Source: Epithemia pelagica (lineage: Eukaryota > Protista > Bacillariophyta). Taken from it: 64,000 nt of DNA. The position numbers and the translations under genes are program-made. Under the pieces are notes generated by a model. That model saw nothing but the letters and a program-made list of their open reading frames with translations. It searched no databases and had not been told where the DNA came from. This document shows, in pieces, positions 1-64,000 of this stretch. The stretch is from NCBI GenBank assembly GCA_946965045.2, contig OX337237.1:1-64000 (forward strand), in the 5' to 3' direction. How positions within the stretch are numbered: the stretch's first letter is position 1; the number at the start of each line of letters is the position of its first letter.

Positions 1-543
1 CCCTAACCCTAACCCTAACCCTAACCCTAACCCTAACCCTAACCCTAACCCTAACCCTAACCCTAACCCTAACCCTAACCCTAACCCTAACCCTAACCCT
101 AACCCTAACCCTAACCCTAACCCTAACCCTAACCCTAACCCTAACCCTAACCCTAACCCTAACCCTAACCCTAACCCTAACCCTAACCCTAACCCTAACC
201 CTAACCCTAACCCTAACCCTAACCCTAACCCTAACCCTAACCCTAACCCTAACCCTAACCCTAACCCTAACCCTAACCCTAACCCTAACCCTAACCCTAA
301 CCCTAACCCTAACCCTAACCCTAACCCTAACCCTAACCCTAACCCTAACCCTAACCCTAACCCTAACCCTAACCCTAACCCTAACCCTAACCCTAACCCT
401 AACCCTAACCCTAACCCTAACCCTAACCCTAACCCTAACCCTAACCCTAACCCTAACCCTAACCCTAACCCTAACCCTAACCCTAACCCTAACGATACCT
501 AACCCTAACCCTAACCCTAACCCTAACCCTAACCCCAACCCTA
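1..543. repeat. Telomeric repeat array (CCCTAA)n, i.e. TTAGGG on the minus strand; left chromosome end
   Basis: About 90 tandem CCCTAA units from base 1. Variant units lie near the junction (AACGATACCTAA at ~491-502 and CCCCAA at ~533-538), then the sequence changes abruptly to unique DNA at ~544. Confidence 0.99.
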
Positions 544-1304
544 CTAGCTGCGGTGATAGCGATTGTGACGACGAACACGATGCGACCAATGGCCAATCCA
601 TTGCAAATTTAGAAACGATACGAAAAAGTTGCCAAGCGTTGGTGGAGAACCTCCCAGAAGCCTTCCGGGATGATATTTGCAACGATGCAAAAGCCCTAGC
701 AACAATATCCACCCGACTGTGTCCAAAGGTTCCATGGCTTACCATCAGATTGGAGTTTTGCCAAGACAACTATTGCGGTCGATGGCACCAAGACTACTAC
801 GTGGCCAGGTCCATCATTACCTATGTGGGACCAGGAACCTGTGCCGCCGAAGACAAAAATGTTCAATGGGATGAGATATCGGAAACAGCTGGGGATAAAT
901 CGAACGATAGTGCCGTGGCTGAAGAGCTTGTCGTGCAGATGCCCACCAATTCGGTCCTGCTAATGAAGGGTGACTCTTGGCCTGGAATTCGTGGCAAGGG
1001 ATTGACACACAAATCTCCCACTGATTTCGACGGCGATTTTCCTCCCAAACGATTGATTCTAAAGGTTGATTTGCACAATTCGCGTCCATTGCTAGCAAAT
1101 GACGACGATCCAGTTCTAGATGATGACAGTGAGCACGACAGTGTCGACGAAAGAGAACAAAACGCCGAAGGCTCCGAGGAAAATGGCAACGATGAGGAAT
1201 CATCAAGAGAACAAACAAAGTCGAAACATAGAAGGAAACGGGAGAGGCAATCGGAAGATGAGGAGAATTCATCTGGTAGAAAATCAGTGAAAGTGAGCCC
1301 ATGA
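543..1304 (+). pseudogene. 5'-truncated DUF1826-like (2OG-Fe(II) oxygenase-like fold) coding sequence
   Basis: Motifs CGRWHQD, RSIITYVGPGT, GLTHKSP and KRLILKVD match the DUF1826 pattern as I recall it. The frame is open from the TGA at 1302-1304 back into the telomere, with no in-frame ATG before the HxD motif; the track start at 639 is a TTG. Confidence 0.7.
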
Positions 1305-1711
1305 GAGACAGCATACGTCAAATTTCAAACCAAACAAGATGGGAATAGAAATGTCGGCTCGGTTGGGAAAATAATTCGTTGACTATTCTATATCAACCCA
1401 GGGACACTACCCGTAGAGGAGCAATTGCAAACCATCTCTTGCGCCATGCACTAATACTCCTGTAGCAATTGAAGACGATGTGGCGGGAACGAATTGCTAT
1501 TTCACGTCGGTCTGCACACTAGCCAATTTCGTGTATCATATCGCATTCGAAACCCCATGAGAACTAATTCTAAAAATTTCTATAGAACAGTAAACGTAGA
1601 ATCAGTAATGCGAGAATGATTTCATCAATAGTAGAATTAATTCCATACTCAAAACAAAATCGCTAGTGGACCTTTCCAGAGAACGACAGCGGACACGACT
1701 CCCCCATCCAA

Positions 1712-3386
1712 TCAATTATCCATTGTTTCTCGAAACAAGCTGACAGCTTTGCAATCTTCTTGTTCTTGATCGTGCTGCACTTGTCGGTGATGGATCCAAT
1801 GGGCCAGGCCGGTATGGAGTAAGGCATATTCGGCCGATCGTCGCTTCTTGGTCGTTTGGTTGCCGGCTGGAGCATGCTGTGAATCCATGCACGAGACCGT
1901 GACTTGTTTCATGAGGCTGACATGTGGTTCGTGTTCAAAATGGAAGAAAAATCGGGCTGCCAAATTGGGAGATAAAGTCCACATCTCCGCCCGTCAAGAC
2001 CACGTGGAAAGCAAACGAATTTTCATCCTCCTCCTTGAACAATGACACGGGTTCGGGCGGTTGACTACTCCGACTGGTACTTCGGTTCTCCTTGTCTTCG
2101 TCATCGATCTCCATGGCATCGGAGTCCTTCTCCGACGATTCTTGTTGCTCCGATTGTCGTTGTCGTTGTTGTTGTTGTGCTTTTGCTCGAACACGCTGCA
2201 TCCAAGGATTGATAATCTGCCAGGACAATTTCAAGGCCATGTTGCGGACAATGCTACAGAGCAAATTGTTGTAGACAATGGCTTGTTGTCGTTGCCGTTG
2301 TTGTACAAGACGCTCTGCATCATCGGATTTCTCTTTGTCTTCTTCCTCCATAAAGAACAAGGGTTGGTTCCACGAGTGGCATTCCTCCAAGCGCCGCTGG
2401 ACCCATTCAAACCACGGAGAATATTGCGTGTCGTCATTCCTATCATCATCATCATGATCCCGATGGGCCCATTCCAGGACGCGTCGACATTGCAACCCAA
2501 AGCCAGTCGTGTATCCATCCGCCAAAATGTGACCTCATTCATTGGTGGCAGTCCATTTCATCCAGGCACCACAATCCACCACCAAGAGTGCCGTTCGACG
2601 GGTATTAGTATGAGACCGGTGGGTCAATGGAAGAGAAGAAGAAGAATGATGCCAGGCACTGTAGACCAAGGCGCACTGATCGGCGGCTCGTGTCGTGCGC
2701 CGGAGGGATGCCTCACGCAATCGGTTGTCGTCTTCATCGTCGTCACTGTCGTCGGCAGTGTTGTCCACTGGTTCTTGTCTGTTTTCATGATAAAACGAGT
2801 CAGCCTCCAATTCCTGAACCCGAAACGCCATCGAGGCATGTTGCAACATGGACCAGAGTGCTTGCCAGGGCGAGAGTCGTTCTTACCAGGTTTCAAAGCG
2901 TCGTTGATTTTGCCGCTGTTTCTTGGCCCGTCGTTGCCCCTGCACAAGGGATCGGGTGCGATGCGTGGAACTGTGGTTGCTAGTGTTTGTGGTCGTCGTT
3001 GTTGATGCAGTCGCATCCGATTCTGGGGGACACCATAGGGAGGAACTATCCAAGGTTTGATAATACTACTCGGGAAAGAACGGACGGGGTTGGTCATCGT
3101 CGTCGGAAGCACGGGACTGAATCAGATAGACTGGTATCAAGAAACCACCACCGCCGCCACCCCAAGAAGCAGAATTCTTGGTAGCAGCAGGGATCCCATT
3201 TACGTTGTCGTCGTCGTTTGGTGGAACACCACCCGATTGGTTCTGCCGCATCCATTCCAGTGCGAGACGGGTCGGAACATAATCCTGCCAGTGTGTGGCT
3301 GGATTGGCATTGTGTTGGGCATTCCATTCAATTAACTGGGTTCTGACAAAACACGCAAACAAAGAGTGCGTGAGAAGGGACCGCAC
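1712..3386 (-). pseudogene. Probable type III pantothenate kinase (CoaX-like) pseudogene
   Basis: The minus-strand pieces read LLVVDCGAWMKWTATNE*GHILADGYTTGFGLQ (in-frame TGA at 2535-2537), then VVLTGGDVDFI, then after a frameshift ALLHTGLAHW. These resemble the CoaX motifs VD.GTA.T, GG.I.PG, TGGD and L...GL. The 5' boundary is uncertain. Confidence 0.5.
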
Positions 3387-4100
3387 GAAATTTGTGTGTG
3401 GGAAAGAAAGAGTCTTGTTCCACCACTTTTACACCCACAACACGAGATTATGGTCCATCCTACATTCCAGCTATTTTCGTGTAGAAACAACAACATTCAC
3501 CCAACAACGACAATAACAATAGGTTTCTCACCTACTACCACATTAGACGGGGTCTCCATGTAATATTGTTGTCCTCCTTGGATGCTTGTTCGTGCCAACA
3601 CCAATACAATAGAGTGGGGGAGTTGTTGTGCATCCACCCCTTGCAACGACACCCGTAATGCGCTTCAATTCCAGTGTCGGTGCATATTCGGTATCTGAAT
3701 CATTCACGTGGACGCCATCTCATGCTCCTTTCATCATGAGGGTCCTGATATTGATGGTGAAGGATTTGGTACCCAAACATCAACACTTCAACATGACCTT
3801 TTTCTGACACCACGAAGCCATGTCATAGAACACTGCATTCGTCACCGTACGACCAGGACGTCCTGAGACAATCGTCACCACCAATATATACAAAATCCAT
3901 GCCCTGAATGTCTCATTCCCTCGGTCACTCCTTCTCTTCCTGTATGTTGCAAACTAATGTATACACCAAGAGACCACAGATGTTACGGTGAACTATGGAC
4001 CAGAGACTGAGATAGGATGTAGCATTGCTACCACAGCCAACGTGTTGCCAATCAAGTGCCTGCCACTCATAAATCAAACAGACTGTCTCAACTCATTCGA

Positions 4101-5588
4101 CTAGAGCGAGCGATCCCTTGGTTCAGCATCCACAACACCTCCCACTCGCGACGCAATGTGTGCAAATTCAGTGTAGTCGTCGAAAGATTCATTGGGAAAT
4201 CGCCTGTGGTGCAGCTTTCCATACGGAAACACAGGTGGAGGTGGTGGAGTGCCAACATCATGGATGTACTTTCCTTCATAAACGGGTTGGCTGTCTCCGT
4301 GTTGTTTGAAAGGCATGGAAAGGGGTCGGGTATGCCACACGTAGAGTTTTGTGCAATTATCCCCCAGTGGATTCACATCGGACCGCTTTTCCACCAACTG
4401 TTGCATAAACCTCGTTTCCAAAGTTCCTCCAGGCCACATCCAGTTGAATCGGACTTTTCTCTGTAAACGTGGTCGTTTGTTATTGTTGTTGTTGTTGTTG
4501 TTCGGGAGCAACAGGTCCGTGTGAAATGCAAATCCAGCCATGTCAATTGGAAACCTTCGAGTCTGCTGCATATAGCCAGATGAAATGGATATTACGCGAC
4601 CTGTGGTATGATTCACAACACACCGTTCAATACTGGCAGCGCCCACGAGACCCACTGGCAACATACCGACAGTCTTCGTTTCACGTAAGGCCGGAAACAA
4701 GCGCAGATCATAGGTGTTGTCATCATCGCCAAAATAGACAACGCCTGCCATGCTGCTTGTCATGTTGCTTGTCGCGATCAATCGTTGACTCTGATTCTGA
4801 ACCAAAGATTCCACTAGTTCCAAGGCACGATTCCGTTGATCTACACCGCGATGACCAAAGGCCCCCTTGGGCTGATTCGTCTTGGCAACAACATGCGCAA
4901 AGGGCAACCCGAGTCGATGCAACAAGGCCCGAATTGCTGATGAACAACATGTGTCTGTATCTTCCACAATCACCCAATAAATATTCCCATCCAGCTTCAA
5001 AGTTTGACCAAAAGACATCAAATTGTCAAGTTGAGTCAGTCCTCGCTTGGATGTCGTAGGTGTGATGATGTATACAATGGGCTCGTCCAAGGGTATTCGG
5101 TCTCGGTGCTTCCAGCGATACTGTTGCACTTCACTCGGACTTGTTATATACATCGAATCAACTGGACTCAACGATTCTTCTTCCGAAAACAATAACATGT
5201 CCGGCGACGCAACAAAGCGAAAGGGGGAACGAGGTACGGACTCGGACTTTGACCTTGACGAAGGATTGCCAGTGTCTGGAGAGTCAATAAAAGTATATCG
5301 AATCGTACTTTGAAATCGAGCAGAGTGGAAACTTGTTGTCGATTTCGTCTGGTTTTGTGTGTTTTTGATGAAGAAGAAAATTGTCTCCTCAATTGACAGC
5401 AACAGAACCAACATCACCACAAAGAACCAGAAATCAGCTTTCGCTCGAGAGTCCTTGACACTAGACTCATGATGGATGGACTGCAAGAGGTCGTTCCCAT
5501 TCCGGGAGTGATTCTTGTTATCACTACTGGCACAGCTCTTGTCTTTTACCCATTGTTGATTTGCCTGGAGAGGGAGTGGACGGGCCAT
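4101..5588 (-). CDS. Glycosyltransferase family 43 (beta-1,3-glucuronosyltransferase, GlcAT-I/B3GAT-like), type II membrane protein
   Basis: ATG at 5588 and an N-terminal TM segment (FWFFVVMLVLLLSI). GT43 motifs: IYIITPT-like, WVIVED, RGVDQRNRAL, GVVYFGDDDNTYDLRLF, FPIDMAGFA, LETRF, CTKLYVWHTR. Confidence 0.93.
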   Translation of the reverse strand: MARPLPLQANQQWVKDKSCASSDNKNHSRNGNDLLQSIHHESSVKDSRAKADFWFFVVMLVLLLSIEETIFFFIKNTQNQTKSTTSFHSARFQSTIRYTFIDSPDTGNPSSRSKSESVPRSPFRFVASPDMLLFSEEESLSPVDSMYITSPSEVQQYRWKHRDRIPLDEPIVYIITPTTSKRGLTQLDNLMSFGQTLKLDGNIYWVIVEDTDTCCSSAIRALLHRLGLPFAHVVAKTNQPKGAFGHRGVDQRNRALELVESLVQNQSQRLIATSNMTSSMAGVVYFGDDDNTYDLRLFPALRETKTVGMLPVGLVGAASIERCVVNHTTGRVISISSGYMQQTRRFPIDMAGFAFHTDLLLPNNNNNNNNKRPRLQRKVRFNWMWPGGTLETRFMQQLVEKRSDVNPLGDNCTKLYVWHTRPLSMPFKQHGDSQPVYEGKYIHDVGTPPPPPVFPYGKLHHRRFPNESFDDYTEFAHIASRVGGVVDAEPRDRSL

Positions 5589-5789
5589 TTTCACTTGAAC
5601 TTTAGGAAGGCTTTGCTATCTTGTTCGTGACACAGAGCTTTTACGTCATATGCAATTTCGTGTTTGCATGTAGAAAGACGAACGAGCCGCCATTCCCATG
5701 GGCGACGATGCTTAAATTCCGCCCAACGGTCGGATTTGGCGTATCTTTCGATGCAGTCGCACTTTGGTCTCCGTCTTCCACCGCTTATT

Positions 5790-6023
5790 TGTTGGAAAAT
5801 CCCCTTTGCCGCCTGGCGCATTCGGAACCAGGGGGGACATCTCCCGTGCGTAAGGGTTTCCCCCATGACCCACGTCACCAATGGACACTATTCACTGACG
5901 ACCCTCATACGTCAGCACCATTTGCACCCATAGCGTAACATGACCATACCTATAATTTACTCAATCCCCTTTTACGAAACTAGTTGGCCCTTTTAATCGG
6001 CAGTGACCACGGTTAAAACAACA
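5790..6023 (+). repeat. 5' LTR of copia element 1
   Basis: TGTTGGAAAATCCCC...GGTTAAAACAACA; direct repeat of 11831-12064. Confidence 0.97.
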
Positions 6024-6037
6024 CGCTTCCTCTGCGC
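6024..6037 (+). other. Putative non-canonical primer-binding site, complementary to the tRNA-iMet D-arm
   Basis: CGCTTCCTCTGCGC lies directly after the LTR. Its reverse complement GCGCAGAGGAAGCG matches eukaryotic initiator tRNA-Met nt ~10-23 (GCGCAG[C/U]GGAAGCG) at 13 of 14 positions. There is no TGG-type PBS. Confidence 0.7.
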
Positions 6038-6108
6038 GATAACTGTGACCTTTCATAAGAAAACTCACCGATTTGTGCCGTGAACTACTTTCAGGAGAGC
6101 AAGTGAAC

Positions 6109-7503
6109 ATGGGAGACGCGGCTGGAGCAGACGCCCAAGCACTCGTTCAAGCCTTGAACAATGCATCCGTTGCGATCCAGAACGCAATAGCGCAAGCAGC
6201 TGCCGGACCAGGAGCACCAGCTGCAGGACCATTCCTCCGTACCCCCTTGCGAGCTGGGATTGCAAACACCCTGGATTTTAGCACGAAAGAAGGCAGGAAG
6301 TACTACGAACAGGCAACGAGATCCTTATTCTCGACCGACGAGAAGTTTGATGTAGAGCCAGGCAGGTTCCAACTATTCGTGAACCTACTCCATACGCGGG
6401 CTCGCGACCTCGGAATGCTCGAGAATGGAGCCAACTGCATGGTAACAGTTCCGGCACCTCCAGGCGGAGTCGCACCACCAGCTGTCAACATGATCACGGA
6501 TTATGGACGCTTGACGTTGGAGGAAATCAAGGCCTACGAAACGACATTCATCGGACAGAACACCAGGAACTCGCAGAACTCCAAGATGCTTCATGACTTA
6601 ATCATGAACTCACTCTCACCAACCGGTATTCAACGTATCCAAATTTGGACGAATGAGACCAAGGTGAATGGGGAAGATGCAGGAGGATGCCTCTTCAAGG
6701 TCGTGATTCGCGAGAGTTACCTTGACTCTAACGCGACTGTCACTACGTTGCGACTGAACCTAACGAACCTCGATCGCTACATCGAGACGAACGGGTCCGA
6801 TATAGTCGCATTCAACGCCTACGTGCAGAGCCAAGTTGACGGTTTGGCATCCAGAGGACATACATCATTAGACCTAATCGTTAACTTGTTTAAAGGCTAC
6901 AAAGCCGTCAAGGACGACCGTTTTCAGGATTATATCCAAAAGATTGAGGATGGCCATGAAGACGGTTCAAATGTCATCACGAGCGCAAACGAATTGATGG
7001 TTCGCGCCGTCAACTTCTACAAGAAACAAGTGACGCGCGACGAATGGGAGCAACCAACCCAACACCAAAAGGAGGTACTAGCCCTCCAGGCCGAGGTACT
7101 CCACCTCAAAAAGCAGTCCAGCAAGAACAACGCGGACAAGGCAAAAGGAAAAGATGGAGTCCACAAGAAAGGCACCAAAGCAAAACTGGAGAACACCAAG
7201 CAAAAACCCGAGCGACCAGGTTGGCTCAAGGACCACACGAAGCCGAAACAGGAAAGCCTGACAAAGTACCGCACATGGAATGGTACCAAGTGGTACTGGT
7301 GCGACGAAGCCACAGGCGGCAAGTGTGGTGGCAAGTGGAGGACCCACAAGCCGGCGGATTGCAAAGGGTATGCGAAACCAGCACCGAAAACGGATGCAAA
7401 AGAAGAAAAGAAGAAGAAAGAAGCTCTGAAGATGGCAGTGGCGCATGAGACACTGATCGAGAACAGAGAACACGAGCAGGAGGACTCCGATTACGAATCG
7501 TGA
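6109..7503 (+). CDS. gag: Gag protein of copia element 1
   Basis: First ATG at 6109 (the track start 6073 is TTG). The retrotransposon gag-like core (SYLDSNATVTTLRLNL, LFKGY) is followed by a C-terminal Cys/His knuckle, WCDEATGGKCGGKWRTHKPADC. It ends at TGA 7501-7503. Confidence 0.9.
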   Translation: MGDAAGADAQALVQALNNASVAIQNAIAQAAAGPGAPAAGPFLRTPLRAGIANTLDFSTKEGRKYYEQATRSLFSTDEKFDVEPGRFQLFVNLLHTRARDLGMLENGANCMVTVPAPPGGVAPPAVNMITDYGRLTLEEIKAYETTFIGQNTRNSQNSKMLHDLIMNSLSPTGIQRIQIWTNETKVNGEDAGGCLFKVVIRESYLDSNATVTTLRLNLTNLDRYIETNGSDIVAFNAYVQSQVDGLASRGHTSLDLIVNLFKGYKAVKDDRFQDYIQKIEDGHEDGSNVITSANELMVRAVNFYKKQVTRDEWEQPTQHQKEVLALQAEVLHLKKQSSKNNADKAKGKDGVHKKGTKAKLENTKQKPERPGWLKDHTKPKQESLTKYRTWNGTKWYWCDEATGGKCGGKWRTHKPADCKGYAKPAPKTDAKEEKKKKEALKMAVAHETLIENREHEQEDSDYES

Positions 7504-10500
7504 CTCCTATGGAGAGAGTGGAAAACAGTAACAACATTAGTAACTCTGATCTTGTACATGTACGCCACTCTCTCCCTCGAAGAAATAATCACTTACCTGT
7601 GGTTATGGACCCTTGTCCAATTCCTGAAACGAACGACAACCATGATAGAAGCAGCGACAAAGCTCATCATAGTCGTTCTCCACCAGGGGGAGGAAGACGA
7701 GTCGACGACGAACAAGAAGGATTGGATGCACCACGCTATTACGATGACCAACGAGACAGTCGAAGGCATGGCAAACTGGGTAGACACGAAATTCCTGGAC
7801 ACGAAGCAAAGGAAGAAAGTGAGACCATGGCGAAAAAGAAGGGCGCGAAAGATAATATGTAGCGCTGCAATCATGGCCATGGCGGCCAGATGCGCCGCGG
7901 CAACCAACTGCCACCCATTCGACTCAGACTCAACGATGATTGGCATCGACAACAGGTGTTCGGGTTGCATCACCCACGTTCGAAGCGACATACCTGGTGC
8001 TTTGAAGCAGTGCAACAAAGCAATCAAAGGTTTTGGAGGTGCGAAAACTTATGAAGTGTGGACGGGCACCATACACTGGGACTGGGAGGATGACCAAGGA
8101 AAGATCCATACGATGGTGATTCCCAACTCGTACTATGTTCCAGAAGGTAAGGTCCGACTACTGAGCCCGCAACACTGGGCGCAGACTCGGAAAAGTAGTG
8201 AAAAGCGCGGCGGGGCGGGCGAAATGACCACAGGCACAGAAGTAGTACTATTCTGGAACGACCGTCAGTCACGAAGGACGATCCCAATAGATACACACGG
8301 CAATAATGTGGCTACGTTCCATCTCGCGAGTGGGTACAAGCAGTACCATGCCTACTGTAAAGAATGTGGGACTGAGCGCGACCGCGACTACGACAAAGAC
8401 CCATTATTACAGCATCAAGCCATGCCGTCAATGGTGGTATCCGATGACGAGGGGGAAGACGACGAGACGACCTACCCGATCCAAGCCCAACAATGGCACC
8501 AGGCCATTCCGAAACCGACGGTAGAGGCAACGCCAGACGCAGCAACCCAACAAACGGACGAAGCAGAGCCTCGCAAGTTTGACTTCGACCTGGATGGAAA
8601 GACTGCCGACGACGAAATTCCACCGCCAGACATCATCCCACACGAGGAGGAGGAACGGCCAACGGCGGAGGCAGAGTTGCTCAGGTACCACTACGACTTT
8701 GGGCACCTGCCATTCGCTAAACTACAACAAATGGCAAAGGACAGAATACTGCCGAAACGACTGGCGAATTGTCACATCCCAGTGTGCTCGGCATGCAATT
8801 TCGCCAAAGCAACGAAGCGAGCATGGCGCACAAGGTCGTCGAAAGACTGGTCGAACAAGACACCTCCAAGCAAGCCAGGCATGGTTGTGTCGGTCGACCA
8901 GTTAGTGTCGCCCACTCCAGGACTCGTGGCCCAGATGACAGGGTTCATCACGAAACAGCGCTACAGATACGCTACCGTGTATGTGGACCAAGCGACGTCA
9001 CTGGGCTTCGTTTTCCTACAGAAGACCTCAACCGTTGAAGAGACACTGCAAGGCAAGAGAGCTTTTGAGCGCTATGCCATTAACAGAGGAGTGTCAGTGC
9101 GTGCCTACCACGCCGACAACGGTATTTTTAAAGCGCACGGGTGGGTGAAGGCTTGTCATGACCAAGGACAAGACCTCACGTTCGCAGCAGTTGGCGCCCA
9201 CCACTCAAATGGAAAGGCGGAGCGCAGAATAAGAGAGTTGCAAGGGATGGCGCGCACAATGCTTTTGCACGCGAACAAGCGATGGCCACAGGCAATCACT
9301 GCCAATTTGTGGCCTTACGCCGTGCGCCATGCAAACGACTGCATTAACGCGGCCCCCAATATGCAACACGAAACGAAGCAATCGCCAATCCAACTGTTCT
9401 CTCAAACAGCCATTAACACGAACAAAAAGCACTGGAGGCCCTTTGGATGCCCAGTGTACTTGCTGGATGAACGATTGCAAGGGAACAAACCACACAATAA
9501 GTGGGAAAATCGAGCACGCGTGGGAATTTACTTGGGCCAGTCGCCAATCCACAACAGGAATGTGGCACTGGTCCTCAACCGACACACTGGGCATGTAAGT
9601 CCACAATTCCACGTACGATTCGATCGCAGTTTCCATACCCTCCATCAGGAGCAACTGACGGCAACGTGGCAAGTCAGTACATTCTTCGCTGACGCCAAAC
9701 GAACCGGACAACCGCAGAGGAGCCAGAACGGAAAACGACGGAGGAGGCACAAGGGGCAAGAGGGAGCCCCACAACACACTCCAACTGGCACTCCAACGGA
9801 CGAAGGGCAACAACAACTGCCAAACAATGTATGGCCGGATGAGGCACCCAACCAAAGTCCAACCACAGGTCCACCAGGTGGGACGCCACCACAAGCAACA
9901 CAGACTGGACGAACCATGGAACGAATGCCTCCAGTGGACTCAGAGGGAGCACACGGCCAGAGGGAGCGGCAACCCCCGCAAACAACAACAACCAACCAAA
10001 TGCGGACTAGATCGGGACGACTGCGCAAACCGACGCAACGTCTCATTGAAGTAATGTCCGCAGAGGTAGAGGATGACGCGACAATACCGGGGGAACTATT
10101 TGCTCTCTCCACCCTCACGCCGCAAGACGACATGGAGGGGGAGGACCCACTCCTGGCATACAAAGCGGCAGTCTCCGACCCGGATACAATGTATCATCAT
10201 GAGGCTATGAAAGAGCCAGACAGGGCGGAGTTTATAAAGGGCATGCAAAAGGAAATGGAGCGACAGATGGAAGATGGAAATCTATCTATCGTGCGCCGCG
10301 ATTCAGTCCCAGCAGGCCAACGCATCTTCAAGGCAGTATGGCAAATGCGCAGAAAAAGGGACATCATGACACGCGAGATCAAAACACACAAGGCAAGACT
10401 CAATTTCGATGGGTCCAAGATGGAAAAGGGCATAGACTACGACCAGACATATGCCCCAGTTGCATCGTGGGCATCCATCAGACTGGTCCTAGCTCTGGTA

Positions 10501-11790
10501 TCAGCATTCAATTGGCACACACAACAAATTGATTACGTCCTGGCATACCCACAGGCACCGGTCGAAAGGGAAGTCTATATGGAGATCCCAGTGGGGTATG
10601 ATCTGGACGAAGGAAAGTCCAAAAGAGATTATGTCCTCAAACTCCATGCCAACCTCTACGGGCAAAAACAAGCCGGTAGGGTGTGGTACCAACACCTGTC
10701 AAAGCGGTTGGTGGAGCAAGTGGGGTTCACCAAGTCGGCCGTGGATGAGTGTGTGTTCTACAGGGGCCAAGTGATCTACGTCCTCTACACTGACGATAGT
10801 ATCATCGTGGGTCCGGATCAGGCAGAGATTGACAAAGCAATCAACGATATCCGGGCAGCAAAGCTCAATATCACAGTGGAAGGAAACATCAAGGATTTCC
10901 TGGGCGTAAATATCCACAAAAGCGACAACGGAGAAATAACTTTCTCCCAACCGCACCTCATCGACAAGGTACTGAAAGGATTGCGCCTGGGATCCGACAC
11001 AGTCCCAAAGAGTACGCCCGCAGCACCGTCCAAGATACTCCATCGCCATCTGGAGAAACCACCCTTCGACAACAATTTCAACTACCGATCCATCGTCGGG
11101 ATGTTGAATTACATCGAAGCAGGGTCAAGGAGCGACATAGCGTACGCTACACACCAATGCGCACGCTTTGCCTCCAACCCTCGGAAGCCACATGGAGACG
11201 CAGTCCGATGGATTGGACGGTACCTACACGCGACACGAGACAAAGGAATGTCGTTCCGTCCAGACAAGGAGGCAGGCTTGGAAGTGTGGGTGGATGCTGA
11301 CTTCGCAGGCAACTGGAAACGCGAGGACGCAACGACAGACCGTGATACGGCAAGGTCACGACACGGGTACATAATCCGTTATATGGGTTGTCCAGTGATC
11401 TGGAAATCACAAATTCAAACGGAGATCGCCCTCAGTTCAACGGAAAGTGAGTACACAGGGATGTCGTATGCGCTACGAGCAGCCATACCAATAATGCGCT
11501 TGCTGGAAGAAATGCAACAACAAGGCATCCAAATACAACAAACGCAAGCCGAAGTCCACTGTAAAGTGTTCGAGGACAACAGTGGGGCGCTCGAGATGGC
11601 CAAGGTCTACAAGTTTCGCCCAAGGACCAAACACCTGAACGTCAAGCTCCATCACTTCCGCACCTACGTGGAGGATGGCAGCGTGACGATTCATAAAGTG
11701 GCAACAGAGGACCAACTCGCCGACTATCTCACCAAACCATTGCCGCAAGACACATTGGAACGACTGCGCAAACGAGTACTCGGATGGTAA
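7504..11790 (+). CDS. pol: Pol polyprotein (protease, integrase, RT, RNase H) of copia element 1, in frame with gag
   Basis: Protease IGIDNRCS; HHCC (YHYDFGH...CSAC); integrase SVDQ/HADNG/NGKAERR; RT YTDD; RNase H VDADFAG/ESEY/EDNSGA/ADYLTK. The frame is uninterrupted from 7504, with the first ATG at 7558. Confidence 0.96.
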   Translation, partial: LLWREWKTVTTLVTLILYMYATLSLEEIITYLWLWTLVQFLKRTTTMIEAATKLIIVVLHQGEEDESTTNKKDWMHHAITMTNETVEGMANWVDTKFLDTKQRKKVRPWRKRRARKIICSAAIMAMAARCAAATNCHPFDSDSTMIGIDNRCSGCITHVRSDIPGALKQCNKAIKGFGGAKTYEVWTGTIHWDWEDDQGKIHTMVIPNSYYVPEGKVRLLSPQHWAQTRKSSEKRGGAGEMTTGTEVVLFWNDRQSRRTIPIDTHGNNVATFHLASGYKQYHAYCKECGTERDRDYDKDPLLQHQAMPSMVVSDDEGEDDETTYPIQAQQWHQAIPKPTVEATPDAATQQTDEAEPRKFDFDLDGKTADDEIPPPDIIPHEEEERPTAEAELLRYHYDFGHLPFAKLQQMAKDRILPKRLANCHIPVCSACNFAKATKRAWRTRSSKDWSNKTPPSKPGMVVSVDQLVSPTPGLVAQMTGFITKQRYRYATVYVDQATSLGFVFLQKTSTVEETLQGKRAFERYAINRGVSVRAYHADNGIFKAHGWVKACHDQGQDLTFAAVGAHHSNGKAERRIRELQGMARTMLLHANKRWPQAITANLWPYAVRHANDCINAAPNMQHETKQSPIQLFSQTAINTNKKHWRPFGCPVYLLDERLQGNKPHNKWENRARVGIYLGQSPIHNRNVALVLNRHTGHVSPQFHVRFDRSFHTLHQEQLTATWQVSTFFADAKRTGQPQRSQNGKRRRRHKGQEGAPQHTPTGTPTDEGQQQLPNNVWPDEAPNQSPTTGPPGGTPPQATQTGRTMERMPPVDSEGAHGQRERQPPQTTTTNQMRTRSGRLRKPTQRLIEVMSAEVEDDATIPGELFALSTLTPQDDMEGEDPLLAYKAAVSDPDTMYHHEAMKEPDRAEFIKGMQKEMERQMEDGNLSIVRRDSVPAGQRIFKAVWQMRRKRDIMTREIKTHKARLNFDGSKMEKGIDYDQTYAPVASWASIRLVLALVSAFNWHTQQIDYVLAYPQAPVEREVYMEIPVGYDLDEGKSKRDYVLKLHANLYGQKQAGRVWYQHLSKRLVEQVGFTKSAVDECVFYRGQVIYVLYTDDSIIVGPDQAEIDKAINDIRAAKLNITVEGNIKDFLGVNIHKSDNGEITFSQPHLIDKVLKGLRLGSDTVPKSTPAAPSKILHRHLEKPPFDNNFNYRSIVGMLNYIEAGSRSDIAYATHQCARFASNPRKPHGDAVRWIGRYLHATRDKGMSFRPDKEAGLEVWVDADFAGNWKREDATTDRDTARSRHGYIIRYMGCPVIWKSQIQTEIALSSTESEYTGMSYALRAAIPIMRLLEEMQQQGIQIQQTQAEVHCKVFEDNSGALEMAKVYKFRPRTKHLNVKLHHFRTYVEDGSVTIHKVATEDQLADYLTKPLPQDTLERLRKRVLGW

Positions 11791-11830
11791 CGAGTGTCAC
11801 AAATGATGCAAATTGAAAAGTGAGAGGGAG

Positions 11831-12064
11831 TGTTGGAAAATCCCCTTTGCCGCCTGGCGCATTCGGAACCAGGGGGGACATCTCCCGTGCGTAAGGGTTT
11901 CCCCCATGACCCACGTCACCAATGGACACTATTCACTGACGACCCTCATACGTCAGCACCATTTGCACCCATAGCGTAACATGACCATACCTATAATTTA
12001 CTCAATCCCCTTTTACGAAACTAGTTGGCCCTTTTAATCGGCAGTGACCACGGTTAAAACAACA
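11831..12064 (+). repeat. 3' LTR of copia element 1
   Basis: Direct repeat of 5790-6023, preceded by a polypurine tract at 11815-11830. Confidence 0.97.
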
Positions 12065-12463
12065 CTTATTGCTTTGGATCCACACTTTTCCACAACATCA
12101 ACACCATCCAACATCCACCATGTTGACGAGGCGCAATAATCTCAATATTCTATTTCAAGCTGCCTCCTCTACGAGCATCATGGGCTTTTACCTACCAGGG
12201 CACATCGGTCAGCGTCCGTTTTTTGAGAAACGCGTCCCACATGCGAGAGAAAAGATCTCGGAAACCCAAAAGGCCAAAAAATGAGGCCTCTTTGTTTGTA
12301 CCTCAAAGAATAATGCCCTTTTCTATCTCATTCCCTTGCTCTCACAAAACGCGGACTTCCACTGTGTTTTGGATCCTTGAGATTGGGAATTGGAGATTTG
12401 TAACTGATTTGAATTGGAGATTGGTACGAATCCATCCTCCGCCGTCTTAGCCTCGTCGCCAAG

Positions 12464-15156
12464 ATGTTCTTACTACGCAACCCTTTGGTAGCACTCCGGT
12501 TTGGATTGGTCTTTGTGACATGGGGTGTGATTACCTGGAGTTACTTTTCGTTTAGCCATTTTGTGCACCACCACCACTTTAGCTTTGGGAATCATACAAC
12601 GAACCACACAGCCAACCACAGCGCATTTCCCGATCACAATCAGACTGGGCATGGCCACAACGAGAGTATGCAGCATGGAAAGGGAGGTCCTTTTGACCGA
12701 TTCCATGAAGAAGAGGATGATTGCTTCCTGTACGGAATGGCCCTTCCTCTCCTGTTGTTGACGTTGGCCGCCTTGATTTGGAATCCCAGTTCCAGTAGCT
12801 CCAACTACACCAAGAACAAGACTAGTTTGATCCACCAGAGTACTCAGGAGCAAGAAAAGAACTCTGCGGGCGAGGTCAACGTCACCAAATGGACCTTGAT
12901 CTGGTTTGTAATGCCTCTGTTCCTCATTGTGCTCGAGGGTGCTCGTGGTCATCATGTGTTTGCGAGCCATGACTCGCATGGTTGGAACTTGTACGTTCGA
13001 ATCTGCATGTCGCTCATGAGTGTTTCGGGATATGCCGCCACATGGTCCTTGGCTTTCTTTTTGATCCCTGTCACCAAGCATTCGCCCATTTTGGATTGGT
13101 TGCGTGTGACACCAGTCCAAGCCTTGGCCTTTCATCGCATTTCCGGATGGGTGGGCTTTTGGAATTCAGTCTTGCATGGATTTCTTCATTTGCGACACTT
13201 GATGGATGTCTTGAATCCACATCATGTTCGTCCGTGGCAAAAACAGTTGCAGATTCTCTTGATCCCATCGTCTTGGGAATGTCTTGCCACCCAAAATCCT
13301 ATTCAAGGTATTTTTGTGTTTGGAACACCCAAACAGTTGGACGATCCAGTGGCGGATCGGCAGTGTTGGTTGGCATTGGTCAACAATGCGACTGGAATGA
13401 TTAGTTGCCTTGCCTACCTAGCCTTGGCTCTTACCAGTCTACAAGTCCGACGATACTCGTATCGATTGTTTTATCGAGTTCACATTCCTGCTGCATGGAT
13501 CATGCTTCTGAATGCCATTTGGCATTACCCCACATGTATCCTCATTCTGATTCCCAACATCATGTACGTATTTCTCATTCTCTTGCTGTGTTGAGCTCTG
13601 ATTCTTTCGCCACTGACACTTGATTTTCGTGGCCTTTTCGCTACTCGCGACTCTGTTCTGCCAAAACAACCAGATATTACCTGTCATTCCATATCCCCGT
13701 GCTCATGAAGCAATCAATGGACTATTACAGTAAAAACATCAGAACGACAGGCCCGCTGCTCGAGGCACACTTGATTCAAGGTGGGTCGATAGAACTTGTG
13801 TTTGCGGTAGACCCTCAAGACCAACGCCGGCATGAAAACTTGTTTGTCAAGTTGTCCCATCCAAGTGTTTCTCCCTTGTCCCATCCGTTTTCGGTATTTT
13901 CTCGTCAGGAGCTCGTTCCTGGTGACGAAGGAACGCACACGGCCTCAATCTTACTTCGACCTTCTGGACCATTTACGCAAGGTCTGACCAAGTTGCTCTT
14001 TCCAGGCAAGCATGGCGACGAAGACGACTCTAGTGACCAAAACATTCAAAACACTGCACATGACGAGGCGACTTTGGTGTCACCGCCCGATTCCCACAAG
14101 TTACAATTTGATTCCTTTTATGCCAGCTCCTTTGATTGGGTGGAACACGCCATGACGACTCATGATGAAGTTCTGGTGGTTGCTGGTGGCGTTGGTATTA
14201 CCCCCTTTTTAGAGTTTTTGCCGGCTCTCAAGAAACGGATTGAAGCAGACTCCTCCATCTTGAACAACGATCACGAATTGGCCCTGAGCAATGGAGAGTA
14301 TGCGGCAGTCAGGAATAACGAAGAGACGTTGTTGAATAAAGTGGGTCCGAACCACATACATGTTCATTGGTATTGTCGAGAAGTCGGCCTTGCGTCTCAT
14401 GTGTGGCACAGCTTCCTCGGTCGTCATGTTCAGGCATGGGAAGACAGTGTGGTTTGTCAAGGGCGATTGAAGATTCACTTACATCTCACAAAAGCTACGA
14501 CAGATGGTACGACGGCCACGCACATGACGATCCCCCGTGTGAAGGTGGTAGAAAAGGCGATATTTTCTAGCCCGGACTCTTCACGTTGTGCGGTCCGTCC
14601 TGTCAAAGATGCACAGTTCACCCAATCTTTGTGGATGGCACTCGCTTTACCAGGAACGTTGATGATTGTTGGTACCACGATCCACTGGATATGGTACAAG
14701 GAAATCGTCATAAATGACAAATTTCGAGACAACAATTTGGTTCTCCGTTCACATAGTATTCTGTTCACCGTTGTATTCGGAATCGTCGTCTCGCTTGGGA
14801 TGGAACACTTTGTCCGACGTCGCGAAGCGGCTGCCATGGCCATGCATCAAGCAACCACCAGTGCTTCTGTAGATGAGGTATTACCTGCCAACGAGGCAAC
14901 TACGCACTCGACAACGAGCACTTCCTTGTCCTCACTAGGGCGAGACGATGATGAAGCGGAGTGCGCCTCAAGCTCGAACCTTATGGTTGTCCACGCAGGC
15001 CGACCTGAAATGAACCATGTGATTGAGTCTGCCCTTGTCGCTGTCCGGCCTGGTGTTTACTTCTGTGGACCACACGGGCTGATGGAAAATGTCGAACAGT
15101 CGATTCGATCCAAGAGGTCGGATTGTGCCTTTTATCGAGAGGATTCGGAAATGTAA
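12464..15156 (+). CDS. Ferric reductase / NADPH oxidase-like (FRE) transmembrane flavocytochrome; join(12464..13563,13674..15156)
   Basis: Paired heme-ligand His in FHRISGW...VLHGFLH and FYRVHIP...AIWH; FAD motif HPFSV; NAD(P)H motifs VAGGVGITPF and YFCGP. The GT..AG intron 13564-13673 joins the two track ORFs in frame (PNII|YYLSF). Confidence 0.92.
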
Positions 15157-15442
15157 GACCAGAGCCCCTGACACATAGGTAACCTCCTAACCAATACAAA
15201 CATGACTTGCAGTCGATATGCGTGATCTGAGGCTACTTCATCTTGCATTGGGATGAAACCGTGGTGGATTCGTGATGTATCAAAACCAAAGGTAGTACTA
15301 ATGTTACATTATCTCTAATTGAATCGCATCCATCAGGGCTGTTGTGGTTTATGCGGGCGTTTTCGTGTTGGCAATGCTCTGATAGTTATCGTGGCAATGT
15401 TCGTGGTTGATTGTCTTTCATCAGAGACATGAATATCCTGTT

Positions 15443-16678
15443 CTAGACAGTAGACTGTTGCAACAGTCGCAGCAAGCTTTTCTTGTTCTTCTTTTTGTTC
15501 TTTTTCTTTTTCTTTTTCTTGTCCATGACATTGTCCTCCTCCTCGGCTTGTTCAGCAAACAATGTTTTGAAATCGAGCTTGGCTTGTTTGGCTTGCAACG
15601 CTTGTTGTTTTTCAATCTTTTGTCGTGCCTTGGCGGCCGCCTTTAGCTTGTCCTTGGTTATCTTTTGTTGTTGCTTGATCCATTTCTTCTTTTCTTTCTT
15701 TGTCATGCCTTCGTCCCAGTTTTCTTCTTTCTCCTTTTCTTCGTCCCAGTTTTCTTTCTTCTCCTTGGCATTCTCCTTGGCTTCCTTTTGCTGTTGCTTG
15801 ATCCATTTCTTCTTTTCTTTCTTTGTCATGCCTTCCCAGTTTTCGTTTTCTTCTTCCTTATCTTCGTCCCAGTTTTCGTCTTTCGCCTCGTCTTCTTCCT
15901 TGTCTTCGTCCCAGTTTTCTTCCTTCTTCTCGGCTTCGAGCTTGGCTTTTTTCTTGGCTTCCTGCTTGGCTTTTTTCTTGGCCTCCTTCTCTGCTTTTTT
16001 CTTGGCCTTTTTCTGGCGGTCGGTCAACTCACCTCTTATAATGAGATTGGGATCAATTTTGCCCGTCACCAAGCAAACTGCTTTGGCACGAATAGATGTC
16101 AGCATCGTGGTGTCCATGCAGTACATGTCGTTCAATTGTCGATGTTGTTGCTGTTGACTACGCAAATACTTGCGTTCCGTCGTTTCGGAAGGAAGCTGTA
16201 CCTGTAATAGGGGTCGAAGGTATTTGCCGGAGGAGGCGGTGACAACTTGTTCCACCTTTTCTTCTTGTTCTTCTTGTGTTTGACTTGCATGGTTCGATTG
16301 GAGTACAGCGTCATTGTTATACAGGCGGTGTGCCTGCTGCACGGTCACAGAGACGTTGCCCGGATGTAGTACCTCCGTCTTGTTAGTGGTAGAGTTTTGT
16401 GATGCTTGTTCTTCTTCCGGCGTGGCCGGTGGTTCAGGGCTCGAAAATAGGAACGTGTTTCGGCGGGCTTGTTTGTTGTAGCGGACCGAGTGGTACGGTT
16501 GAGTCGTTGCGGCTGTCAAGGTGGTGGCAGGTTCAGCTCGCAAGAGCTGTGCCAGACTCGTCCGACTGGAGGACAAGAAAACCACCGTGCAGAGCAAACT
16601 GCACCGAAGTGCTCTTCTCTGGAATGGAGCGGCGGAAGTGGTCATGGTGCTGCTTGGTCGGTTGGTTGGTAAGAACAT
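15443..16678 (-). CDS. Secreted-type Lys/Glu-rich repeat protein, function unknown
   Basis: 411-aa ORF with ATG at 16678 and a hydrophobic leader (CSLLCTVVFLSSSRTSLA). It has an RQL motif, repeated ENWDE units and two GMTKKEKKKWIKQQQK copies. Confidence 0.7.
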   Translation of the reverse strand: MFLPTNRPSSTMTTSAAPFQRRALRCSLLCTVVFLSSSRTSLAQLLRAEPATTLTAATTQPYHSVRYNKQARRNTFLFSSPEPPATPEEEQASQNSTTNKTEVLHPGNVSVTVQQAHRLYNNDAVLQSNHASQTQEEQEEKVEQVVTASSGKYLRPLLQVQLPSETTERKYLRSQQQQHRQLNDMYCMDTTMLTSIRAKAVCLVTGKIDPNLIIRGELTDRQKKAKKKAEKEAKKKAKQEAKKKAKLEAEKKEENWDEDKEEDEAKDENWDEDKEEENENWEGMTKKEKKKWIKQQQKEAKENAKEKKENWDEEKEKEENWDEGMTKKEKKKWIKQQQKITKDKLKAAAKARQKIEKQQALQAKQAKLDFKTLFAEQAEEEDNVMDKKKKKKKNKKKNKKSLLRLLQQSTV

Positions 16679-18852
16679 GGTGTTCGTAGTTACTCTTCTG
16701 TTTTCGGTACGTTATGAAAAAAGCTGTCCTTGTGAATCTTCTCGGTTGGTTCCTGTCAATCTAGGAAGAAGCACACAAGCTTCCAAATTATGAGACCCTG
16801 TCTGTCGACGAAACTAGAGAGGGTTGTTCCTCTATTGCAAAAAGTGATGGCATGCTACACGAATCATTGAATAGAGGGGGATAGTACCGTAGGGACTCGT
16901 GAGTACAAGTCCCGAATATGATCAGAAACTGCATTGAGTCACTATGGGCATAGTCATTTAGAATTGCCTGATTCCCGTTGGGAGAGCAGAGTCTCCTTAC
17001 AACAATATACCAGGCAATAGAATAAGAGTCACGAGGCATCTCGCGAGATGAAACACACCGCATGGGTACTATGAGGGGCAATATCAGGTCAACCGTGAAA
17101 CAATCTCAAAAATTTGATAGGGGAATTTCCCTTCACGATCAGGATCCCTCGTTGGGCGCATGTCGGGCATTCCCTCACCCAAACGGCCCATTCCAATGAG
17201 ACTTGCCCGACAAAGACGGCCTCTTGTTCCTTTGATTCGGATGGTAGTCGTATCGATAAACAATTATTGTCGATTGTCTATCACGGTTTGATAAGTGTTT
17301 CGTAGTTGCGTGGAGACAGTCCCATTCTCGGACTGTAGTCTCTAGTACGAGCCACGAGTCCCAAAATCTGTTGCGAAGAACCATTGCAACATATGAACGA
17401 CTCTGCTCTCACCAGTCAGTCGACCACACTTTCCCTCCAAAGAGAGAGAGAGTCGTCTAAACGGTGCTCTGGGACTAAACATTTCAGACGCTCTTCACTC
17501 ATCTAATATTCAATATTCAAGATTGAACCGACACGAGTGTGAAACGAGACACAACGCAGGAAGGATTGGTGAGTGAAGGAAGCTGCTCATTGAGCAGCAA
17601 AACAGACTCATGTATCGGGACAATTAATGAGCAATGGTGGCCATTCCCAGCAAGGCACCAGGCATATCTGTCAAAGGAAGTGTCGCGTGGATGTACATAT
17701 CTGAGATGCTTCTGTGGTGTTGGTTACTACTCGGTTTTGTATTTCAAACCAAAATCGACGTAAGCGCAACGTGAACATCACTCCGGCCTATTCTCTACCT
17801 ACGAGGATGATGGATCAAACATGAAACCATCATGCAAGTGTTTGCGACATGGGATCGTTTCTGTCGCCGGTCGAGGAGGATGCTCTTTGTTCCAAAACCG
17901 ATGAGAAAAGCAAGTGTTTCATATTGTACTGCTCGTGGAATTCAATCTCTTGCTTCTCTCGTTTTTGTGGATTCAGTTCCATTGCCGTTCCCATAATCCG
18001 TATCCACCAAGAGCCGACCCACCAACGACACAAAGGCCGGTTTCTTCTGAGGAAAATGTGACTCGGTAACCCGGAGTGTAACCTTTGGGGGGTCATCGCG
18101 ACGTACCGGTACAAGGCCCAACCAAACCTACACAGAAATGAAAGCTCAACGGATGCTCCTCACAATTTCGAGATTTGAGTGTCACCGATCGAATCGCAAC
18201 CACCGACTTCAATCTTGCGCTAGAGACAGGCAACGACGACACCGAATTGCCACTTGGCACCGGGATCGTGGGAAACAAAGTGCGCGTAGGAGCAAACGCT
18301 AGCAAGGCCATACTTGGCGGCATGGCTAGAATCGCTCCATTGATAACAAGAGTCTTTGTGGATCGCAAGAATGCCAAAGAAGCATCGTAGTCTACGAGAG
18401 GAATGAAGCAGTCATGATGATGATCGCGACGAACAAGATGCCAGGCACACGGAAAAGCATGGTCTTTTTAGCATCGTAGCAGTTTGTACCGCACGAGGTT
18501 GACCGCGCCACGAAAAAAAGCACTGTATACAAGCACAATGGTGATCTCCATCAAATGGAAATGGTCTTTGTTGGTGCACTGACAAAGGATAATACGAAAA
18601 CGTGGTACCAGCATCTACCAAGAAACCTCTGTGGGATACAAACCTCTACCAAGAGACCTTTGTGAGGCCAGTTCTACAAAATGCCAATGAAGTAACAGTG
18701 TCCCTCTGGAAATACCGCTTTCATATTTCCCTACTGTAGCGACAACTTGATTGTAGGACAGAGTAGCACTATCGAGTCGCCTCATAACTGCCAATGGGAC
18801 CCACTACCACATGTATCAGAATTCGTACGCGAGTCCAGCTAGCGATACTAGG

Positions 18853-19967
18853 TTAAAATTTGTACACTTGGTCGGGTTGGTATCCCAGTTCCCCGAGAAT
18901 ACCCGTCACTGCTTTCGGTTCCTCGCGGGGACCGCAAAAGGCTTGATACATGGGCGGCGGGCCACAGACAAAGACTGCCACCTTTTTGTCGGTCGTGGCC
19001 GGTGGAAAGCCACTCTGGACAATCATGTCCTGGTCAATAAAGCCCCGTGCACCCGTCCACGGGGAAGGAACCGGTTCGTCACTCAACACATGGGTCAATT
19101 GAAACTGGTTGGCGTATTTGGCGGCCCAGGCATTGAGAATTTCTTGGCCCAAAATGTCCTTGCTGTGACGGGAGCCATACAACATGGTCACCTTGGGTTT
19201 TGGACTCTTGTCACTGCCCAAAATGGCATGCAAGGCTTGAATCATGGGTGTCACACCCGTTCCACCCACGAGCATGAGAATTTCGTCGTATTGCATAAAT
19301 TCCTCGGCTTGAATCTTGACATCTGTCCATTTCGAGAATAGTACGAAAAATAATTATGTCATGTGAGCGAGTCGTAGAAAAAGGCCATTGACAACATGAC
19401 CTACAAGAGAGTATATGGTACCATGCGTTTGCCAAAATCCTTTGTCTTGTCATTATGAATTCGATCTCCACGGCGACACAAGATTTGGTTCTTCGACACA
19501 CACGACTTACTAAAGGCAATATGCTTGAATTCGAGCGTGTCTCCGACCTGGAGGTCATGCATGTATTTGGACATTTTGGCCGTGGGTCCATAGTGTTTGA
19601 CGAGCAGGTCAAAATACCCCACATTGGCATTGGTGGAAATGGGTGTGTAGGGACGCACGACGCATTCCCCGTTGGCCAAGTCGGCCTTGGCCAAGATACA
19701 GGCACACGTGGACAAATTCAATGGTTTACTGGCATCGGGCAAGCCAAAGCGAAAGACGGAGGAGGTATCGGACACTTGAAAGGATTCCAACAAGGGCACT
19801 GAACGGAATTCGTCCGTGAATTGACATACATTGGGAGGCACCAGAGATTCGACCGGTGGACCCGTCAATGTCGAAGGGAGAGATGCCATGGTACGATGAG
19901 AGAACAAGGAGAGGGAAACCGCACAAAGGACCTGACGAGGAGCAAACAAACTTGTTCTTGCCAGCAT
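18853..19967 (-). CDS. NADH-cytochrome b5 reductase; join(complement 18853..19322,19511..19967)
   Basis: Motifs RPYTP, FDLLVKHY, MSKYM, GGTGVTPM and FVCGPPPM. The GTAAGT..CAG intron 19323-19510 gives HIAF|NVKIQ in frame. Confidence 0.92.
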
Positions 19968-20801
19968 TCCAAAAAGTGCTTGTAAGACGTGTGGTGTTGG
20001 AGGAACATTCCCAAGCTATCAATCGCCCCAATGGTGGTGAAGCAGATCGAACATCATCTCCCTCCGTCGTCGTCATCGACCAAGTCAGATCACTCCGCAA
20101 TTCACGATACTCATTCCTTCTTCGATCGTCGAGACACACACACGTCATCCGCTCTTTGCTATGTGTCTCTTGAACAATCGCCACATAGTCGGTCTGCCCG
20201 TCTGTCCATCAACCGTAGCTACCCCAAGGGCAGCAAGCGATTACCTATCGTAGAGGAGTACCACTCTCGCTCTAGCAACAGCATCGATGAGAGGGGGAAC
20301 TGCACCTCGTCACAAACGTAGTCTAGAATTCAATACACACGTCTAGAGGAGTAGGCAGAGCACCGAGAAGCTGGATGAGCGAGATTGTGGTTGGTTGTTC
20401 TGGAGAGTGTGCCAAAGAGGACATGACCCAGCATTGGAGAACTTCATGTCTACGGTTGCGGCACTTTGATTTTCCTCCATGCCGCCGCCATGTGTTGACA
20501 AACGAATTTGGTTTGGTTGTTGGTTTGGTTGTTGGTCGGTTTGCTTGCTTGGAACGCGTGATCCTTCACTGCCAAACCCGGTAGAACGTGCCAACCTACA
20601 GTGTTGCCGAATGTGCCGCCAACGAGCTGCCATGTGGCATGCGGCGGGTGGGTGTGTGTTGGATGCACAGACTGTTGGTTCCGAATCCTCTAGGAAGGTA
20701 GGTCGGGTACGTCCAGGAGATGCTGTTTGCTTGGCGTGGTGTGCCGTTCGCAGAGAGCCCTATGGTACGAGTAGAGGAGGCTCGGATCATGGTCTTTAGT
20801 A

Positions 20802-21257
20802 TGTTGTCGTGACTAGAAAAGGAGAAGCACTTAGGAGTCGAACCTAAGCACTAGCTAGTGACCGTTACTCCACCAATTCCACACTAATTAGCCTATATAG
20901 ACATCAAAGTGCTTGTTCCGACACACCCCCCCACTTTGATGTCGATAGTTTTCCTCGTCTGTTATCCGCTGAGGTAGACTTTTAGATTTGATGTTAGATT
21001 GACTCGATTTTGGATAGATTTGATTTGATTGATTTGATAAATTCAACGTTTCCCATTCGATTCGAACCTCGAACCTATCCATGTTGGGGTTACACTTCAT
21101 CGTTCCATAGGTTTACACTCTGCAGAACTCCTCCATGTTGTCGTGACTGGAAAAGGAGGAGCACTTAGGAGTCGAATCTAAGCACTAGCTAGTGACCGTT
21201 ACTCCACCAATTCCACACTAATTAGCCTATATAGACATCAAAGTGCTTGTTCCGACA
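20802..21257 (-). mobile_element. TRIM-like non-autonomous LTR retroelement, 456 bp
   Basis: 122-bp direct repeats at 20802-20923 and 21136-21257 (TG...CA, 3 transitions) with a 5-bp TSD TAGTA. On the minus strand, PBS TGGAGGAGTTCTGCAGAG follows the 5' LTR and PPT AAAGTGGGGGGGTG precedes the 3' LTR. The 212-bp interior is non-coding. Confidence 0.9.
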
Positions 21258-21906
21258 TAGTAGGTGTCTTTTACGAAGACGTTCCTTCTGTCCCTCTCGT
21301 CGTGGGACTGTTCCAGACCGTCGAGATTCTCATTTTCCGTCACTGGTTGGGACAGTACTAGCTCTTCGTATTCGGTCGCTGTTCCACACGTCCGAACTTA
21401 ACACTACAAAGAAATTATCTGCACTACCATCCGCCTTTGAGTCGGAGGGAATGGTACACGTATTCGGTAGGGCTATAGGCCCATCCACGATCCTGGGGAT
21501 GAATTTGGGGGAACTCGAGGGAAAGGAAGGCGGAAAGCGAGCGATCCACGCCGGGTGTACAATCACCAAGACCTGGTAAAAATACAGTACTATAATCTTT
21601 TCGGTCTGCCCATGCACACGCGACCTTCTCATTGTGACAGATGCCTTGGACTGGACCAACCACACTGCTCCGAAATTTATAGTCAAGCCCCAACAAACAG
21701 TGCGAGGCAACACATACACATAAACACAAACCCAACCACAACGACGAGAAGGCCAACACTCCACCACCAGAGCAAGCAAAGTGCTTTGTACATACACATC
21801 AAAGCAAACCATTCTACCTGTTCCGAAATCCCTTTGGAAACAACCACCACAAGGTTGAAGCAAGACAACAAGAGAGCGCCCGTGCAAGCACCACCACCGT
21901 ACTACC

Positions 21907-24900
21907 ATGACAGCCTATGCGACGCCTCCAACCGCAACCGCAACACCAACCAGTAATCCTCGCTATTGCTTTCATCGGCATGAATTGTATCATTGCATTC
22001 CCTTGAAACAACTCAAGGCCATTCTCGTCGAGCTCGAGTCGTCGTATCGTCCCACGGATCGATCTGATTTGATTCAGTACCTGCTCGAAACAGGAGCCGT
22101 CCAATTGCACCACGACAAAGCAGCACATGAAGAAACACCCAAACAACCACACCATGCCGGTGCACATGTGGTCTTGTCGTCGGAATACCAATTGTCGAGC
22201 TTGCAACGCATGTCGGTGCGACAATTGAAAACCTTGTTGCACCAACATAAACAGCAACAGTCATTACCAAATACGGCACCCCAGGAAACAACCACAACTG
22301 CATCTACCACGGACCACTCCACCGTGTCCTCCTTGTCCTCCTCTTCCGAACAGCAACAACATATGTTGGAAAAGCAAGATTTGATTGACTTGTTGCAACG
22401 GTCCTGTCCTCATGTCACCATTGTCCACGATGCCAAAGCCTTTCCCAAAAAATCACAACCAAGCACAGGTGCTACTGGCACAAGTGCTACTACTAGTACT
22501 CCCCCCTCCAGTCCCCGAAGAAATTCTCGGCACCAAACTCCGAATCGAAGAAGAAGCACTAGCACTAGCACTACTGCAAGTCCTATTAACATTGCCAAAC
22601 CCAAACAGTCCACGACGCAACGCATGGAACCCTCTCGTCTTTCGTCTCGGACGGCTTCTCTTATGAAAACTACTACCACTACGGCACGCATTGTCGATAC
22701 GGGCATTCGCATTCGAGCTGGGACGGCACCCAACTCGCCAACGTTATCTGCCAAGAATAGCACCACGACAAGTGATGCACCGGCTGCCAAGTGGAGTTCG
22801 GCTTCCGTGACGGCGGCAACGACATCCTGCTCCTCGTCGTCTCATTCCACCGCATCTCCTCCCTCGTCTCCTCCAAGTCGGCGGCCTGATCCACCCCTGG
22901 TGATGCAAATTCCCATTCTCTCGTCGTCTTCCACACACAGTCGCTCTCCTGCTTCCACAGCGGACCGCGACATGGCTCCTACGACGACGACATTGGATGC
23001 ACCATCCGTGCATTCCCAAACCAGTCACCGTACTAGTACCACTACGACGCCCGTCAATTTTGTGGGCCTGCACGAATCCTTTGGCCATGATGATTCCTTT
23101 TCGTGGATGAATGCCAGTCAGGATGGCAGTGTCTTTTCCCAATATCAAAAACAGCAGCAGCGACAACAAGAGCAAGAACAGGAACAAGAGCAGGCCACGA
23201 CATCGCCCCAGTCGTCATCCTCCGCCAAACAAGAGAAACGAAGCAGCAGCAAAAAGAAGAACAACAAGAATAAACTCTTGGCAGCCGAAGAGGATACCAC
23301 GGAAGTGACTCTGACAGATCCCATTTTCTTGGCAGAAGAACCATCACCAGCTATGAATATCGAGACCACGTCTCCCTCGAATCAGAAACAAAGAAGGTCC
23401 TCGTCCAAGAAGTTGAGTCGTCGAATTGAACAAGAAGATGAAGACGAGGACGAGACGGAGGATGATCGTCCCCGTCGCCGCCGGAGTAGCAATAGTCAAC
23501 GAGGGAGAAGGAGTCGCAGCTACCATGAGGTCCAAGACGACGACGAAGAAGAAGACGATACTACCAAGCCCCGTTCCTCGAGCGACAAGAAGAAAAAGAA
23601 AAAGGACAAGAAACACAAGAAGTCCAAGAGTCCCACCAAAGAAAGTCGACGATCGTCCTCCCAACGGAGATCTTCCTCGTCTGCCAAACCCAGACGTCGT
23701 CGTTCCAGTTGTCCGGAATCCTCCACGTCCTCCTCGTTTGTGGAACAATCCTCCTCCCAACATGGGGAAGAGTATTTTAGTGAGAGTAGTTGTAGCAGTT
23801 ACTACAGTACCAGTACGCGTGGACGTGTCGGAGGAGACAACCGCAAGAAGGACCATGTCTATCAAGATGCCTCCTCTTCGTACTACGAGGACGATCTACT
23901 CAGCAGTGAAGATCCCTTTCACGACGATGGCTTGGATGAAGATTTGCTCTTTGTTCTCCAAAATGCACCCACTGCACCAACATCGTCCACCCATCACAAG
24001 AACAAAACAACCAAGGAAGAGGACGACGCTCAAGACTTTTCCTCCTCTTCTCATCATCGGAGTAGAACCAACAAGTCGAAAGCCAAATCCTTTTCCAAGC
24101 AACAGGATGCGGCATCTCTCCAAGATCATACTTCCACAACGGTATCTTCCTCCACCACCACCAACTCCTTGTTGTCCTCTCCCTTGTTATTGCAGCCCTT
24201 GCCTCCCTCTCGCCTGGATCCCAAACGTGTTCAAGGACGGGGGAGTCTAGTATCATCGCGCAAAAAGCTCTCGGTGGCGGGCCGTCGTGCGTCCTGCTCC
24301 GTTCCGGCGAACCCCGCTCTCGAGGACCCTACCAATCCCAGTAGTAGTACTGCCACAATCCCACCACCAGAGTCGTCCGACACAAACACTGATGGAAGGA
24401 CCAAAAGCTTTTTCAAACCACCACCATTGCTTTCCCAAGAGTCACAAGAAGTAGTACCCGAAGGAAATGGAGGAGAAGGAGGAAACGACTCGTGGTTCCC
24501 CAACAACACCAAGACCGCCTGCCACAAGCCTTCTGACGCCCCGACAAGTCCCACGAAAGCCCGGGTTCCTACCGAGAGCATCACCATTCCGTGCAACACC
24601 ACCACCTCCAACAACACTACCAGTAGCAACAAAAGCACAAGCACAACCTCGAGTGTTTCGTCTCTGTCCTCTTCGTCGCACAACAACAACACCACCAAGA
24701 ACCAAAAGACGTCCTTGTCGTCGGCCAACCAATTTCCGTATAGCCAGTACGTCATCGCCCCTTCGATCACGGACCAGCAAGCACAAAGAGGAGTGACTCC
24801 CATGGCTCGAGCCTTGTCCCTGACAAGACTGAAGCAAGAGGAACAAAATGACCAAGATTCCAAGAGAAGCAACTTGCGCAAAGTTCAAAGTGAGCGACAA

Positions 24901-26109
24901 GTCTGTGATGATGCGACGGTGCAGCCCACCAAGGGCATTGTCATGGTCATTTCCACAGCCTTGGCTGTCAAACAGTCGGTTCGAGCCAACCAACACAAAG
25001 CCATGACTATTTTCAATCACAAACTCAAGCAAGTGCCATATGATACCTTGGACGTTGCCGACACCGCCTACGACAAGCGCAAAGCTCATCTACTCAAGGT
25101 TTGTCATGACACTGCGGGAGAAACTCCAGCCACGTCCGAGTATCCTCTCTTTTTTTTGGTCACTCAGGCCAACACAAAACAGGAAGATGTCTCGTACAAG
25201 GGCAATTTTGAATGGTTTGAAACGGCATGGGAAGGCGGATTCCTGGAAGACATGCTGCTGGAGGAATCGCCCCTTCCTCCTGAACCACAGCTGTCAACAA
25301 CATTTGTCAAGGTCTTTCCTCCTCCATCAAGTTTCGGTGGAGGTAACGAGGAGAACGACAAGACAAGCACAGTGTCGCAGTCATTACAACCCCAAACTCC
25401 CAGGCAACAGAAAAAGGTCTCTGTTAGTACGGTTCTCCCCAGTCCCCGGTCGTCTCCTTCGAAAATCAAAACGACAGAAAGTGCAAAACCAAGTTCAAGA
25501 AGCAGCAGTATGCGAAGGTCCCTTTCTTCCCGAAAATTGTCCAAGAAATCACTCAAGGCGAAGCAAGATTTTTCACCCAGTCAACGAAGTCGATCCATGT
25601 CCAAGCTTCAATCTGGACCAGGTTCCCCTACCAAGTCACCTCTCCCTCTGTCTTGCCCTTTGAGCAGTGATAGGCACCCATGCCGTACCTTGCAGAGTAC
25701 ACTGGCGGACCATCCCAATCGAATCTTGATTTCCTTGAATGAACAGGAATCACGGTCAGGTTTTGTGACTGGTCCCATGATTGTCTTGTCCACTGCGTAT
25801 GCCATTCCTCATTCTGTGCGCATCAATCAACACAAGGCCTTGGAAATTTTGGATCAGCAAGAATTGTCATATCAAGTGTTGGATGCCTCCAACAGTAACC
25901 ATGACAAGGAACGGATGCAGCTGCTCGCCCAGACACATGCAGCCGCCGGAGAAACTGCAAAGTATCCGCATTTCTATTGGGTTGAAACAGAATCATCCGG
26001 GGAATCGCCTGAAATAGTCTACAAGGGTAACTTCGAATGGTTCCAGACTGCGCATGAAGCCGGGTTTCTCAAATCCATGGTGTTTCGCGTTGAAACTTCC
26101 TCCCCGTAG
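21907..26109 (+). CDS. 1400-aa low-complexity protein with N-terminal SAP/ARMET-C-like helices and two C-terminal SH3BGR/glutaredoxin-like domains
   Basis: Uninterrupted ORF. It has IPLKQLKAIL...RSDLIQYL and MSVRQLKTLL...EKQDLIDLL motifs, and two similar ~100-aa domains (VISTA..NQHKA..YDTLD..YPLFF..YKGNFEWF; VLSTA..NQHKA..YQVLD..YPHFY..YKGNFEWF). Confidence 0.75.
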   Translation: MTAYATPPTATATPTSNPRYCFHRHELYHCIPLKQLKAILVELESSYRPTDRSDLIQYLLETGAVQLHHDKAAHEETPKQPHHAGAHVVLSSEYQLSSLQRMSVRQLKTLLHQHKQQQSLPNTAPQETTTTASTTDHSTVSSLSSSSEQQQHMLEKQDLIDLLQRSCPHVTIVHDAKAFPKKSQPSTGATGTSATTSTPPSSPRRNSRHQTPNRRRSTSTSTTASPINIAKPKQSTTQRMEPSRLSSRTASLMKTTTTTARIVDTGIRIRAGTAPNSPTLSAKNSTTTSDAPAAKWSSASVTAATTSCSSSSHSTASPPSSPPSRRPDPPLVMQIPILSSSSTHSRSPASTADRDMAPTTTTLDAPSVHSQTSHRTSTTTTPVNFVGLHESFGHDDSFSWMNASQDGSVFSQYQKQQQRQQEQEQEQEQATTSPQSSSSAKQEKRSSSKKKNNKNKLLAAEEDTTEVTLTDPIFLAEEPSPAMNIETTSPSNQKQRRSSSKKLSRRIEQEDEDEDETEDDRPRRRRSSNSQRGRRSRSYHEVQDDDEEEDDTTKPRSSSDKKKKKKDKKHKKSKSPTKESRRSSSQRRSSSSAKPRRRRSSCPESSTSSSFVEQSSSQHGEEYFSESSCSSYYSTSTRGRVGGDNRKKDHVYQDASSSYYEDDLLSSEDPFHDDGLDEDLLFVLQNAPTAPTSSTHHKNKTTKEEDDAQDFSSSSHHRSRTNKSKAKSFSKQQDAASLQDHTSTTVSSSTTTNSLLSSPLLLQPLPPSRLDPKRVQGRGSLVSSRKKLSVAGRRASCSVPANPALEDPTNPSSSTATIPPPESSDTNTDGRTKSFFKPPPLLSQESQEVVPEGNGGEGGNDSWFPNNTKTACHKPSDAPTSPTKARVPTESITIPCNTTTSNNTTSSNKSTSTTSSVSSLSSSSHNNNTTKNQKTSLSSANQFPYSQYVIAPSITDQQAQRGVTPMARALSLTRLKQEEQNDQDSKRSNLRKVQSERQVCDDATVQPTKGIVMVISTALAVKQSVRANQHKAMTIFNHKLKQVPYDTLDVADTAYDKRKAHLLKVCHDTAGETPATSEYPLFFLVTQANTKQEDVSYKGNFEWFETAWEGGFLEDMLLEESPLPPEPQLSTTFVKVFPPPSSFGGGNEENDKTSTVSQSLQPQTPRQQKKVSVSTVLPSPRSSPSKIKTTESAKPSSRSSSMRRSLSSRKLSKKSLKAKQDFSPSQRSRSMSKLQSGPGSPTKSPLPLSCPLSSDRHPCRTLQSTLADHPNRILISLNEQESRSGFVTGPMIVLSTAYAIPHSVRINQHKALEILDQQELSYQVLDASNSNHDKERMQLLAQTHAAAGETAKYPHFYWVETESSGESPEIVYKGNFEWFQTAHEAGFLKSMVFRVETSSP

Positions 26110-26336
26110 CGAGCTAGGGGCAAATAATGCATAATATAGACTTGTTCGACGATACCAACAATCCCTGAACCTTTCTTCAACTTCTCCACGGGGACACGTA
26201 CCGCCTAGAGTAGGAAACGAATCCAAAATAGCGTGGTGTGGATGATACAAAAACATAAAGAGTGACTACTAGGCACCTCCAACTTAGAGGAGCTATCTAT
26301 CGCTAAACCTTCGCTCATAAACGCGACCCTTTCTCG

Positions 26337-29300
26337 GTCCCCTCGTGATTCGATAGTCCCTAACTACCGTAATCATGCACTTTCTCCTTCTCCTTCTATC
26401 CATTCCAACTGGACCTGCTTAAAGATCAGTTCATCATCTGACTGCAGGACGTACCCAAACCTGTTTTCCAACAGTGGGAAACGCACTTAGTACAAGATCA
26501 TCTCCGCTAGCCGCTTCCTTTCTGTGCCGGTCTGAACTTTAGTCAAGAGATCGGCAAGATTTGACTTTGATGGCTCATATGCAATTCGACATACTCCGTT
26601 TGCGACATTTTCCCTTACGAAATGATAGGCGATTGCATTCGATTTCTTGCGGAGGATGGATTCTGGTCTGGTACTGTTCTGTACCACCGACATATTATCA
26701 ACTCTGATGTGTGCATGACCGTCCAGAGGCACACCCAACATCCTCAATTTGTATCTCAAACCCTTGGTCATCTCGATACCCACTTTCAGGGCCATGAACT
26801 CAGAACCAAACGTCGAAGTCTCGACACTTGTCTGCTTCTTTGAATACCAATTTACTGGCGAACGATTTAAGAAGACCAAGACTCCCGTCCTTGAACGACG
26901 AGTCACCAAATCACCCGCGTGATCAGAATCAACAAAGACAGTAATTTGTACCGGTTTACCCAATGGTTCAGGTGCATCGGGTGGAATTTCTTCTTTTGCA
27001 TTGGGATAGAATCCGGACCAATCTGCCAATGGCTCCTCCCCATGGACAATATATGATGGATCAACACCAATCGCGACCTGTCATATTGATTGATGTAAGC
27101 GAAAACATGAAGGAGAGCATGTACATGTCCTTCTCTTGGACCAGCCAAATAAGCAGCCAACATTGAGACCTCTGTTGTTATATCGATCCTCCCGAGTTCT
27201 ACTAGCCATCGGAGAACTCCAATCTGTTGTTGAAAGAAAGATTGCCATTCTTGGTCACAGTAGGACGACGTGTCCAATTCAGGTCTGTATCCAGATGGGA
27301 GTACACCTGCTACTCTTGTCTTGAGCATCATGTCTCTTTCTTCCAGCCAAATCTTTACATTACGGATGGCTTCAGTGGCATATTTCTTTGAGCTCAATGC
27401 CCAACACCGTTTAGATACGTCGTTGTCGATGTCAAAAGTCTGAACTTCGTTTCCAAGGTAAATCTTGGGTGGACCTATTGAGTCCGGTTTCAATAGATAA
27501 TGCTGGTCAAGCATGTTGAGGATTTCACGTCCCCTGTGCGAGATTACGAGTACGTCGTCAATATAAATGAAGGCGAGTTCATAATATAAAGAACCATCTT
27601 GTTTCTTTGCTGGTCGCAAATACGTCAGGGTCAGCCTTGCAGGGCTTGAATCCCAACGATTCTTGTAGAGTTGTGGACAGGTGTTCTCTCCAGGCAAATG
27701 CACTGGTTTTGAGGCCATAGAGCGCTTTTGTTATTACTGCGTAACGTCCTTCGTACTCTTTTCCAAATTCGAGACCGCAGAGTGTACAAATCTTTTCGTG
27801 ACATGGGGCATTGAGATAAGCCCCGGCTATATCTGCGGCCGTCACGTCCACTCCATTCAATGCTGCCAACATGAACCCAATTCTCACACTTTCCCTGGAG
27901 ACAACGCTCGCATAGGTCGGTGTTTTGGGCTCTCCAGTCTTGTGGCCACCTGCAACATATCTTGCCTTTCGCGTAAAGTCCATCTTTACGTCAAATACGA
28001 TATGGCAGGGGATTACTTTGTGACCAACGGGCTGTGGCATTCCCTCATCCAGTACCTTTACTGCTGGGAATATCTTTGACATTTCAAGTTGCAATGCCTT
28101 GGCCCAGAAATCAGTGCCGGTCTCTCGGTCAATCTCCAACGCCCTTTCTACTGTTTTGGGCAGTTCGATACCGTATTTTTGTGATTTGCGGAAATATCGA
28201 GTCGACTTGGCCGCCTTGATCAGTCGATCCCGTCGCTTCAGAGCGAAAGCGACCCACCATGCAAATGCTGGCTCCTTGTCTATAAGGTTGGCCACAGCAT
28301 ATTCCACTACTTCCAAGGGATTGGATTCCTTGAGATCTTGCAACTTTTCCCAAGACGTTGACCCGTCTTTCCATTCGACACACAATGACCAACCTCTGGT
28401 AGTTCTTTTCTTATGCTCCCTCCCGTTCCAATGGAAAGTACCATCTGAGATAGAGATGGCCGATGCATCTTTCTTGTGATCAACGATACTGCTCAGGAGC
28501 CGATACTTATTGCCCTCTTCGTCAAGTTGTTCGTAGATGTTTTCCGCGATAAGGTTTGCCGCGTAAGACTCCACGTGACCATCTTGAAATTCGAGCTCGT
28601 ACATGGTCGTGTCTAGAATAGGGTTCGTTGAAGGTCGTCCAATGAGGTTGCCGTCTGCATTTCTTTTCCTTCGCTTGACCTGCCCCTGACGCAATGATCC
28701 TCCTAAAGGTAGCATGACTTTCGCTGCAATGAGCTTGTCATAGGAATCTGTCTTGTATTGGTCTAGGTCAGGCTTCCGGACATCTTCCTGTTCATCATCC
28801 TCATATGCGTCGTAAAAAGGAGTATCCGTTCCATCTTCATCGGGTTCTCCTTGTTCTATCGGCATTCCTTCAAACCTTGCACCCAATACGGCTTTTAAAT
28901 TAGCATCAAATTGTTCCCGCTGTGCTGTGAAGGTTTCATCGTGTGATTTCTCCGAAGACAGGGGCCAAACCGACGTCCTGTATATAATCTTTCCTTTATC
29001 AGTTAGGACTTTCGAGCTCATGGCTTGACCCACGCTTCGACTAGGTCCGAGCCATCGTCCCAACTTTCGACCTTCAAACCCAGGATTGGAGTACCAAACC
29101 GGGTCGTAACACCGATGTTCCACTAAGTGGGAAATATCGGGTGTGTCCCCTGTCAACATAGTTAGGGGTGGACCGGTATTGAATGGACTAGTCGACAAGA
29201 CTGTGTGAGATCGCCTTGCTGCCATTAGTTCAAGGCAGTGATCCATGAGGACTGAGGGACAATTAGTCCTTCTCATTTCACGGCGATACATCCTTTTTAG

Positions 29301-32295
29301 TTCCGGAATATTGGCTTCAGCCAGATTCTGGTTAGGAGTGTATGCCTCAATTGGTTTGATCCGGCAGCTGAACTTGTGCGCCGTCTTTCTGAAGTTACCG
29401 CTTGTTAACTCAGGTGCATTGTCAGGTATGACACTATTAAAGATGCCATAGTCACTGAATACTCTTTCAAGTGTCTTATGTGCATCCTTCTTTCGTTGCA
29501 TGGGATAGAACTCTACCCATCCAAAATCTGTCGCGTACACTTGTCCGCATGTATTCTGACCAAGTGACTTGACGTCTGAAAAGAGGGTATCTGTGTAGAC
29601 GTCCGCTCTTAACCGTCTATGCTTTAGCTGACACGCTGTATGGCGTAATCTCTTGCTTCCAATGGAGTCAGTAAAGTCTCGTACTCCCAATTGCGTTGTG
29701 GCCGAACAAGTCTTCTCAGCCAATGGAATGCCTATTCCCCATCTTCTTGATAGAGTCACAGGATCCACAGTCCCCTTTCGACGATGCCTCAAATCAGCGA
29801 TCGTCCTTGTGTTTACCCGAACCATTCGGGCCATCCTTTGATGCAAGTCTCTTGATTCTTTCTTTCGAATTGTATCTGTTTCTAAATCGACACGGAGTTT
29901 CCTTTCGTCGGCATCTGCCAAGTCATTCGGATCCCACTCCGGTGTGTCGTAAGTCATATGGATCCTGTTGCTCGGATCTATATTTTAATTTCATCCCAAG
30001 TTGGTTTCCTTACTGTGAAGGAGCTCATTACACCAACTAAGTCGAATGGGATGACAAGATGGTCACTTTCATCTGAGAAAGGAGCTATGATCGAATGCGA
30101 GTGACTGTTCCTGTCCTCACTCTTGATATATTTTAGAGGAACGTCATTCACTTTGACTCCTGCTTCTCTCATCTGGTTGGGGTTTAACAAGCATTTATTC
30201 ATCATCGGCAGATGGAGGGCCTGATGAAAATATAAGAGGTATGTTTCATTTGATTTGGGGTCGTCGTAGGCGACTACTCCAGTGATGATTGGAGTTTCTT
30301 TGATGCTTCCAAGTGAATTCGTAAATCCACTAACTTCTGCTTTGCCTGTCGTATATAGAACCAGACAGACATCTCCAAGGCAGCAAGTGTCCGCGTGACT
30401 ATCCAATTCACACGTTGCCGTCATAGCAGTTATTTCACTTGCTACCGTGCTGACTCTGTGTCAGACTCGGTCATTTCGCTTCTTCCTTTGGCTCATGATA
30501 GCACCAATGCCAGCTTCTCTATCTTCAGAGGAGTCATCTCCGTTACTTGTCGAATCTTCTGTCGTATCTGTTGCCGACGATAAGCCGTCATTATTCTTCC
30601 TTTTCTTCTTGCTCGAGTTTACCCCTGATGCAGTACGTTTCTTGGTACTGCTATTTTGCTTGTCTCGCGAGTCTCGAACCAATTGTTGTTGCTCAGGTGT
30701 GAGCTTTACCCATAACTTGTAAGGATAGTACTTGTTAGGGTTGTTCGGATCGAATTTGGTTGGGGTATTCTTATTGTTCCCTTTATTGTTTTTCTTGTTA
30801 CCGCTTGATTGGATAGCGGAAATCCTGGCCCTTCTCGTAGTAGCACTGTAGGAAACCTTGTTGTCTAGTACTTCTGCAAGATAACCTGATGCCACCTCAA
30901 ACGAGATTCGGAGATTTGGGGATGCTAGGATCTGATTCTTGGCACTCTCAAGTCGCGTATCATGAATACCCGTGAGAAGAATACGGATCTTCCTTTCTTC
31001 ACTCACGAATTCTCCTGTGGAATCGAGATCAGAAAAGGCCTTCTGCAAGGACTCAATATATTTCTCGTAGGTAAAGTTACGTTTTGAGCCGTCGTAATAG
31101 TTTGTCTCCAACGTTTGGTCTGCCTTCGCTCGCAAACGAGTCTGATAGGCATCTCCGAAGTAGTGATTTCTGAGGGCTCTGTAGGTTCCTCTGCCATCCC
31201 TGTTACGGCTGTACATCTGTACCCAGCCCCATCCAGGTCCATCATGGGTTCCATGCCTGACTGCGTCCCATACTGCTTCATTGTCGGTTAGGGCTGTTGG
31301 TCCTGTGTACGGTGCTCTTCGCACAAGCTCTTGGATTATACTTGGCCGACCATAGCCCGGATCAAGATTCAGAGGTGGTACTGTGTTGAGTGGACGAGTG
31401 TAAGCGGCCAAGGGAATGCCAGTTACTCCTCTCTTTCTTTCGAAGTAATCGTCCAAATCTTCCAGTGCGGTTCAGATATTTTCAACTGCAGTCAGCTTCT
31501 CGGGCAGTTCAATGTCGTTGTTCTTGTACTCGTCTTCACTTTCCTTGAATCGATATAGGTCTTGAAGATTTGGTAGCAATGAGGCAGGTGCAGCAGGGTC
31601 AAAAGGACGTGAGACTTTCATCAAATGATGAATGTAGTATCTCATCATCTTCAATCGCTTCTCGATTACATGGCCCACTAACACTCCTGGATTCGTAATG
31701 GTAGGGGCTATGCCGACAACCGGGTTGCCGAGGAAGTCGCTCGCTGACAGTAAGCTCTGAGCATGCAGAGCATCTCGAACTGTTTGCTGTTGAATCTGTA
31801 ACGTATTCAACCAGTAGTCATCTAGCTCTTGGAGCAGAGCTGCGGCATCGGGTGCTGCCATGGTTCAAATAGATCTTTCTTGATGGACTCTCTCAGACTT
31901 TCCAGTATTCGGAACTGTGTGCGTCGTGCGCACCTTACCTTCATTCATTCATTGAAGTAGATACATGAGCGATCACCAAGGTAGAGAGCGTGCACAGCTG
32001 CATTATCGTCCCGCGCCACATAAGTGGTTAAAACGCATGGTCGCATGGCAGGCTTTTTCTTTTCAACGGCAAAGAACAGGCGCGTCCGCCATTGCCCAGG
32101 GTGTGCGCAGTAGCAGTCCACACCCCTCACTAGTCCGGTCTGGCTCCGTTGCAAGTCAGATATTCAACGAGACTAGATCCTTGGGCGGATCATATGGACC
32201 TACTTAGTCCGATCCGGATATTTCTTGACCTTCCCAGGCCATTGTGCCCTTAGCTCCTTTTCTTCTTCCTCTTCAGCTCAGAGTCATTGGGTCCC
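26337..32295 (-). mobile_element. Decayed Ty1/copia retrotransposon 2 (different lineage from element 1); ends uncertain
   Basis: Minus-strand gag, protease (ELDSHADTCC), integrase (TDTLF/PDNA/NLAE), WKDG..SWE..EPAFAWW segment, RT (YIDD) and RNase H (VDSDHAG...ADLLTK). A PPT-like ATCACGAGGGGAC ends near 26337. No LTR pair was found. Confidence 0.85.
26487..31861 (-). pseudogene. Disrupted gag-pol of copia element 2
   Basis: In-frame TGA at 31472-31474 and 30461-30463, plus frameshifts near 29980, 27620 and 27060. These split one polyprotein into the track ORFs 31472..31861, 30461..31456, 29978..30424, 27579..29957, 26903..27718 and 26487..27029. Confidence 0.9.
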
Positions 32296-32673
32296 AGTGG
32301 GTGTCTACTGAATGTCTTAACTCCTAGCGCCTAAACAAAAATCATACTTAAACCAAAGCCCATAACCCAATAGACCGAACTCAAATTTATGATCGAAACC
32401 ATTTAAGAGCAAATTTGTCCGGGGGTAGACCCCTGCCCATGAACGTCGATCGTGATTCGGATCGTAAAACTTATACATACAAATATATATACATGTATAT
32501 GATATATCGCCTGGCCGCACCTTCTCTTCCCCCCAATCGAGCTACCTGACTCCAACCAACAGGTAGCTCTTTACCGCCTTTTCCAATTACTGGCCAGTAC
32601 CTGGCCCTCTTGTTTCGTTTGTCCCCTGATTCCTGTTTCTCTTTGATCGAATACCCTCTTCCATCATCACACC

Positions 32674-33987
32674 ATGTCCTCCTACGCAAGATCCCTCGAA
32701 GAAGTATTCAACAATGTGGAGAAGTCAATGGCAGACTCAGACGAGGAGCCTGACATCGAAGAGATAGAAACTCCAAAAGCTGTAACGCAGACAGCCACTT
32801 CAGTGACGTTGGATATGAACCAACCACAGCCAGTGACAAACAAAAGGCCCGCAGAGCCGGTGGCAAAGAGAGAATCTCCACGGCTCAAGATACAACGTCT
32901 ATTGGACGAGGCAAAACGGGCGAGACTACAAAAGACCAAGAAAGGCCCTCCTACAGCACCTCCTTCTCGTGCTCCACCGGTGCCTGTCAGTGCTTCCGCG
33001 GCAACAACAAACAAGTCGACAAAAGCCAAACAGTCAAAAGGCAATGGCGGAAAAGGCCGAACAAGGGGCAGGAATTTTACAAGCGATGAGACTTGGTATT
33101 TATTGAATCTCATTGCCACTGTTCGTCCGGGTGGTCAAAACGATTGGGACCGCATTACCGAAGCCTACAACGAGAAGTTTGGTAACAGTGATGGAGAGCG
33201 GCTACGCGACAGAGAGTCCCTCAAGCGTCACTTCAGTGCTCTCCACGGCAGGAAGATCCCTACTGGGGATCCTGACTGCCCCAAAGACGTTAAAGCTGCG
33301 AAGAGACTTGTTCGTTACATCGAATCGCGTTGCGATTCAGGCGAAGTTGGAGACGAGGAAAACTTCTTGGGTGAGGACCAGATTTTGTTGGACAACCAGG
33401 AAGAAACAGAAGATTATGCAGATGGAGACGTGGAAGACGATGCTTCTTTGGATGAAGAAGAAGCAGCAGCCCAAGAGGAACAAAAACAACCATCCAGCAA
33501 GAACCCACGAACTCCAAAAGAAACAAGCAAGCCTGCGGAGGGTTTGGCTCTGGATTTGGCTGAAAGACTGGAATCAAAACCGCTCCGGTCTGCCACAAAA
33601 GGCAGAAAGAAGGTAACAATCGAGGATCCCAAGAAGGACGACGGCGACATAATGAAATACCTTATTGTGTCGCAGCAGAACCGACAAAATGCAAAGGACA
33701 AGGAACGCCGTGAACGCCGTGAAAAGGAAGACCGCGACCGAGAGGAGCGCCGTGAAAGAGATGAGCGTCGCGAGCGACAAGAAGAACTTCGACAACAGCA
33801 AGCCATGCAACAATCCATGGCTATGCAGCAGTCTATGATGCAAATGATGATGGTGTTTGGACAGCGCCATCCGGTGCAGAACACCCAAACCGTTCAAAAT
33901 ACCCAGACTGTAACGGAAGACAACATTCCCAAAGGCAATAGCGACACCACTACAAAAGAAAACACTGACGAGAACACAAAGAACTAA
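32674..33987 (+). CDS. Myb/SANT-like (DUF6818-like) DNA-binding partner protein of the PHIS element
   Basis: RGRNFTSDETWYLLNLI...WDRITEAYN...RDRESLKRHF...KIPTGDPDCP is a typical Harbinger ORF2 Myb-like domain. An acidic stretch and a coiled-coil-like tail follow. Confidence 0.8.
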   Translation: MSSYARSLEEVFNNVEKSMADSDEEPDIEEIETPKAVTQTATSVTLDMNQPQPVTNKRPAEPVAKRESPRLKIQRLLDEAKRARLQKTKKGPPTAPPSRAPPVPVSASAATTNKSTKAKQSKGNGGKGRTRGRNFTSDETWYLLNLIATVRPGGQNDWDRITEAYNEKFGNSDGERLRDRESLKRHFSALHGRKIPTGDPDCPKDVKAAKRLVRYIESRCDSGEVGDEENFLGEDQILLDNQEETEDYADGDVEDDASLDEEEAAAQEEQKQPSSKNPRTPKETSKPAEGLALDLAERLESKPLRSATKGRKKVTIEDPKKDDGDIMKYLIVSQQNRQNAKDKERRERREKEDRDREERRERDERRERQEELRQQQAMQQSMAMQQSMMQMMMVFGQRHPVQNTQTVQNTQTVTEDNIPKGNSDTTTKENTDENTKN

Positions 33988-34015
33988 GTAGAATCATTTA
34001 ACTATAGTAAAGACT

Positions 34016-35194
34016 TCAATGCATGTAACCATGTATTTCTGTGGCGGCCAAACCAGGGTAGAACGTAGAGGAGATTTGGTTAAAGCCGACTGTAGAAGCA
34101 CGAAAATTGTAGAGCAAGACAATGAGAGAGACAATCACTTTTCTCTCACCAAATTCCTCGTACCGAAGACGGTCTTTCAAACGGGGAAAGGAGGCTTGAA
34201 GGCCTCGCATCCCCCACTTGGAAAGCTGTCGGACGGATGTGGCAGCCTTGTGAATCTCACTATCTCTCCGAACTCTTCCCTGTCGGTCTGTGTTTCTCTG
34301 GTATGACTTTAGGAGACTCTCTCGTGCCTCAGAGCCAAAAGCAGAATCAACCACAATTCTTGCTCCACCACAAGCTTGTTCTCGTGCGTTGATATGGTCT
34401 AGCTTCTCGTAGGTTTTCGAGTAGACGGCCATTGTGGAATCGTGCCAGGATCCGGGCGCATTGATATAGCTTGCCCGAATCCTGCCATCGGACGAGAACA
34501 CAAACAAGTTGGAAATGTAATGATCACATTTCCAACCGTTGTAGAACATGTTCTCGAGGTCCGGATTTGCCTCAATAAGCAGTTTTAGGCCGTCCATTGC
34601 TCCCCACACGTTGGTCAACACAGGGTACTTTTCGTTGATGACTCTTTTGAAAGTCGCCACTTCGTCACTTGTAGGCAACTTTACCATTGCGTCCGGATGA
34701 TCTTTTAGCACAGTGACTAAGACCCTTCGTCCGAATCTTAGCCATACAGAGACGGGGGTTGCAGTCATACCGAAGATGACCTGCAATGCTGTCGTCGCCC
34801 CCCTTGTCCGTGTCCAGGCTAGAACCAACGCTAGACAAATAGTTGTATTGATCAGCCTTTTCCTGCCAGTCCTCCCCGAACGTGGGAGTCGCCTCATACG
34901 GTAGGTGTTGCTTGCAGTTTGCGGATAGGGCGTCCACTTGTTGAACACAGGAGCAAATAGTTCAAGTAGTTTTTGGAAGGATGCATGATCAAAGCTACAT
35001 AATGCAATCAAGGCCGAGTCGTCTTTGCTATTAAACAAGCGGATGAATGCAGAACGTTTTGGATGCTGAAGTGCCAAACGGCCAATTCGTGCGGATGGAC
35101 GTCGTTTGAGTTGCTGCAACATGCGATGAAGTCGTCTCTGTTTCTTCCTGTGAAGGAGAAGCATAAGAAAGGCAGTTTCCTCATGTTCGTCCAT
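34016..35194 (-). CDS. Harbinger-type DDE transposase (DDE_Tnp_4-like), probably catalytically dead
   Basis: ATG at 35194; motifs WGAMDGLKL, YNGWKCDH, NAPGSWHDS and IVVDSAF. RQLSKWGMR has K where the third catalytic E is expected. Confidence 0.88.
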   Translation of the reverse strand: MDEHEETAFLMLLLHRKKQRRLHRMLQQLKRRPSARIGRLALQHPKRSAFIRLFNSKDDSALIALCSFDHASFQKLLELFAPVFNKWTPYPQTASNTYRMRRLPRSGRTGRKRLINTTICLALVLAWTRTRGATTALQVIFGMTATPVSVWLRFGRRVLVTVLKDHPDAMVKLPTSDEVATFKRVINEKYPVLTNVWGAMDGLKLLIEANPDLENMFYNGWKCDHYISNLFVFSSDGRIRASYINAPGSWHDSTMAVYSKTYEKLDHINAREQACGGARIVVDSAFGSEARESLLKSYQRNTDRQGRVRRDSEIHKAATSVRQLSKWGMRGLQASFPRLKDRLRYEEFGERKVIVSLIVLLYNFRASTVGFNQISSTFYPGLAATEIHGYMH

Positions 35195-37597
35195 TGTTTT
35201 GCCTAATAACAATTCTATGATCCTAGGACTAAAGCAATCTACATGAGGACGATGGTGGATGATGGTGGATGGAGGTGGAGGATTGTGGACGATTGTTGGA
35301 TGAATGTTGGATGTTGGATGGAGTTCATTGGGGGATAGATGGCATGAAAAAGGTGAAAATGGCGCGAAGCATGAATGTAGACCTTATGCCCTTAGTGTGC
35401 TGGCGTGCGCTTTGAGTCTTACTGGTTTAGGGCTATGACTTTCAGTACCAGTACGTCTTTTAAACTTAACCCCTATTTGTCCTAAATATGGTTTGAGATT
35501 TACGTCAGATTTACGAAAATACATTCAGTAGACACCCACTAGCTACGAGTAGTTCACATCCTTCCTACCTAAGGTAGATACGTATAAAGACTTCGTTCTT
35601 GTTATACTGTGTCACTTTCAGTCTATACTCTTTATTTTAAGCAACATCTTTCACCGGCGTCTCACAGTTCATAACAATAGGTATAAGACCAAAGAAAAGT
35701 ACTGCATTTTATCCATTGTCCATTGTCATTTCCTTTCCCGCACCAACCTTTGTTGTTTTGGTTATGCTCAATTCTCAATTGCGCCCTGATGATCGAGAAC
35801 TGTGAACTGTGAGCTGAGACCTAAGTCCTTTACTAATTTATGATTCATGAGGCCTTCTACTTGGTAGGCGTAATTATAGGTGCTAGTTGCCATTGTCCTT
35901 TCGTTTTTGTCCTTGGTCAATAGTTCTTTCGATCTATCGATATTCGATATAGGATGTAGTAGATGATGGTGGAGACAAATCACCAACCGTCAATCAGTTT
36001 CCTGCTCGGACCATGGCATATCTGAAATAGGAGTAAGAAGAAACCTTGTGAGAAGTTATAAAGCGAGAGAACCTTATTTATTAGTTATAGATATCGACAA
36101 TAGACAAGTCGGAAATCATTGGACAATTGAGAGCTGAGATTGAGAGCCGAGCAGCCGAGAGTCTATCATCTAGCTTTTCATATTATCTTGTCTACTATCA
36201 CCTATCACGCTCCACCCTCTCCCCTCTCCCCACTCGGTCCGCAGAAATCATTATTATAGTGTATCCCAGATGTAACATGGCATATTGCATATACATGGCA
36301 TATGGCGTATATCCTACATCCATTCCTAGTTCCTAGTTCTAGAGTTCCGACTGCTCCTATCTGTTAGCGGTAGTTCCCGCAACAACTTGTCTAGCGCTGA
36401 AGAGACGACAAGTAGAGCGCCAAAGGCACTCTGCACGTTTACGCTTGCCTTACTTACCGTATGTGCAGCAGAAAATCTCTGCTGGAGTTTCTCCAGCGCT
36501 GTATCCACGCGCCCGCTTCCCGCTTACCCTTACCGATTAAAGAGTGAACGACGAACGACGAACGACCTCTAACCCCTACAATTTCTAAATCGTACTGCAC
36601 TATAACTATCGACTTTAGAGGGGTGCATTGTGCATTGTGCATTCGCTGCTGTTTCTCCGATGTCCGAACTCTTCCATAGTGAGCAATGGGGACCCCTTAT
36701 GTAGGGGGTACGAATTGGGGACGATGGCCCCGAAATGGGAATTGGAATTAGGAATGGGTAGCATTCTTCCCGGTAGGCGCGGCGGCTGGAAGAATAGACT
36801 ACCGGTAGTCCCTTTTTTGTCCCTAGGGAAGAATGGAAATGCGAGCTCCCACCTCCCACAGACCGAAGTATTAACTCATACTCCTTGGAGTATGGAAGCA
36901 TGAAACTCAGACGTAGCAAGGCCATGATCTCTCCTCTCTGTTAGGGTCTACTAGGGTGAAGCTGTGACTAGGTGGTAGGTTGTCGAAAACTCGTAAAAAC
37001 TGAATAGCCTTGCTATGACACGATCGAATTCTGATTGTGCAACACAAAACTCGAGCACTTTATATTGAAAGCGGCCATATGACAATGATAGATCGATTTT
37101 TTCCTTGTTGTCCTCTGGTGGAGGCTGTGGGTACAGTCAGCTGCCTACCTACCGGTAGGTACCTACCTAGCCTAGAATTGAAAATCAATCCAGGGTGAAC
37201 GGGGAACGGGAAACGGGGGTGTGGGAGAGAGAGGGGAGTCGGAAGTCGGACAGCGGAAACAAGAAAAGGCGGAAAATGAACTGTGAATGATGAAGGATAA
37301 GCCTGTCGACAAAGTTCTGACTACTAAGTGGCTCTCTGGGACACCCGTGATTTTGGTTCCCACTAGAGAATTTTACCTATTCCGGCAACTGGGTAGCTAG
37401 GGCTGATCGCTGTTTTAGCTAGCTAGCTTTATTTTCTGTACTCTTATTATAGTAATGTAACGACACGTGCTTAAATCAAATAATTAAGTTAACAATTTGT
37501 TTTTCGATGTCGCAACTGAGTCGTGGATTGGGATAATCGCTAAATGTTTCGAGTTTGTGTCATGTCTTGTTTCGGGTTGGTCCCGTATTTAACGGCT

Positions 37598-37713
37598 GGT
37601 TTCGACTTTGTTTCGACTTTGTTTCGACTTTGTTTCGACCTTGTGTCGACTTTGTTTCGGCTTGTTTCGGTTGGTATCGACTTTGTTTCGACTTTGTTTC
37701 GGTTTGTTTCGAC
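37598..37713. repeat. Left subterminal array, ~10 copies of 11-bp TTTGTTTCGAC
   Basis: Tandem degenerate copies read directly from the sequence; no spacers between units. Confidence 0.9.
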
Positions 37714-37853
37714 CCATGATGGCGAACACAATAATCAACCATGGTCGCTCAATGTCGCTAATGGTGGCACGATGAGCGACTCGAGCGAGTGAGAGGGGAG
37801 ATTCTTGTTCACTGCAGGGACAGTCATAAAACAAAGCAACAGACAAGACAAAT

Positions 37854-38312
37854 ATGGTGGAGAAGAAATCGTCCAATCTTCCACCCATCAATGAAAGAAA
37901 GGGGGCAAGGATCAAGATTGTGCTGGGAGACTACAAGGGATTGCGAGCATGGGTGGACACGGCGAAGGAATGCACTCGCCTCTACACGTATGTGATCATC
38001 CAAGTGAAAACAAGTCCTACGGTTCTGAAGGCAACAAGGATTCTACACACAAGTTTTGTGATGGAGGCTGATGTCCAGCTCCCATCAAACAAGGAGGAGG
38101 CAATGCTTTTTGAGAATACAGACATTATGGAGATGTTCATGGTGCTCACAAGGAAAATGGCTGAGTTCGAGGAGATCTCAGGATCAGGAGAAGGAGGAAA
38201 ACGAGTTGCAACTCTGTTCTTGTCATACCTCAATAGAGCCATTGCTGCACAGAATGCCTTACCCAATGAAAAGGCCCGCTGGCGTCGCATCAAGTTCAAG
38301 GGACAGCATTAG
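37854..38312 (+). CDS. Transposon accessory ORF A, 152 aa, KOW-like motif
   Basis: ATG-initiated ORF inside the TIRs. KGARIKIVLGDYKGLRAWVD resembles the KOW consensus G..V.I..G.Y.G..G.V. Confidence 0.65.
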   Translation: MVEKKSSNLPPINERKGARIKIVLGDYKGLRAWVDTAKECTRLYTYVIIQVKTSPTVLKATRILHTSFVMEADVQLPSNKEEAMLFENTDIMEMFMVLTRKMAEFEEISGSGEGGKRVATLFLSYLNRAIAAQNALPNEKARWRRIKFKGQH

Positions 38313-38396
38313 CATACATGAATAACTAATAGGAGTAGTGCATTTCAAACAAAGAATTCGCTTTTACTATGTAGTCAATTACTAGGGGCGTACTGG

Positions 38397-39839
38397 TTAG
38401 TCTTCAAACATGCTCTTGGCCTCGGCCTCCTTCTTCTTCTCAGATTGCTTACCACCAATCTTTTTGCCTCCCTTGAGAGCAATGCGCCAAAACAGGGTCA
38501 TGGCCAGGATTTCTTTGCCGAAGAGGTTTTCTGGGTGGTCCTTCTTTAGCTTGAGAGGGTTCTTGGTGACTGGCACGATGTTATCGTCCAACGAGAAAAT
38601 CTTGTTCTCAAGCTGAACGCCGGGTGGGAAAACCATGATCCAGTAGGCACTAGCACGCCAGTGTTCTTTGGACTCTTCAATCGCAACCTCAGTCGCACTG
38701 TGTGCGTTGAAAGTTGCGTCACACTTGATCTTCGACTCCCTGCCAATCCCCGTATGGTAGCGCTCCGTATCACGAATCCAAAAATCTTGAGCGGGGCCCC
38801 TGAAACGGATGAGTCGTCCTCTCCACATCTCGTCGTAGTCGTCCGTTGGGATGTCCGCTTCCCAGTCGTTCATATCCGGGCAGGCAACGGGCCGGCGGAT
38901 GTGAAAACCGCTGCGAGTGAAAAATCCGTCTTGGTTGATATTTTCGACGAACTGGACATCGAACTCGCGGTGTCGCTCGGCCATCTTGTCTAGACAGATC
39001 GGAATCACCCATGGATTCTTGACTGTACCATTCTGGTTCACAAACCAGGCAGTGGGTACAAAGGCATGTGCCACGTTGGTACGGGCGGCCTGGGCAACAA
39101 GAGGAGAAAGGCGTCCGAAGCGATGCTGTTGTTGGCCAGGGTTAAAGCCACCAGCATGCGCAACAGGACGGGGTGGAGTGTGAAACATCCTCACAGCTTC
39201 TTGGTTTTGGGCCGCTGGGAGAGATGGGACGCTGGCCCTTGCAGCAGGCTTCCTGTCGTCGGCAAGAGAAACCTGGCCAAAGTCTGCTTCAAGCTGGTCC
39301 ACGTTGTCATTTGCAAAGGGATTTCCAATCCCAACCATCGCATATGGGTCTTCTTCTTCTTCGTCGGGAACGATGATCTCTTCATCAGAGGTGGACGGTG
39401 CGGTCGACGCGTTGTCGGAGAAGGCTGGTTTGTCGGGGTAGGCTGGTTTCTTGTTCATCTCTTCGAGGCTTTTGGGACCGGGTGTCACACCAATCTTTTT
39501 CAAGTATGCAATGTAGGCCCTGATTGAGCGGCCCTTGCACTTTGCCCAACGTTGCTGCACTTGCCTGCGAAGCACGGTTCCTTCGGCTCCAAATGTGGTC
39601 GGGTTGGCTGAACACAGTGCCCAGAGGTCGAATGATTCCCTTGTCTCCCCGGACAGTTCAAAGGCTTCAAGGAGGGTCTTGGTTTTCTCAGCACTCAATC
39701 CACCTGGCGCCGGCTTCTTTCGTTGCAAGGTTCCAATCGACGGTTGTTCTTGCTGATCTTGGGCCTCACTGTTGACAGAGTCAACAACCCAATCTTCCTC
39801 TTCGTTGATTTGCGAAAGTTCGTCTTGTGAGATCTCCAT
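38397..39839 (-). CDS. Transposon accessory ORF B, ~480 aa, possible N-terminal trihelix/Myb-like domain
   Basis: ATG at 39839 and a long uninterrupted ORF. A helical N-terminal block (KTLLEAFE...LWALC...LRRQVQQRWAKCK) is followed by an acidic linker and a globular C-terminal region. Confidence 0.7.
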   Translation of the reverse strand: MEISQDELSQINEEEDWVVDSVNSEAQDQQEQPSIGTLQRKKPAPGGLSAEKTKTLLEAFELSGETRESFDLWALCSANPTTFGAEGTVLRRQVQQRWAKCKGRSIRAYIAYLKKIGVTPGPKSLEEMNKKPAYPDKPAFSDNASTAPSTSDEEIIVPDEEEEDPYAMVGIGNPFANDNVDQLEADFGQVSLADDRKPAARASVPSLPAAQNQEAVRMFHTPPRPVAHAGGFNPGQQQHRFGRLSPLVAQAARTNVAHAFVPTAWFVNQNGTVKNPWVIPICLDKMAERHREFDVQFVENINQDGFFTRSGFHIRRPVACPDMNDWEADIPTDDYDEMWRGRLIRFRGPAQDFWIRDTERYHTGIGRESKIKCDATFNAHSATEVAIEESKEHWRASAYWIMVFPPGVQLENKIFSLDDNIVPVTKNPLKLKKDHPENLFGKEILAMTLFWRIALKGGKKIGGKQSEKKKEAEAKSMFED

Positions 39840-40263
39840 GTTTGTTTGTCGAATGGGCAAACGGAGAGAAAACAATCTCCTGGTGGGATCGAGCGAGTGA
39901 GTCGTCTACCTACCGAGATTGCCAATCCTGGTTTGGCATCTACATCAATGGATAACAAATAAACATTGTTTGATTGTCATGTGCATATGTAATAGGATGT
40001 CTATTTAGGCGCAGCCTTCTATGCTTGTGCTCACGAGTTGAGAACTCGTGAATCTGCAGGCGCATCATGTGTCTCTCCTACTTCCCACGGGTCCTAATCA
40101 TGGGGGTCCCCCGCCGTGTGAGACAGGCGTGGAGTTATTGAACACTTTTGTGACAGAAGACAGAAACCTACCTACTAGTGAGTGACCTTCCCGAGTGCCA
40201 ATAGAGTTCTTGTCCCCAAGAATCCATCATTGCATTCGTCACCACATTTTCAACAATCAAAGA

Positions 40264-41187
40264 ATGTTTCTTCAACCGTCGGAAGTCCTCGAAAGGGGCC
40301 TACGGCTTCTTCATGTGGATGATGCGGGCAAATTGACATTGGAACGACGACGACTCAAGTTTACGAAGCACTACGGGTCTCACCCGTTGGTGATTGCTGC
40401 GCAATGGTTCGACCTATGCCACGCAACAGACGACAATGGCGAGGAACTACTATCTACGAATGAAATCAAAAGAGGAGGATTCAAGATGTTCATGGTTGCA
40501 CACTTTTTCCTCTACAACTACACGAGAAATAGTGAGCAGCTCAGTGATCGCTTTGACATGTGTGAGTGCTATGCGAGAGGAGAGCATTTGTGGGGGTGGA
40601 TTCGAAATATTGCGTTTCTCCAGAAGAAGGTAATTTTCTGGCCGAGAATTCTTGACAGTCCCGAGTCTGAGGTTAATGTGTTGTCCGTGGATGGTGTCGA
40701 CAAAAAAGTTTTCGAGCGCAAGCACAAGACTCAAATGCTTCCGTTCGATCGTGGGAACTGCTCTCACAAGCATGCGCACGGTGCTCTGAAATATCAAATT
40801 GTTTTGGCGGCACATCGACCGAGGTGTGTTCACATATATGGCCCCGTGCGTGGGGGAATGGGGGACTTGGAGATGCTCGAACGGTCCGGCGTGTTGGAAC
40901 GACTCAAGCCAGGCAAATTGATTGTGGCTGATCGTGGGTACATTAAGAAGGAGTACAGTGGGAAAATATCCTGGCCTAATCCCCATGAAGATTCCAAACA
41001 AGCCAATAACCTCAAGAGCCGGATCCGTCTTCGGCATGAAAGTTTCAATGGAAAAATGGCTACTTTTGGATGCCTCAACCAGACATGGAGGCATTCGGAC
41101 GAGAAACACGGCATAGCATTTCGTGCAGTCGCTGTGACAGTTCAGTATGCACTTGACAATGGCACAAGTCTCCTATTTGAGCCGTAG
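40264..41187 (+). CDS. DDE_Tnp_4-like (PHIS) transposase with intact D-D-E triad
   Basis: First ATG at 40264; motifs VLSVDGVD, SHKH...LKYQI, IVADRGY, RIRLRHESFNGKM and WRH. Confidence 0.88.
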   Translation: MFLQPSEVLERGLRLLHVDDAGKLTLERRRLKFTKHYGSHPLVIAAQWFDLCHATDDNGEELLSTNEIKRGGFKMFMVAHFFLYNYTRNSEQLSDRFDMCECYARGEHLWGWIRNIAFLQKKVIFWPRILDSPESEVNVLSVDGVDKKVFERKHKTQMLPFDRGNCSHKHAHGALKYQIVLAAHRPRCVHIYGPVRGGMGDLEMLERSGVLERLKPGKLIVADRGYIKKEYSGKISWPNPHEDSKQANNLKSRIRLRHESFNGKMATFGCLNQTWRHSDEKHGIAFRAVAVTVQYALDNGTSLLFEP

Positions 41188-41235
41188 ATTCATCCATAAA
41201 TTCAATGTAGTTGAGATTTGGTTTTCTACTATGTT

Positions 41236-41832
41236 TTACTTGTAGGCTAGGATGTGGTTTGCAAGTTCTCGGCGTCGCATCAATTCGTCCATTGGAGAGA
41301 CAGCAGGTAGATTGAGCTTCTGTTTGGCTTCCTCTTCCTTGAGCCGGAAGTAGTTGAAGTAGCGCACTCGTCTCACTTCTTGGTAGATTCGAAACTTGAA
41401 GATTTTTAGCTTGAATGCCATATAGGCGGGACGCGTCTTCCTCAGTGCCATGGGCGTCAATTTCAAGTGAACGCCATTGGCCACGTCCATCCGGAGAAGC
41501 TTCTTTGCTGGATGGACGTCGAAGACCAGCTCTCCACGGCAGTTCCGGTCCTTTCTTGGATGGACGTGACGGTCAACATGGTGCACCTTGTGGTCACGGT
41601 CCACCAATTCCTGCGCGTTGTTTGATTGCTTGCGGTGGTCCTTCAGTCGTTCCTTGAATTGATCGAAAGGAACATTCGCAAACTCGGGAAGCTTCTTGTA
41701 GAACACAAACAAGTGGTCAGCCGGAACTGCATCCATGCTGTGAAGGAGACCGCCTGGCTCAAGATCTCGAATAAGGACGGCTCGTGCTGCACTGCGACGC
41801 CAGTCAATCCACTCAGACCTTCGTGGCGGCAT
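41236..41832 (-). CDS. Transposon accessory ORF C, 198 aa, two internally repeated basic helical domains
   Basis: ATG at 41832. The two halves (WRRSAARAVLIRDL..G...PEF...F..RL and FDVHPAKKLLRMDV..G...PAY...F..RI) resemble each other. Confidence 0.7.
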   Translation of the reverse strand: MPPRRSEWIDWRRSAARAVLIRDLEPGGLLHSMDAVPADHLFVFYKKLPEFANVPFDQFKERLKDHRKQSNNAQELVDRDHKVHHVDRHVHPRKDRNCRGELVFDVHPAKKLLRMDVANGVHLKLTPMALRKTRPAYMAFKLKIFKFRIYQEVRRVRYFNYFRLKEEEAKQKLNLPAVSPMDELMRRRELANHILAYK

Positions 41833-41836
41833 GGCT

Positions 41837-42005
41837 TGGTTTCGACTTTGTTTCGAGTTTGTTTTGGTTTGTTTCGGCTTTGTTTCGACTTTGTTTCGGT
41901 TGGTTTCGGGTTGTTTCGACTTTGTTGCGACCTTGTTTCGACTTTGTTTCGACTTTGTTTCGACTTTGTTTCGACGTTGTGTCGTGGTTTCGACATTGTT
42001 TCGAG
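41837..42005. repeat. Right subterminal array, ~15 copies of 11-bp TTTGTTTCGAC
   Basis: Same unit and same strand as 37598-37713; starts immediately upstream of the ORF C start codon. Confidence 0.9.
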
Positions 42006-42431
42006 CCAGCAGGTCAAGGCTTTTTTTGGCGAAACCCTATATTAACGGTCATAATAAATGTTGGTCTTGAAGCAAGATCAAGTCTCATAAATACTTGTAA
42101 TCAACGGAAATCGAATTCTTAAGTACAATTCTCATTGTATTGTAGGTAGTCGCTGAAATCACACTGTACTGAATAGGAAGACTACTATGAAAGCGGAAAA
42201 GTCCATACCGCTACCAAAGTAGCGGGTGTCCCTGACATGCTTAGGAAAACGGTACTGAACGAGAATCCGTCATCCGTGCCAGCCTCGTGTCTTTTGTCTG
42301 ATTTCTCGGATGCTCTTTCACCTTTCACCTTTCACAGTACTCTCTACTATTACGTACGTATTACATTGGAAGTTGGAAGGATAAAGCTTTCTACGTTCGT
42401 CATAATAAAAGACTGATTCCATCGTCACCAG

Positions 42432-42780
42432 GGATATTTGAAAAATCCACTTTTCGAGAAATCAAGCTTGAAAGTTTTGCGCGGTATGCGCGCGATATAC
42501 CCCTATTGTCATTCACGTGCGCGACTGCAGTACCATTTTTACGTACCTTTCAGCACATCTCACATTAGGGTTTTGAATACTAAAATTTTGCCGGCCATAC
42601 TTTAGTCCAATATTTCAAAGTGTATATCTTAATTTGGCGAGGCATATATTGAACCAAGCGAAAGAGCATGCAAAGACGAGTTGATCTATGTAACGAACTC
42701 AAATTGGGACCCCTCTGAAATATCCGTGCCCATAAGATCTTATATGTATCATAATGGCCGCATGCAGCATCCAAGTATCC
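42432..42780. mobile_element. Possible MITE with CAG TSD
   Basis: GGATATTTG...CAAGTATCC (8 of 9 inverted match) with CAG on both sides. The match is short and could be chance. Confidence 0.35.
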
Positions 42781-43078
42781 CAGTTAAGACATGTCCCAGA
42801 AATCGTAGAAGCTCTAGAGAGTGAAAAACGCGAGAGAGGGCCACACGAAAGATTCGATAATTGCGCCTCTCACCAAGCAACGACTACTAAGCAGTCAAAC
42901 AGTTCCTGCTGGACCGATTGAAAGACAAAAGAGAGGAGCGCTTAGGGTTGTGGTGAGCCAAAGATGAATGTTTTTCCTACACCGAGGTGAAAGTAGTGGC
43001 ATGGAATCAAGGTAACCACACCATTCTTACATCAGTTTTCCAGTCCATTGAAGTGATTACTGCGCTTGATCTAGAAGA

Positions 43079-44790
43079 ATGTCTGGCCGTGGTACCGACA
43101 ACCCGGCTTCTGATCGTCAATCGAGAACAGGGGCATCACCGTTGGATCGAGAAGCAAGACCTACACAGAGCTCACGCCACGAGAACAAGGAGCACGAGGG
43201 GACGACCAGAAATCAAGACGCTGGTGGTGAAGTCCATGCTGAAACTTTGACTCCAACCCCAATCGTCCCCGAACTCAATGACGTTTTATTGGGTCGAGGC
43301 CGTGTGGTCTTTCGATGGAGTGGAAACCATCGATTTCAAAGAGAAATCGAACGCAATACCCAGCGATACCGTGATGCTCAAACAAGAGTAGAAAGGATGA
43401 GCATTGTATTGGAAATCATTGGGACAGTCAAGACATGGGGTCGTTTTCTGGATCAAGTAACTCCTCCTGTTGGTGCTGCTGTTGGCGCTGGAGTCGGAGG
43501 AACCACGGATGACATTTCAAGTGAAATCCGATCACTCTCATGGTGCTTAGCACCCTTCCACAAGATACGCAAGAAAGTAGGACAAGTAAGTGTACTGTTT
43601 GGGCCATTCATTCGCAGAGTCGATCTTGCAAAGTGGAGTGCTTGTCTAGGTACCCTATGTGTCTTTTCTCTCATCGCCCCATTTTCATTCCTGGAACATT
43701 CAAGGCGCTTCGATATCAAATGGAAGTAATCAAGTTTGGTCCCCTACATGATGAACGACAAACGCACCGCGCAAAGAAACAGAGGACACCGGCCGCGGCT
43801 ACTTCCAACACGATACAACAACAATCTCATTCTCTCCCCCCTTCTGCTTCGCCTCGACCTTCCTCTGATAAAGCGACCTCTCTTGACCAGCATTTGTACA
43901 GCCCATCACCCACAACGTTCTCACAACAACCCACAGTGCTGGAGCATGATCAAAGATATGACTTTGCCTCTTTGATGGCAGCAAGACCATCACCTTTCTC
44001 ATCTACAGAACACGAACAAGGGCACTTGACGTCATTGCAGCAGTACCAAGGTTCGGTCCAGGCCCCAATTTCGGACGATCGCGTCCACACCGCACGAAAG
44101 CGGACGATTAGTTCTACTAGCATGCCTAGGAGTCACCTTGAAACCAATGTCGCCGCCGCAACAGCAGCCGCATCCAAGGTCGTAGACACCAGTGACGATT
44201 CCCCACCATCGAGTCGTGGTAGTGGTAGCAGCATGGACATTTCCATGACGGCATTGGAACTGGATGATCAGAAGCAGGCTTCATTGTCCACAGACACCAA
44301 GCCACAATCTCCCTTGCTCAGTGACGAGGCTATCTTGGCCTCCCTTGGGTACAGCACAGCCACAACTACTCAACATCATGGCGAAGAACAAAAAGATCAG
44401 AAGCCATCCAGTTTGACGGGATACGGGAGGGTTCGTGATAGTGTGGATGACCTTGTTCAGGAAATGGATCGAATAGCCGAACATAAGCGCATGGCAAAAG
44501 GGAAGCTAGGACAGGTGGCCACTGGACAAGTCGATCACGAGGGAGAAAGCGACGAGTCTTCACCCACGGATTCGGAATTGTTGAGTGATCGAGAGATTCT
44601 GCAAGGACTTGGATATGAGGAAAGAGCTTTGGATCTGATTCTTGCACAGCAGCGTCCATATCCATCTCATCCATTCCTCAACGACGTGACAAGTTCGGGG
44701 AGCGAGAGACAAATTCGGCGTTCCGGCAGTCAGCGATCTCAAAGGTCGCCCCCTGGTCGTGCTTTCACCGAAGAAGCGGATCATAGATGA
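43079..44790 (+). CDS. DUF6824-domain protein, paralog 1; join(43079..43585,43705..44790)
   Basis: DVLLGRG...GNHRF...Y...I...GRFL...W...RKKVGQ|ALR motif set. A phase-0 GTAAGT..AG intron at 43586-43704 restores KVGQALRYQ. Confidence 0.85.
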
Positions 44791-45379
44791 GAAAGTATCC
44801 GACCCCTACCAACAAGTGCAAAGTGTACCAAACGGCTTTAGATCTGATTCTAGGAGAGGAGTGTCCATCTAATCCATCAGCCAATCATGGGCCAAGGTCG
44901 GAGAGTGAGAGACCCTTTTTGGCGTTCCAGTCAACCATTTCAAAGGTTGCCCACCTGTCCGTTCTTTCTTTCGCAAACGAGCGGATCATAGATGAGGGAG
45001 TATCCGACTCCTACCAACAAGTGCAAAGTGTACCAAACGGCTTTAGATCTGATTCTAGAAGAGGAGTGTCCATCTAATCCATCAGCCAATCATGGGCCAA
45101 GGTCGGAGAGTGAGAGACCCTTTTTGGCGTTCCAGTCAACCATCTCAAAGGTTGCCCACCTGTCCAACCAAACGGCTATAGATCTGATTCTAGAAGAGGA
45201 GTGTCCATCTAATCCATCAGCCAATCATGGGCCAAGGTCGGGGAATGAGAGACCCTTTCGGCGTTCCAGTCAACCATTTCAAAGGTCGCCCCCTGGTCGT
45301 GCTTTCACCATAGAATCGGATCATAGATGAGGGTGCATCGGACTCATACCAACAAGTGTAAAGTGTACAAAACGAACTA
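44620..45379 (+). repeat. Tandem degenerate duplications of the DUF6824 gene 3' end and stop region
   Basis: The block GGATCTGATTCT...TCAAAGGT(C/T)GCCC...GGATCATAGATGA...CCAACAAGTG recurs about four times, one copy partial. Confidence 0.85.
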
Positions 45380-45773
45380 TTGATAGAGGATCCAGCATTC
45401 TGCCTTATGAGCACTTAGGAACAGACTTGGGGGGGGGGGGGGGGTTGCTTTTTGTTGGGTAGACTTCACGCATCAATCTTGACAGGACTGAATTAAGGTC
45501 CAACCGGCCCAAGAGAAATCTAGCTACCCTATTCACCGTGACGTACCTAGCATCTGGCCACATTCCGAATTGAGCTCTTGGGGCATATTGTGCAAGAATA
45601 TGAGCAACATCGTGCAACGTCGGCCGTGCGGCGCCACCGAATTCTGTATTCCATACATATTATGCTAGATTAATATAGAATATAGTTCCTGTCAGTATTC
45701 GATTGGCAATGAAAGAGATGGGGTGTGAGGGACTGAAAACGGCGATAGTCTTGTTTGATTCCAGGCGATGCCC

Positions 45774-46276
45774 GCTCATCTCCAGAATTGGAGATAACTA
45801 TCTCCAATATTGGAACAGATCTCCAGAATTGGAGGCAACTTACAACTTACCTCCAATATTGGAGGTAGCTTACCTCGAACTTATCTCCATTTTACCTCCA
45901 ACAGAATAGGCACTCGGCGTTTTCGTATCTTATAGCGACTGCTTGTTTGTTTCCGCGGTGGACGGTGGAGGGGAGTCTGGAGAACAACTGCTCGTGCTCC
46001 TAAGATGACACCTAATCAACAAGAACTTGAACAACATTATTTATTCCACACCACTTTGACATGCAGTCAACTCAAGGAGTTGCTCAAGCTTCGTGGTTTA
46101 AGATTTTATAGCAGTAATAGTAGCCATGCTAGGTAAAGACGCGACTCGAAACTTGGAGATAGGTTGGAGGTAAAATGGAGATGACTTATCTGCATTTCTG
46201 GAGGTAACCTACCTCCAATTTGGGAGATGAATATCTCCAATTATGGAGATGAATATCTCCAATTCTGGAGATGAGC
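45774..46276. mobile_element. MITE / non-autonomous TIR element, 503 bp, with long palindrome-built TIRs
   Basis: Outer 23 bp GCTCATCTCCAGAATTGGAGATA are perfectly inverted, and an inner 20 bp ATCTCCATTTTACCTCCAAC is also inverted (45883-45902 vs 46163-46182). GCCC flanks both sides. Confidence 0.85.
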
Positions 46277-46691
46277 GCCCACCAGCTGTGGCAAAGTTGG
46301 CAGGCGCTCGCAATCGTGCACTCTCTATCACACACAAAATCAAATATTGATTATTCTCCATATTATATGATTCATATTAAGTTTGAGATGAAGAAAATAT
46401 GAGTGGTAGCTCCGGATTTCGGTGGCGCCGCTGGTGGCGACTGACTCACTCTTATGGAACAGTTCCCGAAGTTTGGCCTCATCTTTTCGTTGCGGCAATC
46501 ACCGCTCGAGATGGAATGATAAGCGAAGACAAACGCACTCTGGAGAATACCCTCGATCACGTCTAGAAAGGTGCTGTTCTGAAGGCCCCAGAAAAAGCGA
46601 AGCACACCGCTAGACCAAATGAGCCTTATCCGTATGAATTTAGCCGATTCCCTTCAGCCGTTTGGGCCTTCATAAAACTGGACAACGAGCA

Positions 46692-48334
46692 ATGGATGGC
46701 AATGAAGCGTCTCCTGACATTTCGTCTGCTGCGAACCCGGTTGTCCCTGAGCTAAATGATGTTTTGTTGGGCAGAGGCAGGACGCGAATTTTGGAATGGG
46801 AGGGGAATCGACGATATACTGCAGAAATCGAGGTCAATATACGACGATACAAGGAAGCTAAAACACGAACCGAGCGATCTACTATTGTCCTTGAGATTGC
46901 GCGAAGAATCAACTCCTGGGGACGTTTCTTGGAACAGCCAGTGCCCAATGGTCCCTGGTATGTGGCTGATTTGACAAAGGTGCGCAAGAAGATTGGACAG
47001 GTACGTGCGAAGAAGCATATCAATCCTTGGTTGTTTCTTCTTTTGCTCGTCTTTCTCACAAATTGTGACACTAGGCATTGCGATATCAAATGGAAAATGT
47101 CAAGTATGACGGTGGGGCCACACCTCGTCAAACGGCTCGTGATGTGGCCGCCTCGGTGGCGGAAACCGTCGCACGTCAAACGGCAGAAGCCGCCACCAAA
47201 CCGCGTGCGATTGAACAGCTGGAAGGAATTCTTGCAGCCAGTTCCACGGCTGCTCCTCTCGCGGCAGATGGTGGTGGCGACGACGACGATAGTCTCAGCA
47301 TTGATGTTTCGCTCTCAGCGATTCGAGATATGGAGGAAGATGAGAATGTCACCTTGTCGGATTCTCTTGTACAGCACGAGCAGCTCAAGAGTCTCACCAC
47401 TTCGGCAGCTCCGGTAGCTCCTCCGTTACTTAGTGACAGGGATATTTTGCACGCCCTTGGATATGAGACAGCATTGTCCCCATCCCGGCCACAACCACAG
47501 GCTACAATCAGTCCTTCCTTTGCTCGTGAACAGCAACAACCAATACCTCCACAGTCTACGGCAGTGGCTGGAGTCCCAATGCCCCTGCAACAACAAATCT
47601 ATCTTCATCATGGAACCCTGAACGAACAAGGAGTAAGCCCAATGATGCTACGAGGTACCGGGCACACGGCGACAGGAGGTATCAGCCATACACAACAACA
47701 GCACCCAAGTACTCTACCGATACCCCCAAACCCACCGACTCCTTCAGCGACCGCTCATGACTTTATGGCCTTGCCATCCTCTTCGTCCTGGCCCAGTTTT
47801 GCCACATCTACCGCCGACCATTTCTATCGACAACAGCAGTCACACACCAGCACTCCGAATATACAGCTACAACAGTCAAATTTTGCTCCCTCATATACAC
47901 AACAACAACAACAACAAAACCCACAAGCAGCACTACCTCATTGTAAGTCCTAGAAGACCCGCCGGCTCTCTAGAGCAGCGAATCTATCGTGGACTCGTCC
48001 TTTCACTCACATTTTCTTGCTACTTCCAGTAACCCTAGACGAAGATCCTACCGCATTACACTTGTTGCAACAAATACCCATTTCAACTACTCCGAATCAA
48101 TCATCCATGGAACAAAATCCTCCTCCTCTTCCTCGGCCACAAGAACAATCTACCAGCAATGTGGTCCGAGCTGATTCTCAATCTATAGCTCCACATTCTT
48201 GGCCAGCACAGCGTCAGCCGCAATCAAGTCCTCCCCTTCCTCAGCAGCAATTACCTCCGATACAAGCCCCTGCTACTCCTACTAGACAGCACAATCAGGA
48301 CCATACAAATCCAGACAGTGGGCGACCCTATTGA
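46692..48334 (+). CDS. DUF6824-domain protein, paralog 2; join(46692..47000,47075..47942,48030..48334)
   Basis: Same motif set (ELNDVLLGRG, GNRRY, WGRFL, RKKIGQ|ALRYQME). GT..AG introns at 47001-47074 and 47943-48029 join three track ORFs in frame. Confidence 0.82.
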
Positions 48335-48853
48335 CTCAATTCAGACCATGCTACCCAACCCTTTCATACAGCGACCGTGATGTTTTGTATGATTTGTATG
48401 AAACGACTGCACAATTTTGTTTTTGAATGCATAATGAATGTTCGTGAATCGTGAATGTTTTGTTTGTCCGTCTCTTCCAAATGGGACAAGACAGAACAGG
48501 ACAGTCATCGTCATTGCGTACTTTCTAGAGAGACGTTTTTGTAAAGAGAGCTAATAATGTCATTCCTGTACATAGCCTTCTTCCGTACATAGGGACAGAC
48601 GGAGGAAAGATATCTGGCATGCGACTGAATCTCACGGAGAGCGACTCAGAAAGGATCGATTCGCGTCTGACATCGATCGGAAATCGGAATCCGATGACCG
48701 ACCACGGAAGATTCCGGTAATCACGATTTCGACCAGCAACAAAAGATACGTTGCAACAGCATGCAACGTTGGTAAAGTGAATAGCGGGGGTCATTCTTGG
48801 AAGAACAGAAACTTTATCGTCAAAAAGATTGCCATTGATTGAATACAATCATC

Positions 48854-50029
48854 ATGATGATCTCTGGATGGCACACGTCCATTCTCATTGTGGCTGCCGC
48901 ATTGTGGTTGCCGACCACAGCAGCCTTTCAAACGTCCCCTCGTTTCCCCTCGTCGCTCCCTGGCACTTCCTTCTCCCAGCCATCTGTTCAGTATTCTTCC
49001 AGGCTTTCCCTCATTCCCAAAAAGAACGAGCAAGATTCTCCTTCATCCTTTTCCCAACGAGAAGAACCCAAGGCATTGGATCTGTTCAAATCCAAACCGG
49101 CCGAATTTGCCTTTCCAGAAGATGACCAAGAGACAAGTTTGACGCAGTTTCCTCGAGCCACGGCTGGTCTGGGTGCCTTTGGGTTGCTCTTGTTTGGTGG
49201 CGTTTCCTACTTTTTGCAACGCTTCTTGAATGAACCCTGTTTGGCGCACGGTGCCGACTACTGTGACATTTACCAGTTTGCCGATTTCTTTGCCAAGCCC
49301 GAGAATACCGTACTCAGCTTTGTCTTGATTCTGACTCATGCCTTCCCCTTTGTCTTGATTCCTCTCACCATGCGCATCGTCAATGACAAGTCCCCTCTGA
49401 TCAAGGCGAATCATCCCGAATTCAATCCCTTTGTCATGCAGCTGGGTTTGGCGACAATTTGTTTCGGATTGGCCTTGGAATTTGGTTGGCATGTTGCCGA
49501 ATCCTGGTACTATGTCAATGACTTTCATGTGCTCAACTTTGGCTTTTACTTCTTTCTCATTTCCTCCTTTGCTCTTTGGGCCGATGGATTCAAGAACAGT
49601 GTGGCTGTCGATGTCTTGTTTGGAGTCATTTTGTTGGTGGCCAGCATCTTGTATCCTCTCGGCAACTACGAGGCAGTCCATCACGAGCTCTATCCCACCG
49701 ATCCACCCATCTTTCCTTGGTTGAGCGAACCGGATTTGGCCAAGATTCCCTTGTACTTGGGTTTGACGGCCACCTTTGTGGCCTTGACCTTGCGTGGACA
49801 AAAGGTGTTTGGCAATCAAATGTACATTGTCTTTTTCCTCTCGGTCGTGGTCAATTTGTTCTTTATCTTTCTACTCCAAAAATTGCCGCCCATCGAGACA
49901 CCCGACGATTTGACGACCCTGAATTATGTCTACCACATTTGCCATGATTTGTTGGGTACCGAAGCCGGTGTGGCCTACTTTGCCTACCTCGTCGCCAATT
50001 ACGATCCGGATCGGGCCACGGCCGAGTAA
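48854..50029 (+). CDS. Multi-pass membrane protein with probable bipartite plastid leader, function unknown
   Basis: ATG at 48854; signal-like ILIVAAALWLPTTAA|FQTSPR followed by a Ser/Pro/Arg-rich transit-like stretch and about 7-8 hydrophobic segments. Confidence 0.72.
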   Translation: MMISGWHTSILIVAAALWLPTTAAFQTSPRFPSSLPGTSFSQPSVQYSSRLSLIPKKNEQDSPSSFSQREEPKALDLFKSKPAEFAFPEDDQETSLTQFPRATAGLGAFGLLLFGGVSYFLQRFLNEPCLAHGADYCDIYQFADFFAKPENTVLSFVLILTHAFPFVLIPLTMRIVNDKSPLIKANHPEFNPFVMQLGLATICFGLALEFGWHVAESWYYVNDFHVLNFGFYFFLISSFALWADGFKNSVAVDVLFGVILLVASILYPLGNYEAVHHELYPTDPPIFPWLSEPDLAKIPLYLGLTATFVALTLRGQKVFGNQMYIVFFLSVVVNLFFIFLLQKLPPIETPDDLTTLNYVYHICHDLLGTEAGVAYFAYLVANYDPDRATAE

Positions 50030-50469
50030 AGGACAAACCACAGTAGGATTAGTCATAAAGAGTAAAGAAGCAACCTTCACCAGCAGTCTAGGTAGGACCA
50101 ATGTGTTGCTGTATCGATTTGCTACTTTTCCCTCCGAGGTAGACCCTTTTTCGTTCAAAACTAGAGAGAACCTTAGGGATAAGGTTACCCACTGATATCG
50201 TGTCTACCCGTACAGGATCTGCATCCTTGGACTAGGGGTAGCTCCTTCAAAACATTGTCTAGACCATGATACCCATGAACGATCCATGAGTTATGGACGA
50301 TACGCGAGAAGAAGCAGACTATGCCAAAAGGAGAGAATGGTAAAGGTGATATTGACTCGTCACTAGAGTAATCTACAAAAAGGATTGGCACCACTACTAG
50401 TACTAGAGCCGTTTCATCCAAGCTACACACATGTCTCTCCCCGCATCCCACTCGTTTGGTCGTCGTCGT

Positions 50470-51948
50470 CTAAAAGTCGGCATCCAAATCAAAGCAATGA
50501 TTGTCCACCGTGGCCTCACCGACACCCGACTTGGCATATTCTCCGACGCGCTTTTCAAAAAAGTTGGTCTTGCCCTGCAAGGAAATGAGTTCCATCCAGT
50601 CAAAGGGATTGGTCGATCCGTACCATCGGGGCAACTCCAAGGCCACCAACAAGCGATCGGCACAAAATTCAATGTACTGACACATTAGCCGAGCATTCAT
50701 GCCAATCAATTCGACCGGCAAGGAATCGCGGACAAACTCTTGTTCAATGTCCACGGCGTGACGGATAATTTCGTAAATGCGTTCGTCGGGAAGAGGGTTG
50801 ACAAGCTTGCGGTACAACATGCAAGCAAAGTCGCAATGCAGGCCTTCATCGCGAGAAATCAACTCGTTGCTAAAGCAAAGACCAGGCATGAGACCGCGCT
50901 TCTTGAGCCAAAAAATGGAACAAAAGGATCCAGAAAAGAAAATACCTTCGACGGCCGCAAAGGCAATACACCGTTCGGCAAAGCTGGCATGTCGTGGATC
51001 ACACCATTGCAAGGCCCATTGCGCCTTCTTTTGGACACAGGGCACGGTTTGAATGGCATTGAGCAAGTGATCCTTTTCTTGGGCATTCTTGACGTACGTG
51101 TCAATCAAGAGACTGTAGGTTTCGGAATGAATGTTTTCCACGGCAATTTGAAAGCCATAAAAGCAGCGGGCTTCCGGCGATTGAATCTCGGTGGCAAAGT
51201 TTTGGGCCAAGTTCTCATTGACAATCCCATCGCTGGCGGCAAAAAAGGCCAACACATGAGATACAAAGTGTCGCTCGTCCTTGGACAAACCCTCCCAGTC
51301 ATTGAGGTCCCCGGCCAAGTCAATCTCTTCGGCCGTCCAGAAACTGGCTTCGGCCTTTTTGTACATGGCCCAAATCTAAAGAGTGATCGAAAGTAGGAAA
51401 GGTCTCAACGGTTAGTGACAACACTCGAACGCAAAAAGGGTACAACCGATACATGCACGCGTGGTACATACCTCACTGTCTTGAATGGGAAACAAGACAA
51501 AGCGACGAGGGTTTTCCACCAAGAGTGGTTCGGGAGCACGATGTCCCAATTCTTCGGCCAGTTTGTGTTCCGACTTTTGAATGGCAACATGTTCGGTTGG
51601 TTCGTCGGCGGGGGACACAATGGGAGAGGAGGCGGCCGACTTGGCATCGGGTGTCACAGCCACGGCCGACGAGGAGGGAGGAGACGATATGGTTGGGTGG
51701 GACGGAGAGGGCGGATGGGAGAGACTGCTGCTACTGCAGGTGCTTTGATCCAAAGTACTGCTGTCGGAATGAAATTCCAAGGCAATGGGAGGAAATCCGT
51801 CGTCGTCGTCGTTACTGTCGGTATCACTGAAATCGTGATTATTCTCGTCCAATGACTTCTTGGATGTTTCTAGGTGTTGTTTCTTCAAGTCCTTGTTGGG
51901 ACATGATGATGGCTCGATATTAACTTGATCCGAAAGAGTCAATGGCAT
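50470..51948 (-). CDS. RNR2: Ribonucleotide reductase small (R2/beta) subunit; join(complement 50470..51375,51472..51948)
   Basis: [58 protein letters not shown] and C-terminal FDLDADF. GT..AG intron at 51376-51471. Confidence 0.97.
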
Positions 51949-53036
51949 GATTTTGGTGTGTGTTTGTTGTGCTGTATTGTTTTGCGGTGAACAGGATTTT
52001 GGGGTGTCTGTTTGGTTTTTATGGGGACAATCCAGACCCCGATCAATTCCCTGTGCGCCCAAAATTCAAAGAAAGCTGGCCAGTAGACTGGCTACGACGA
52101 TCACTGTACGTAGCTTTTGCGTGGAAGTGTCTACCAAGGAACGCCATCCGATGTGGCGCGGTCCAAGCATGCCATCTATTTCAGGAAGGCATCCTCGATT
52201 GGATTCGAATTTCGAAGGATGGAGCACGCTCTTCCCACACAATTTCAAACCACTTTCTTGTTGCTACAAGCCTGCATCTCCAGATCGCCTTCCTGTCCAA
52301 GATACTGGCGCAGAACGCATGTCACTGAGCTGGAGGTGCCATTGCCAATTTGGGGGAAAAGGGCTATCCAAGCTATGGGAAGAATGAAGATTGCACATGA
52401 TCTCGCTAGAGCTAAATCGACGAATTCACCATACTGCCAATCTAGAGCAAGAATCCAGACCCTTCTTCGAGGGACAATCATGGCCTATCATCACTGGGAC
52501 CTACATATCAATCATGGGTCCACAAATTATCTACTCCTAGCTATTAGTCAACAATGCCGAGTGAATCCGTACACCAGCAGTGTTTGGTAGATGCGGTACC
52601 CCGCCAACTCTCCAGATCCTTTTCTTCACTGGGGCTTACTTGTTCATACTTGCATCAGCCTCCTTCTTTTCCCTTATTAGTCCGTACAGGGATTCGAACC
52701 CTCCATCGTACATAGAAACACGGTGGATGTAGACCGGTCGATACCGCAATGCGCAGTGCTACATCCGAGGCGAACAACCAGACGATTTGTGAATTCGATA
52801 AAATGTCAATTTACTATGTATATATTCCATGTCATAAAACTCAAAACTGTGCCAGTTCCCTCCCACCGAGAGCTCGGTCGAAAGGAAAGTAGCGTTGTAT
52901 TGCCCAAAGTCCGTGTGGGAATCCTGCCAAAGAAGAGTGATCCAAAACAGAGGTGCATGCCACCAAGTTCTCGTCCCAGGTCCTGTGGAACGAGCTCGTT
53001 TGCGATTCACACTCGAGTGACGCGACAGCCGGTCGT

Positions 53037-53366
53037 CTACTGGACTTGCAACATACTGTCTTTCTGTTGTTGTTCTTGTTGTTCTTGTTCGCGTCGTCGT
53101 TCGTGTTCGTCGTGTTCTCGTTGGGCTTGCAATTCCGCCGCCTTGCGATGCTTGGTCCGGATAAAGTTGCTCATGTGACTCAAATCCCGAGGCGTGGACA
53201 ATTCCACTTCATCGCGTTCGCCGTTGTGGCCCGCCTCCAATTCGCGTCGTTCTTGTTCCAGTTGCAATTGGGCGCCCCACCCAATGCCGTGCACGGACTG
53301 CGGAGTCCAGACGGCCAAGAAAACGACACAAAACAGGAAAGCAGAATGGAACGTGATGCGAGCCAT
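53037..53366 (-). CDS. Small secreted-type protein, 109 aa
   Basis: ATG at 53366; signal-like AFLFCVVFLAVWTPQSVHG, an RREL motif and a charged helical tail. No family recognised. Confidence 0.55.
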   Translation of the reverse strand: MARITFHSAFLFCVVFLAVWTPQSVHGIGWGAQLQLEQERRELEAGHNGERDEVELSTPRDLSHMSNFIRTKHRKAAELQAQREHDEHERRREQEQQEQQQKDSMLQVQ

Positions 53367-54444
53367 GGTGGATACAAAGAAGACGAAGGACTTTCAAACA
53401 ATCGGGACAAAGATGGAAGCTACGGTTCTTTCTTGCCTGGGAAGAAGAAAATGTATACCATCAACAGCAACACACAAGAGGATGAATGAGACCATGGATC
53501 ACGCAATCACGCACTTTGGGGAGAAAACGAGCGCGCCGTGCCATGATTCGAATGTTCCGGTTAAGCCCGGATGCTTCCGAATGCATCGATCGAGTGGCGC
53601 GAGTTCGCACCGGCCGAGCACCTCGGTCGGTACGGTATACGTATAGATAGGTACGAGTAGTACGGAATGCGCTTTCTCAATCACGAAGCCAATGATGTGG
53701 CCGAATGGCGCGGCAAGTCAAGAAACACTCTTTTGAAAAGCCCCTCCAATCAGATGGTCGGGTTTCTCGCGCAGAAGAGTTCACTCTCTCGTGCCGTGAT
53801 CCGTGATTTCGCAAGTCCCGAACAACTCTTTCTTGGATGGACGACCATGACGACGCGAGAAAATGTTCTTCCGAACAAAAGTGTGCTGTGCTCCTCGATT
53901 ATCAGATCTCTTTTTCGTTCACTGCTTTGTGTCTGGATCTGCAACTCCACTAAACAGAGCTCTCTTTCGCTTTCGCTTGCTCTGCGTGTTTTGTGGAGGG
54001 GAGATTCCTCATGAACTACCTACCTTCATGGTTTCGCCCCTCTTCTTTCTCTAGAGAGGTAGACTGTTTGTTCCAAACGGCAAGAAGCACGGATTCTCGG
54101 CCCCCATGACAGATTCTTTGCTTTCAGTAACATGATGCCTTGTTACAGCCTCGGTCTCTGCGCTCCTTTTCCTAGAGCTTGTACTCCACACCATGAACCT
54201 GCAAGCTGCAAGACTATAGGAGTATAACATAGACTACCTACTCCTACCTTGCTCTTGCTCGTAATGGAGTCGAGTCACGGATCACCCCACAGGAAGACTC
54301 ACAGTTGCCAATGGCGGTTCGTTTGACAAGAACGACACTCTATATATTAGTATCTCTACACCATCCTATATCGTCCACATTCCATCCATCTACCCATCCA
54401 TCAAACGACCAAACAAGCTACATTGGGATCACACCATTCTTGAC

Positions 54445-55637
54445 ATGGTTCATCGTCGTCCTCTCTCCTCCTCCTCCTCTCGATGGAACCACAAGCGCTG
54501 GTATGGGGCAACCGTCGTGTGGATTTGTGTGTGGATTGCCTACATGAACCACCACCATGGCACGAGCCACAACCACCAGAGCCACCATTCTCCTCCTCGG
54601 CTCCCCACCAAACCAGCACGACAAGTACTAGTAATGACAACAGCAACAGCACGGTCGTTGCCGCCAACAGCAGCAATGCTTCCTCGTTTCACGTCTTGGC
54701 CACCGATCGCGAATATTCGGGACGACCCCGCAATTATCCCCCCTATGTCATTGAAGAATACAAACTCGTCTTTTTTTCCACCCTCAAGGTCGGCTGTACC
54801 GAATGGCGCACACTCCTGTTGCGTATGATGGGACATATTACGGCCTATAACGAGTCGGCGACGGTCCATGCCGATTCCAGTCGCCACGTGCCGCACTTGA
54901 ACAATTTTTCGACGGCCGAGGCCACGCATATCATGACGGCCCCCGATTGGACCCGGGTCATCTTTGTGCGCGATCCCATGGAACGATACGTGTCGGCCTA
55001 TCTCAACAAGGGCCGTCATGGAGATTTGATGGAACGACAGAGTTGTCGACCCAACTCCAAGCGACAAGATGCCCAAACCTTGCAAAATTTGACCTTTGAT
55101 CAGTGTCGTCACGAGATTCAAGCCTCGGCCACTCGCGCCTTTAACATTGTGAAAACGTGTCGCAATGGACATTGGGCACCGCAAAGCCATCGCATCAGTC
55201 CCAAGTATCGAGCGCAAGTCAATTTTGTCGGACGACTCGAAACCGTCACGGCCGATTCGGAACGCTTGTTGCGTCAAATTGGGGCCTGGGAGAAATTTGG
55301 ACGCACCGGATGGGGACCGCAGGGCACGGACCGGTTCTTTGCACCGCGCAATATGACTACCACCAGCAGCAACAACCACAAGCAGAACGAGTCCATGGCG
55401 TCGGACTCATCCTCCTCCTCCCAATCACAAACCGCACAATCACCACAACCACCAACACCGCATCACGATCCACATTTCACCCATGCCGCCTCCCACATGG
55501 CCCAACACATGACACCAAAATTGTATGCGCAATTGCTCGAGTATTATGCCGAGGATTATGCCACGACATGGTTTGGCTTTGTCCCACCCAACCAGTCGGA
55601 CTGGAACACTGTGGATTCGGCTGCTGGAGTAGAATGA
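54445..55637 (+). CDS. Carbohydrate sulfotransferase (Sulfotransfer_2-like) with apparent frameshift after the N-terminal anchor
   Basis: PAPS-binding motifs FFSTLKVGCTEWR and FVRDPMERYVSAY, plus HWAPQ and NFVGRLE, lie in frame 54483..55637. The type II TM anchor (WYGATVVWICVWIAY) lies in frame 54445. Confidence 0.8.
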
Positions 55638-56741
55638 TGGTTGCTGGCGCGTGTTGGACGATGTGAACTCTCCTCGACCATACGCCAACGAACCAAACGC
55701 CAAGAACACACACACAAGAGGTTCAATGATTGGCTGATTGATGGACTCTTGATGGACTCTGGTTGGAGTGATGAAGACGACGAATCTGTTTCATGTGGCG
55801 CTTTTTGTTGTGTTTCGTTGGAGTGCACACAATCAAGCAAAAAAACTGTGGAGGAGGATTGGACCATTCGGCAACTTCATACGGGACAATTCCGGCAAAG
55901 AAGAGTGTCTCTCCTACCATGACGTGTCCTTGTTTTGTCGAATTTCTCGACTGGATGATATACAACCAGACCAGGAATGATACAGCCACACGACAGAATC
56001 CAATCCTACCAATCCACCACACAACCACCATTTGGAGTACCAGGAATGGTGGATTCATTGTTGCGGCAGCCCCTTTTCATGACTGACTGACTGAATCCCT
56101 AGCAGAAAGACACTGGATCTTGTCCTACTAACAAGGTATAGAACCGCCCCAAACCATGACCCTCCTTTCGACTCCAATCACACGAGTACGTGTTGTTGTC
56201 TACGAGGATAGACACATCATACATACATGCAGGCCATGGGTCGTTGGTGGCATGGTTTTGCCAATACAGAGTATTGCGACGACGACCATCCCATGGAGGT
56301 GCATCTCGCTACTAGCATTCCGAGGGGCGAACAAGTCACGACTGTAGCACGCCACACTTCCACGTGACAGGGGACGCCATCGATTGTACCATTGCTTATA
56401 CCAGGTCAGACAAGTCGGTCCTGTGTGTGTTGTTCCAAGGCCGTCGTTTGCCTTTGTGGGCATGAGCCGCTCGTTTTGTGGCGACACAGTTGGAACATGA
56501 AAACGAATGCCGACCCGGCGCGCCTGATCTGCTATGCATAGTCGTCCGTCCGTCCGTCAGTCGAAACTATGTCGACTGGGCCCCATAACTTCGATAACTT
56601 TTCTTGAGACCATGGGATGTGAAGAAGAAAACGAAGCCGTAGAGAGAATCCGCATCCTACTTCTAAGGACGACATTAGCACTAACAAATGAACTAATATG
56701 CATTTTGTTCTTCCATTTCGTCGTCATCGTCGTCTAACTGC

Positions 56742-57803
56742 TTACAAGGAAGATTCGTCAAACAGCTGATCCATAATGCTCGGATCCAAACTTTGACACA
56801 AGCAGTGTCGGAGGCCACAGTTGTTGCTGCGGTTCCCTTCAGGGGAGCAGGGAGGAGTCGATGTGGTGCACGCGCACGGAACCAGAAACAATTGTACGGG
56901 TGATTCAGAAACAAGGGGCAATGAATCCGGTCCTTGCGGCTTTTGCGGTTGTCCTTCTCCCAAGAAGAAGTTACAAATGAGACTGTCAATGTCATCCTCT
57001 TGGTTGACACCCATGTGCACTGTCTCCGGGACCGCCCACTCGGTGGGTCCCTCGAAAGGCATCGTGGGTGTCGTCCTCACAGAGGAGCAACCAGAAGATG
57101 ACAAGGTTGAATCACGGAACAAAGAGGAGGAGGAAGAAGAAGACCATGATGAAGAAATGGTCTCCAAGTGGCCTACTTTTTCTCCGTTGCCTTGCTGTGC
57201 CAACAATTCTTGTTGACACTGAATGGCTTGTTTGACCAGCGCAATGGCCCGTTCCAACTCGCTCGATAATGGGGGTGCAATGGTGCCAAGAGCTCCCTGG
57301 TGTGCCGGACGACCAGTCCCCTGTGTTTCCAACATTGCGGTCGCACAAGTACTGTGACCATGACTGCCGCATGACACTTGTTGCACTTTTTCTTGTTGTT
57401 GTGGCTGGGCTGCTTGCAGTCTTGCCATTGCCGCGATCTTGTGTCTTGCCATGAGAGATACTTGCCGTTCTTGTTCTTGCTGCCAGGCCTTATAACGTTC
57501 GTTGTAGTCTTGTCGTTCCAGCATGGCTTGTTCATTGAGAAGATTCTTGGTGGACGTGCCCAGTTGCTTCCATCGCTGTGCCACGGTACGAGCCAATTCT
57601 CGAAAGGAGATTTTGCCATGTGTCTTGCGGTGTGCTCGTTTCCCCTTGAGTTTGTGTTGCGCCCGAATGTCTTGTACCTCGTCCACTGTTATGAACAGGT
57701 GCAACGAGTTGTCCTTTCCCTCCAGGATACGGCTTCGTTCGACTTGGAAAAACATGTTGTAGGCGCTCAGGGGAGCCTTGGGTGCAGAAGAAGAGGACAT
57801 CAT
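56742..57803 (-). CDS. HMG-box protein (diatom-type with inserted loop)
   Basis: PKAPLSAYNMFFQVER...RKTHGKISFRELARTVAQRWKQL...YNERYKAW; first ATG at 57803. Confidence 0.88.
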   Translation of the reverse strand: MMSSSSAPKAPLSAYNMFFQVERSRILEGKDNSLHLFITVDEVQDIRAQHKLKGKRAHRKTHGKISFRELARTVAQRWKQLGTSTKNLLNEQAMLERQDYNERYKAWQQEQERQVSLMARHKIAAMARLQAAQPQQQEKVQQVSCGSHGHSTCATAMLETQGTGRPAHQGALGTIAPPLSSELERAIALVKQAIQCQQELLAQQGNGEKVGHLETISSSWSSSSSSSLFRDSTLSSSGCSSVRTTPTMPFEGPTEWAVPETVHMGVNQEDDIDSLICNFFLGEGQPQKPQGPDSLPLVSESPVQLFLVPCACTTSTPPCSPEGNRSNNCGLRHCLCQSLDPSIMDQLFDESSL

Positions 57804-60800
57804 GGTGGTGATGGGACCAATACTACTGCTGCTGAGGAAATAATGGTATCTCTCGTATCCTTCGAGTTTATAAAATGTGATATTGTGGAAGGATACGAAT
57901 GCATTTCGTAGTGGACCAGTGTCGCAGAATGTCGTCGAGAGTCGAGAACCGAGGCTTTGACGTTGATCCTGTGATTGTGCCTTCGTTGCGCTTCGGGCTA
58001 CCAATTTAGCTCAAAGTAATATGACCGGGATAGAGAATGAGAGGTGTTCCCATTGGTTATCCCGTGTTCCATTCTAGTTCAAAAGATGAACGATAGCATT
58101 CGAAAAGAAACCTAATCATCATCAAAAAAGAACATGCCCCATCCATTCTCCGACCACCAATATCAGGGTCGTAATATCAATCTTCGATCTGCCGGCAGAT
58201 CCCATTTCCCCGAACTGCCGAGTGCCGAGCCAAAGTTCACCCTCTTGGAATAGAAATCCCGGTAGAATATGTACTAGGTTGTAGATGCAGAATCCCGGAA
58301 TACTTGTATTTTGTATTTTGTTTGAATGATAACGATTTAGCTAGAGAATATGTCAGACTAGGACTGGGATAACCGCTCATGCATTATGCATTTATTCGCG
58401 ATTCCAGTGACTTGGGAGTTTGGAGCGGGGTTTTTTCTCGACCATCAAAGATCGCAACCAGATAGAACCTACAAAGTACATGAAGTTATCTTGGGCGTGG
58501 TTTTCCTCGAGATTCTTCTTCATATCTTTTTGATTAAGAGTAATTCACAAAACAAAAACAACGCGCTGGGTATTGCCACCTATTTTCCTTGATGATCAGG
58601 GTTGTGTAGTACAAAAGGTCCTAGCATCTATGGCATAGTACGTGACTTTGTGACTTACTTTCACCGACTATCCAGTCATTCAGTCAAAACACTCATTTTC
58701 TCCCCTATTTACTTTCAGTCACACAGTCAATCACCGACATATTTCCATACTGACTATAGTCATCTTAGTCAGTCACAGTCACACCTCATTCCAGGTCGTC
58801 TCCAAGTAAGTCCCTTCTATATCAGCCACTGTACTATTAGTCCCTAAGTCAATCACCTCATTTTCCTTCGAATGACTTGCCAATTCAAAATTCAACACTA
58901 AATTCCCCCTAAGAACGAACTCAATAAGCAATATCTCTTGACTATGTCAATGACTAAAGGGAAAAAATTATATGAATTCGCTAAGTCTTAAGTAAGTCAG
59001 GTCAGTTAGAGAGTTGTGACTATAGTACTAAAGTAGAGTAAGCTTTAATATGGTGGGGGACTATAGTCGCTTAGTCAGGTACTTATCAGGTGGAGAAATG
59101 ACTAAAAGTAATTCAGTAAGTCAGTGGCGTGATGTGTAAGTTACTGCATAGTATCTTGTAAAGTAACTATTAGATATTTTCCCGACTAATAGTCAGCTAG
59201 TCATGAAGAATTCAATATGTCATTACTACACAATACACAACCATGTTGATGATAGATTGATGGTTGATGGATCATGATGATAGGAGTTCGCATCTTTTTT
59301 CTGTTGAAGTTGTCATCAAGTCAAGTTCCGCCTAAGATCCAGGAACTTCCTACAAAGCCACGTCACCCCAAAAAAGTCATGACTTACAACAAAAAGTCGA
59401 AGTCGATTCCCAACGAATAATTCCTGACTTTCTATCCCCAAGCAGGGTGTTGAAGTCTGACTTTACCATTTTTGACTTTTGACTTAAAAAAGCCAACTTT
59501 TAACTTTTTTCCAAAAAATCAAGTCGAATTACCACTCCATTGTTACTTATGGTGGGCGTACATTGCAACTACCTAGATCGGAGACAGCCTTGTAGCTACT
59601 CGAAGGTCGTCCTAGTGGCGGGTTGAGGAGGCAATGGTTTTCTTAGGATCGAGATGTGTCCGCTATGCAGTTTGGCTACTCAGAAAACACAAACGCACCT
59701 CTCATCTCGTCGGACAAACGAAAGAGCATCCACTCCCGAATACTACTCCTACTAGAGGAGAGCACGTGCAAACGAGATTGCTGCTGGACAACCATGGATA
59801 GGAACACTGTCGAAGACAACCACACAAAGATGCCGTATCCTTCATGAGTTGTTGGAGACACAACAACAACAATAACGACGGCGATGGCCTCGGGCCTCGG
59901 TCAACCTACTCCTAGCTCTGCTATGAATGCTAGGGTATACAACGAAGCGACCCAAACTACACCATGGACAGGAACACGATCGAAGAAAACCCCCACAAAG
60001 AATGACCATGGGATACGAGATCCGGTTGACACATGAACCACAATCATGCCAAACCTAGATCATGGAGTGTGTGTGTGTGCCATTCGGAACGGCCAGAGAG
60101 AGAGAGAGAGTTCATCGGATACTCTCCAAGAAACCTCCTCCTGCTGGCGACACACGGTACTTTGGCTCCCTCGTTTCTCTCTCTCTCTCGAAGTATAGAG
60201 AAGCAGCGACGTTGGCATGAGTGGGACTGCCGTGTCTTTGGCGGAGAGGGAACCATGCTCGGGACCAGTGCGGATGCCTTATCAATCCTGGTTTCGTGCC
60301 TCCACATGCAGAACGAACGAACGAAACCCCCGATTCCCCTACGAATAGTAGGCAACAAGAGCATCTCTCTCGCCAGACTCCTGGTCCTTGTTTTTGTCCC
60401 TCTCCAGTTCTTCTTCCAGAATCTCCAAGAGTCCAAGAGGGTTTCTCTCCTCTCTCTAGTTTAGGGCACGGTTTGGTTTGGTTCCGGATCGTCCCATCTA
60501 TCCACAACAGCACGCAAGCAAGCAAGTACCAAGACCCAGTGCCGTTTCCTCTCCTCTCTACTACTACAAGAGCTCGTAGGACACGACGGACGACGGGTTG
60601 GTTGGGTTTGGTTCCGGATCGTCCCATTCCTCCACGGGTGGCTGCTAGTAGAGAATGGATGGACGAAGCAAAGGAACCACACGAGTGCAGTGGTGAGGAG
60701 TCCAATCCCACCGCCCACAACGATTGCTGGTAGCAGTAGCTAGTTCCATCAAAGGGTCGACCGTAACATAGGGAACCGCAGGTAAAACAAGGGCTGTGTA

Positions 60801-60829
60801 GTACGAGTAGTGTCGTAGTAGGAGTGCTA

Positions 60830-61786
60830 TTATAACAGACTGTGTGCCGCCGTTCGTCGTTGCTTGACGGCCGACGACGCTTTTGTCGTGGTTGGTTCGA
60901 CCAATGGATCCGTTCCGTTGGTATCGTCCAGACCCAATTCTTCATCCTCCTCCTCTTCCTTGTTGTCTTCGGAGGATGGATTCGAAGTGCCATTTCTTCG
61001 ACGACTCCTTCTGGCCGTAGTGGGATCCGACGAGGAGGCTGTGCAGGACGATCGAAACAAGAAGGATTGATTGCGTCGGGACATGGGCTGACCCGTCGTC
61101 GTAGTATTGGTATTGTCCTTGGTGTTGCCATTTTTAGTATTGGAATTCCCAAACATGACTTGATGAACCGTGGCGGGCACGGCGCGAATGGCGGCGGGTC
61201 CATTAAAAATATCGGCAAAGTCGACGGTATCGGCTTCATTGTAGGCAAATCGATCGGCCACGCGTTGATAATTGCGATACATGGCCCGACTCGTGCCCAT
61301 GGCAATACAACAACAGACACTGGCGGCTTCCCACGGCAATAAGAGCCAGACACAAATCCACAGAGAGGTCACGGTCCACACGACGCCATGGGCAAAGGTG
61401 CGAAAGACACGCGTGCGTTCTTCGTACAAGCCTTCGGTGGCCGTCATCATGCTGCCATCGGGACCTCGCAAGGCCAAGCCGGCTCCATAGACGGACAAGA
61501 CGGTCGTTTGGGCGACGACGGCCAAGTTGGCACAAAAGGCGGCGACAATCATGGCATAATAACAGGCCCGCATGCTGCGATAAATCCACACATGGTCCGT
61601 TTGCCAAGCCGTTTCGCCCGGTGGATTGAATTCAATAAACATGGTAATGTCCAAACCGGCCAAGACGGCCGCTTGAGTGCCCACGGTCATGAAATTGGAA
61701 TGATGCAAATTGAATTCCTTTTCCTTGAGTGCCGTCGCTTGTTGTTTCAAGGCCGATTGCAATTGCAACTTGTCCGCCGCTAACAT
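60830..61786 (-). CDS. Four-TM membrane protein resembling Orai/CRAC channel subunits
   Basis: ATG at 61786. TM1 GTQAAVLAGLDITMFIEF aligns without gaps to Orai1 SRTSALLSGFAMVAMVEV, keeping the G98 and E106 equivalents. Further hydrophobic segments and a disordered C-tail follow. Confidence 0.6.
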   Translation of the reverse strand: MLAADKLQLQSALKQQATALKEKEFNLHHSNFMTVGTQAAVLAGLDITMFIEFNPPGETAWQTDHVWIYRSMRACYYAMIVAAFCANLAVVAQTTVLSVYGAGLALRGPDGSMMTATEGLYEERTRVFRTFAHGVVWTVTSLWICVWLLLPWEAASVCCCIAMGTSRAMYRNYQRVADRFAYNEADTVDFADIFNGPAAIRAVPATVHQVMFGNSNTKNGNTKDNTNTTTTGQPMSRRNQSFLFRSSCTASSSDPTTARRSRRRNGTSNPSSEDNKEEEEDEELGLDDTNGTDPLVEPTTTKASSAVKQRRTAAHSLL

Positions 61787-63223
61787 GATGATAATGACAA
61801 TGAGGAAGAATGAAACTCAAAGAAACGACCAATGAAGAAAGAAGAAAGAAGAAAGAAGAAAGAAGAAGAATGGACCAACCAGGTTGAAACCAAATAGCGA
61901 TAGCGAGAGAGGCAGAGGGGGTTAACAACACCAACACGAGAATGATGAGGGTGCAAGCCAGCAACGGGAAGGCCAATCTTTTGCACAACGAATTAATGAT
62001 ACGTGGTGGCAGCTCTTCCAGCCGTAGAAAGCAAAGAAAAGAGAGAGAGAGGGAGAGAGAGCCAACAACGAAATCCAACCAGGTCCCAAGTCCCAACACC
62101 ACCAACAACGAGAATGACAACGACAGTGGTGGTTGCAATGCCGCAGAAGAGACACTGCGACCACCACGCCCCCAACCCAAATGACCGCGCGCGCCGTCCT
62201 TTGGGGGGAGGGACTGGATTCTGTGACTCAAGTAGGGACAAGCTGTTGCTATTTGGTCTATGGTGCTCCTCTCTCTGCCTAGGAGAGTAGGTAGGCCTCC
62301 TAGATACTCCTAGTAGAGATAACTCGTTTTGGTTTTGGTGGAATCATATTGAGTGTGTAGTATGAAAGGGAATGGTACATAGGAATGATCTACTAGTGTA
62401 TTCCGTTCCGATAGTGGCAGAGGAGAAGAGTCGTTTTCTTGTCTCGAATTGCGATTTGCCACACAGTTCGGTGTTGCACAGGACGACCCAACGAACGGAC
62501 TGGACTGCTTGTCGCCAAAAGACAAATGGTGGTTTCGCTGTATTCTCTACTAGCAACAGCAACGATGCATCCTACCAACAGCGCCAGCGCCAGTCCATGG
62601 ACCGAGAGTATGCTTGGTTCTTTCCTCGATTGGGGTGCGTTCGGACCAACACCATTTCGAATCATTGCGGAGAAAAAAAGACGTGACAGCATTGCCATTC
62701 CAACCCTCGCAAATGGGACGACGCACAAGAGACTCCAAGGCAGGGAACCATCTCCCCCTGGTACAAGCAGGAAAACACTCTCAAACTAGTGGAGAGCGGA
62801 GGTTGCCAGGATTAGGAGATGGTCTCCTTGGAACGGGACTCGCGGAGATTTTGGTTCACGAATCAAAAGCTCTCATTTTTCAGTCGCAGAAGAGGTGCGT
62901 TGAGTTGACATCGCTCGTGTCGGTGGATGACGACTGACGACACTCATTGCCTTTCGTCAACACAACAACAACAGTGAGAATTGAGAAACTGGGATACACC
63001 ACCACACAAAGATCTCTCTTGTCTGTTGAGCTCTTGAGTTTGAGAGAGAGAGTGTTCTCGTCTCTTTCCAACCAACGACCACCAGCAAATCTTTGGACCA
63101 CAACCGAACGTCCAAAGAACCAAACGTGTCCAAATTCTTCAAGACTCCCAAACATCCAAACACGCCATTCTATATCATTTCCTGGAAACCAAACAACAAC
63201 AACAACGACAACCACCAGACACA

Positions 63224-63961
63224 ATGGTAGTACAACCAGCATTCCGAATGGAACCGTCCACACTCGCTGCCGCTCCACGATCCTACCACAAAAAGGCCTG
63301 GTGGTCGTACCTGTTGGTGGGTGCCGCCCTCATGACACTGGGAGTCGTCGTTGTTGCTGCCTGGTTGGATTTGCCATTCTCCCCATGGCTTCCACAACAA
63401 CGACAAGAAGGACTGCGAAACTTGGCGTCCTTTGCCGATCTTACCAGTAGCAGTTATCGAACGTCCCATTCCAGCAACAGCCACAACAACAATGACGATG
63501 ATTCCAAAACTTCCAACGACGACGATTCTAGCAGCAGCAGCAATAATGACGATGACAGTGCTTCCTCCAGTGACGACGACAGCACGAGCACGAGCCAAAC
63601 ACCGTCGACCGACGATGATACCGTATCCTCTCTCATTTCCGCGTCCATTACCGTGCGAGACGATATCAATGCCTCCTCCTATCAAACCACGACTACGGCC
63701 GGCAATGCTACGACAACGACTCCTACTACCAAGGGCAATCACACTGCCTCCTCGTCCAAGAAAAAGTCCTCGTCCTCGTCCTCCACGACCTTGCAATTGC
63801 CACCGGAACCCGATCAACCCTCGTGGTGGCCCCTGGGAATTTCCGGGGGATTGGTCCTGGTGGCCACTCTGGCCTGTCTTGTAACGTGTGTGTGTCGACA
63901 AAGTGCCCTGAAACGATCCTCCTATCAACCCATTCCCCATTCCACCACTCTCGTCGTCTAA
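63224..63961 (+). CDS. Membrane protein with N-terminal hydrophobic segment, RxL motif, Ser/Asp/Thr-rich lumenal region, C-terminal TM and short tail
   Basis: 245-aa ORF: WWSYLLVGAALMTLGVVVVAAW; GLRNL; NDDDSSSSS repeats; PLGISGGLVLVATLACLVTCVC; tail KRSSYQPIP. Confidence 0.7.
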   Translation: MVVQPAFRMEPSTLAAAPRSYHKKAWWSYLLVGAALMTLGVVVVAAWLDLPFSPWLPQQRQEGLRNLASFADLTSSSYRTSHSSNSHNNNDDDSKTSNDDDSSSSSNNDDDSASSSDDDSTSTSQTPSTDDDTVSSLISASITVRDDINASSYQTTTTAGNATTTTPTTKGNHTASSSKKKSSSSSSTTLQLPPEPDQPSWWPLGISGGLVLVATLACLVTCVCRQSALKRSSYQPIPHSTTLVV

Positions 63962-64000
63962 CAACAACAAGAAGAAGAAGAAGAATACGAATCATGGAGA

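What the first reader, a model, noticed from the sequence alone, without database searches (positions are those of the whole stretch)
6022..6037. Retrotransposon PBS complementary to the D-arm of initiator tRNA-Met, suggesting priming by a short 5' tRNA fragment
Seen: the 5' LTR is followed immediately by CGCTTCCTCTGCGC, not by TGG. Its reverse complement (GCGCAGAGGAAGCG, extending to GCGCAGAGGAAGCGTG if the LTR-terminal CA is included) matches tRNA-iMet nt ~10-23/25. The single difference is at a D-loop position that differs between human (C) and yeast (U). Established: most LTR elements use the tRNA 3' CCA end, while Drosophila copia and yeast Ty5 use a tRNA-iMet half cut in the anticodon stem. 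Inference: this element needs a primer whose 3' end lies in the D-stem, a ~23-25 nt 5' tRNA fragment. I do not know this priming mode from described elements. It would tie transposition to tRNA-fragment production, which is often stress-induced.
Basis: partly seen in the sequence, partly recalled or inferred. Interest (0 to 1): 0.85.

Follow-up and report, generated by a model that had tools for sequence, protein, structure and literature searches.

The report
Retrotransposon primed from tRNA-iMet D-arm
A young, intact copia-type jumping gene in this probable diatom genome has a primer-binding site that pairs perfectly with the D-arm (bases 10-23) of the host's own initiator tRNA instead of the tRNA's 3' end. 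A whole clade of diatom elements shares this site, which points to a 23-base 5' tRNA fragment as primer, a variant of copia/Ty5 half-tRNA priming that I could not find described.

Summary
The window holds an intact Ty1/copia element: LTRs 5790-6023 and 11831-12064 (100% identical), a 6-bp target duplication CTTATT, and gag and pol open.

- **The match.** The 14 bases right after the 5' LTR (6024-6037) are the exact complement of bases 10-23 of the host's only two initiator tRNA-Met genes. The match runs 5 bases further into the LTR end, 19 in all.
- **Within the genome.** The 14-mer occurs 69 times: 2 tRNA genes and 67 sites directly after an LTR end, in 8 copia families whose pol falls to 39% identity.
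- **Other diatoms.** The same site follows the LTR in Chaetoceros tenuissimus and, with one change at a naturally variable D-loop position, in Cylindrotheca closterium. It also appears in several metagenome and transcript contigs. These elements form one RT clade.
- **Rivals.** Self-priming, a tRNA 3' end and a second tRNA contact were tested and rejected.
- **Context.** About 80 other copia sites in the same genome carry the classical copia/Ty5-type site against the anticodon stem-loop. Both site types stop just before a base that is RT-blocking in yeast tRNA-iMet (m1G9, m2,2G26).

The primer itself is inferred, not observed, because no RNA data exist for this organism. The link to stress is speculation. 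First-stage readers noted the same idea on two other pieces of this genome (s1-256979, s1-248303).

The parts
5784..5789 (+). Target-site duplication, left copy (CTTATT)
   Evidence: The same 6 bases follow the 3' LTR at 12065-12070. All five sister families checked also have a 6-bp duplication.
5790..6023 (+). 5' LTR, 234 bp, TGTTGG...AACAACA; TATA-like CTATAATTT near 5950
   Evidence: 100% identical to 11831-12064. The boundaries were fixed by the 6-bp duplication logic.
6019..6037 (+). Full 19-base stretch complementary to initiator tRNA-Met bases 10-28 (last 5 bases of U5 plus the PBS)
   Evidence: Exact-complement scan of the element against the host tRNA.
6024..6037 (+). Primer-binding site CGCTTCCTCTGCGC, complementary to initiator tRNA-Met bases 10-23 (canonical 10-24, the D-arm)
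   Evidence: Predicted duplex with the tRNA is -28.9 kcal/mol, against about -12 with the element's own LTR, which equals the shuffled level.
6109..7503 (+). gag-like ORF (464 aa from ATG 6109), ends in TGA at 7501-7503
   Evidence: ORF list. It has no Pfam hit and 78 homologues, all upstream of copia pol genes where checked.
7504..11790 (+). pol ORF in the same frame as gag, behind the single TGA: gag_pre-integrase, integrase SH3, then RVT_2, which is the Ty1/copia order
11822..11830 (+). Polypurine tract GAGAGGGAG, abutting the 3' LTR
   Evidence: Read. (G/T)GAGGGAG precedes the 3' LTR in all sister families.
11831..12064 (+). 3' LTR
12065..12070 (+). Target-site duplication, right copy (CTTATT)

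Best explanation
Bases 6024-6037 are the minus-strand primer-binding site of an intact, recently inserted Ty1/copia retrotransposon of a probable diatom.

**Proposed mechanism**
- The site pairs with bases 10-23 of the host initiator tRNA-Met, which is the whole D-arm (canonical 10-24).
- Reverse transcription starts from a 3'-OH at tRNA base G23, so the primer is the first 23 bases of the tRNA.
- How that end is made is open. It could be a pre-existing 5' fragment, or a whole tRNA that anneals and is then cut by RNase P, as proposed for copia/Ty5, or by the element's RNase H, as in Tf1.
- When the plus strand later copies the primer to rebuild the site, it probably stops at G9. G9 is N1-methylated in yeast initiator tRNA, and this would explain why the site is exactly 14 bases.

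**Shown:** the complementarity, its position, its conservation across families and genera, the absence of alternatives, and the position of the first DNA base deduced from the 3' LTR end.

**Inferred:** the fragment itself, the nuclease, and the m1G9 stop.

This is a positional variant of the half-tRNA priming of Drosophila copia and yeast Ty5, and it characterises a whole clade of diatom copia elements.
For: - **Perfect match.** 14/14 complementarity (19/19 with the U5 end) to both host initiator tRNA genes, the only sense copies of the 14-mer in 60.5 Mb.
- **Position.** The site abuts the LTR with no spacer in every family, and LTR ends are fixed by 6-bp target duplications.
- **Spread within the genome.** 67 sites in 8 families whose pol is 39-59% identical to this one. 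A search of family A that did not use the site found 12 of 13 copies intact.
- **Spread across diatoms.** The same 14-mer follows the LTR in Chaetoceros tenuissimus (LTRs 99.5% identical) and in contigs from ENA, JGI, Logan and NCBI, with gag down to 29-36% identity.
- **Possible covariation.** Three Cylindrotheca closterium elements from two families all carry the same single change, opposite D-loop position 20. Environmental initiator tRNA genes show A/C/U/G at that position.
- **One clade.** All 8 D-arm elements sampled form one RT clade (support 95/99), apart from copia elements with the anticodon-stem site.
- **Parallel class in the same genome.** About 80 sites have ...CA|GGTTATGAGCCCAA, complementary to tRNA bases 26-39, as in copia/Ty5. 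That site ends just before G26, and the D-arm site ends just before G9. Both are 14 bases.
- **Modification enzymes.** The host encodes a Trm10-type m1G9 methyltransferase homologue (E 5e-46 to 4jwh) and a Trm1-family gene.
Against: - No primer has been observed. No RNA or small-RNA run exists for this organism.
- Neither the tRNA modifications of diatom initiator tRNA nor the nuclease is known.
- The 5-base extension into U5 may only reflect the TGTTG...CAACA termini common to Ty1/copia LTRs (PMC4139406). It is not kept in all families: TCACA, TACA and TTCA also occur.
- The covariation with C. closterium tRNA is a prediction, because its tRNA gene could not be fetched.
- The literature check covers only open-access text. 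An older description in subscription journals or Repbase cannot be excluded.
Confidence: 0.78

Rival explanations
1. Tf1-like self-priming. The 14-mer pairs with the 5' end of the element's own transcript, which is then cut to give the primer. Earlier scan notes report this for other copia families of this genome.
For: Earlier notes s1-226337 and s1-252152 report self-priming copia families in the same genome. I did not check those families.
Against: In six families, the longest Watson-Crick run between the LTR and the site is 4-7 bases, and the duplex energy equals that of shuffled LTRs. The sense 14-mer occurs nowhere in the genome outside the two tRNA genes.
Confidence: 0.02
2. The 14-mer binds the initiator tRNA, or a fragment of it, for another purpose such as packaging, translation control or silencing by tRNA fragments. 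The true primer would be something else.
For: Ty1 and Ty3 use extra contacts with tRNA D- and T-arms outside the primer site (PMC5371799). tRNA fragments are known to target primer-binding sites.
Against: The site sits exactly where a primer-binding site must be, flush with U5, in all families. No other tRNA complement of 8 bases or more is conserved anywhere in the elements, and none matches the tRNA 3' end. The 3'-end site TGGTAGCGGTTCG occurs once in the genome, which is below the control level. Without this site the elements would have no primer site at all.
Confidence: 0.08
3. A chance or convergent conserved motif, for example an integrase or packaging signal next to the LTR end, that merely resembles the tRNA.
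For: LTR termini are conserved for integrase, and CAACA is common to Ty1/copia elements (PMC4139406).
Against: The 14 bases lie outside the LTR. They match the host's own tRNA at 14/14, including the host-specific D-loop base A16. They stay invariant while flanks and proteins diverge to 29-39% identity. A sister class in the same genome matches another part of the same tRNA.
Confidence: 0.03
4. Same site and same tRNA, but specifically a pre-made, stress-induced 5' tRNA fragment (tRF-5b class) is recruited, so that transposition is gated by tRNA-fragment production.
For: tRNA fragments, including D-loop-associated ones, exist in Phaeodactylum. There, most Met-CAT small-RNA reads fall outside the 18-20 and 31-35 nt classes (PMC4247016, Table S3). 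CoDi elements are stress-induced (PMC2806351).
Against: Stress nucleases of the RNase A/T2 type leave 2',3'-cyclic phosphate ends that cannot prime (established biochemistry). For copia/Ty5 the favoured model is cleavage by RNase P (PMC5371799). The 19-base duplex reaching past the cut site fits cutting after annealing at least as well. No data exist for the initiator tRNA specifically.
Confidence: 0.25

Closest known systems
Drosophila copia and yeast Ty5 'half-tRNA' priming (also 1731 and Candida zeta/Tca5-type elements)
   Same: A Ty1/copia element whose site lies flush with the 5' LTR and is complementary to an internal stretch of the initiator tRNA-Met, so the primer must be a 5' fragment of that tRNA (PMC5371799, PMC4139406). 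About 80 copia sites in this same genome carry exactly this classical type.
   Different: There the pairing is with the anticodon stem-loop and the primer is about 39 bases. Here the pairing is with the D-arm (bases 10-23) and the primer is 23 bases, cut inside the D-stem. The elements form a separate RT clade.
Canonical tRNA 3'-end priming (Ty1, Ty3, plant copia, GalEa, retroviruses)
   Same: A host tRNA is used, often the initiator tRNA-Met. The site adjoins U5 and is rebuilt by copying the primer up to a modified base.
   Different: There is no TGG and no complement to the acceptor 3' strand anywhere in the element. GalEa elements use TGGTAGCAGAGC (PMC3587641).
Tf1/sushi self-priming
   Same: A non-canonical primer whose 3' end is made by an internal cut. 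In-situ cutting by RNase H is a possible route here too.
   Different: The primer there is the element's own 5' end. No such complementarity exists here.
CoDi (diatom copia) lineages of Phaeodactylum and Thalassiosira
   Same: Copia elements with a diatom host. The named pol homologues are from diatoms.
   Different: Membership in a named CoDi group was not tested, because no reference sequences were at hand. The paper that describes CoDi says nothing about primer sites (PMC2806351).

Membership tests
Ty1/copia (Pseudoviridae) LTR retrotransposon | Direct LTRs ending TG...CA with a target-site duplication | tested here: met
   234-bp LTRs, 100% identical, TGTTGG...AACAACA, flanked by CTTATT. 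The duplication is 6 bp rather than the usual 5.
Ty1/copia (Pseudoviridae) LTR retrotransposon | pol order with integrase before reverse transcriptase, and RT of the RVT_2 type | tested here: met
   gag_pre-integrs at residues 373-419, integrase SH3 at 624-693, RVT_2 at 919-1156 with E 6e-39.
Ty1/copia (Pseudoviridae) LTR retrotransposon | Polypurine tract abutting the 3' LTR | tested here: met
   GAGAGGGAG at 11822-11830, conserved in sister families.
copia/Ty5-type half-tRNA priming | Site flush with the LTR and complementary to an internal part of the initiator tRNA-Met | tested here: met
   14/14 to tRNA bases 10-23.
copia/Ty5-type half-tRNA priming | The complementary part is the anticodon stem-loop, with a primer of about 39 bases | tested here: not met
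   Pairing is with the D-arm. The anticodon-stem type GGTTATGAGCCCAA is present in other families of this genome but not in this element.
copia/Ty5-type half-tRNA priming | A tRNA fragment is physically attached to strong-stop cDNA | not testable with these tools
   No RNA or cDNA data exist for this organism.
Tf1-like self-priming elements | Site complementary to the first bases of the element's own transcript | tested here: not met
   LTR-to-site pairing equals the shuffled level, and the longest run is 5 bases in this element.
Canonical 3'-end tRNA priming | Site begins with TGG and continues as the complement of a tRNA acceptor 3' strand | tested here: not met
   No TGG at the junction. 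No complement of 8 bases or more to tRNA bases 60-75 in six elements. The genome-wide initiator 3'-end site has 1 hit against 10 control hits.

The most novel reading that the evidence does not exclude
A clade of copia retrotransposons, spread across centric and pennate diatoms, starts reverse transcription from the first 23 bases of the initiator tRNA, with the 3' end cut inside the D-stem. This would be a fourth, undescribed way of priming, beside the tRNA 3' end, the anticodon-stem half-tRNA and self-priming. The length of the site would be set by the m1G9 modification. In one genome this mode coexists with the half-tRNA mode (shown here) and self-priming (earlier notes), giving a natural system for studying how primer choice evolves and whether tRNA cutting limits transposition.
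Probability: 0.55. Interest if true: 0.72.

Novelty: new variant of a known kind. Interest (0 to 1): 0.64.

Why it matters
Primer choice is a defining step of retroelement replication, and only a few solutions are known.

- **Flexible cut site.** A site against the D-arm shows that the cut that turns the initiator tRNA into a primer can lie at a second position. That constrains models of how such primers are made (RNase P, RNase H or Dicer).
- **Annotation.** Tools that look only for tRNA 3' ends will score these abundant diatom elements as lacking a primer site.
- **Testable predictions.** The primer should be a 23-base RNA ending ...GAAGCG-3'OH. Elements should track their host's D-loop base 20.
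- **Diatom biology.** Copia elements are the main, stress-responsive mobile DNA of diatoms. Knowing their primer opens a handle on their control, including possible interference by tRNA fragments.

Tried and rejected
- **GalEa lead.** My recollection that GalEa copia elements use a D-arm site was wrong. They use the tRNA-Met 3' end (PMC3587641), and fungal GalEa have a hairpin instead (PMC5445492).
- **CoDi paper.** It does not mention primer sites.
- **Literature search by sequence.** Searching for the 14-mer and its human- and yeast-type variants found only Northern-probe uses, no transposon paper. Four more keyword searches found no D-arm priming. The 5' tRNA fragment paper in Arabidopsis concerns a different idea. 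Ke et al. 1999 on Ty5 is not held.
- **Self-priming, a 3'-end site and a second tRNA contact.** All were tested and rejected.
- **Sequencing runs.** Only four coded runs kept as contigs, none on record as RNA. The fragment could not be sought, and read laying was not used because contigs cannot show RNA ends.
- **Metagenome scan for initiator tRNA genes.** It showed that D-loop position 20 varies, but among the first 80 loci there was no gene combining G20 with the diatom-type UGUU. The C. closterium tRNA gene itself could not be reached with these tools, and none lies on the fetched contigs.
- **Phaeodactylum small-RNA table.** It lumps all Met-CAT reads together and gives no positions, so it is only a lead.
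- **Second RVT_2 ORF in the window (27582-29957).** It has no LTR pair and was not pursued.
- **Host identity.** I did not confirm 'diatom' from a housekeeping gene. The label rests on diatom-named homologues, TTAGGG telomeres and earlier notes.

Full report
**1. The observation**

Window 6022-6037 reads CACGCTTCCTCTGCGC. A 235-base direct repeat, 100% identical, lies at 5790-6024 and 11831-12065.

In five sister families the bases flanking the LTR pair are duplicated over 6 bp, and the LTR has the form TGTT...ACA. In the window the same logic gives a duplication CTTATT at 5784-5789 and 12065-12070, with LTRs at 5790-6023 and 11831-12064. The 14-mer CGCTTCCTCTGCGC therefore begins at the first base after the LTR. 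No TGG lies at the junction.

**2. The element**

- Between the LTRs lie a gag-like ORF (ATG at 6109, stop TGA at 7501-7503) and a pol ORF that continues in the same frame to 11790.
- pol carries gag_pre-integrase, the integrase SH3 domain and RVT_2 in the Ty1/copia order.
- A polypurine tract GAGAGGGAG abuts the 3' LTR.
- Identical LTRs and open frames indicate a recent insertion.
- The element sits about 5 kb from a CCCTAA telomere repeat at the start of the contig, between a GT43 glycosyltransferase gene and a ferric-reductase gene.

**3. The host tRNA**

A pattern search of the window's own 60.5-Mb genome for GCGCAGNGGAAGCG gave 69 hits, all with N = A, against 0 and 1 for the reversed control. 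Two hits lie in tRNA-Met genes, and a search with the tRNA sequence shows these are the only two such genes.

Their sequence has the marks of a eukaryotic initiator: A1:U72, GGG/CCC in the anticodon stem, and the T-loop AUCGAAA. The 14-mer is bases 10-23 of the tRNA, which is canonical 10-24 because position 17 is absent. This covers the entire D-arm.

The site is thus a 14/14 complement of the host's own initiator tRNA, including the host-specific A in the D-loop. The complement continues through the LTR-terminal CAACA, giving 19 bases in all, tRNA 10-28.

**4. Conservation**

- **Within the genome.** The other 67 hits all lie directly after an LTR-like end and fall into 8 families by their flanks. 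The window's family has 12 copies. Families C to H have pol proteins 39-59% identical to the window's. Family B has a gag 74% identical.
- **Search blind to the site.** A search for family-A junctions that left the 14 bases free found 13 junctions. Twelve have the exact site and one has a single change.
- **Outside this genome.** gag and pol homologues were traced to their contigs. The exact 14-mer follows the LTR in:
  - a full-length element of Chaetoceros tenuissimus with 99.5% identical LTRs;
  - two ENA assemblies;
  - a diatom contig filed in a cyanobacterial MAG;
  - JGI and Logan contigs whose gag is only 36% identical.
- **Variants.** Three Cylindrotheca closterium elements from two families all read CGCTCCCTCTGC(G/C)(C/A). 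They share a T-to-C change at the fifth base. One ENA contig has A at the same base. That base pairs with D-loop position 20.
- **Natural variation of position 20.** A metagenome scan for initiator tRNA genes with the D-loop AGAGGNA found A, C, U and G there, at 49, 29, 9 and 3. The site seems to track the host tRNA, but the C. closterium tRNA could not be fetched, so this stays a prediction.
- **Phylogeny.** In an RT tree the eight D-arm elements form one clade (support 95/99), apart from two copia elements of the same genome that have the other site type. The sample is small and the root is at the midpoint.

**5. Rivals**

- **Self-priming.** Across six families the longest Watson-Crick run between the LTR and the site is 4-7 bases, and duplex energies equal those of shuffled LTRs. 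The tRNA duplex is -28.9 kcal/mol.
- **Another RNA.** The sense 14-mer exists only in the two tRNA genes.
- **tRNA 3' end.** There is no TGG. No complement of 8 bases or more to tRNA bases 60-75 exists in any of six elements, and there is no conserved second contact. The initiator 3'-end site occurs once in the genome, below the control count.

**6. Where the primer must end**

This follows from the established scheme of LTR-element reverse transcription. The right end of the finished DNA is the first base added to the primer. The 3' LTR carries the complete ...CAACA followed by the duplication. So synthesis starts opposite 6023, and the primer 3'-OH is at tRNA base 23, or a base or two further 5' if the ends are trimmed.

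A longer primer ending at base 28 would give a 3' LTR lacking CAACA, which is not what is seen. The 5-base extension of pairing into U5 is therefore not part of the primer as extended. It may help to position an in-situ cut. It may also simply reflect the TGTTG...CAACA termini typical of Ty1/copia (PMC4139406). Two families here end in TCACA, and external ones end in TACA or TTCA.

**7. A parallel class and the length of the site**

The complement of the tRNA anticodon stem-loop, GTTATGAGCCCAA, occurs 82 times: 2 tRNA genes and about 80 other sites. The six sites read, and two elements read in full, show ...CA|GGTTATGAGCCCAA right after an LTR in copia elements whose pol is 35-37% identical to the window's. 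This is the classical copia/Ty5 arrangement (PMC5371799).

That site ends just before G26, and the D-arm site ends just before G9. Both are 14 bases. In yeast initiator tRNA these two positions are m2,2G26 and m1G9 (from my own knowledge of the yeast tRNA sequence). Both block reverse transcriptase, in the way m1A58 sets the 18-base site of retroviruses.

The host encodes a clear Trm10-type G9 methyltransferase homologue and a Trm1-family gene. In 15 families the base after the D-arm site is never the C that would pair with G9. The modification stop is an inference.

**8. Known or new?**

A 2017 review lists three modes: the tRNA 3' end (with bipartite sites in Ty1 and Ty3), the half-tRNA of copia and Ty5, and Tf1 self-priming (PMC5371799). 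Candida elements use internal parts of tRNA-Arg or the initiator tRNA (PMC4139406). GalEa elements use the 3' end, and fungal GalEa a hairpin. The paper that defined diatom CoDi elements does not treat primer sites.

No open-access paper holds this 14-mer in a transposon context, and keyword searches found no D-arm priming. I therefore rate it a new variant of a known kind. The reservation is that subscription literature and Repbase could not be searched.

First-stage readers of this scan noted the same idea on two other pieces of this genome (s1-256979, s1-248303), without follow-up. Other notes report self-priming copia families in the same genome (s1-226337, s1-252152), which I did not verify.

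**9. What is missing**

No RNA run exists for this organism, so neither the fragment nor the transcript start could be examined.

Phaeodactylum small-RNA data show that tRNA fragments exist in diatoms, including D-loop-associated ones. Most Met-CAT reads there fall outside the 18-20 and 31-35 nt classes (PMC4247016). The table gives no positions and does not separate initiator from elongator.

Typical stress nucleases leave cyclic-phosphate ends that cannot prime.

Noticed in passing
G000, e.g. L079-L084, L222 (C1:256300-264500), L223 (C1:1436300-1444500): About 80 sites in the same genome carry the copia/Ty5-type site GGTTATGAGCCCAA (complement of initiator tRNA bases 26-39) flush with an LTR end. 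Two of these elements, read in full, are copia elements. So at least two internal-tRNA priming positions coexist in one genome.
   Followed up: partly
L223 (reverse strand), just after its site: After GGTTATGAGCCCAA this family continues ACGCTACCGCTGG. This still resembles the D-arm complement ACGCTTCCTCTGCG (about 11 of 14) if the base opposite G26 is skipped, and the first two mismatches fall at D-loop positions 16 and 20. It may be an intermediate between the two site types, or an auxiliary contact.
   Followed up: no
window 7501-7503; also L087, L088, L089, L093, L094: gag and pol are in the same frame, separated by a single stop (here TGA followed by CTC CTA). This suggests Gag-Pol is made by stop-codon readthrough rather than frameshifting.
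   Followed up: no
window 5784-5789 / 12065-12070; L070-L075: The target-site duplication is 6 bp in the window's family and in all five sister families with an LTR pair, not the 5 bp usual for Ty1/copia.
   Followed up: partly
window 1-545: The contig starts with a CCCTAA telomere repeat. The element lies about 5 kb from the chromosome end.
   Followed up: no
window 27582-29957 (-): A second RVT_2 ORF of 792 aa has no detectable LTR pair within 22-40 kb. It is probably a degraded copia fragment.
   Followed up: partly
L069 (G000:C1:356300-364900): This family-B copy is interrupted in gag by a nested, very divergent copia element (RVT_2, repeats of 159 bases or more). Its primer site was not examined.
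   Followed up: no
L087 (GCA_010672925.1, JAAHFP010000134.1): A 6.4-kb contig filed under a Symploca (cyanobacterium) MAG carries a diatom-type copia element with the D-arm site. It is probably eukaryotic contamination of the MAG.
   Followed up: no
L089-L092 (JGI 3300009023/3300009006, Logan SRR27504714/SRR27504675): Many homologous contigs are about 6 kb long and begin 11-82 bases upstream of the site. They look like assembled full-length transcripts, which would mean that elements of this clade are expressed in the environment.
   Followed up: no

Follow-up and report, generated by a model that had tools for sequence, protein, structure and literature searches.

A PIF/Harbinger-like transposon of the diatom Epithemia pelagica with three conserved genes beside its transposase

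To our knowledge, eukaryotic cut-and-paste DDE transposons are regarded as one- or two-protein machines. A locus in a 64,000-nucleotide stretch of Epithemia pelagica DNA (the window) raises the question of whether a transposon of this kind can carry four genes of its own, and what the three genes beside the transposase gene may do for it. Positions 37339-42231 of the window are occupied by a PHIS/Harbinger-type (PIF/Harbinger-like) cut-and-paste DNA transposon of ca. 4.9 kb. It contains four intact open reading frames, A and the transposase T on the forward strand converging on B and C, respectively, on the reverse strand (A> <B T> <C). A first-pass annotation had proposed a four-ORF PHIS transposon at this locus; the proposal was confirmed, and every feature it described was found where it had been placed. 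The features of the element are as follows.

37336..37338, no strand: 5' target-site duplication, CTG (repeated after the 3' end)
37339..37357, + strand: 5' terminal inverted repeat, beginning GGACACCCG (inverted-repeat search)
37599..37713, + strand: 5' subterminal array, 10.7 copies of the 11-bp unit GTTTCGACTTT (TRF)
37854..38312, + strand: ORF A, 152 aa, a basic N-terminal KOW-like barrel and a helical C-terminal half (open reading frame, profile matches)
38397..39839, - strand: ORF B, 480 aa from the first ATG (open reading frame)
39840..40263, no strand: 424-bp spacer between the divergent B and T genes (coordinates), a presumed bidirectional promoter
40264..41187, + strand: transposase T, 307 aa from the ATG, DDE_Tnp_4 (Pfam PF13359)
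41236..41832, - strand: ORF C, 198 aa, pI 10.2, two tandem three-helix bundles and a C-terminal helix (predicted structure)
41835..42004, + strand: 3' subterminal array, 16 copies of the 11-bp unit GTTTCGACTTT (TRF)
42213..42231, - strand: 3' terminal inverted repeat, ending CGGGTGTCC at 42231 (inverted-repeat search, copy comparison)
42232..42234, no strand: 3' target-site duplication, CTG, matching the 5' CTG

The terminal inverted repeats (TIRs) are imperfect and ca. 20 nt long; once flanks are counted, the arms measure 23 nt and are 83% complementary. Their terminal 9 nt are the same in families F1, F2, and F3 and in non-autonomous derivatives, and the GGACACCCG...CGGGTGTCC ends together with a CWG target-site duplication (TSD) were found in eight copies, three non-autonomous derivatives, and two sister families. 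The CWG duplication was also present in families F2 and F3 and in a second assembly, and its W was equal on both sides in every copy examined. A paralogous empty site, AGGTAAAGTCATC-CTG-GGGGAACC..., is intact in L039 and L040 and is split by the copy L006; it contains a single CTG, and the duplication is therefore seen directly. A different delimitation of the ends, with GGGACACCCG as the TIR and no TSD, was ruled out: in each copy the two flanking trinucleotides agree at their central W, and a lone CTG stands at the empty site. The CTG/TIR boundaries drawn in the first-pass annotation recur in other copies and families.

The transposase matched the Pfam family DDE_Tnp_4 with an E-value of 1.9e-11 and a score of 44.2 bits (the cutoff for this family being 24.8 bits). 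A candidate triad, D143 (or D146), D223, and E259, is kept in all eight relatives aligned, and the corresponding motifs, SVDGVD, ADRGY, and RHESFNG, are common to them. A profile search with T against PDB sequences gave no match. The earlier assignment to the PHIS superfamily with a CWG duplication is borne out by the DDE_Tnp_4 match, the TIRs, and the CTG or CAG pairs that border the copies. The TWA duplication of canonical PIF/Harbinger elements was not encountered; in all copies the duplication is CWG.

Eight near-full copies, 97-100% identical and distributed over six contigs, were found in the genome. Each has its own unique flank and is bordered by CTG/CTG or CAG/CAG; six of the eight retain all four ORFs, and four copies are identical. 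Three non-autonomous derivatives were also found, with a CWG duplication on each. Since eight near-full copies of such high identity have unique flanks and matching CTG/CTG or CAG/CAG borders, the set of features described here is beyond chance. We conclude that several families in this genome are young. The same genome contains at least 11 full-length silicon transporter genes, which point to a diatom host.

The association of the four genes was followed within this genome and outside it. Matches to A, B, C, or the clade of T formed 54 clusters in the genome, and 39 of these held all four genes. The other 15 were isolated, mostly partial matches, and no intact stand-alone copy of A or C was seen among the 54 clusters; A was always neighboured by T, B, or C. 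In metagenome contigs all four genes were found together at 30-48% identity, also where their order differed. Mapping by HMM revealed at least four orders (A B T C; T A B C; C T A B; B C A...T) among contigs from metagenomes, ENA, NCBI, and Logan. A relative is present in the NCBI assembly GCA_013332805.1, for which a literature search found nothing. In family F3, none of the four ORFs is interrupted, with amino-acid identities of 43-64% (48% for B). Measurable dN/dS ratios, which rest on the comparison of F1 with F2 (dS was saturated for F1 versus F3 or F4), were 0.07-0.2 overall, namely 0.07 for A, 0.10 for T, and 0.17-0.2 for C.

We conclude that the ORFs with measurable dN/dS are under purifying selection, that A, B, and C are genes of the element itself and not host genes it has captured, and that the four genes stay associated down to ca. 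30% identity and across at least four rearrangements of their order. Co-occurrence and purifying selection, the checks suggested when the four-gene reading was first made, both came out in its favor (39 of 54 clusters; dN/dS 0.07-0.2), and the homologs of A-C were found to adjoin a transposase instead of occurring as lone host genes, the outcome that would have spoken against it. Because the four genes have been kept together through deep divergence and repeated shuffling of their order, the extra proteins are probably needed by the element.

The protein encoded by ORF A had no family match in Pfam. A profile search with A returned 596 cluster representatives at E ≤ 0.001, and a deep profile compared with PDB placed uL24 KOW domains among the top seven matches (E 0.025-0.04), with the KOW domains of Spt5 and NusG following at weaker E-values. 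Pfam KOW was matched, in a scattered manner, by 7 of 121 A-family members (best E 0.0012), and an ESM Atlas feature search gave weak KOW/DUF leads. The uL24 and Pfam KOW matches lend modest support to the "KOW-like" label that A had been given.

ORF B is predicted to consist of a helical basic N-domain (aa 47-132), an acidic disordered linker, and a beta-rich C-domain (aa 270-467), modeled with pLDDT of 81-89 in the N-domain and 40-70 in the C-domain. In VIA-align, approximately 40 of 50 rows for B were HSP20/ACD or CS/p23 folds, with Z of 5-7.7 in the region modeled at pLDDT 40-70. The N-domain matched Reb1 and PHR Myb-type domains weakly (Z 4.5). These values, like those obtained for C (Z ≤ 6), lie below the VIA-align caution line of Z = 8, and the C-domain is identified as an HSP20/CS-like beta-sandwich with low confidence. 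No Pfam family was matched by the window protein and none consistently by its relatives, and no Myb/SANT domain was found in any of 10 B-family members; a profile search against PDB sequences gave nothing significant, and Foldseek with the B model gave no PDB match (E > 0.5). The description of B as "trihelix-like" is backed by no more than weak fold matches (Z 4.5), and no Myb/SANT family was matched.

ORF C encodes a strongly basic protein (net charge +17), whose confident model (pLDDT 90.3) fits the earlier description of a tandem helical repeat. VIA-align related it, at Z ≤ 6, to FF, homeodomain, SANT, and HTH domains, with one set of matches for each half. The 30 homologs of C are unnamed. 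Neither a Pfam search that included family members (no family, no Myb/SANT), a profile search against PDB sequences, Foldseek of the model against PDB, nor an ESM Atlas feature search returned a significant match. HHalign comparisons of C repeat 1 with repeat 2, of the B N-domain with the C repeats, and of the A and B domains gave nothing significant (best E 0.023, probability 2%). We therefore make no claim of an internal duplication in C or of homology between the B N-domain and C.

The two subterminal arrays, one per end, are built of a family-specific, CpG-containing motif of 10-11 bp. The 3' array starts 2 nt upstream of the ORF C start codon. In the 5' array, the TTTCGA core is found on the forward strand only, and the 3' array runs on that strand as well: the pair is directly repeated, not mirrored. 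The "symmetric" layout attributed to the element thus stands for the order of its genes, but not for the arrays, which are direct repeats, nor for related lineages, which have other orders of the same four genes. Direct orientation is unexpected for sites meant to build a symmetric synaptic complex. Non-autonomous derivatives still carry the arrays; in the one fairly complete metagenome relative (L043), comparable arrays are absent, though its ends may be cut.

By analogy with the Myb-like partner of canonical Harbingers, B and/or C may be end-recognition factors that attach to the subterminal arrays and recruit T to the ends of the element; end recognition, targeting, or anti-silencing had been suggested as possible roles of the extra ORFs in the first-pass annotation. 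Such a role is suggested by the basic helical N-domain and acidic linker of B, and by the very basic C with its two three-helix bundles. The beta-sandwich of B may serve protein-protein assembly, and A, with its KOW-like barrel and helical tail, could act as an adaptor that contacts nucleic acid or a host factor. The arrays adjoin the outward-most genes, A and C, and may also regulate their transcription. Taken as a whole, the reading of this locus as an autonomous, very recently active PHIS element with three further element-borne genes, in the roles proposed here for A, B, and C, is likely to be correct. A stronger version is put forward only tentatively: T, A, B, and C may form an obligate four-protein system, in which B and C read the direct CpG arrays, possibly in a methylation-sensitive manner, A couples the complex to, say, host transcription elongation or replication, and CWG targeting is independent of that of animal NuwaI elements.

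The element might instead be an ordinary member of NuwaI, with B a diverged Myb/SANT partner and the extra ORFs a minor, lineage-specific addition. NuwaI elements have a CWG duplication and two ORFs, which encode a DDE-only transposase and a Myb/SANT protein (Han et al. 2015, PMC4482050). The CWG duplication is the hallmark of this group and is shared by our element, as are a transposase without additional recognisable domains, a TIR that starts with GG, one or more accessory ORFs, and a length of ca. 4.5-5 kb (the NuwaI average being ca. 4.5 kb; PMC4482050); the B N-domain is, moreover, helical and basic, with weak matches to Myb-type folds. NuwaI is, however, defined by two ORFs, a Pfam-recognisable Myb/SANT partner, TIRs that usually begin with GGG, and hosts that are animals only (PMC4482050), whereas in the diatom element four ORFs are conserved, a Myb/SANT match is missing from A, B, and C and from their family members (10 of them for B), and the TIR start is GGA (GGACACCCG). 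Since GGG is described as the usual start, GGA points neither way. Of the NuwaI link suggested in the first-pass annotation, the CWG duplication, present in every copy examined, stands, whereas a two-ORF layout with a Myb/SANT protein is not what was found. Membership in NuwaI is unproven, and we regard this explanation as possible but doubtful.

It is also conceivable, though unlikely, that T and B suffice as a two-component Harbinger, and that A and C are passengers acquired long ago and kept for anti-silencing, copy-number regulation, or hitch-hiking. No more than two proteins are required by canonical PHIS elements (PMC4482050), A and C are outermost, beside the arrays, a position compatible with regulatory modules, a word-based search found A in fewer relatives, and gene order is fluid. 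Yet A and C accompany T and B in every one of the 39 complete clusters of this genome and, in other organisms, under at least four different gene orders, their dN/dS values are 0.07 (A) and ca. 0.2 (C), and intact stand-alone copies were not seen in this genome. Pure hitch-hikers would be expected to be lost in some lineages; a role of A and C in propagation outside catalysis is hard to tell apart from the preferred reading. Finally, that the extra ORFs are chance frames or decayed remnants within a repeat, an idea favored only by their lack of named domains, is refuted by reading frames that remain uninterrupted in several families and other organisms at amino-acid identities of 30-60%, by low dN/dS, by the 596 A-family cluster representatives, and by a C model with pLDDT 90, and its probability is negligible.

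The preferred reading, an autonomous element with three genes of its own beside T, can be compared with known systems. In work by Sinzelle et al. (2008), a Harbinger partner protein is reported to attach to subterminal sites and to bring in the transposase; reliance on a partner encoded by a gene of its own is a presumed likeness between our element and canonical PIF/Harbinger elements. With the latter (Harbinger3_DR, PIF, Pong, and those of Ectocarpus; PMC12477816) it shares DDE_Tnp_4, a 3-bp duplication, and short TIRs. Canonical elements, in contrast, have a TWA duplication, two genes, and a Myb/SANT/trihelix partner, whereas the candidate partners here are B, with a helical domain and an HSP20/CS-like domain, and C, a double three-helix-bundle protein, accompanied by the KOW-like A. 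At most two ORFs are encoded in canonical PHIS groups (PMC4482050), and every autonomous Harbinger of Ectocarpus has two genes (PMC12477816). Like En/Spm (TnpA and TnpD) and MuDR (MURA and MURB), the element combines one or more putative helper proteins beside a transposase with subterminal arrays of short motifs. In En/Spm, the subterminal 12-bp motifs are binding sites of the helper. Those elements, however, belong to other superfamilies (CACTA and Mutator), make two products as opposed to four separate genes, and have no sequence or fold relation to A, B, or C.

What is new compared to described relatives is the presence of three conserved genes beside the transposase, where relatives have one. 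The element extends CWG-targeting PHIS elements beyond animals, and makes it possible to test how Harbinger-type ends are recognized without a recognisable Myb partner, how a CWG target is chosen, and what role KOW-like and HSP20/CS-fold proteins play in transposition. An obligate four-protein system, if true, would add to eukaryotic DDE transposition a multi-subunit form not described before. With four identical and six intact copies, the element is a candidate for an active transposon that could serve diatom genetics, for instance in gene delivery or insertional mutagenesis, for which few tools exist in this group.

Every feature of the layout that the first-pass annotation had claimed for the four-gene element, family F1, is present in the window sequence:

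Features of the element in the window
37336-37338: 5' target-site duplication (TSD), CTG
37339: 5' terminus, starting GGACACCCG
37599-37713: 5' array of an 11-bp tandem unit, 10.7 copies (TRF)
37854-38312, + strand: ORF A, converging on ORF B
38397-39839, - strand: ORF B
424 bp: spacer between ORF B and T
40264 (ATG) to 41187, + strand: transposase T, converging on ORF C
41236-41832, - strand: ORF C
41835-42004: 3' array, 16 copies (TRF)
42231: end of the 3' terminus, CGGGTGTCC
42232-42234: 3' target-site duplication, CTG

The termini form a 23-nt inverted pair, 83% complementary (repeat finder). The layout had been called symmetric, which is true of the genes; the two arrays share a strand, and the cis elements are therefore not mirror-symmetric.

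The source genome assembly (60.5 Mb, 23 contigs, numbered C2, C3, etc.) was searched for copies. Eight near-full copies with 97-100% identity were found, four of them essentially identical, and flanking DNA differed for every one. All eight end in GGACACCCG...CGGGTGTCC, with CTG/CTG or CAG/CAG outside, the middle base always being equal on both sides. The same ends and TSD were observed in the sister families F2 (locus L031) and F3 (locus L038), and in a second assembly (locus L040). Copy L006 interrupts the end of an F2-like element (...AGGTAAAGTCATC-CTG-[element]-CTG-GGGGAACCAAAATGCC...), and the uninterrupted counterpart of this site, a paralogous empty site present in loci L039 and L040, contains a single CTG. 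Three non-autonomous derivatives, L033 (C16:2966500-2971500, 3.2 kb), L035 (C10:2011000-2015500, 1.8 kb) and L039 (C5:1851500-1857500, 3.6 kb), retain both same-strand arrays and, at their ends, the terminal inverted repeats (TIRs) with CAG TSDs; A, B, T and C have no match in them. The proposed TIR/CTG ends, with their CWG duplication, thus recur in copies, sister families and derivatives. We conclude that the window element is a mobile element with these boundaries. All four ORFs are full length in six of the eight copies, although in one of these B lacks 18 aa through an in-frame deletion; T and C are broken in two. A ca. 1.3 kb insertion near element position 112-119 was seen in L008 (C8:2533889-2540089), where T and C are broken. 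At L031 (C9), an F3-like element or fragment (L031:979-2300) ends in CGGGTGTCC-CTG and the F2 element begins 4 nt on; the junction, CTG-C-CTG-GGACACCCG, corresponds to two related elements inserted back to back.

T, 307 aa long, is a DDE transposase in which no further domain is recognisable. Its match to Pfam DDE_Tnp_4 (E 1.9e-11) exceeds the curated cutoff and is the sole Pfam match among the four ORFs. Candidate catalytic residues are located in the motifs SVDGVD (D143 or D146), ADRGY (D223) and RHESFNG (E259), which are conserved in 8/8 aligned relatives.

Profiles for A, B and C, plus T, were also run against the genome, and the matches were clustered. All four genes were present in 39 of 54 clusters; the other 15 consisted of isolated matches, mostly partial, and no intact stand-alone host copy of A, B or C was found in this genome-wide search. 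The first-pass annotation had named, as an outcome that would refute it, homologs of A, B and C lying mostly away from transposases as ordinary host genes; this outcome did not occur. About 90 more DDE_Tnp_4 matches, with 26-39% identity to T, represent other families of the PIF/Harbinger-type superfamily (PHIS), several of them in many identical copies (sites include C7:2996313-2996882, C8:484434-484898 and C2:2603695-2604216). Within 13 kb of these ca. 90 sites, no A, B or C was detected, barring one weak C match ca. 3 kb from C10:2860711. A second gene order, <A T> <B C> (> and <, gene direction), made of two divergent pairs and with T ca. 40% identical to that of the window, occurs elsewhere in this genome at C3:785292-789455, C9:2306572-2310730, C17:3081763-3085900 and C7:3688714-3692980. 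At C16:892501-899839, the genes run A T B C T B C, an apparent internal duplication.

Outside this genome, five homologs of B, 30 of C and, by word search, four of A were found; profile search with A returned 596 cluster representatives, of which 291 had E <= 1e-10. The homologs are unnamed and, apart from scattered KOW-type matches in the A family, lack Pfam domains. Partner genes are present on every outside contig long enough to judge, in the following orders:

Gene orders at further loci
L043: C> <T B> <A (30-48% identity)
L041, L052, L056: parts of the L043 order
L048, L049: T> A> <B C>
L059: C> <T A> <B
L055 (NCBI assembly), L060, L061: <T A>
L047: <B C> <A, T further on

In L047, from another organism's assembly, a Ty1/copia-type retrotransposon with gag, protease, integrase and RVT_2 (L047:1-4598; ENA ERZ25039549 contig_74613) adjoins the diverged four-gene relative. 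That the four genes have kept company across at least four distinct arrangements is best explained by a joint function.

The layout of F2 is identical to that of F1, with nucleotide identity of ca. 77-87%, and dN/dS between the two equals 0.07 (A), 0.10 (T) and 0.17-0.2 (C). The reading frame of ORF B is disrupted in the two F2 copies examined from this genome; in the second assembly (L040) it is intact. F3 is represented by about nine near-identical copies with four open ORFs; synonymous sites are saturated relative to F1, and amino-acid identity is 43% for A, 48% for B, 64% for T and 57% for C. The F3 element at L038 (C13:1325000-1334000) is 5.07 kb long, with a CTG TSD and four genes; the ca. 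eight other sites include C2:3064897, C3:1818822, C5:2689103, C6:3028129, C7:1186812, C7:1297386 and C11:1632482. F3 is a second young, probably active family. The co-occurrence and dN/dS check proposed earlier therefore came out positive, with four ORFs together across copies and measurable values (A, T, C) of 0.07-0.2.

C has a pI of 10.2 and a net charge of +17. Its confident model (pLDDT 90.3) consists of two three-helix units in tandem (residues ca. 5-93 and 98-175), in both of which the third helix is long, and a terminal helix. Both halves match FF, homeodomain, SANT/Myb-type and transposase HTH domains at Z 4.5-6, under the caution level for helical proteins, and a Foldseek search with the model found nothing. 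C is described, from this model, as a basic double three-helix-bundle protein, for which DNA binding is plausible. The model of B is poor overall (pLDDT 50); its confident part is a helical, basic N-domain (residues 47-132, pLDDT 81-89), which a disordered acidic linker connects to a beta-rich C-domain. About 40 of 50 listed structural matches of the C-domain are small heat-shock-protein alpha-crystallin or CS/p23 domains (Z 5-7.7), and matches of the N-domain, to Reb1 and PHR Myb-type domains, go no higher than Z 4.5; together, these matches provide a consistent, low-confidence lead. The N-terminal segment of A is basic, with the pattern KG-x-IR/K-hh-x-G-x-Y-x-G. The seven best PDB matches of a 121-sequence A profile are ribosomal uL24 KOW domains (E 0.025-0.04), with Spt5 and NusG KOW domains at weaker E values; in Pfam, 7/121 family members match KOW, two KOW5_SPT5 and two the KIN17 SH3 domain. 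HHalign comparison among domains of A, B and C revealed no significant relation.

The array units of F1 (GTTTCGACTTT), F2 (TGGTTTCGAGT) and F3 (TTGTATCGG) are family-specific, with a T-rich core containing CpG common to all. Within every family, the two arrays share their strand and their polarity relative to gene order. Subterminal binding sites for an element-encoded protein are a feature of canonical Harbingers and En/Spm, and we infer by analogy that the arrays are putative sites of this kind. The ORF C start codon and the 3' array are 2 nt apart, and ORF A begins 141 nt past the 5' array; the arrays may control these outer genes.

Six PHIS groups were defined by Han et al. 2015 (PMC4482050). 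One of them, NuwaI, is found in animals only and has a CWG duplication, usually GGG-initial TIRs, a mean length of ca. 4.5 kb and two ORFs, coding for a DDE-only transposase and a Myb/SANT protein (PMC4482050). Compared with this published description, the window element is similar in its CWG duplication, domain-poor transposase and size, but it has neither the two-ORF organization nor a recognisable Myb/SANT protein, and its host is a diatom, as judged from at least 11 full-length silicon-transporter genes in the genome. These genes (PF03842, E about 1e-226) include two tandem pairs on contig 11 (C11:1001834-1006098 and C11:3159754-3166955), with further ones on other contigs. Autonomous Harbingers of the brown alga Ectocarpus all carry two genes arranged tail to tail (PMC12477816). 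In the searchable literature on diatom Harbingers, CWG targeting and extra ORFs, the four-gene set is not described. Of the "undescribed multi-component system" proposed initially, what stands is a real, conserved multi-gene PHIS lineage, undescribed in the literature searched. The supposed symmetry of the window element extends to its genes but not to its arrays, its place in NuwaI is at most a possibility, and the roles proposed for the extra ORFs (end recognition, targeting or anti-silencing) are hypothetical. The lineage is of relevance to transposon biology and diatom genetics.
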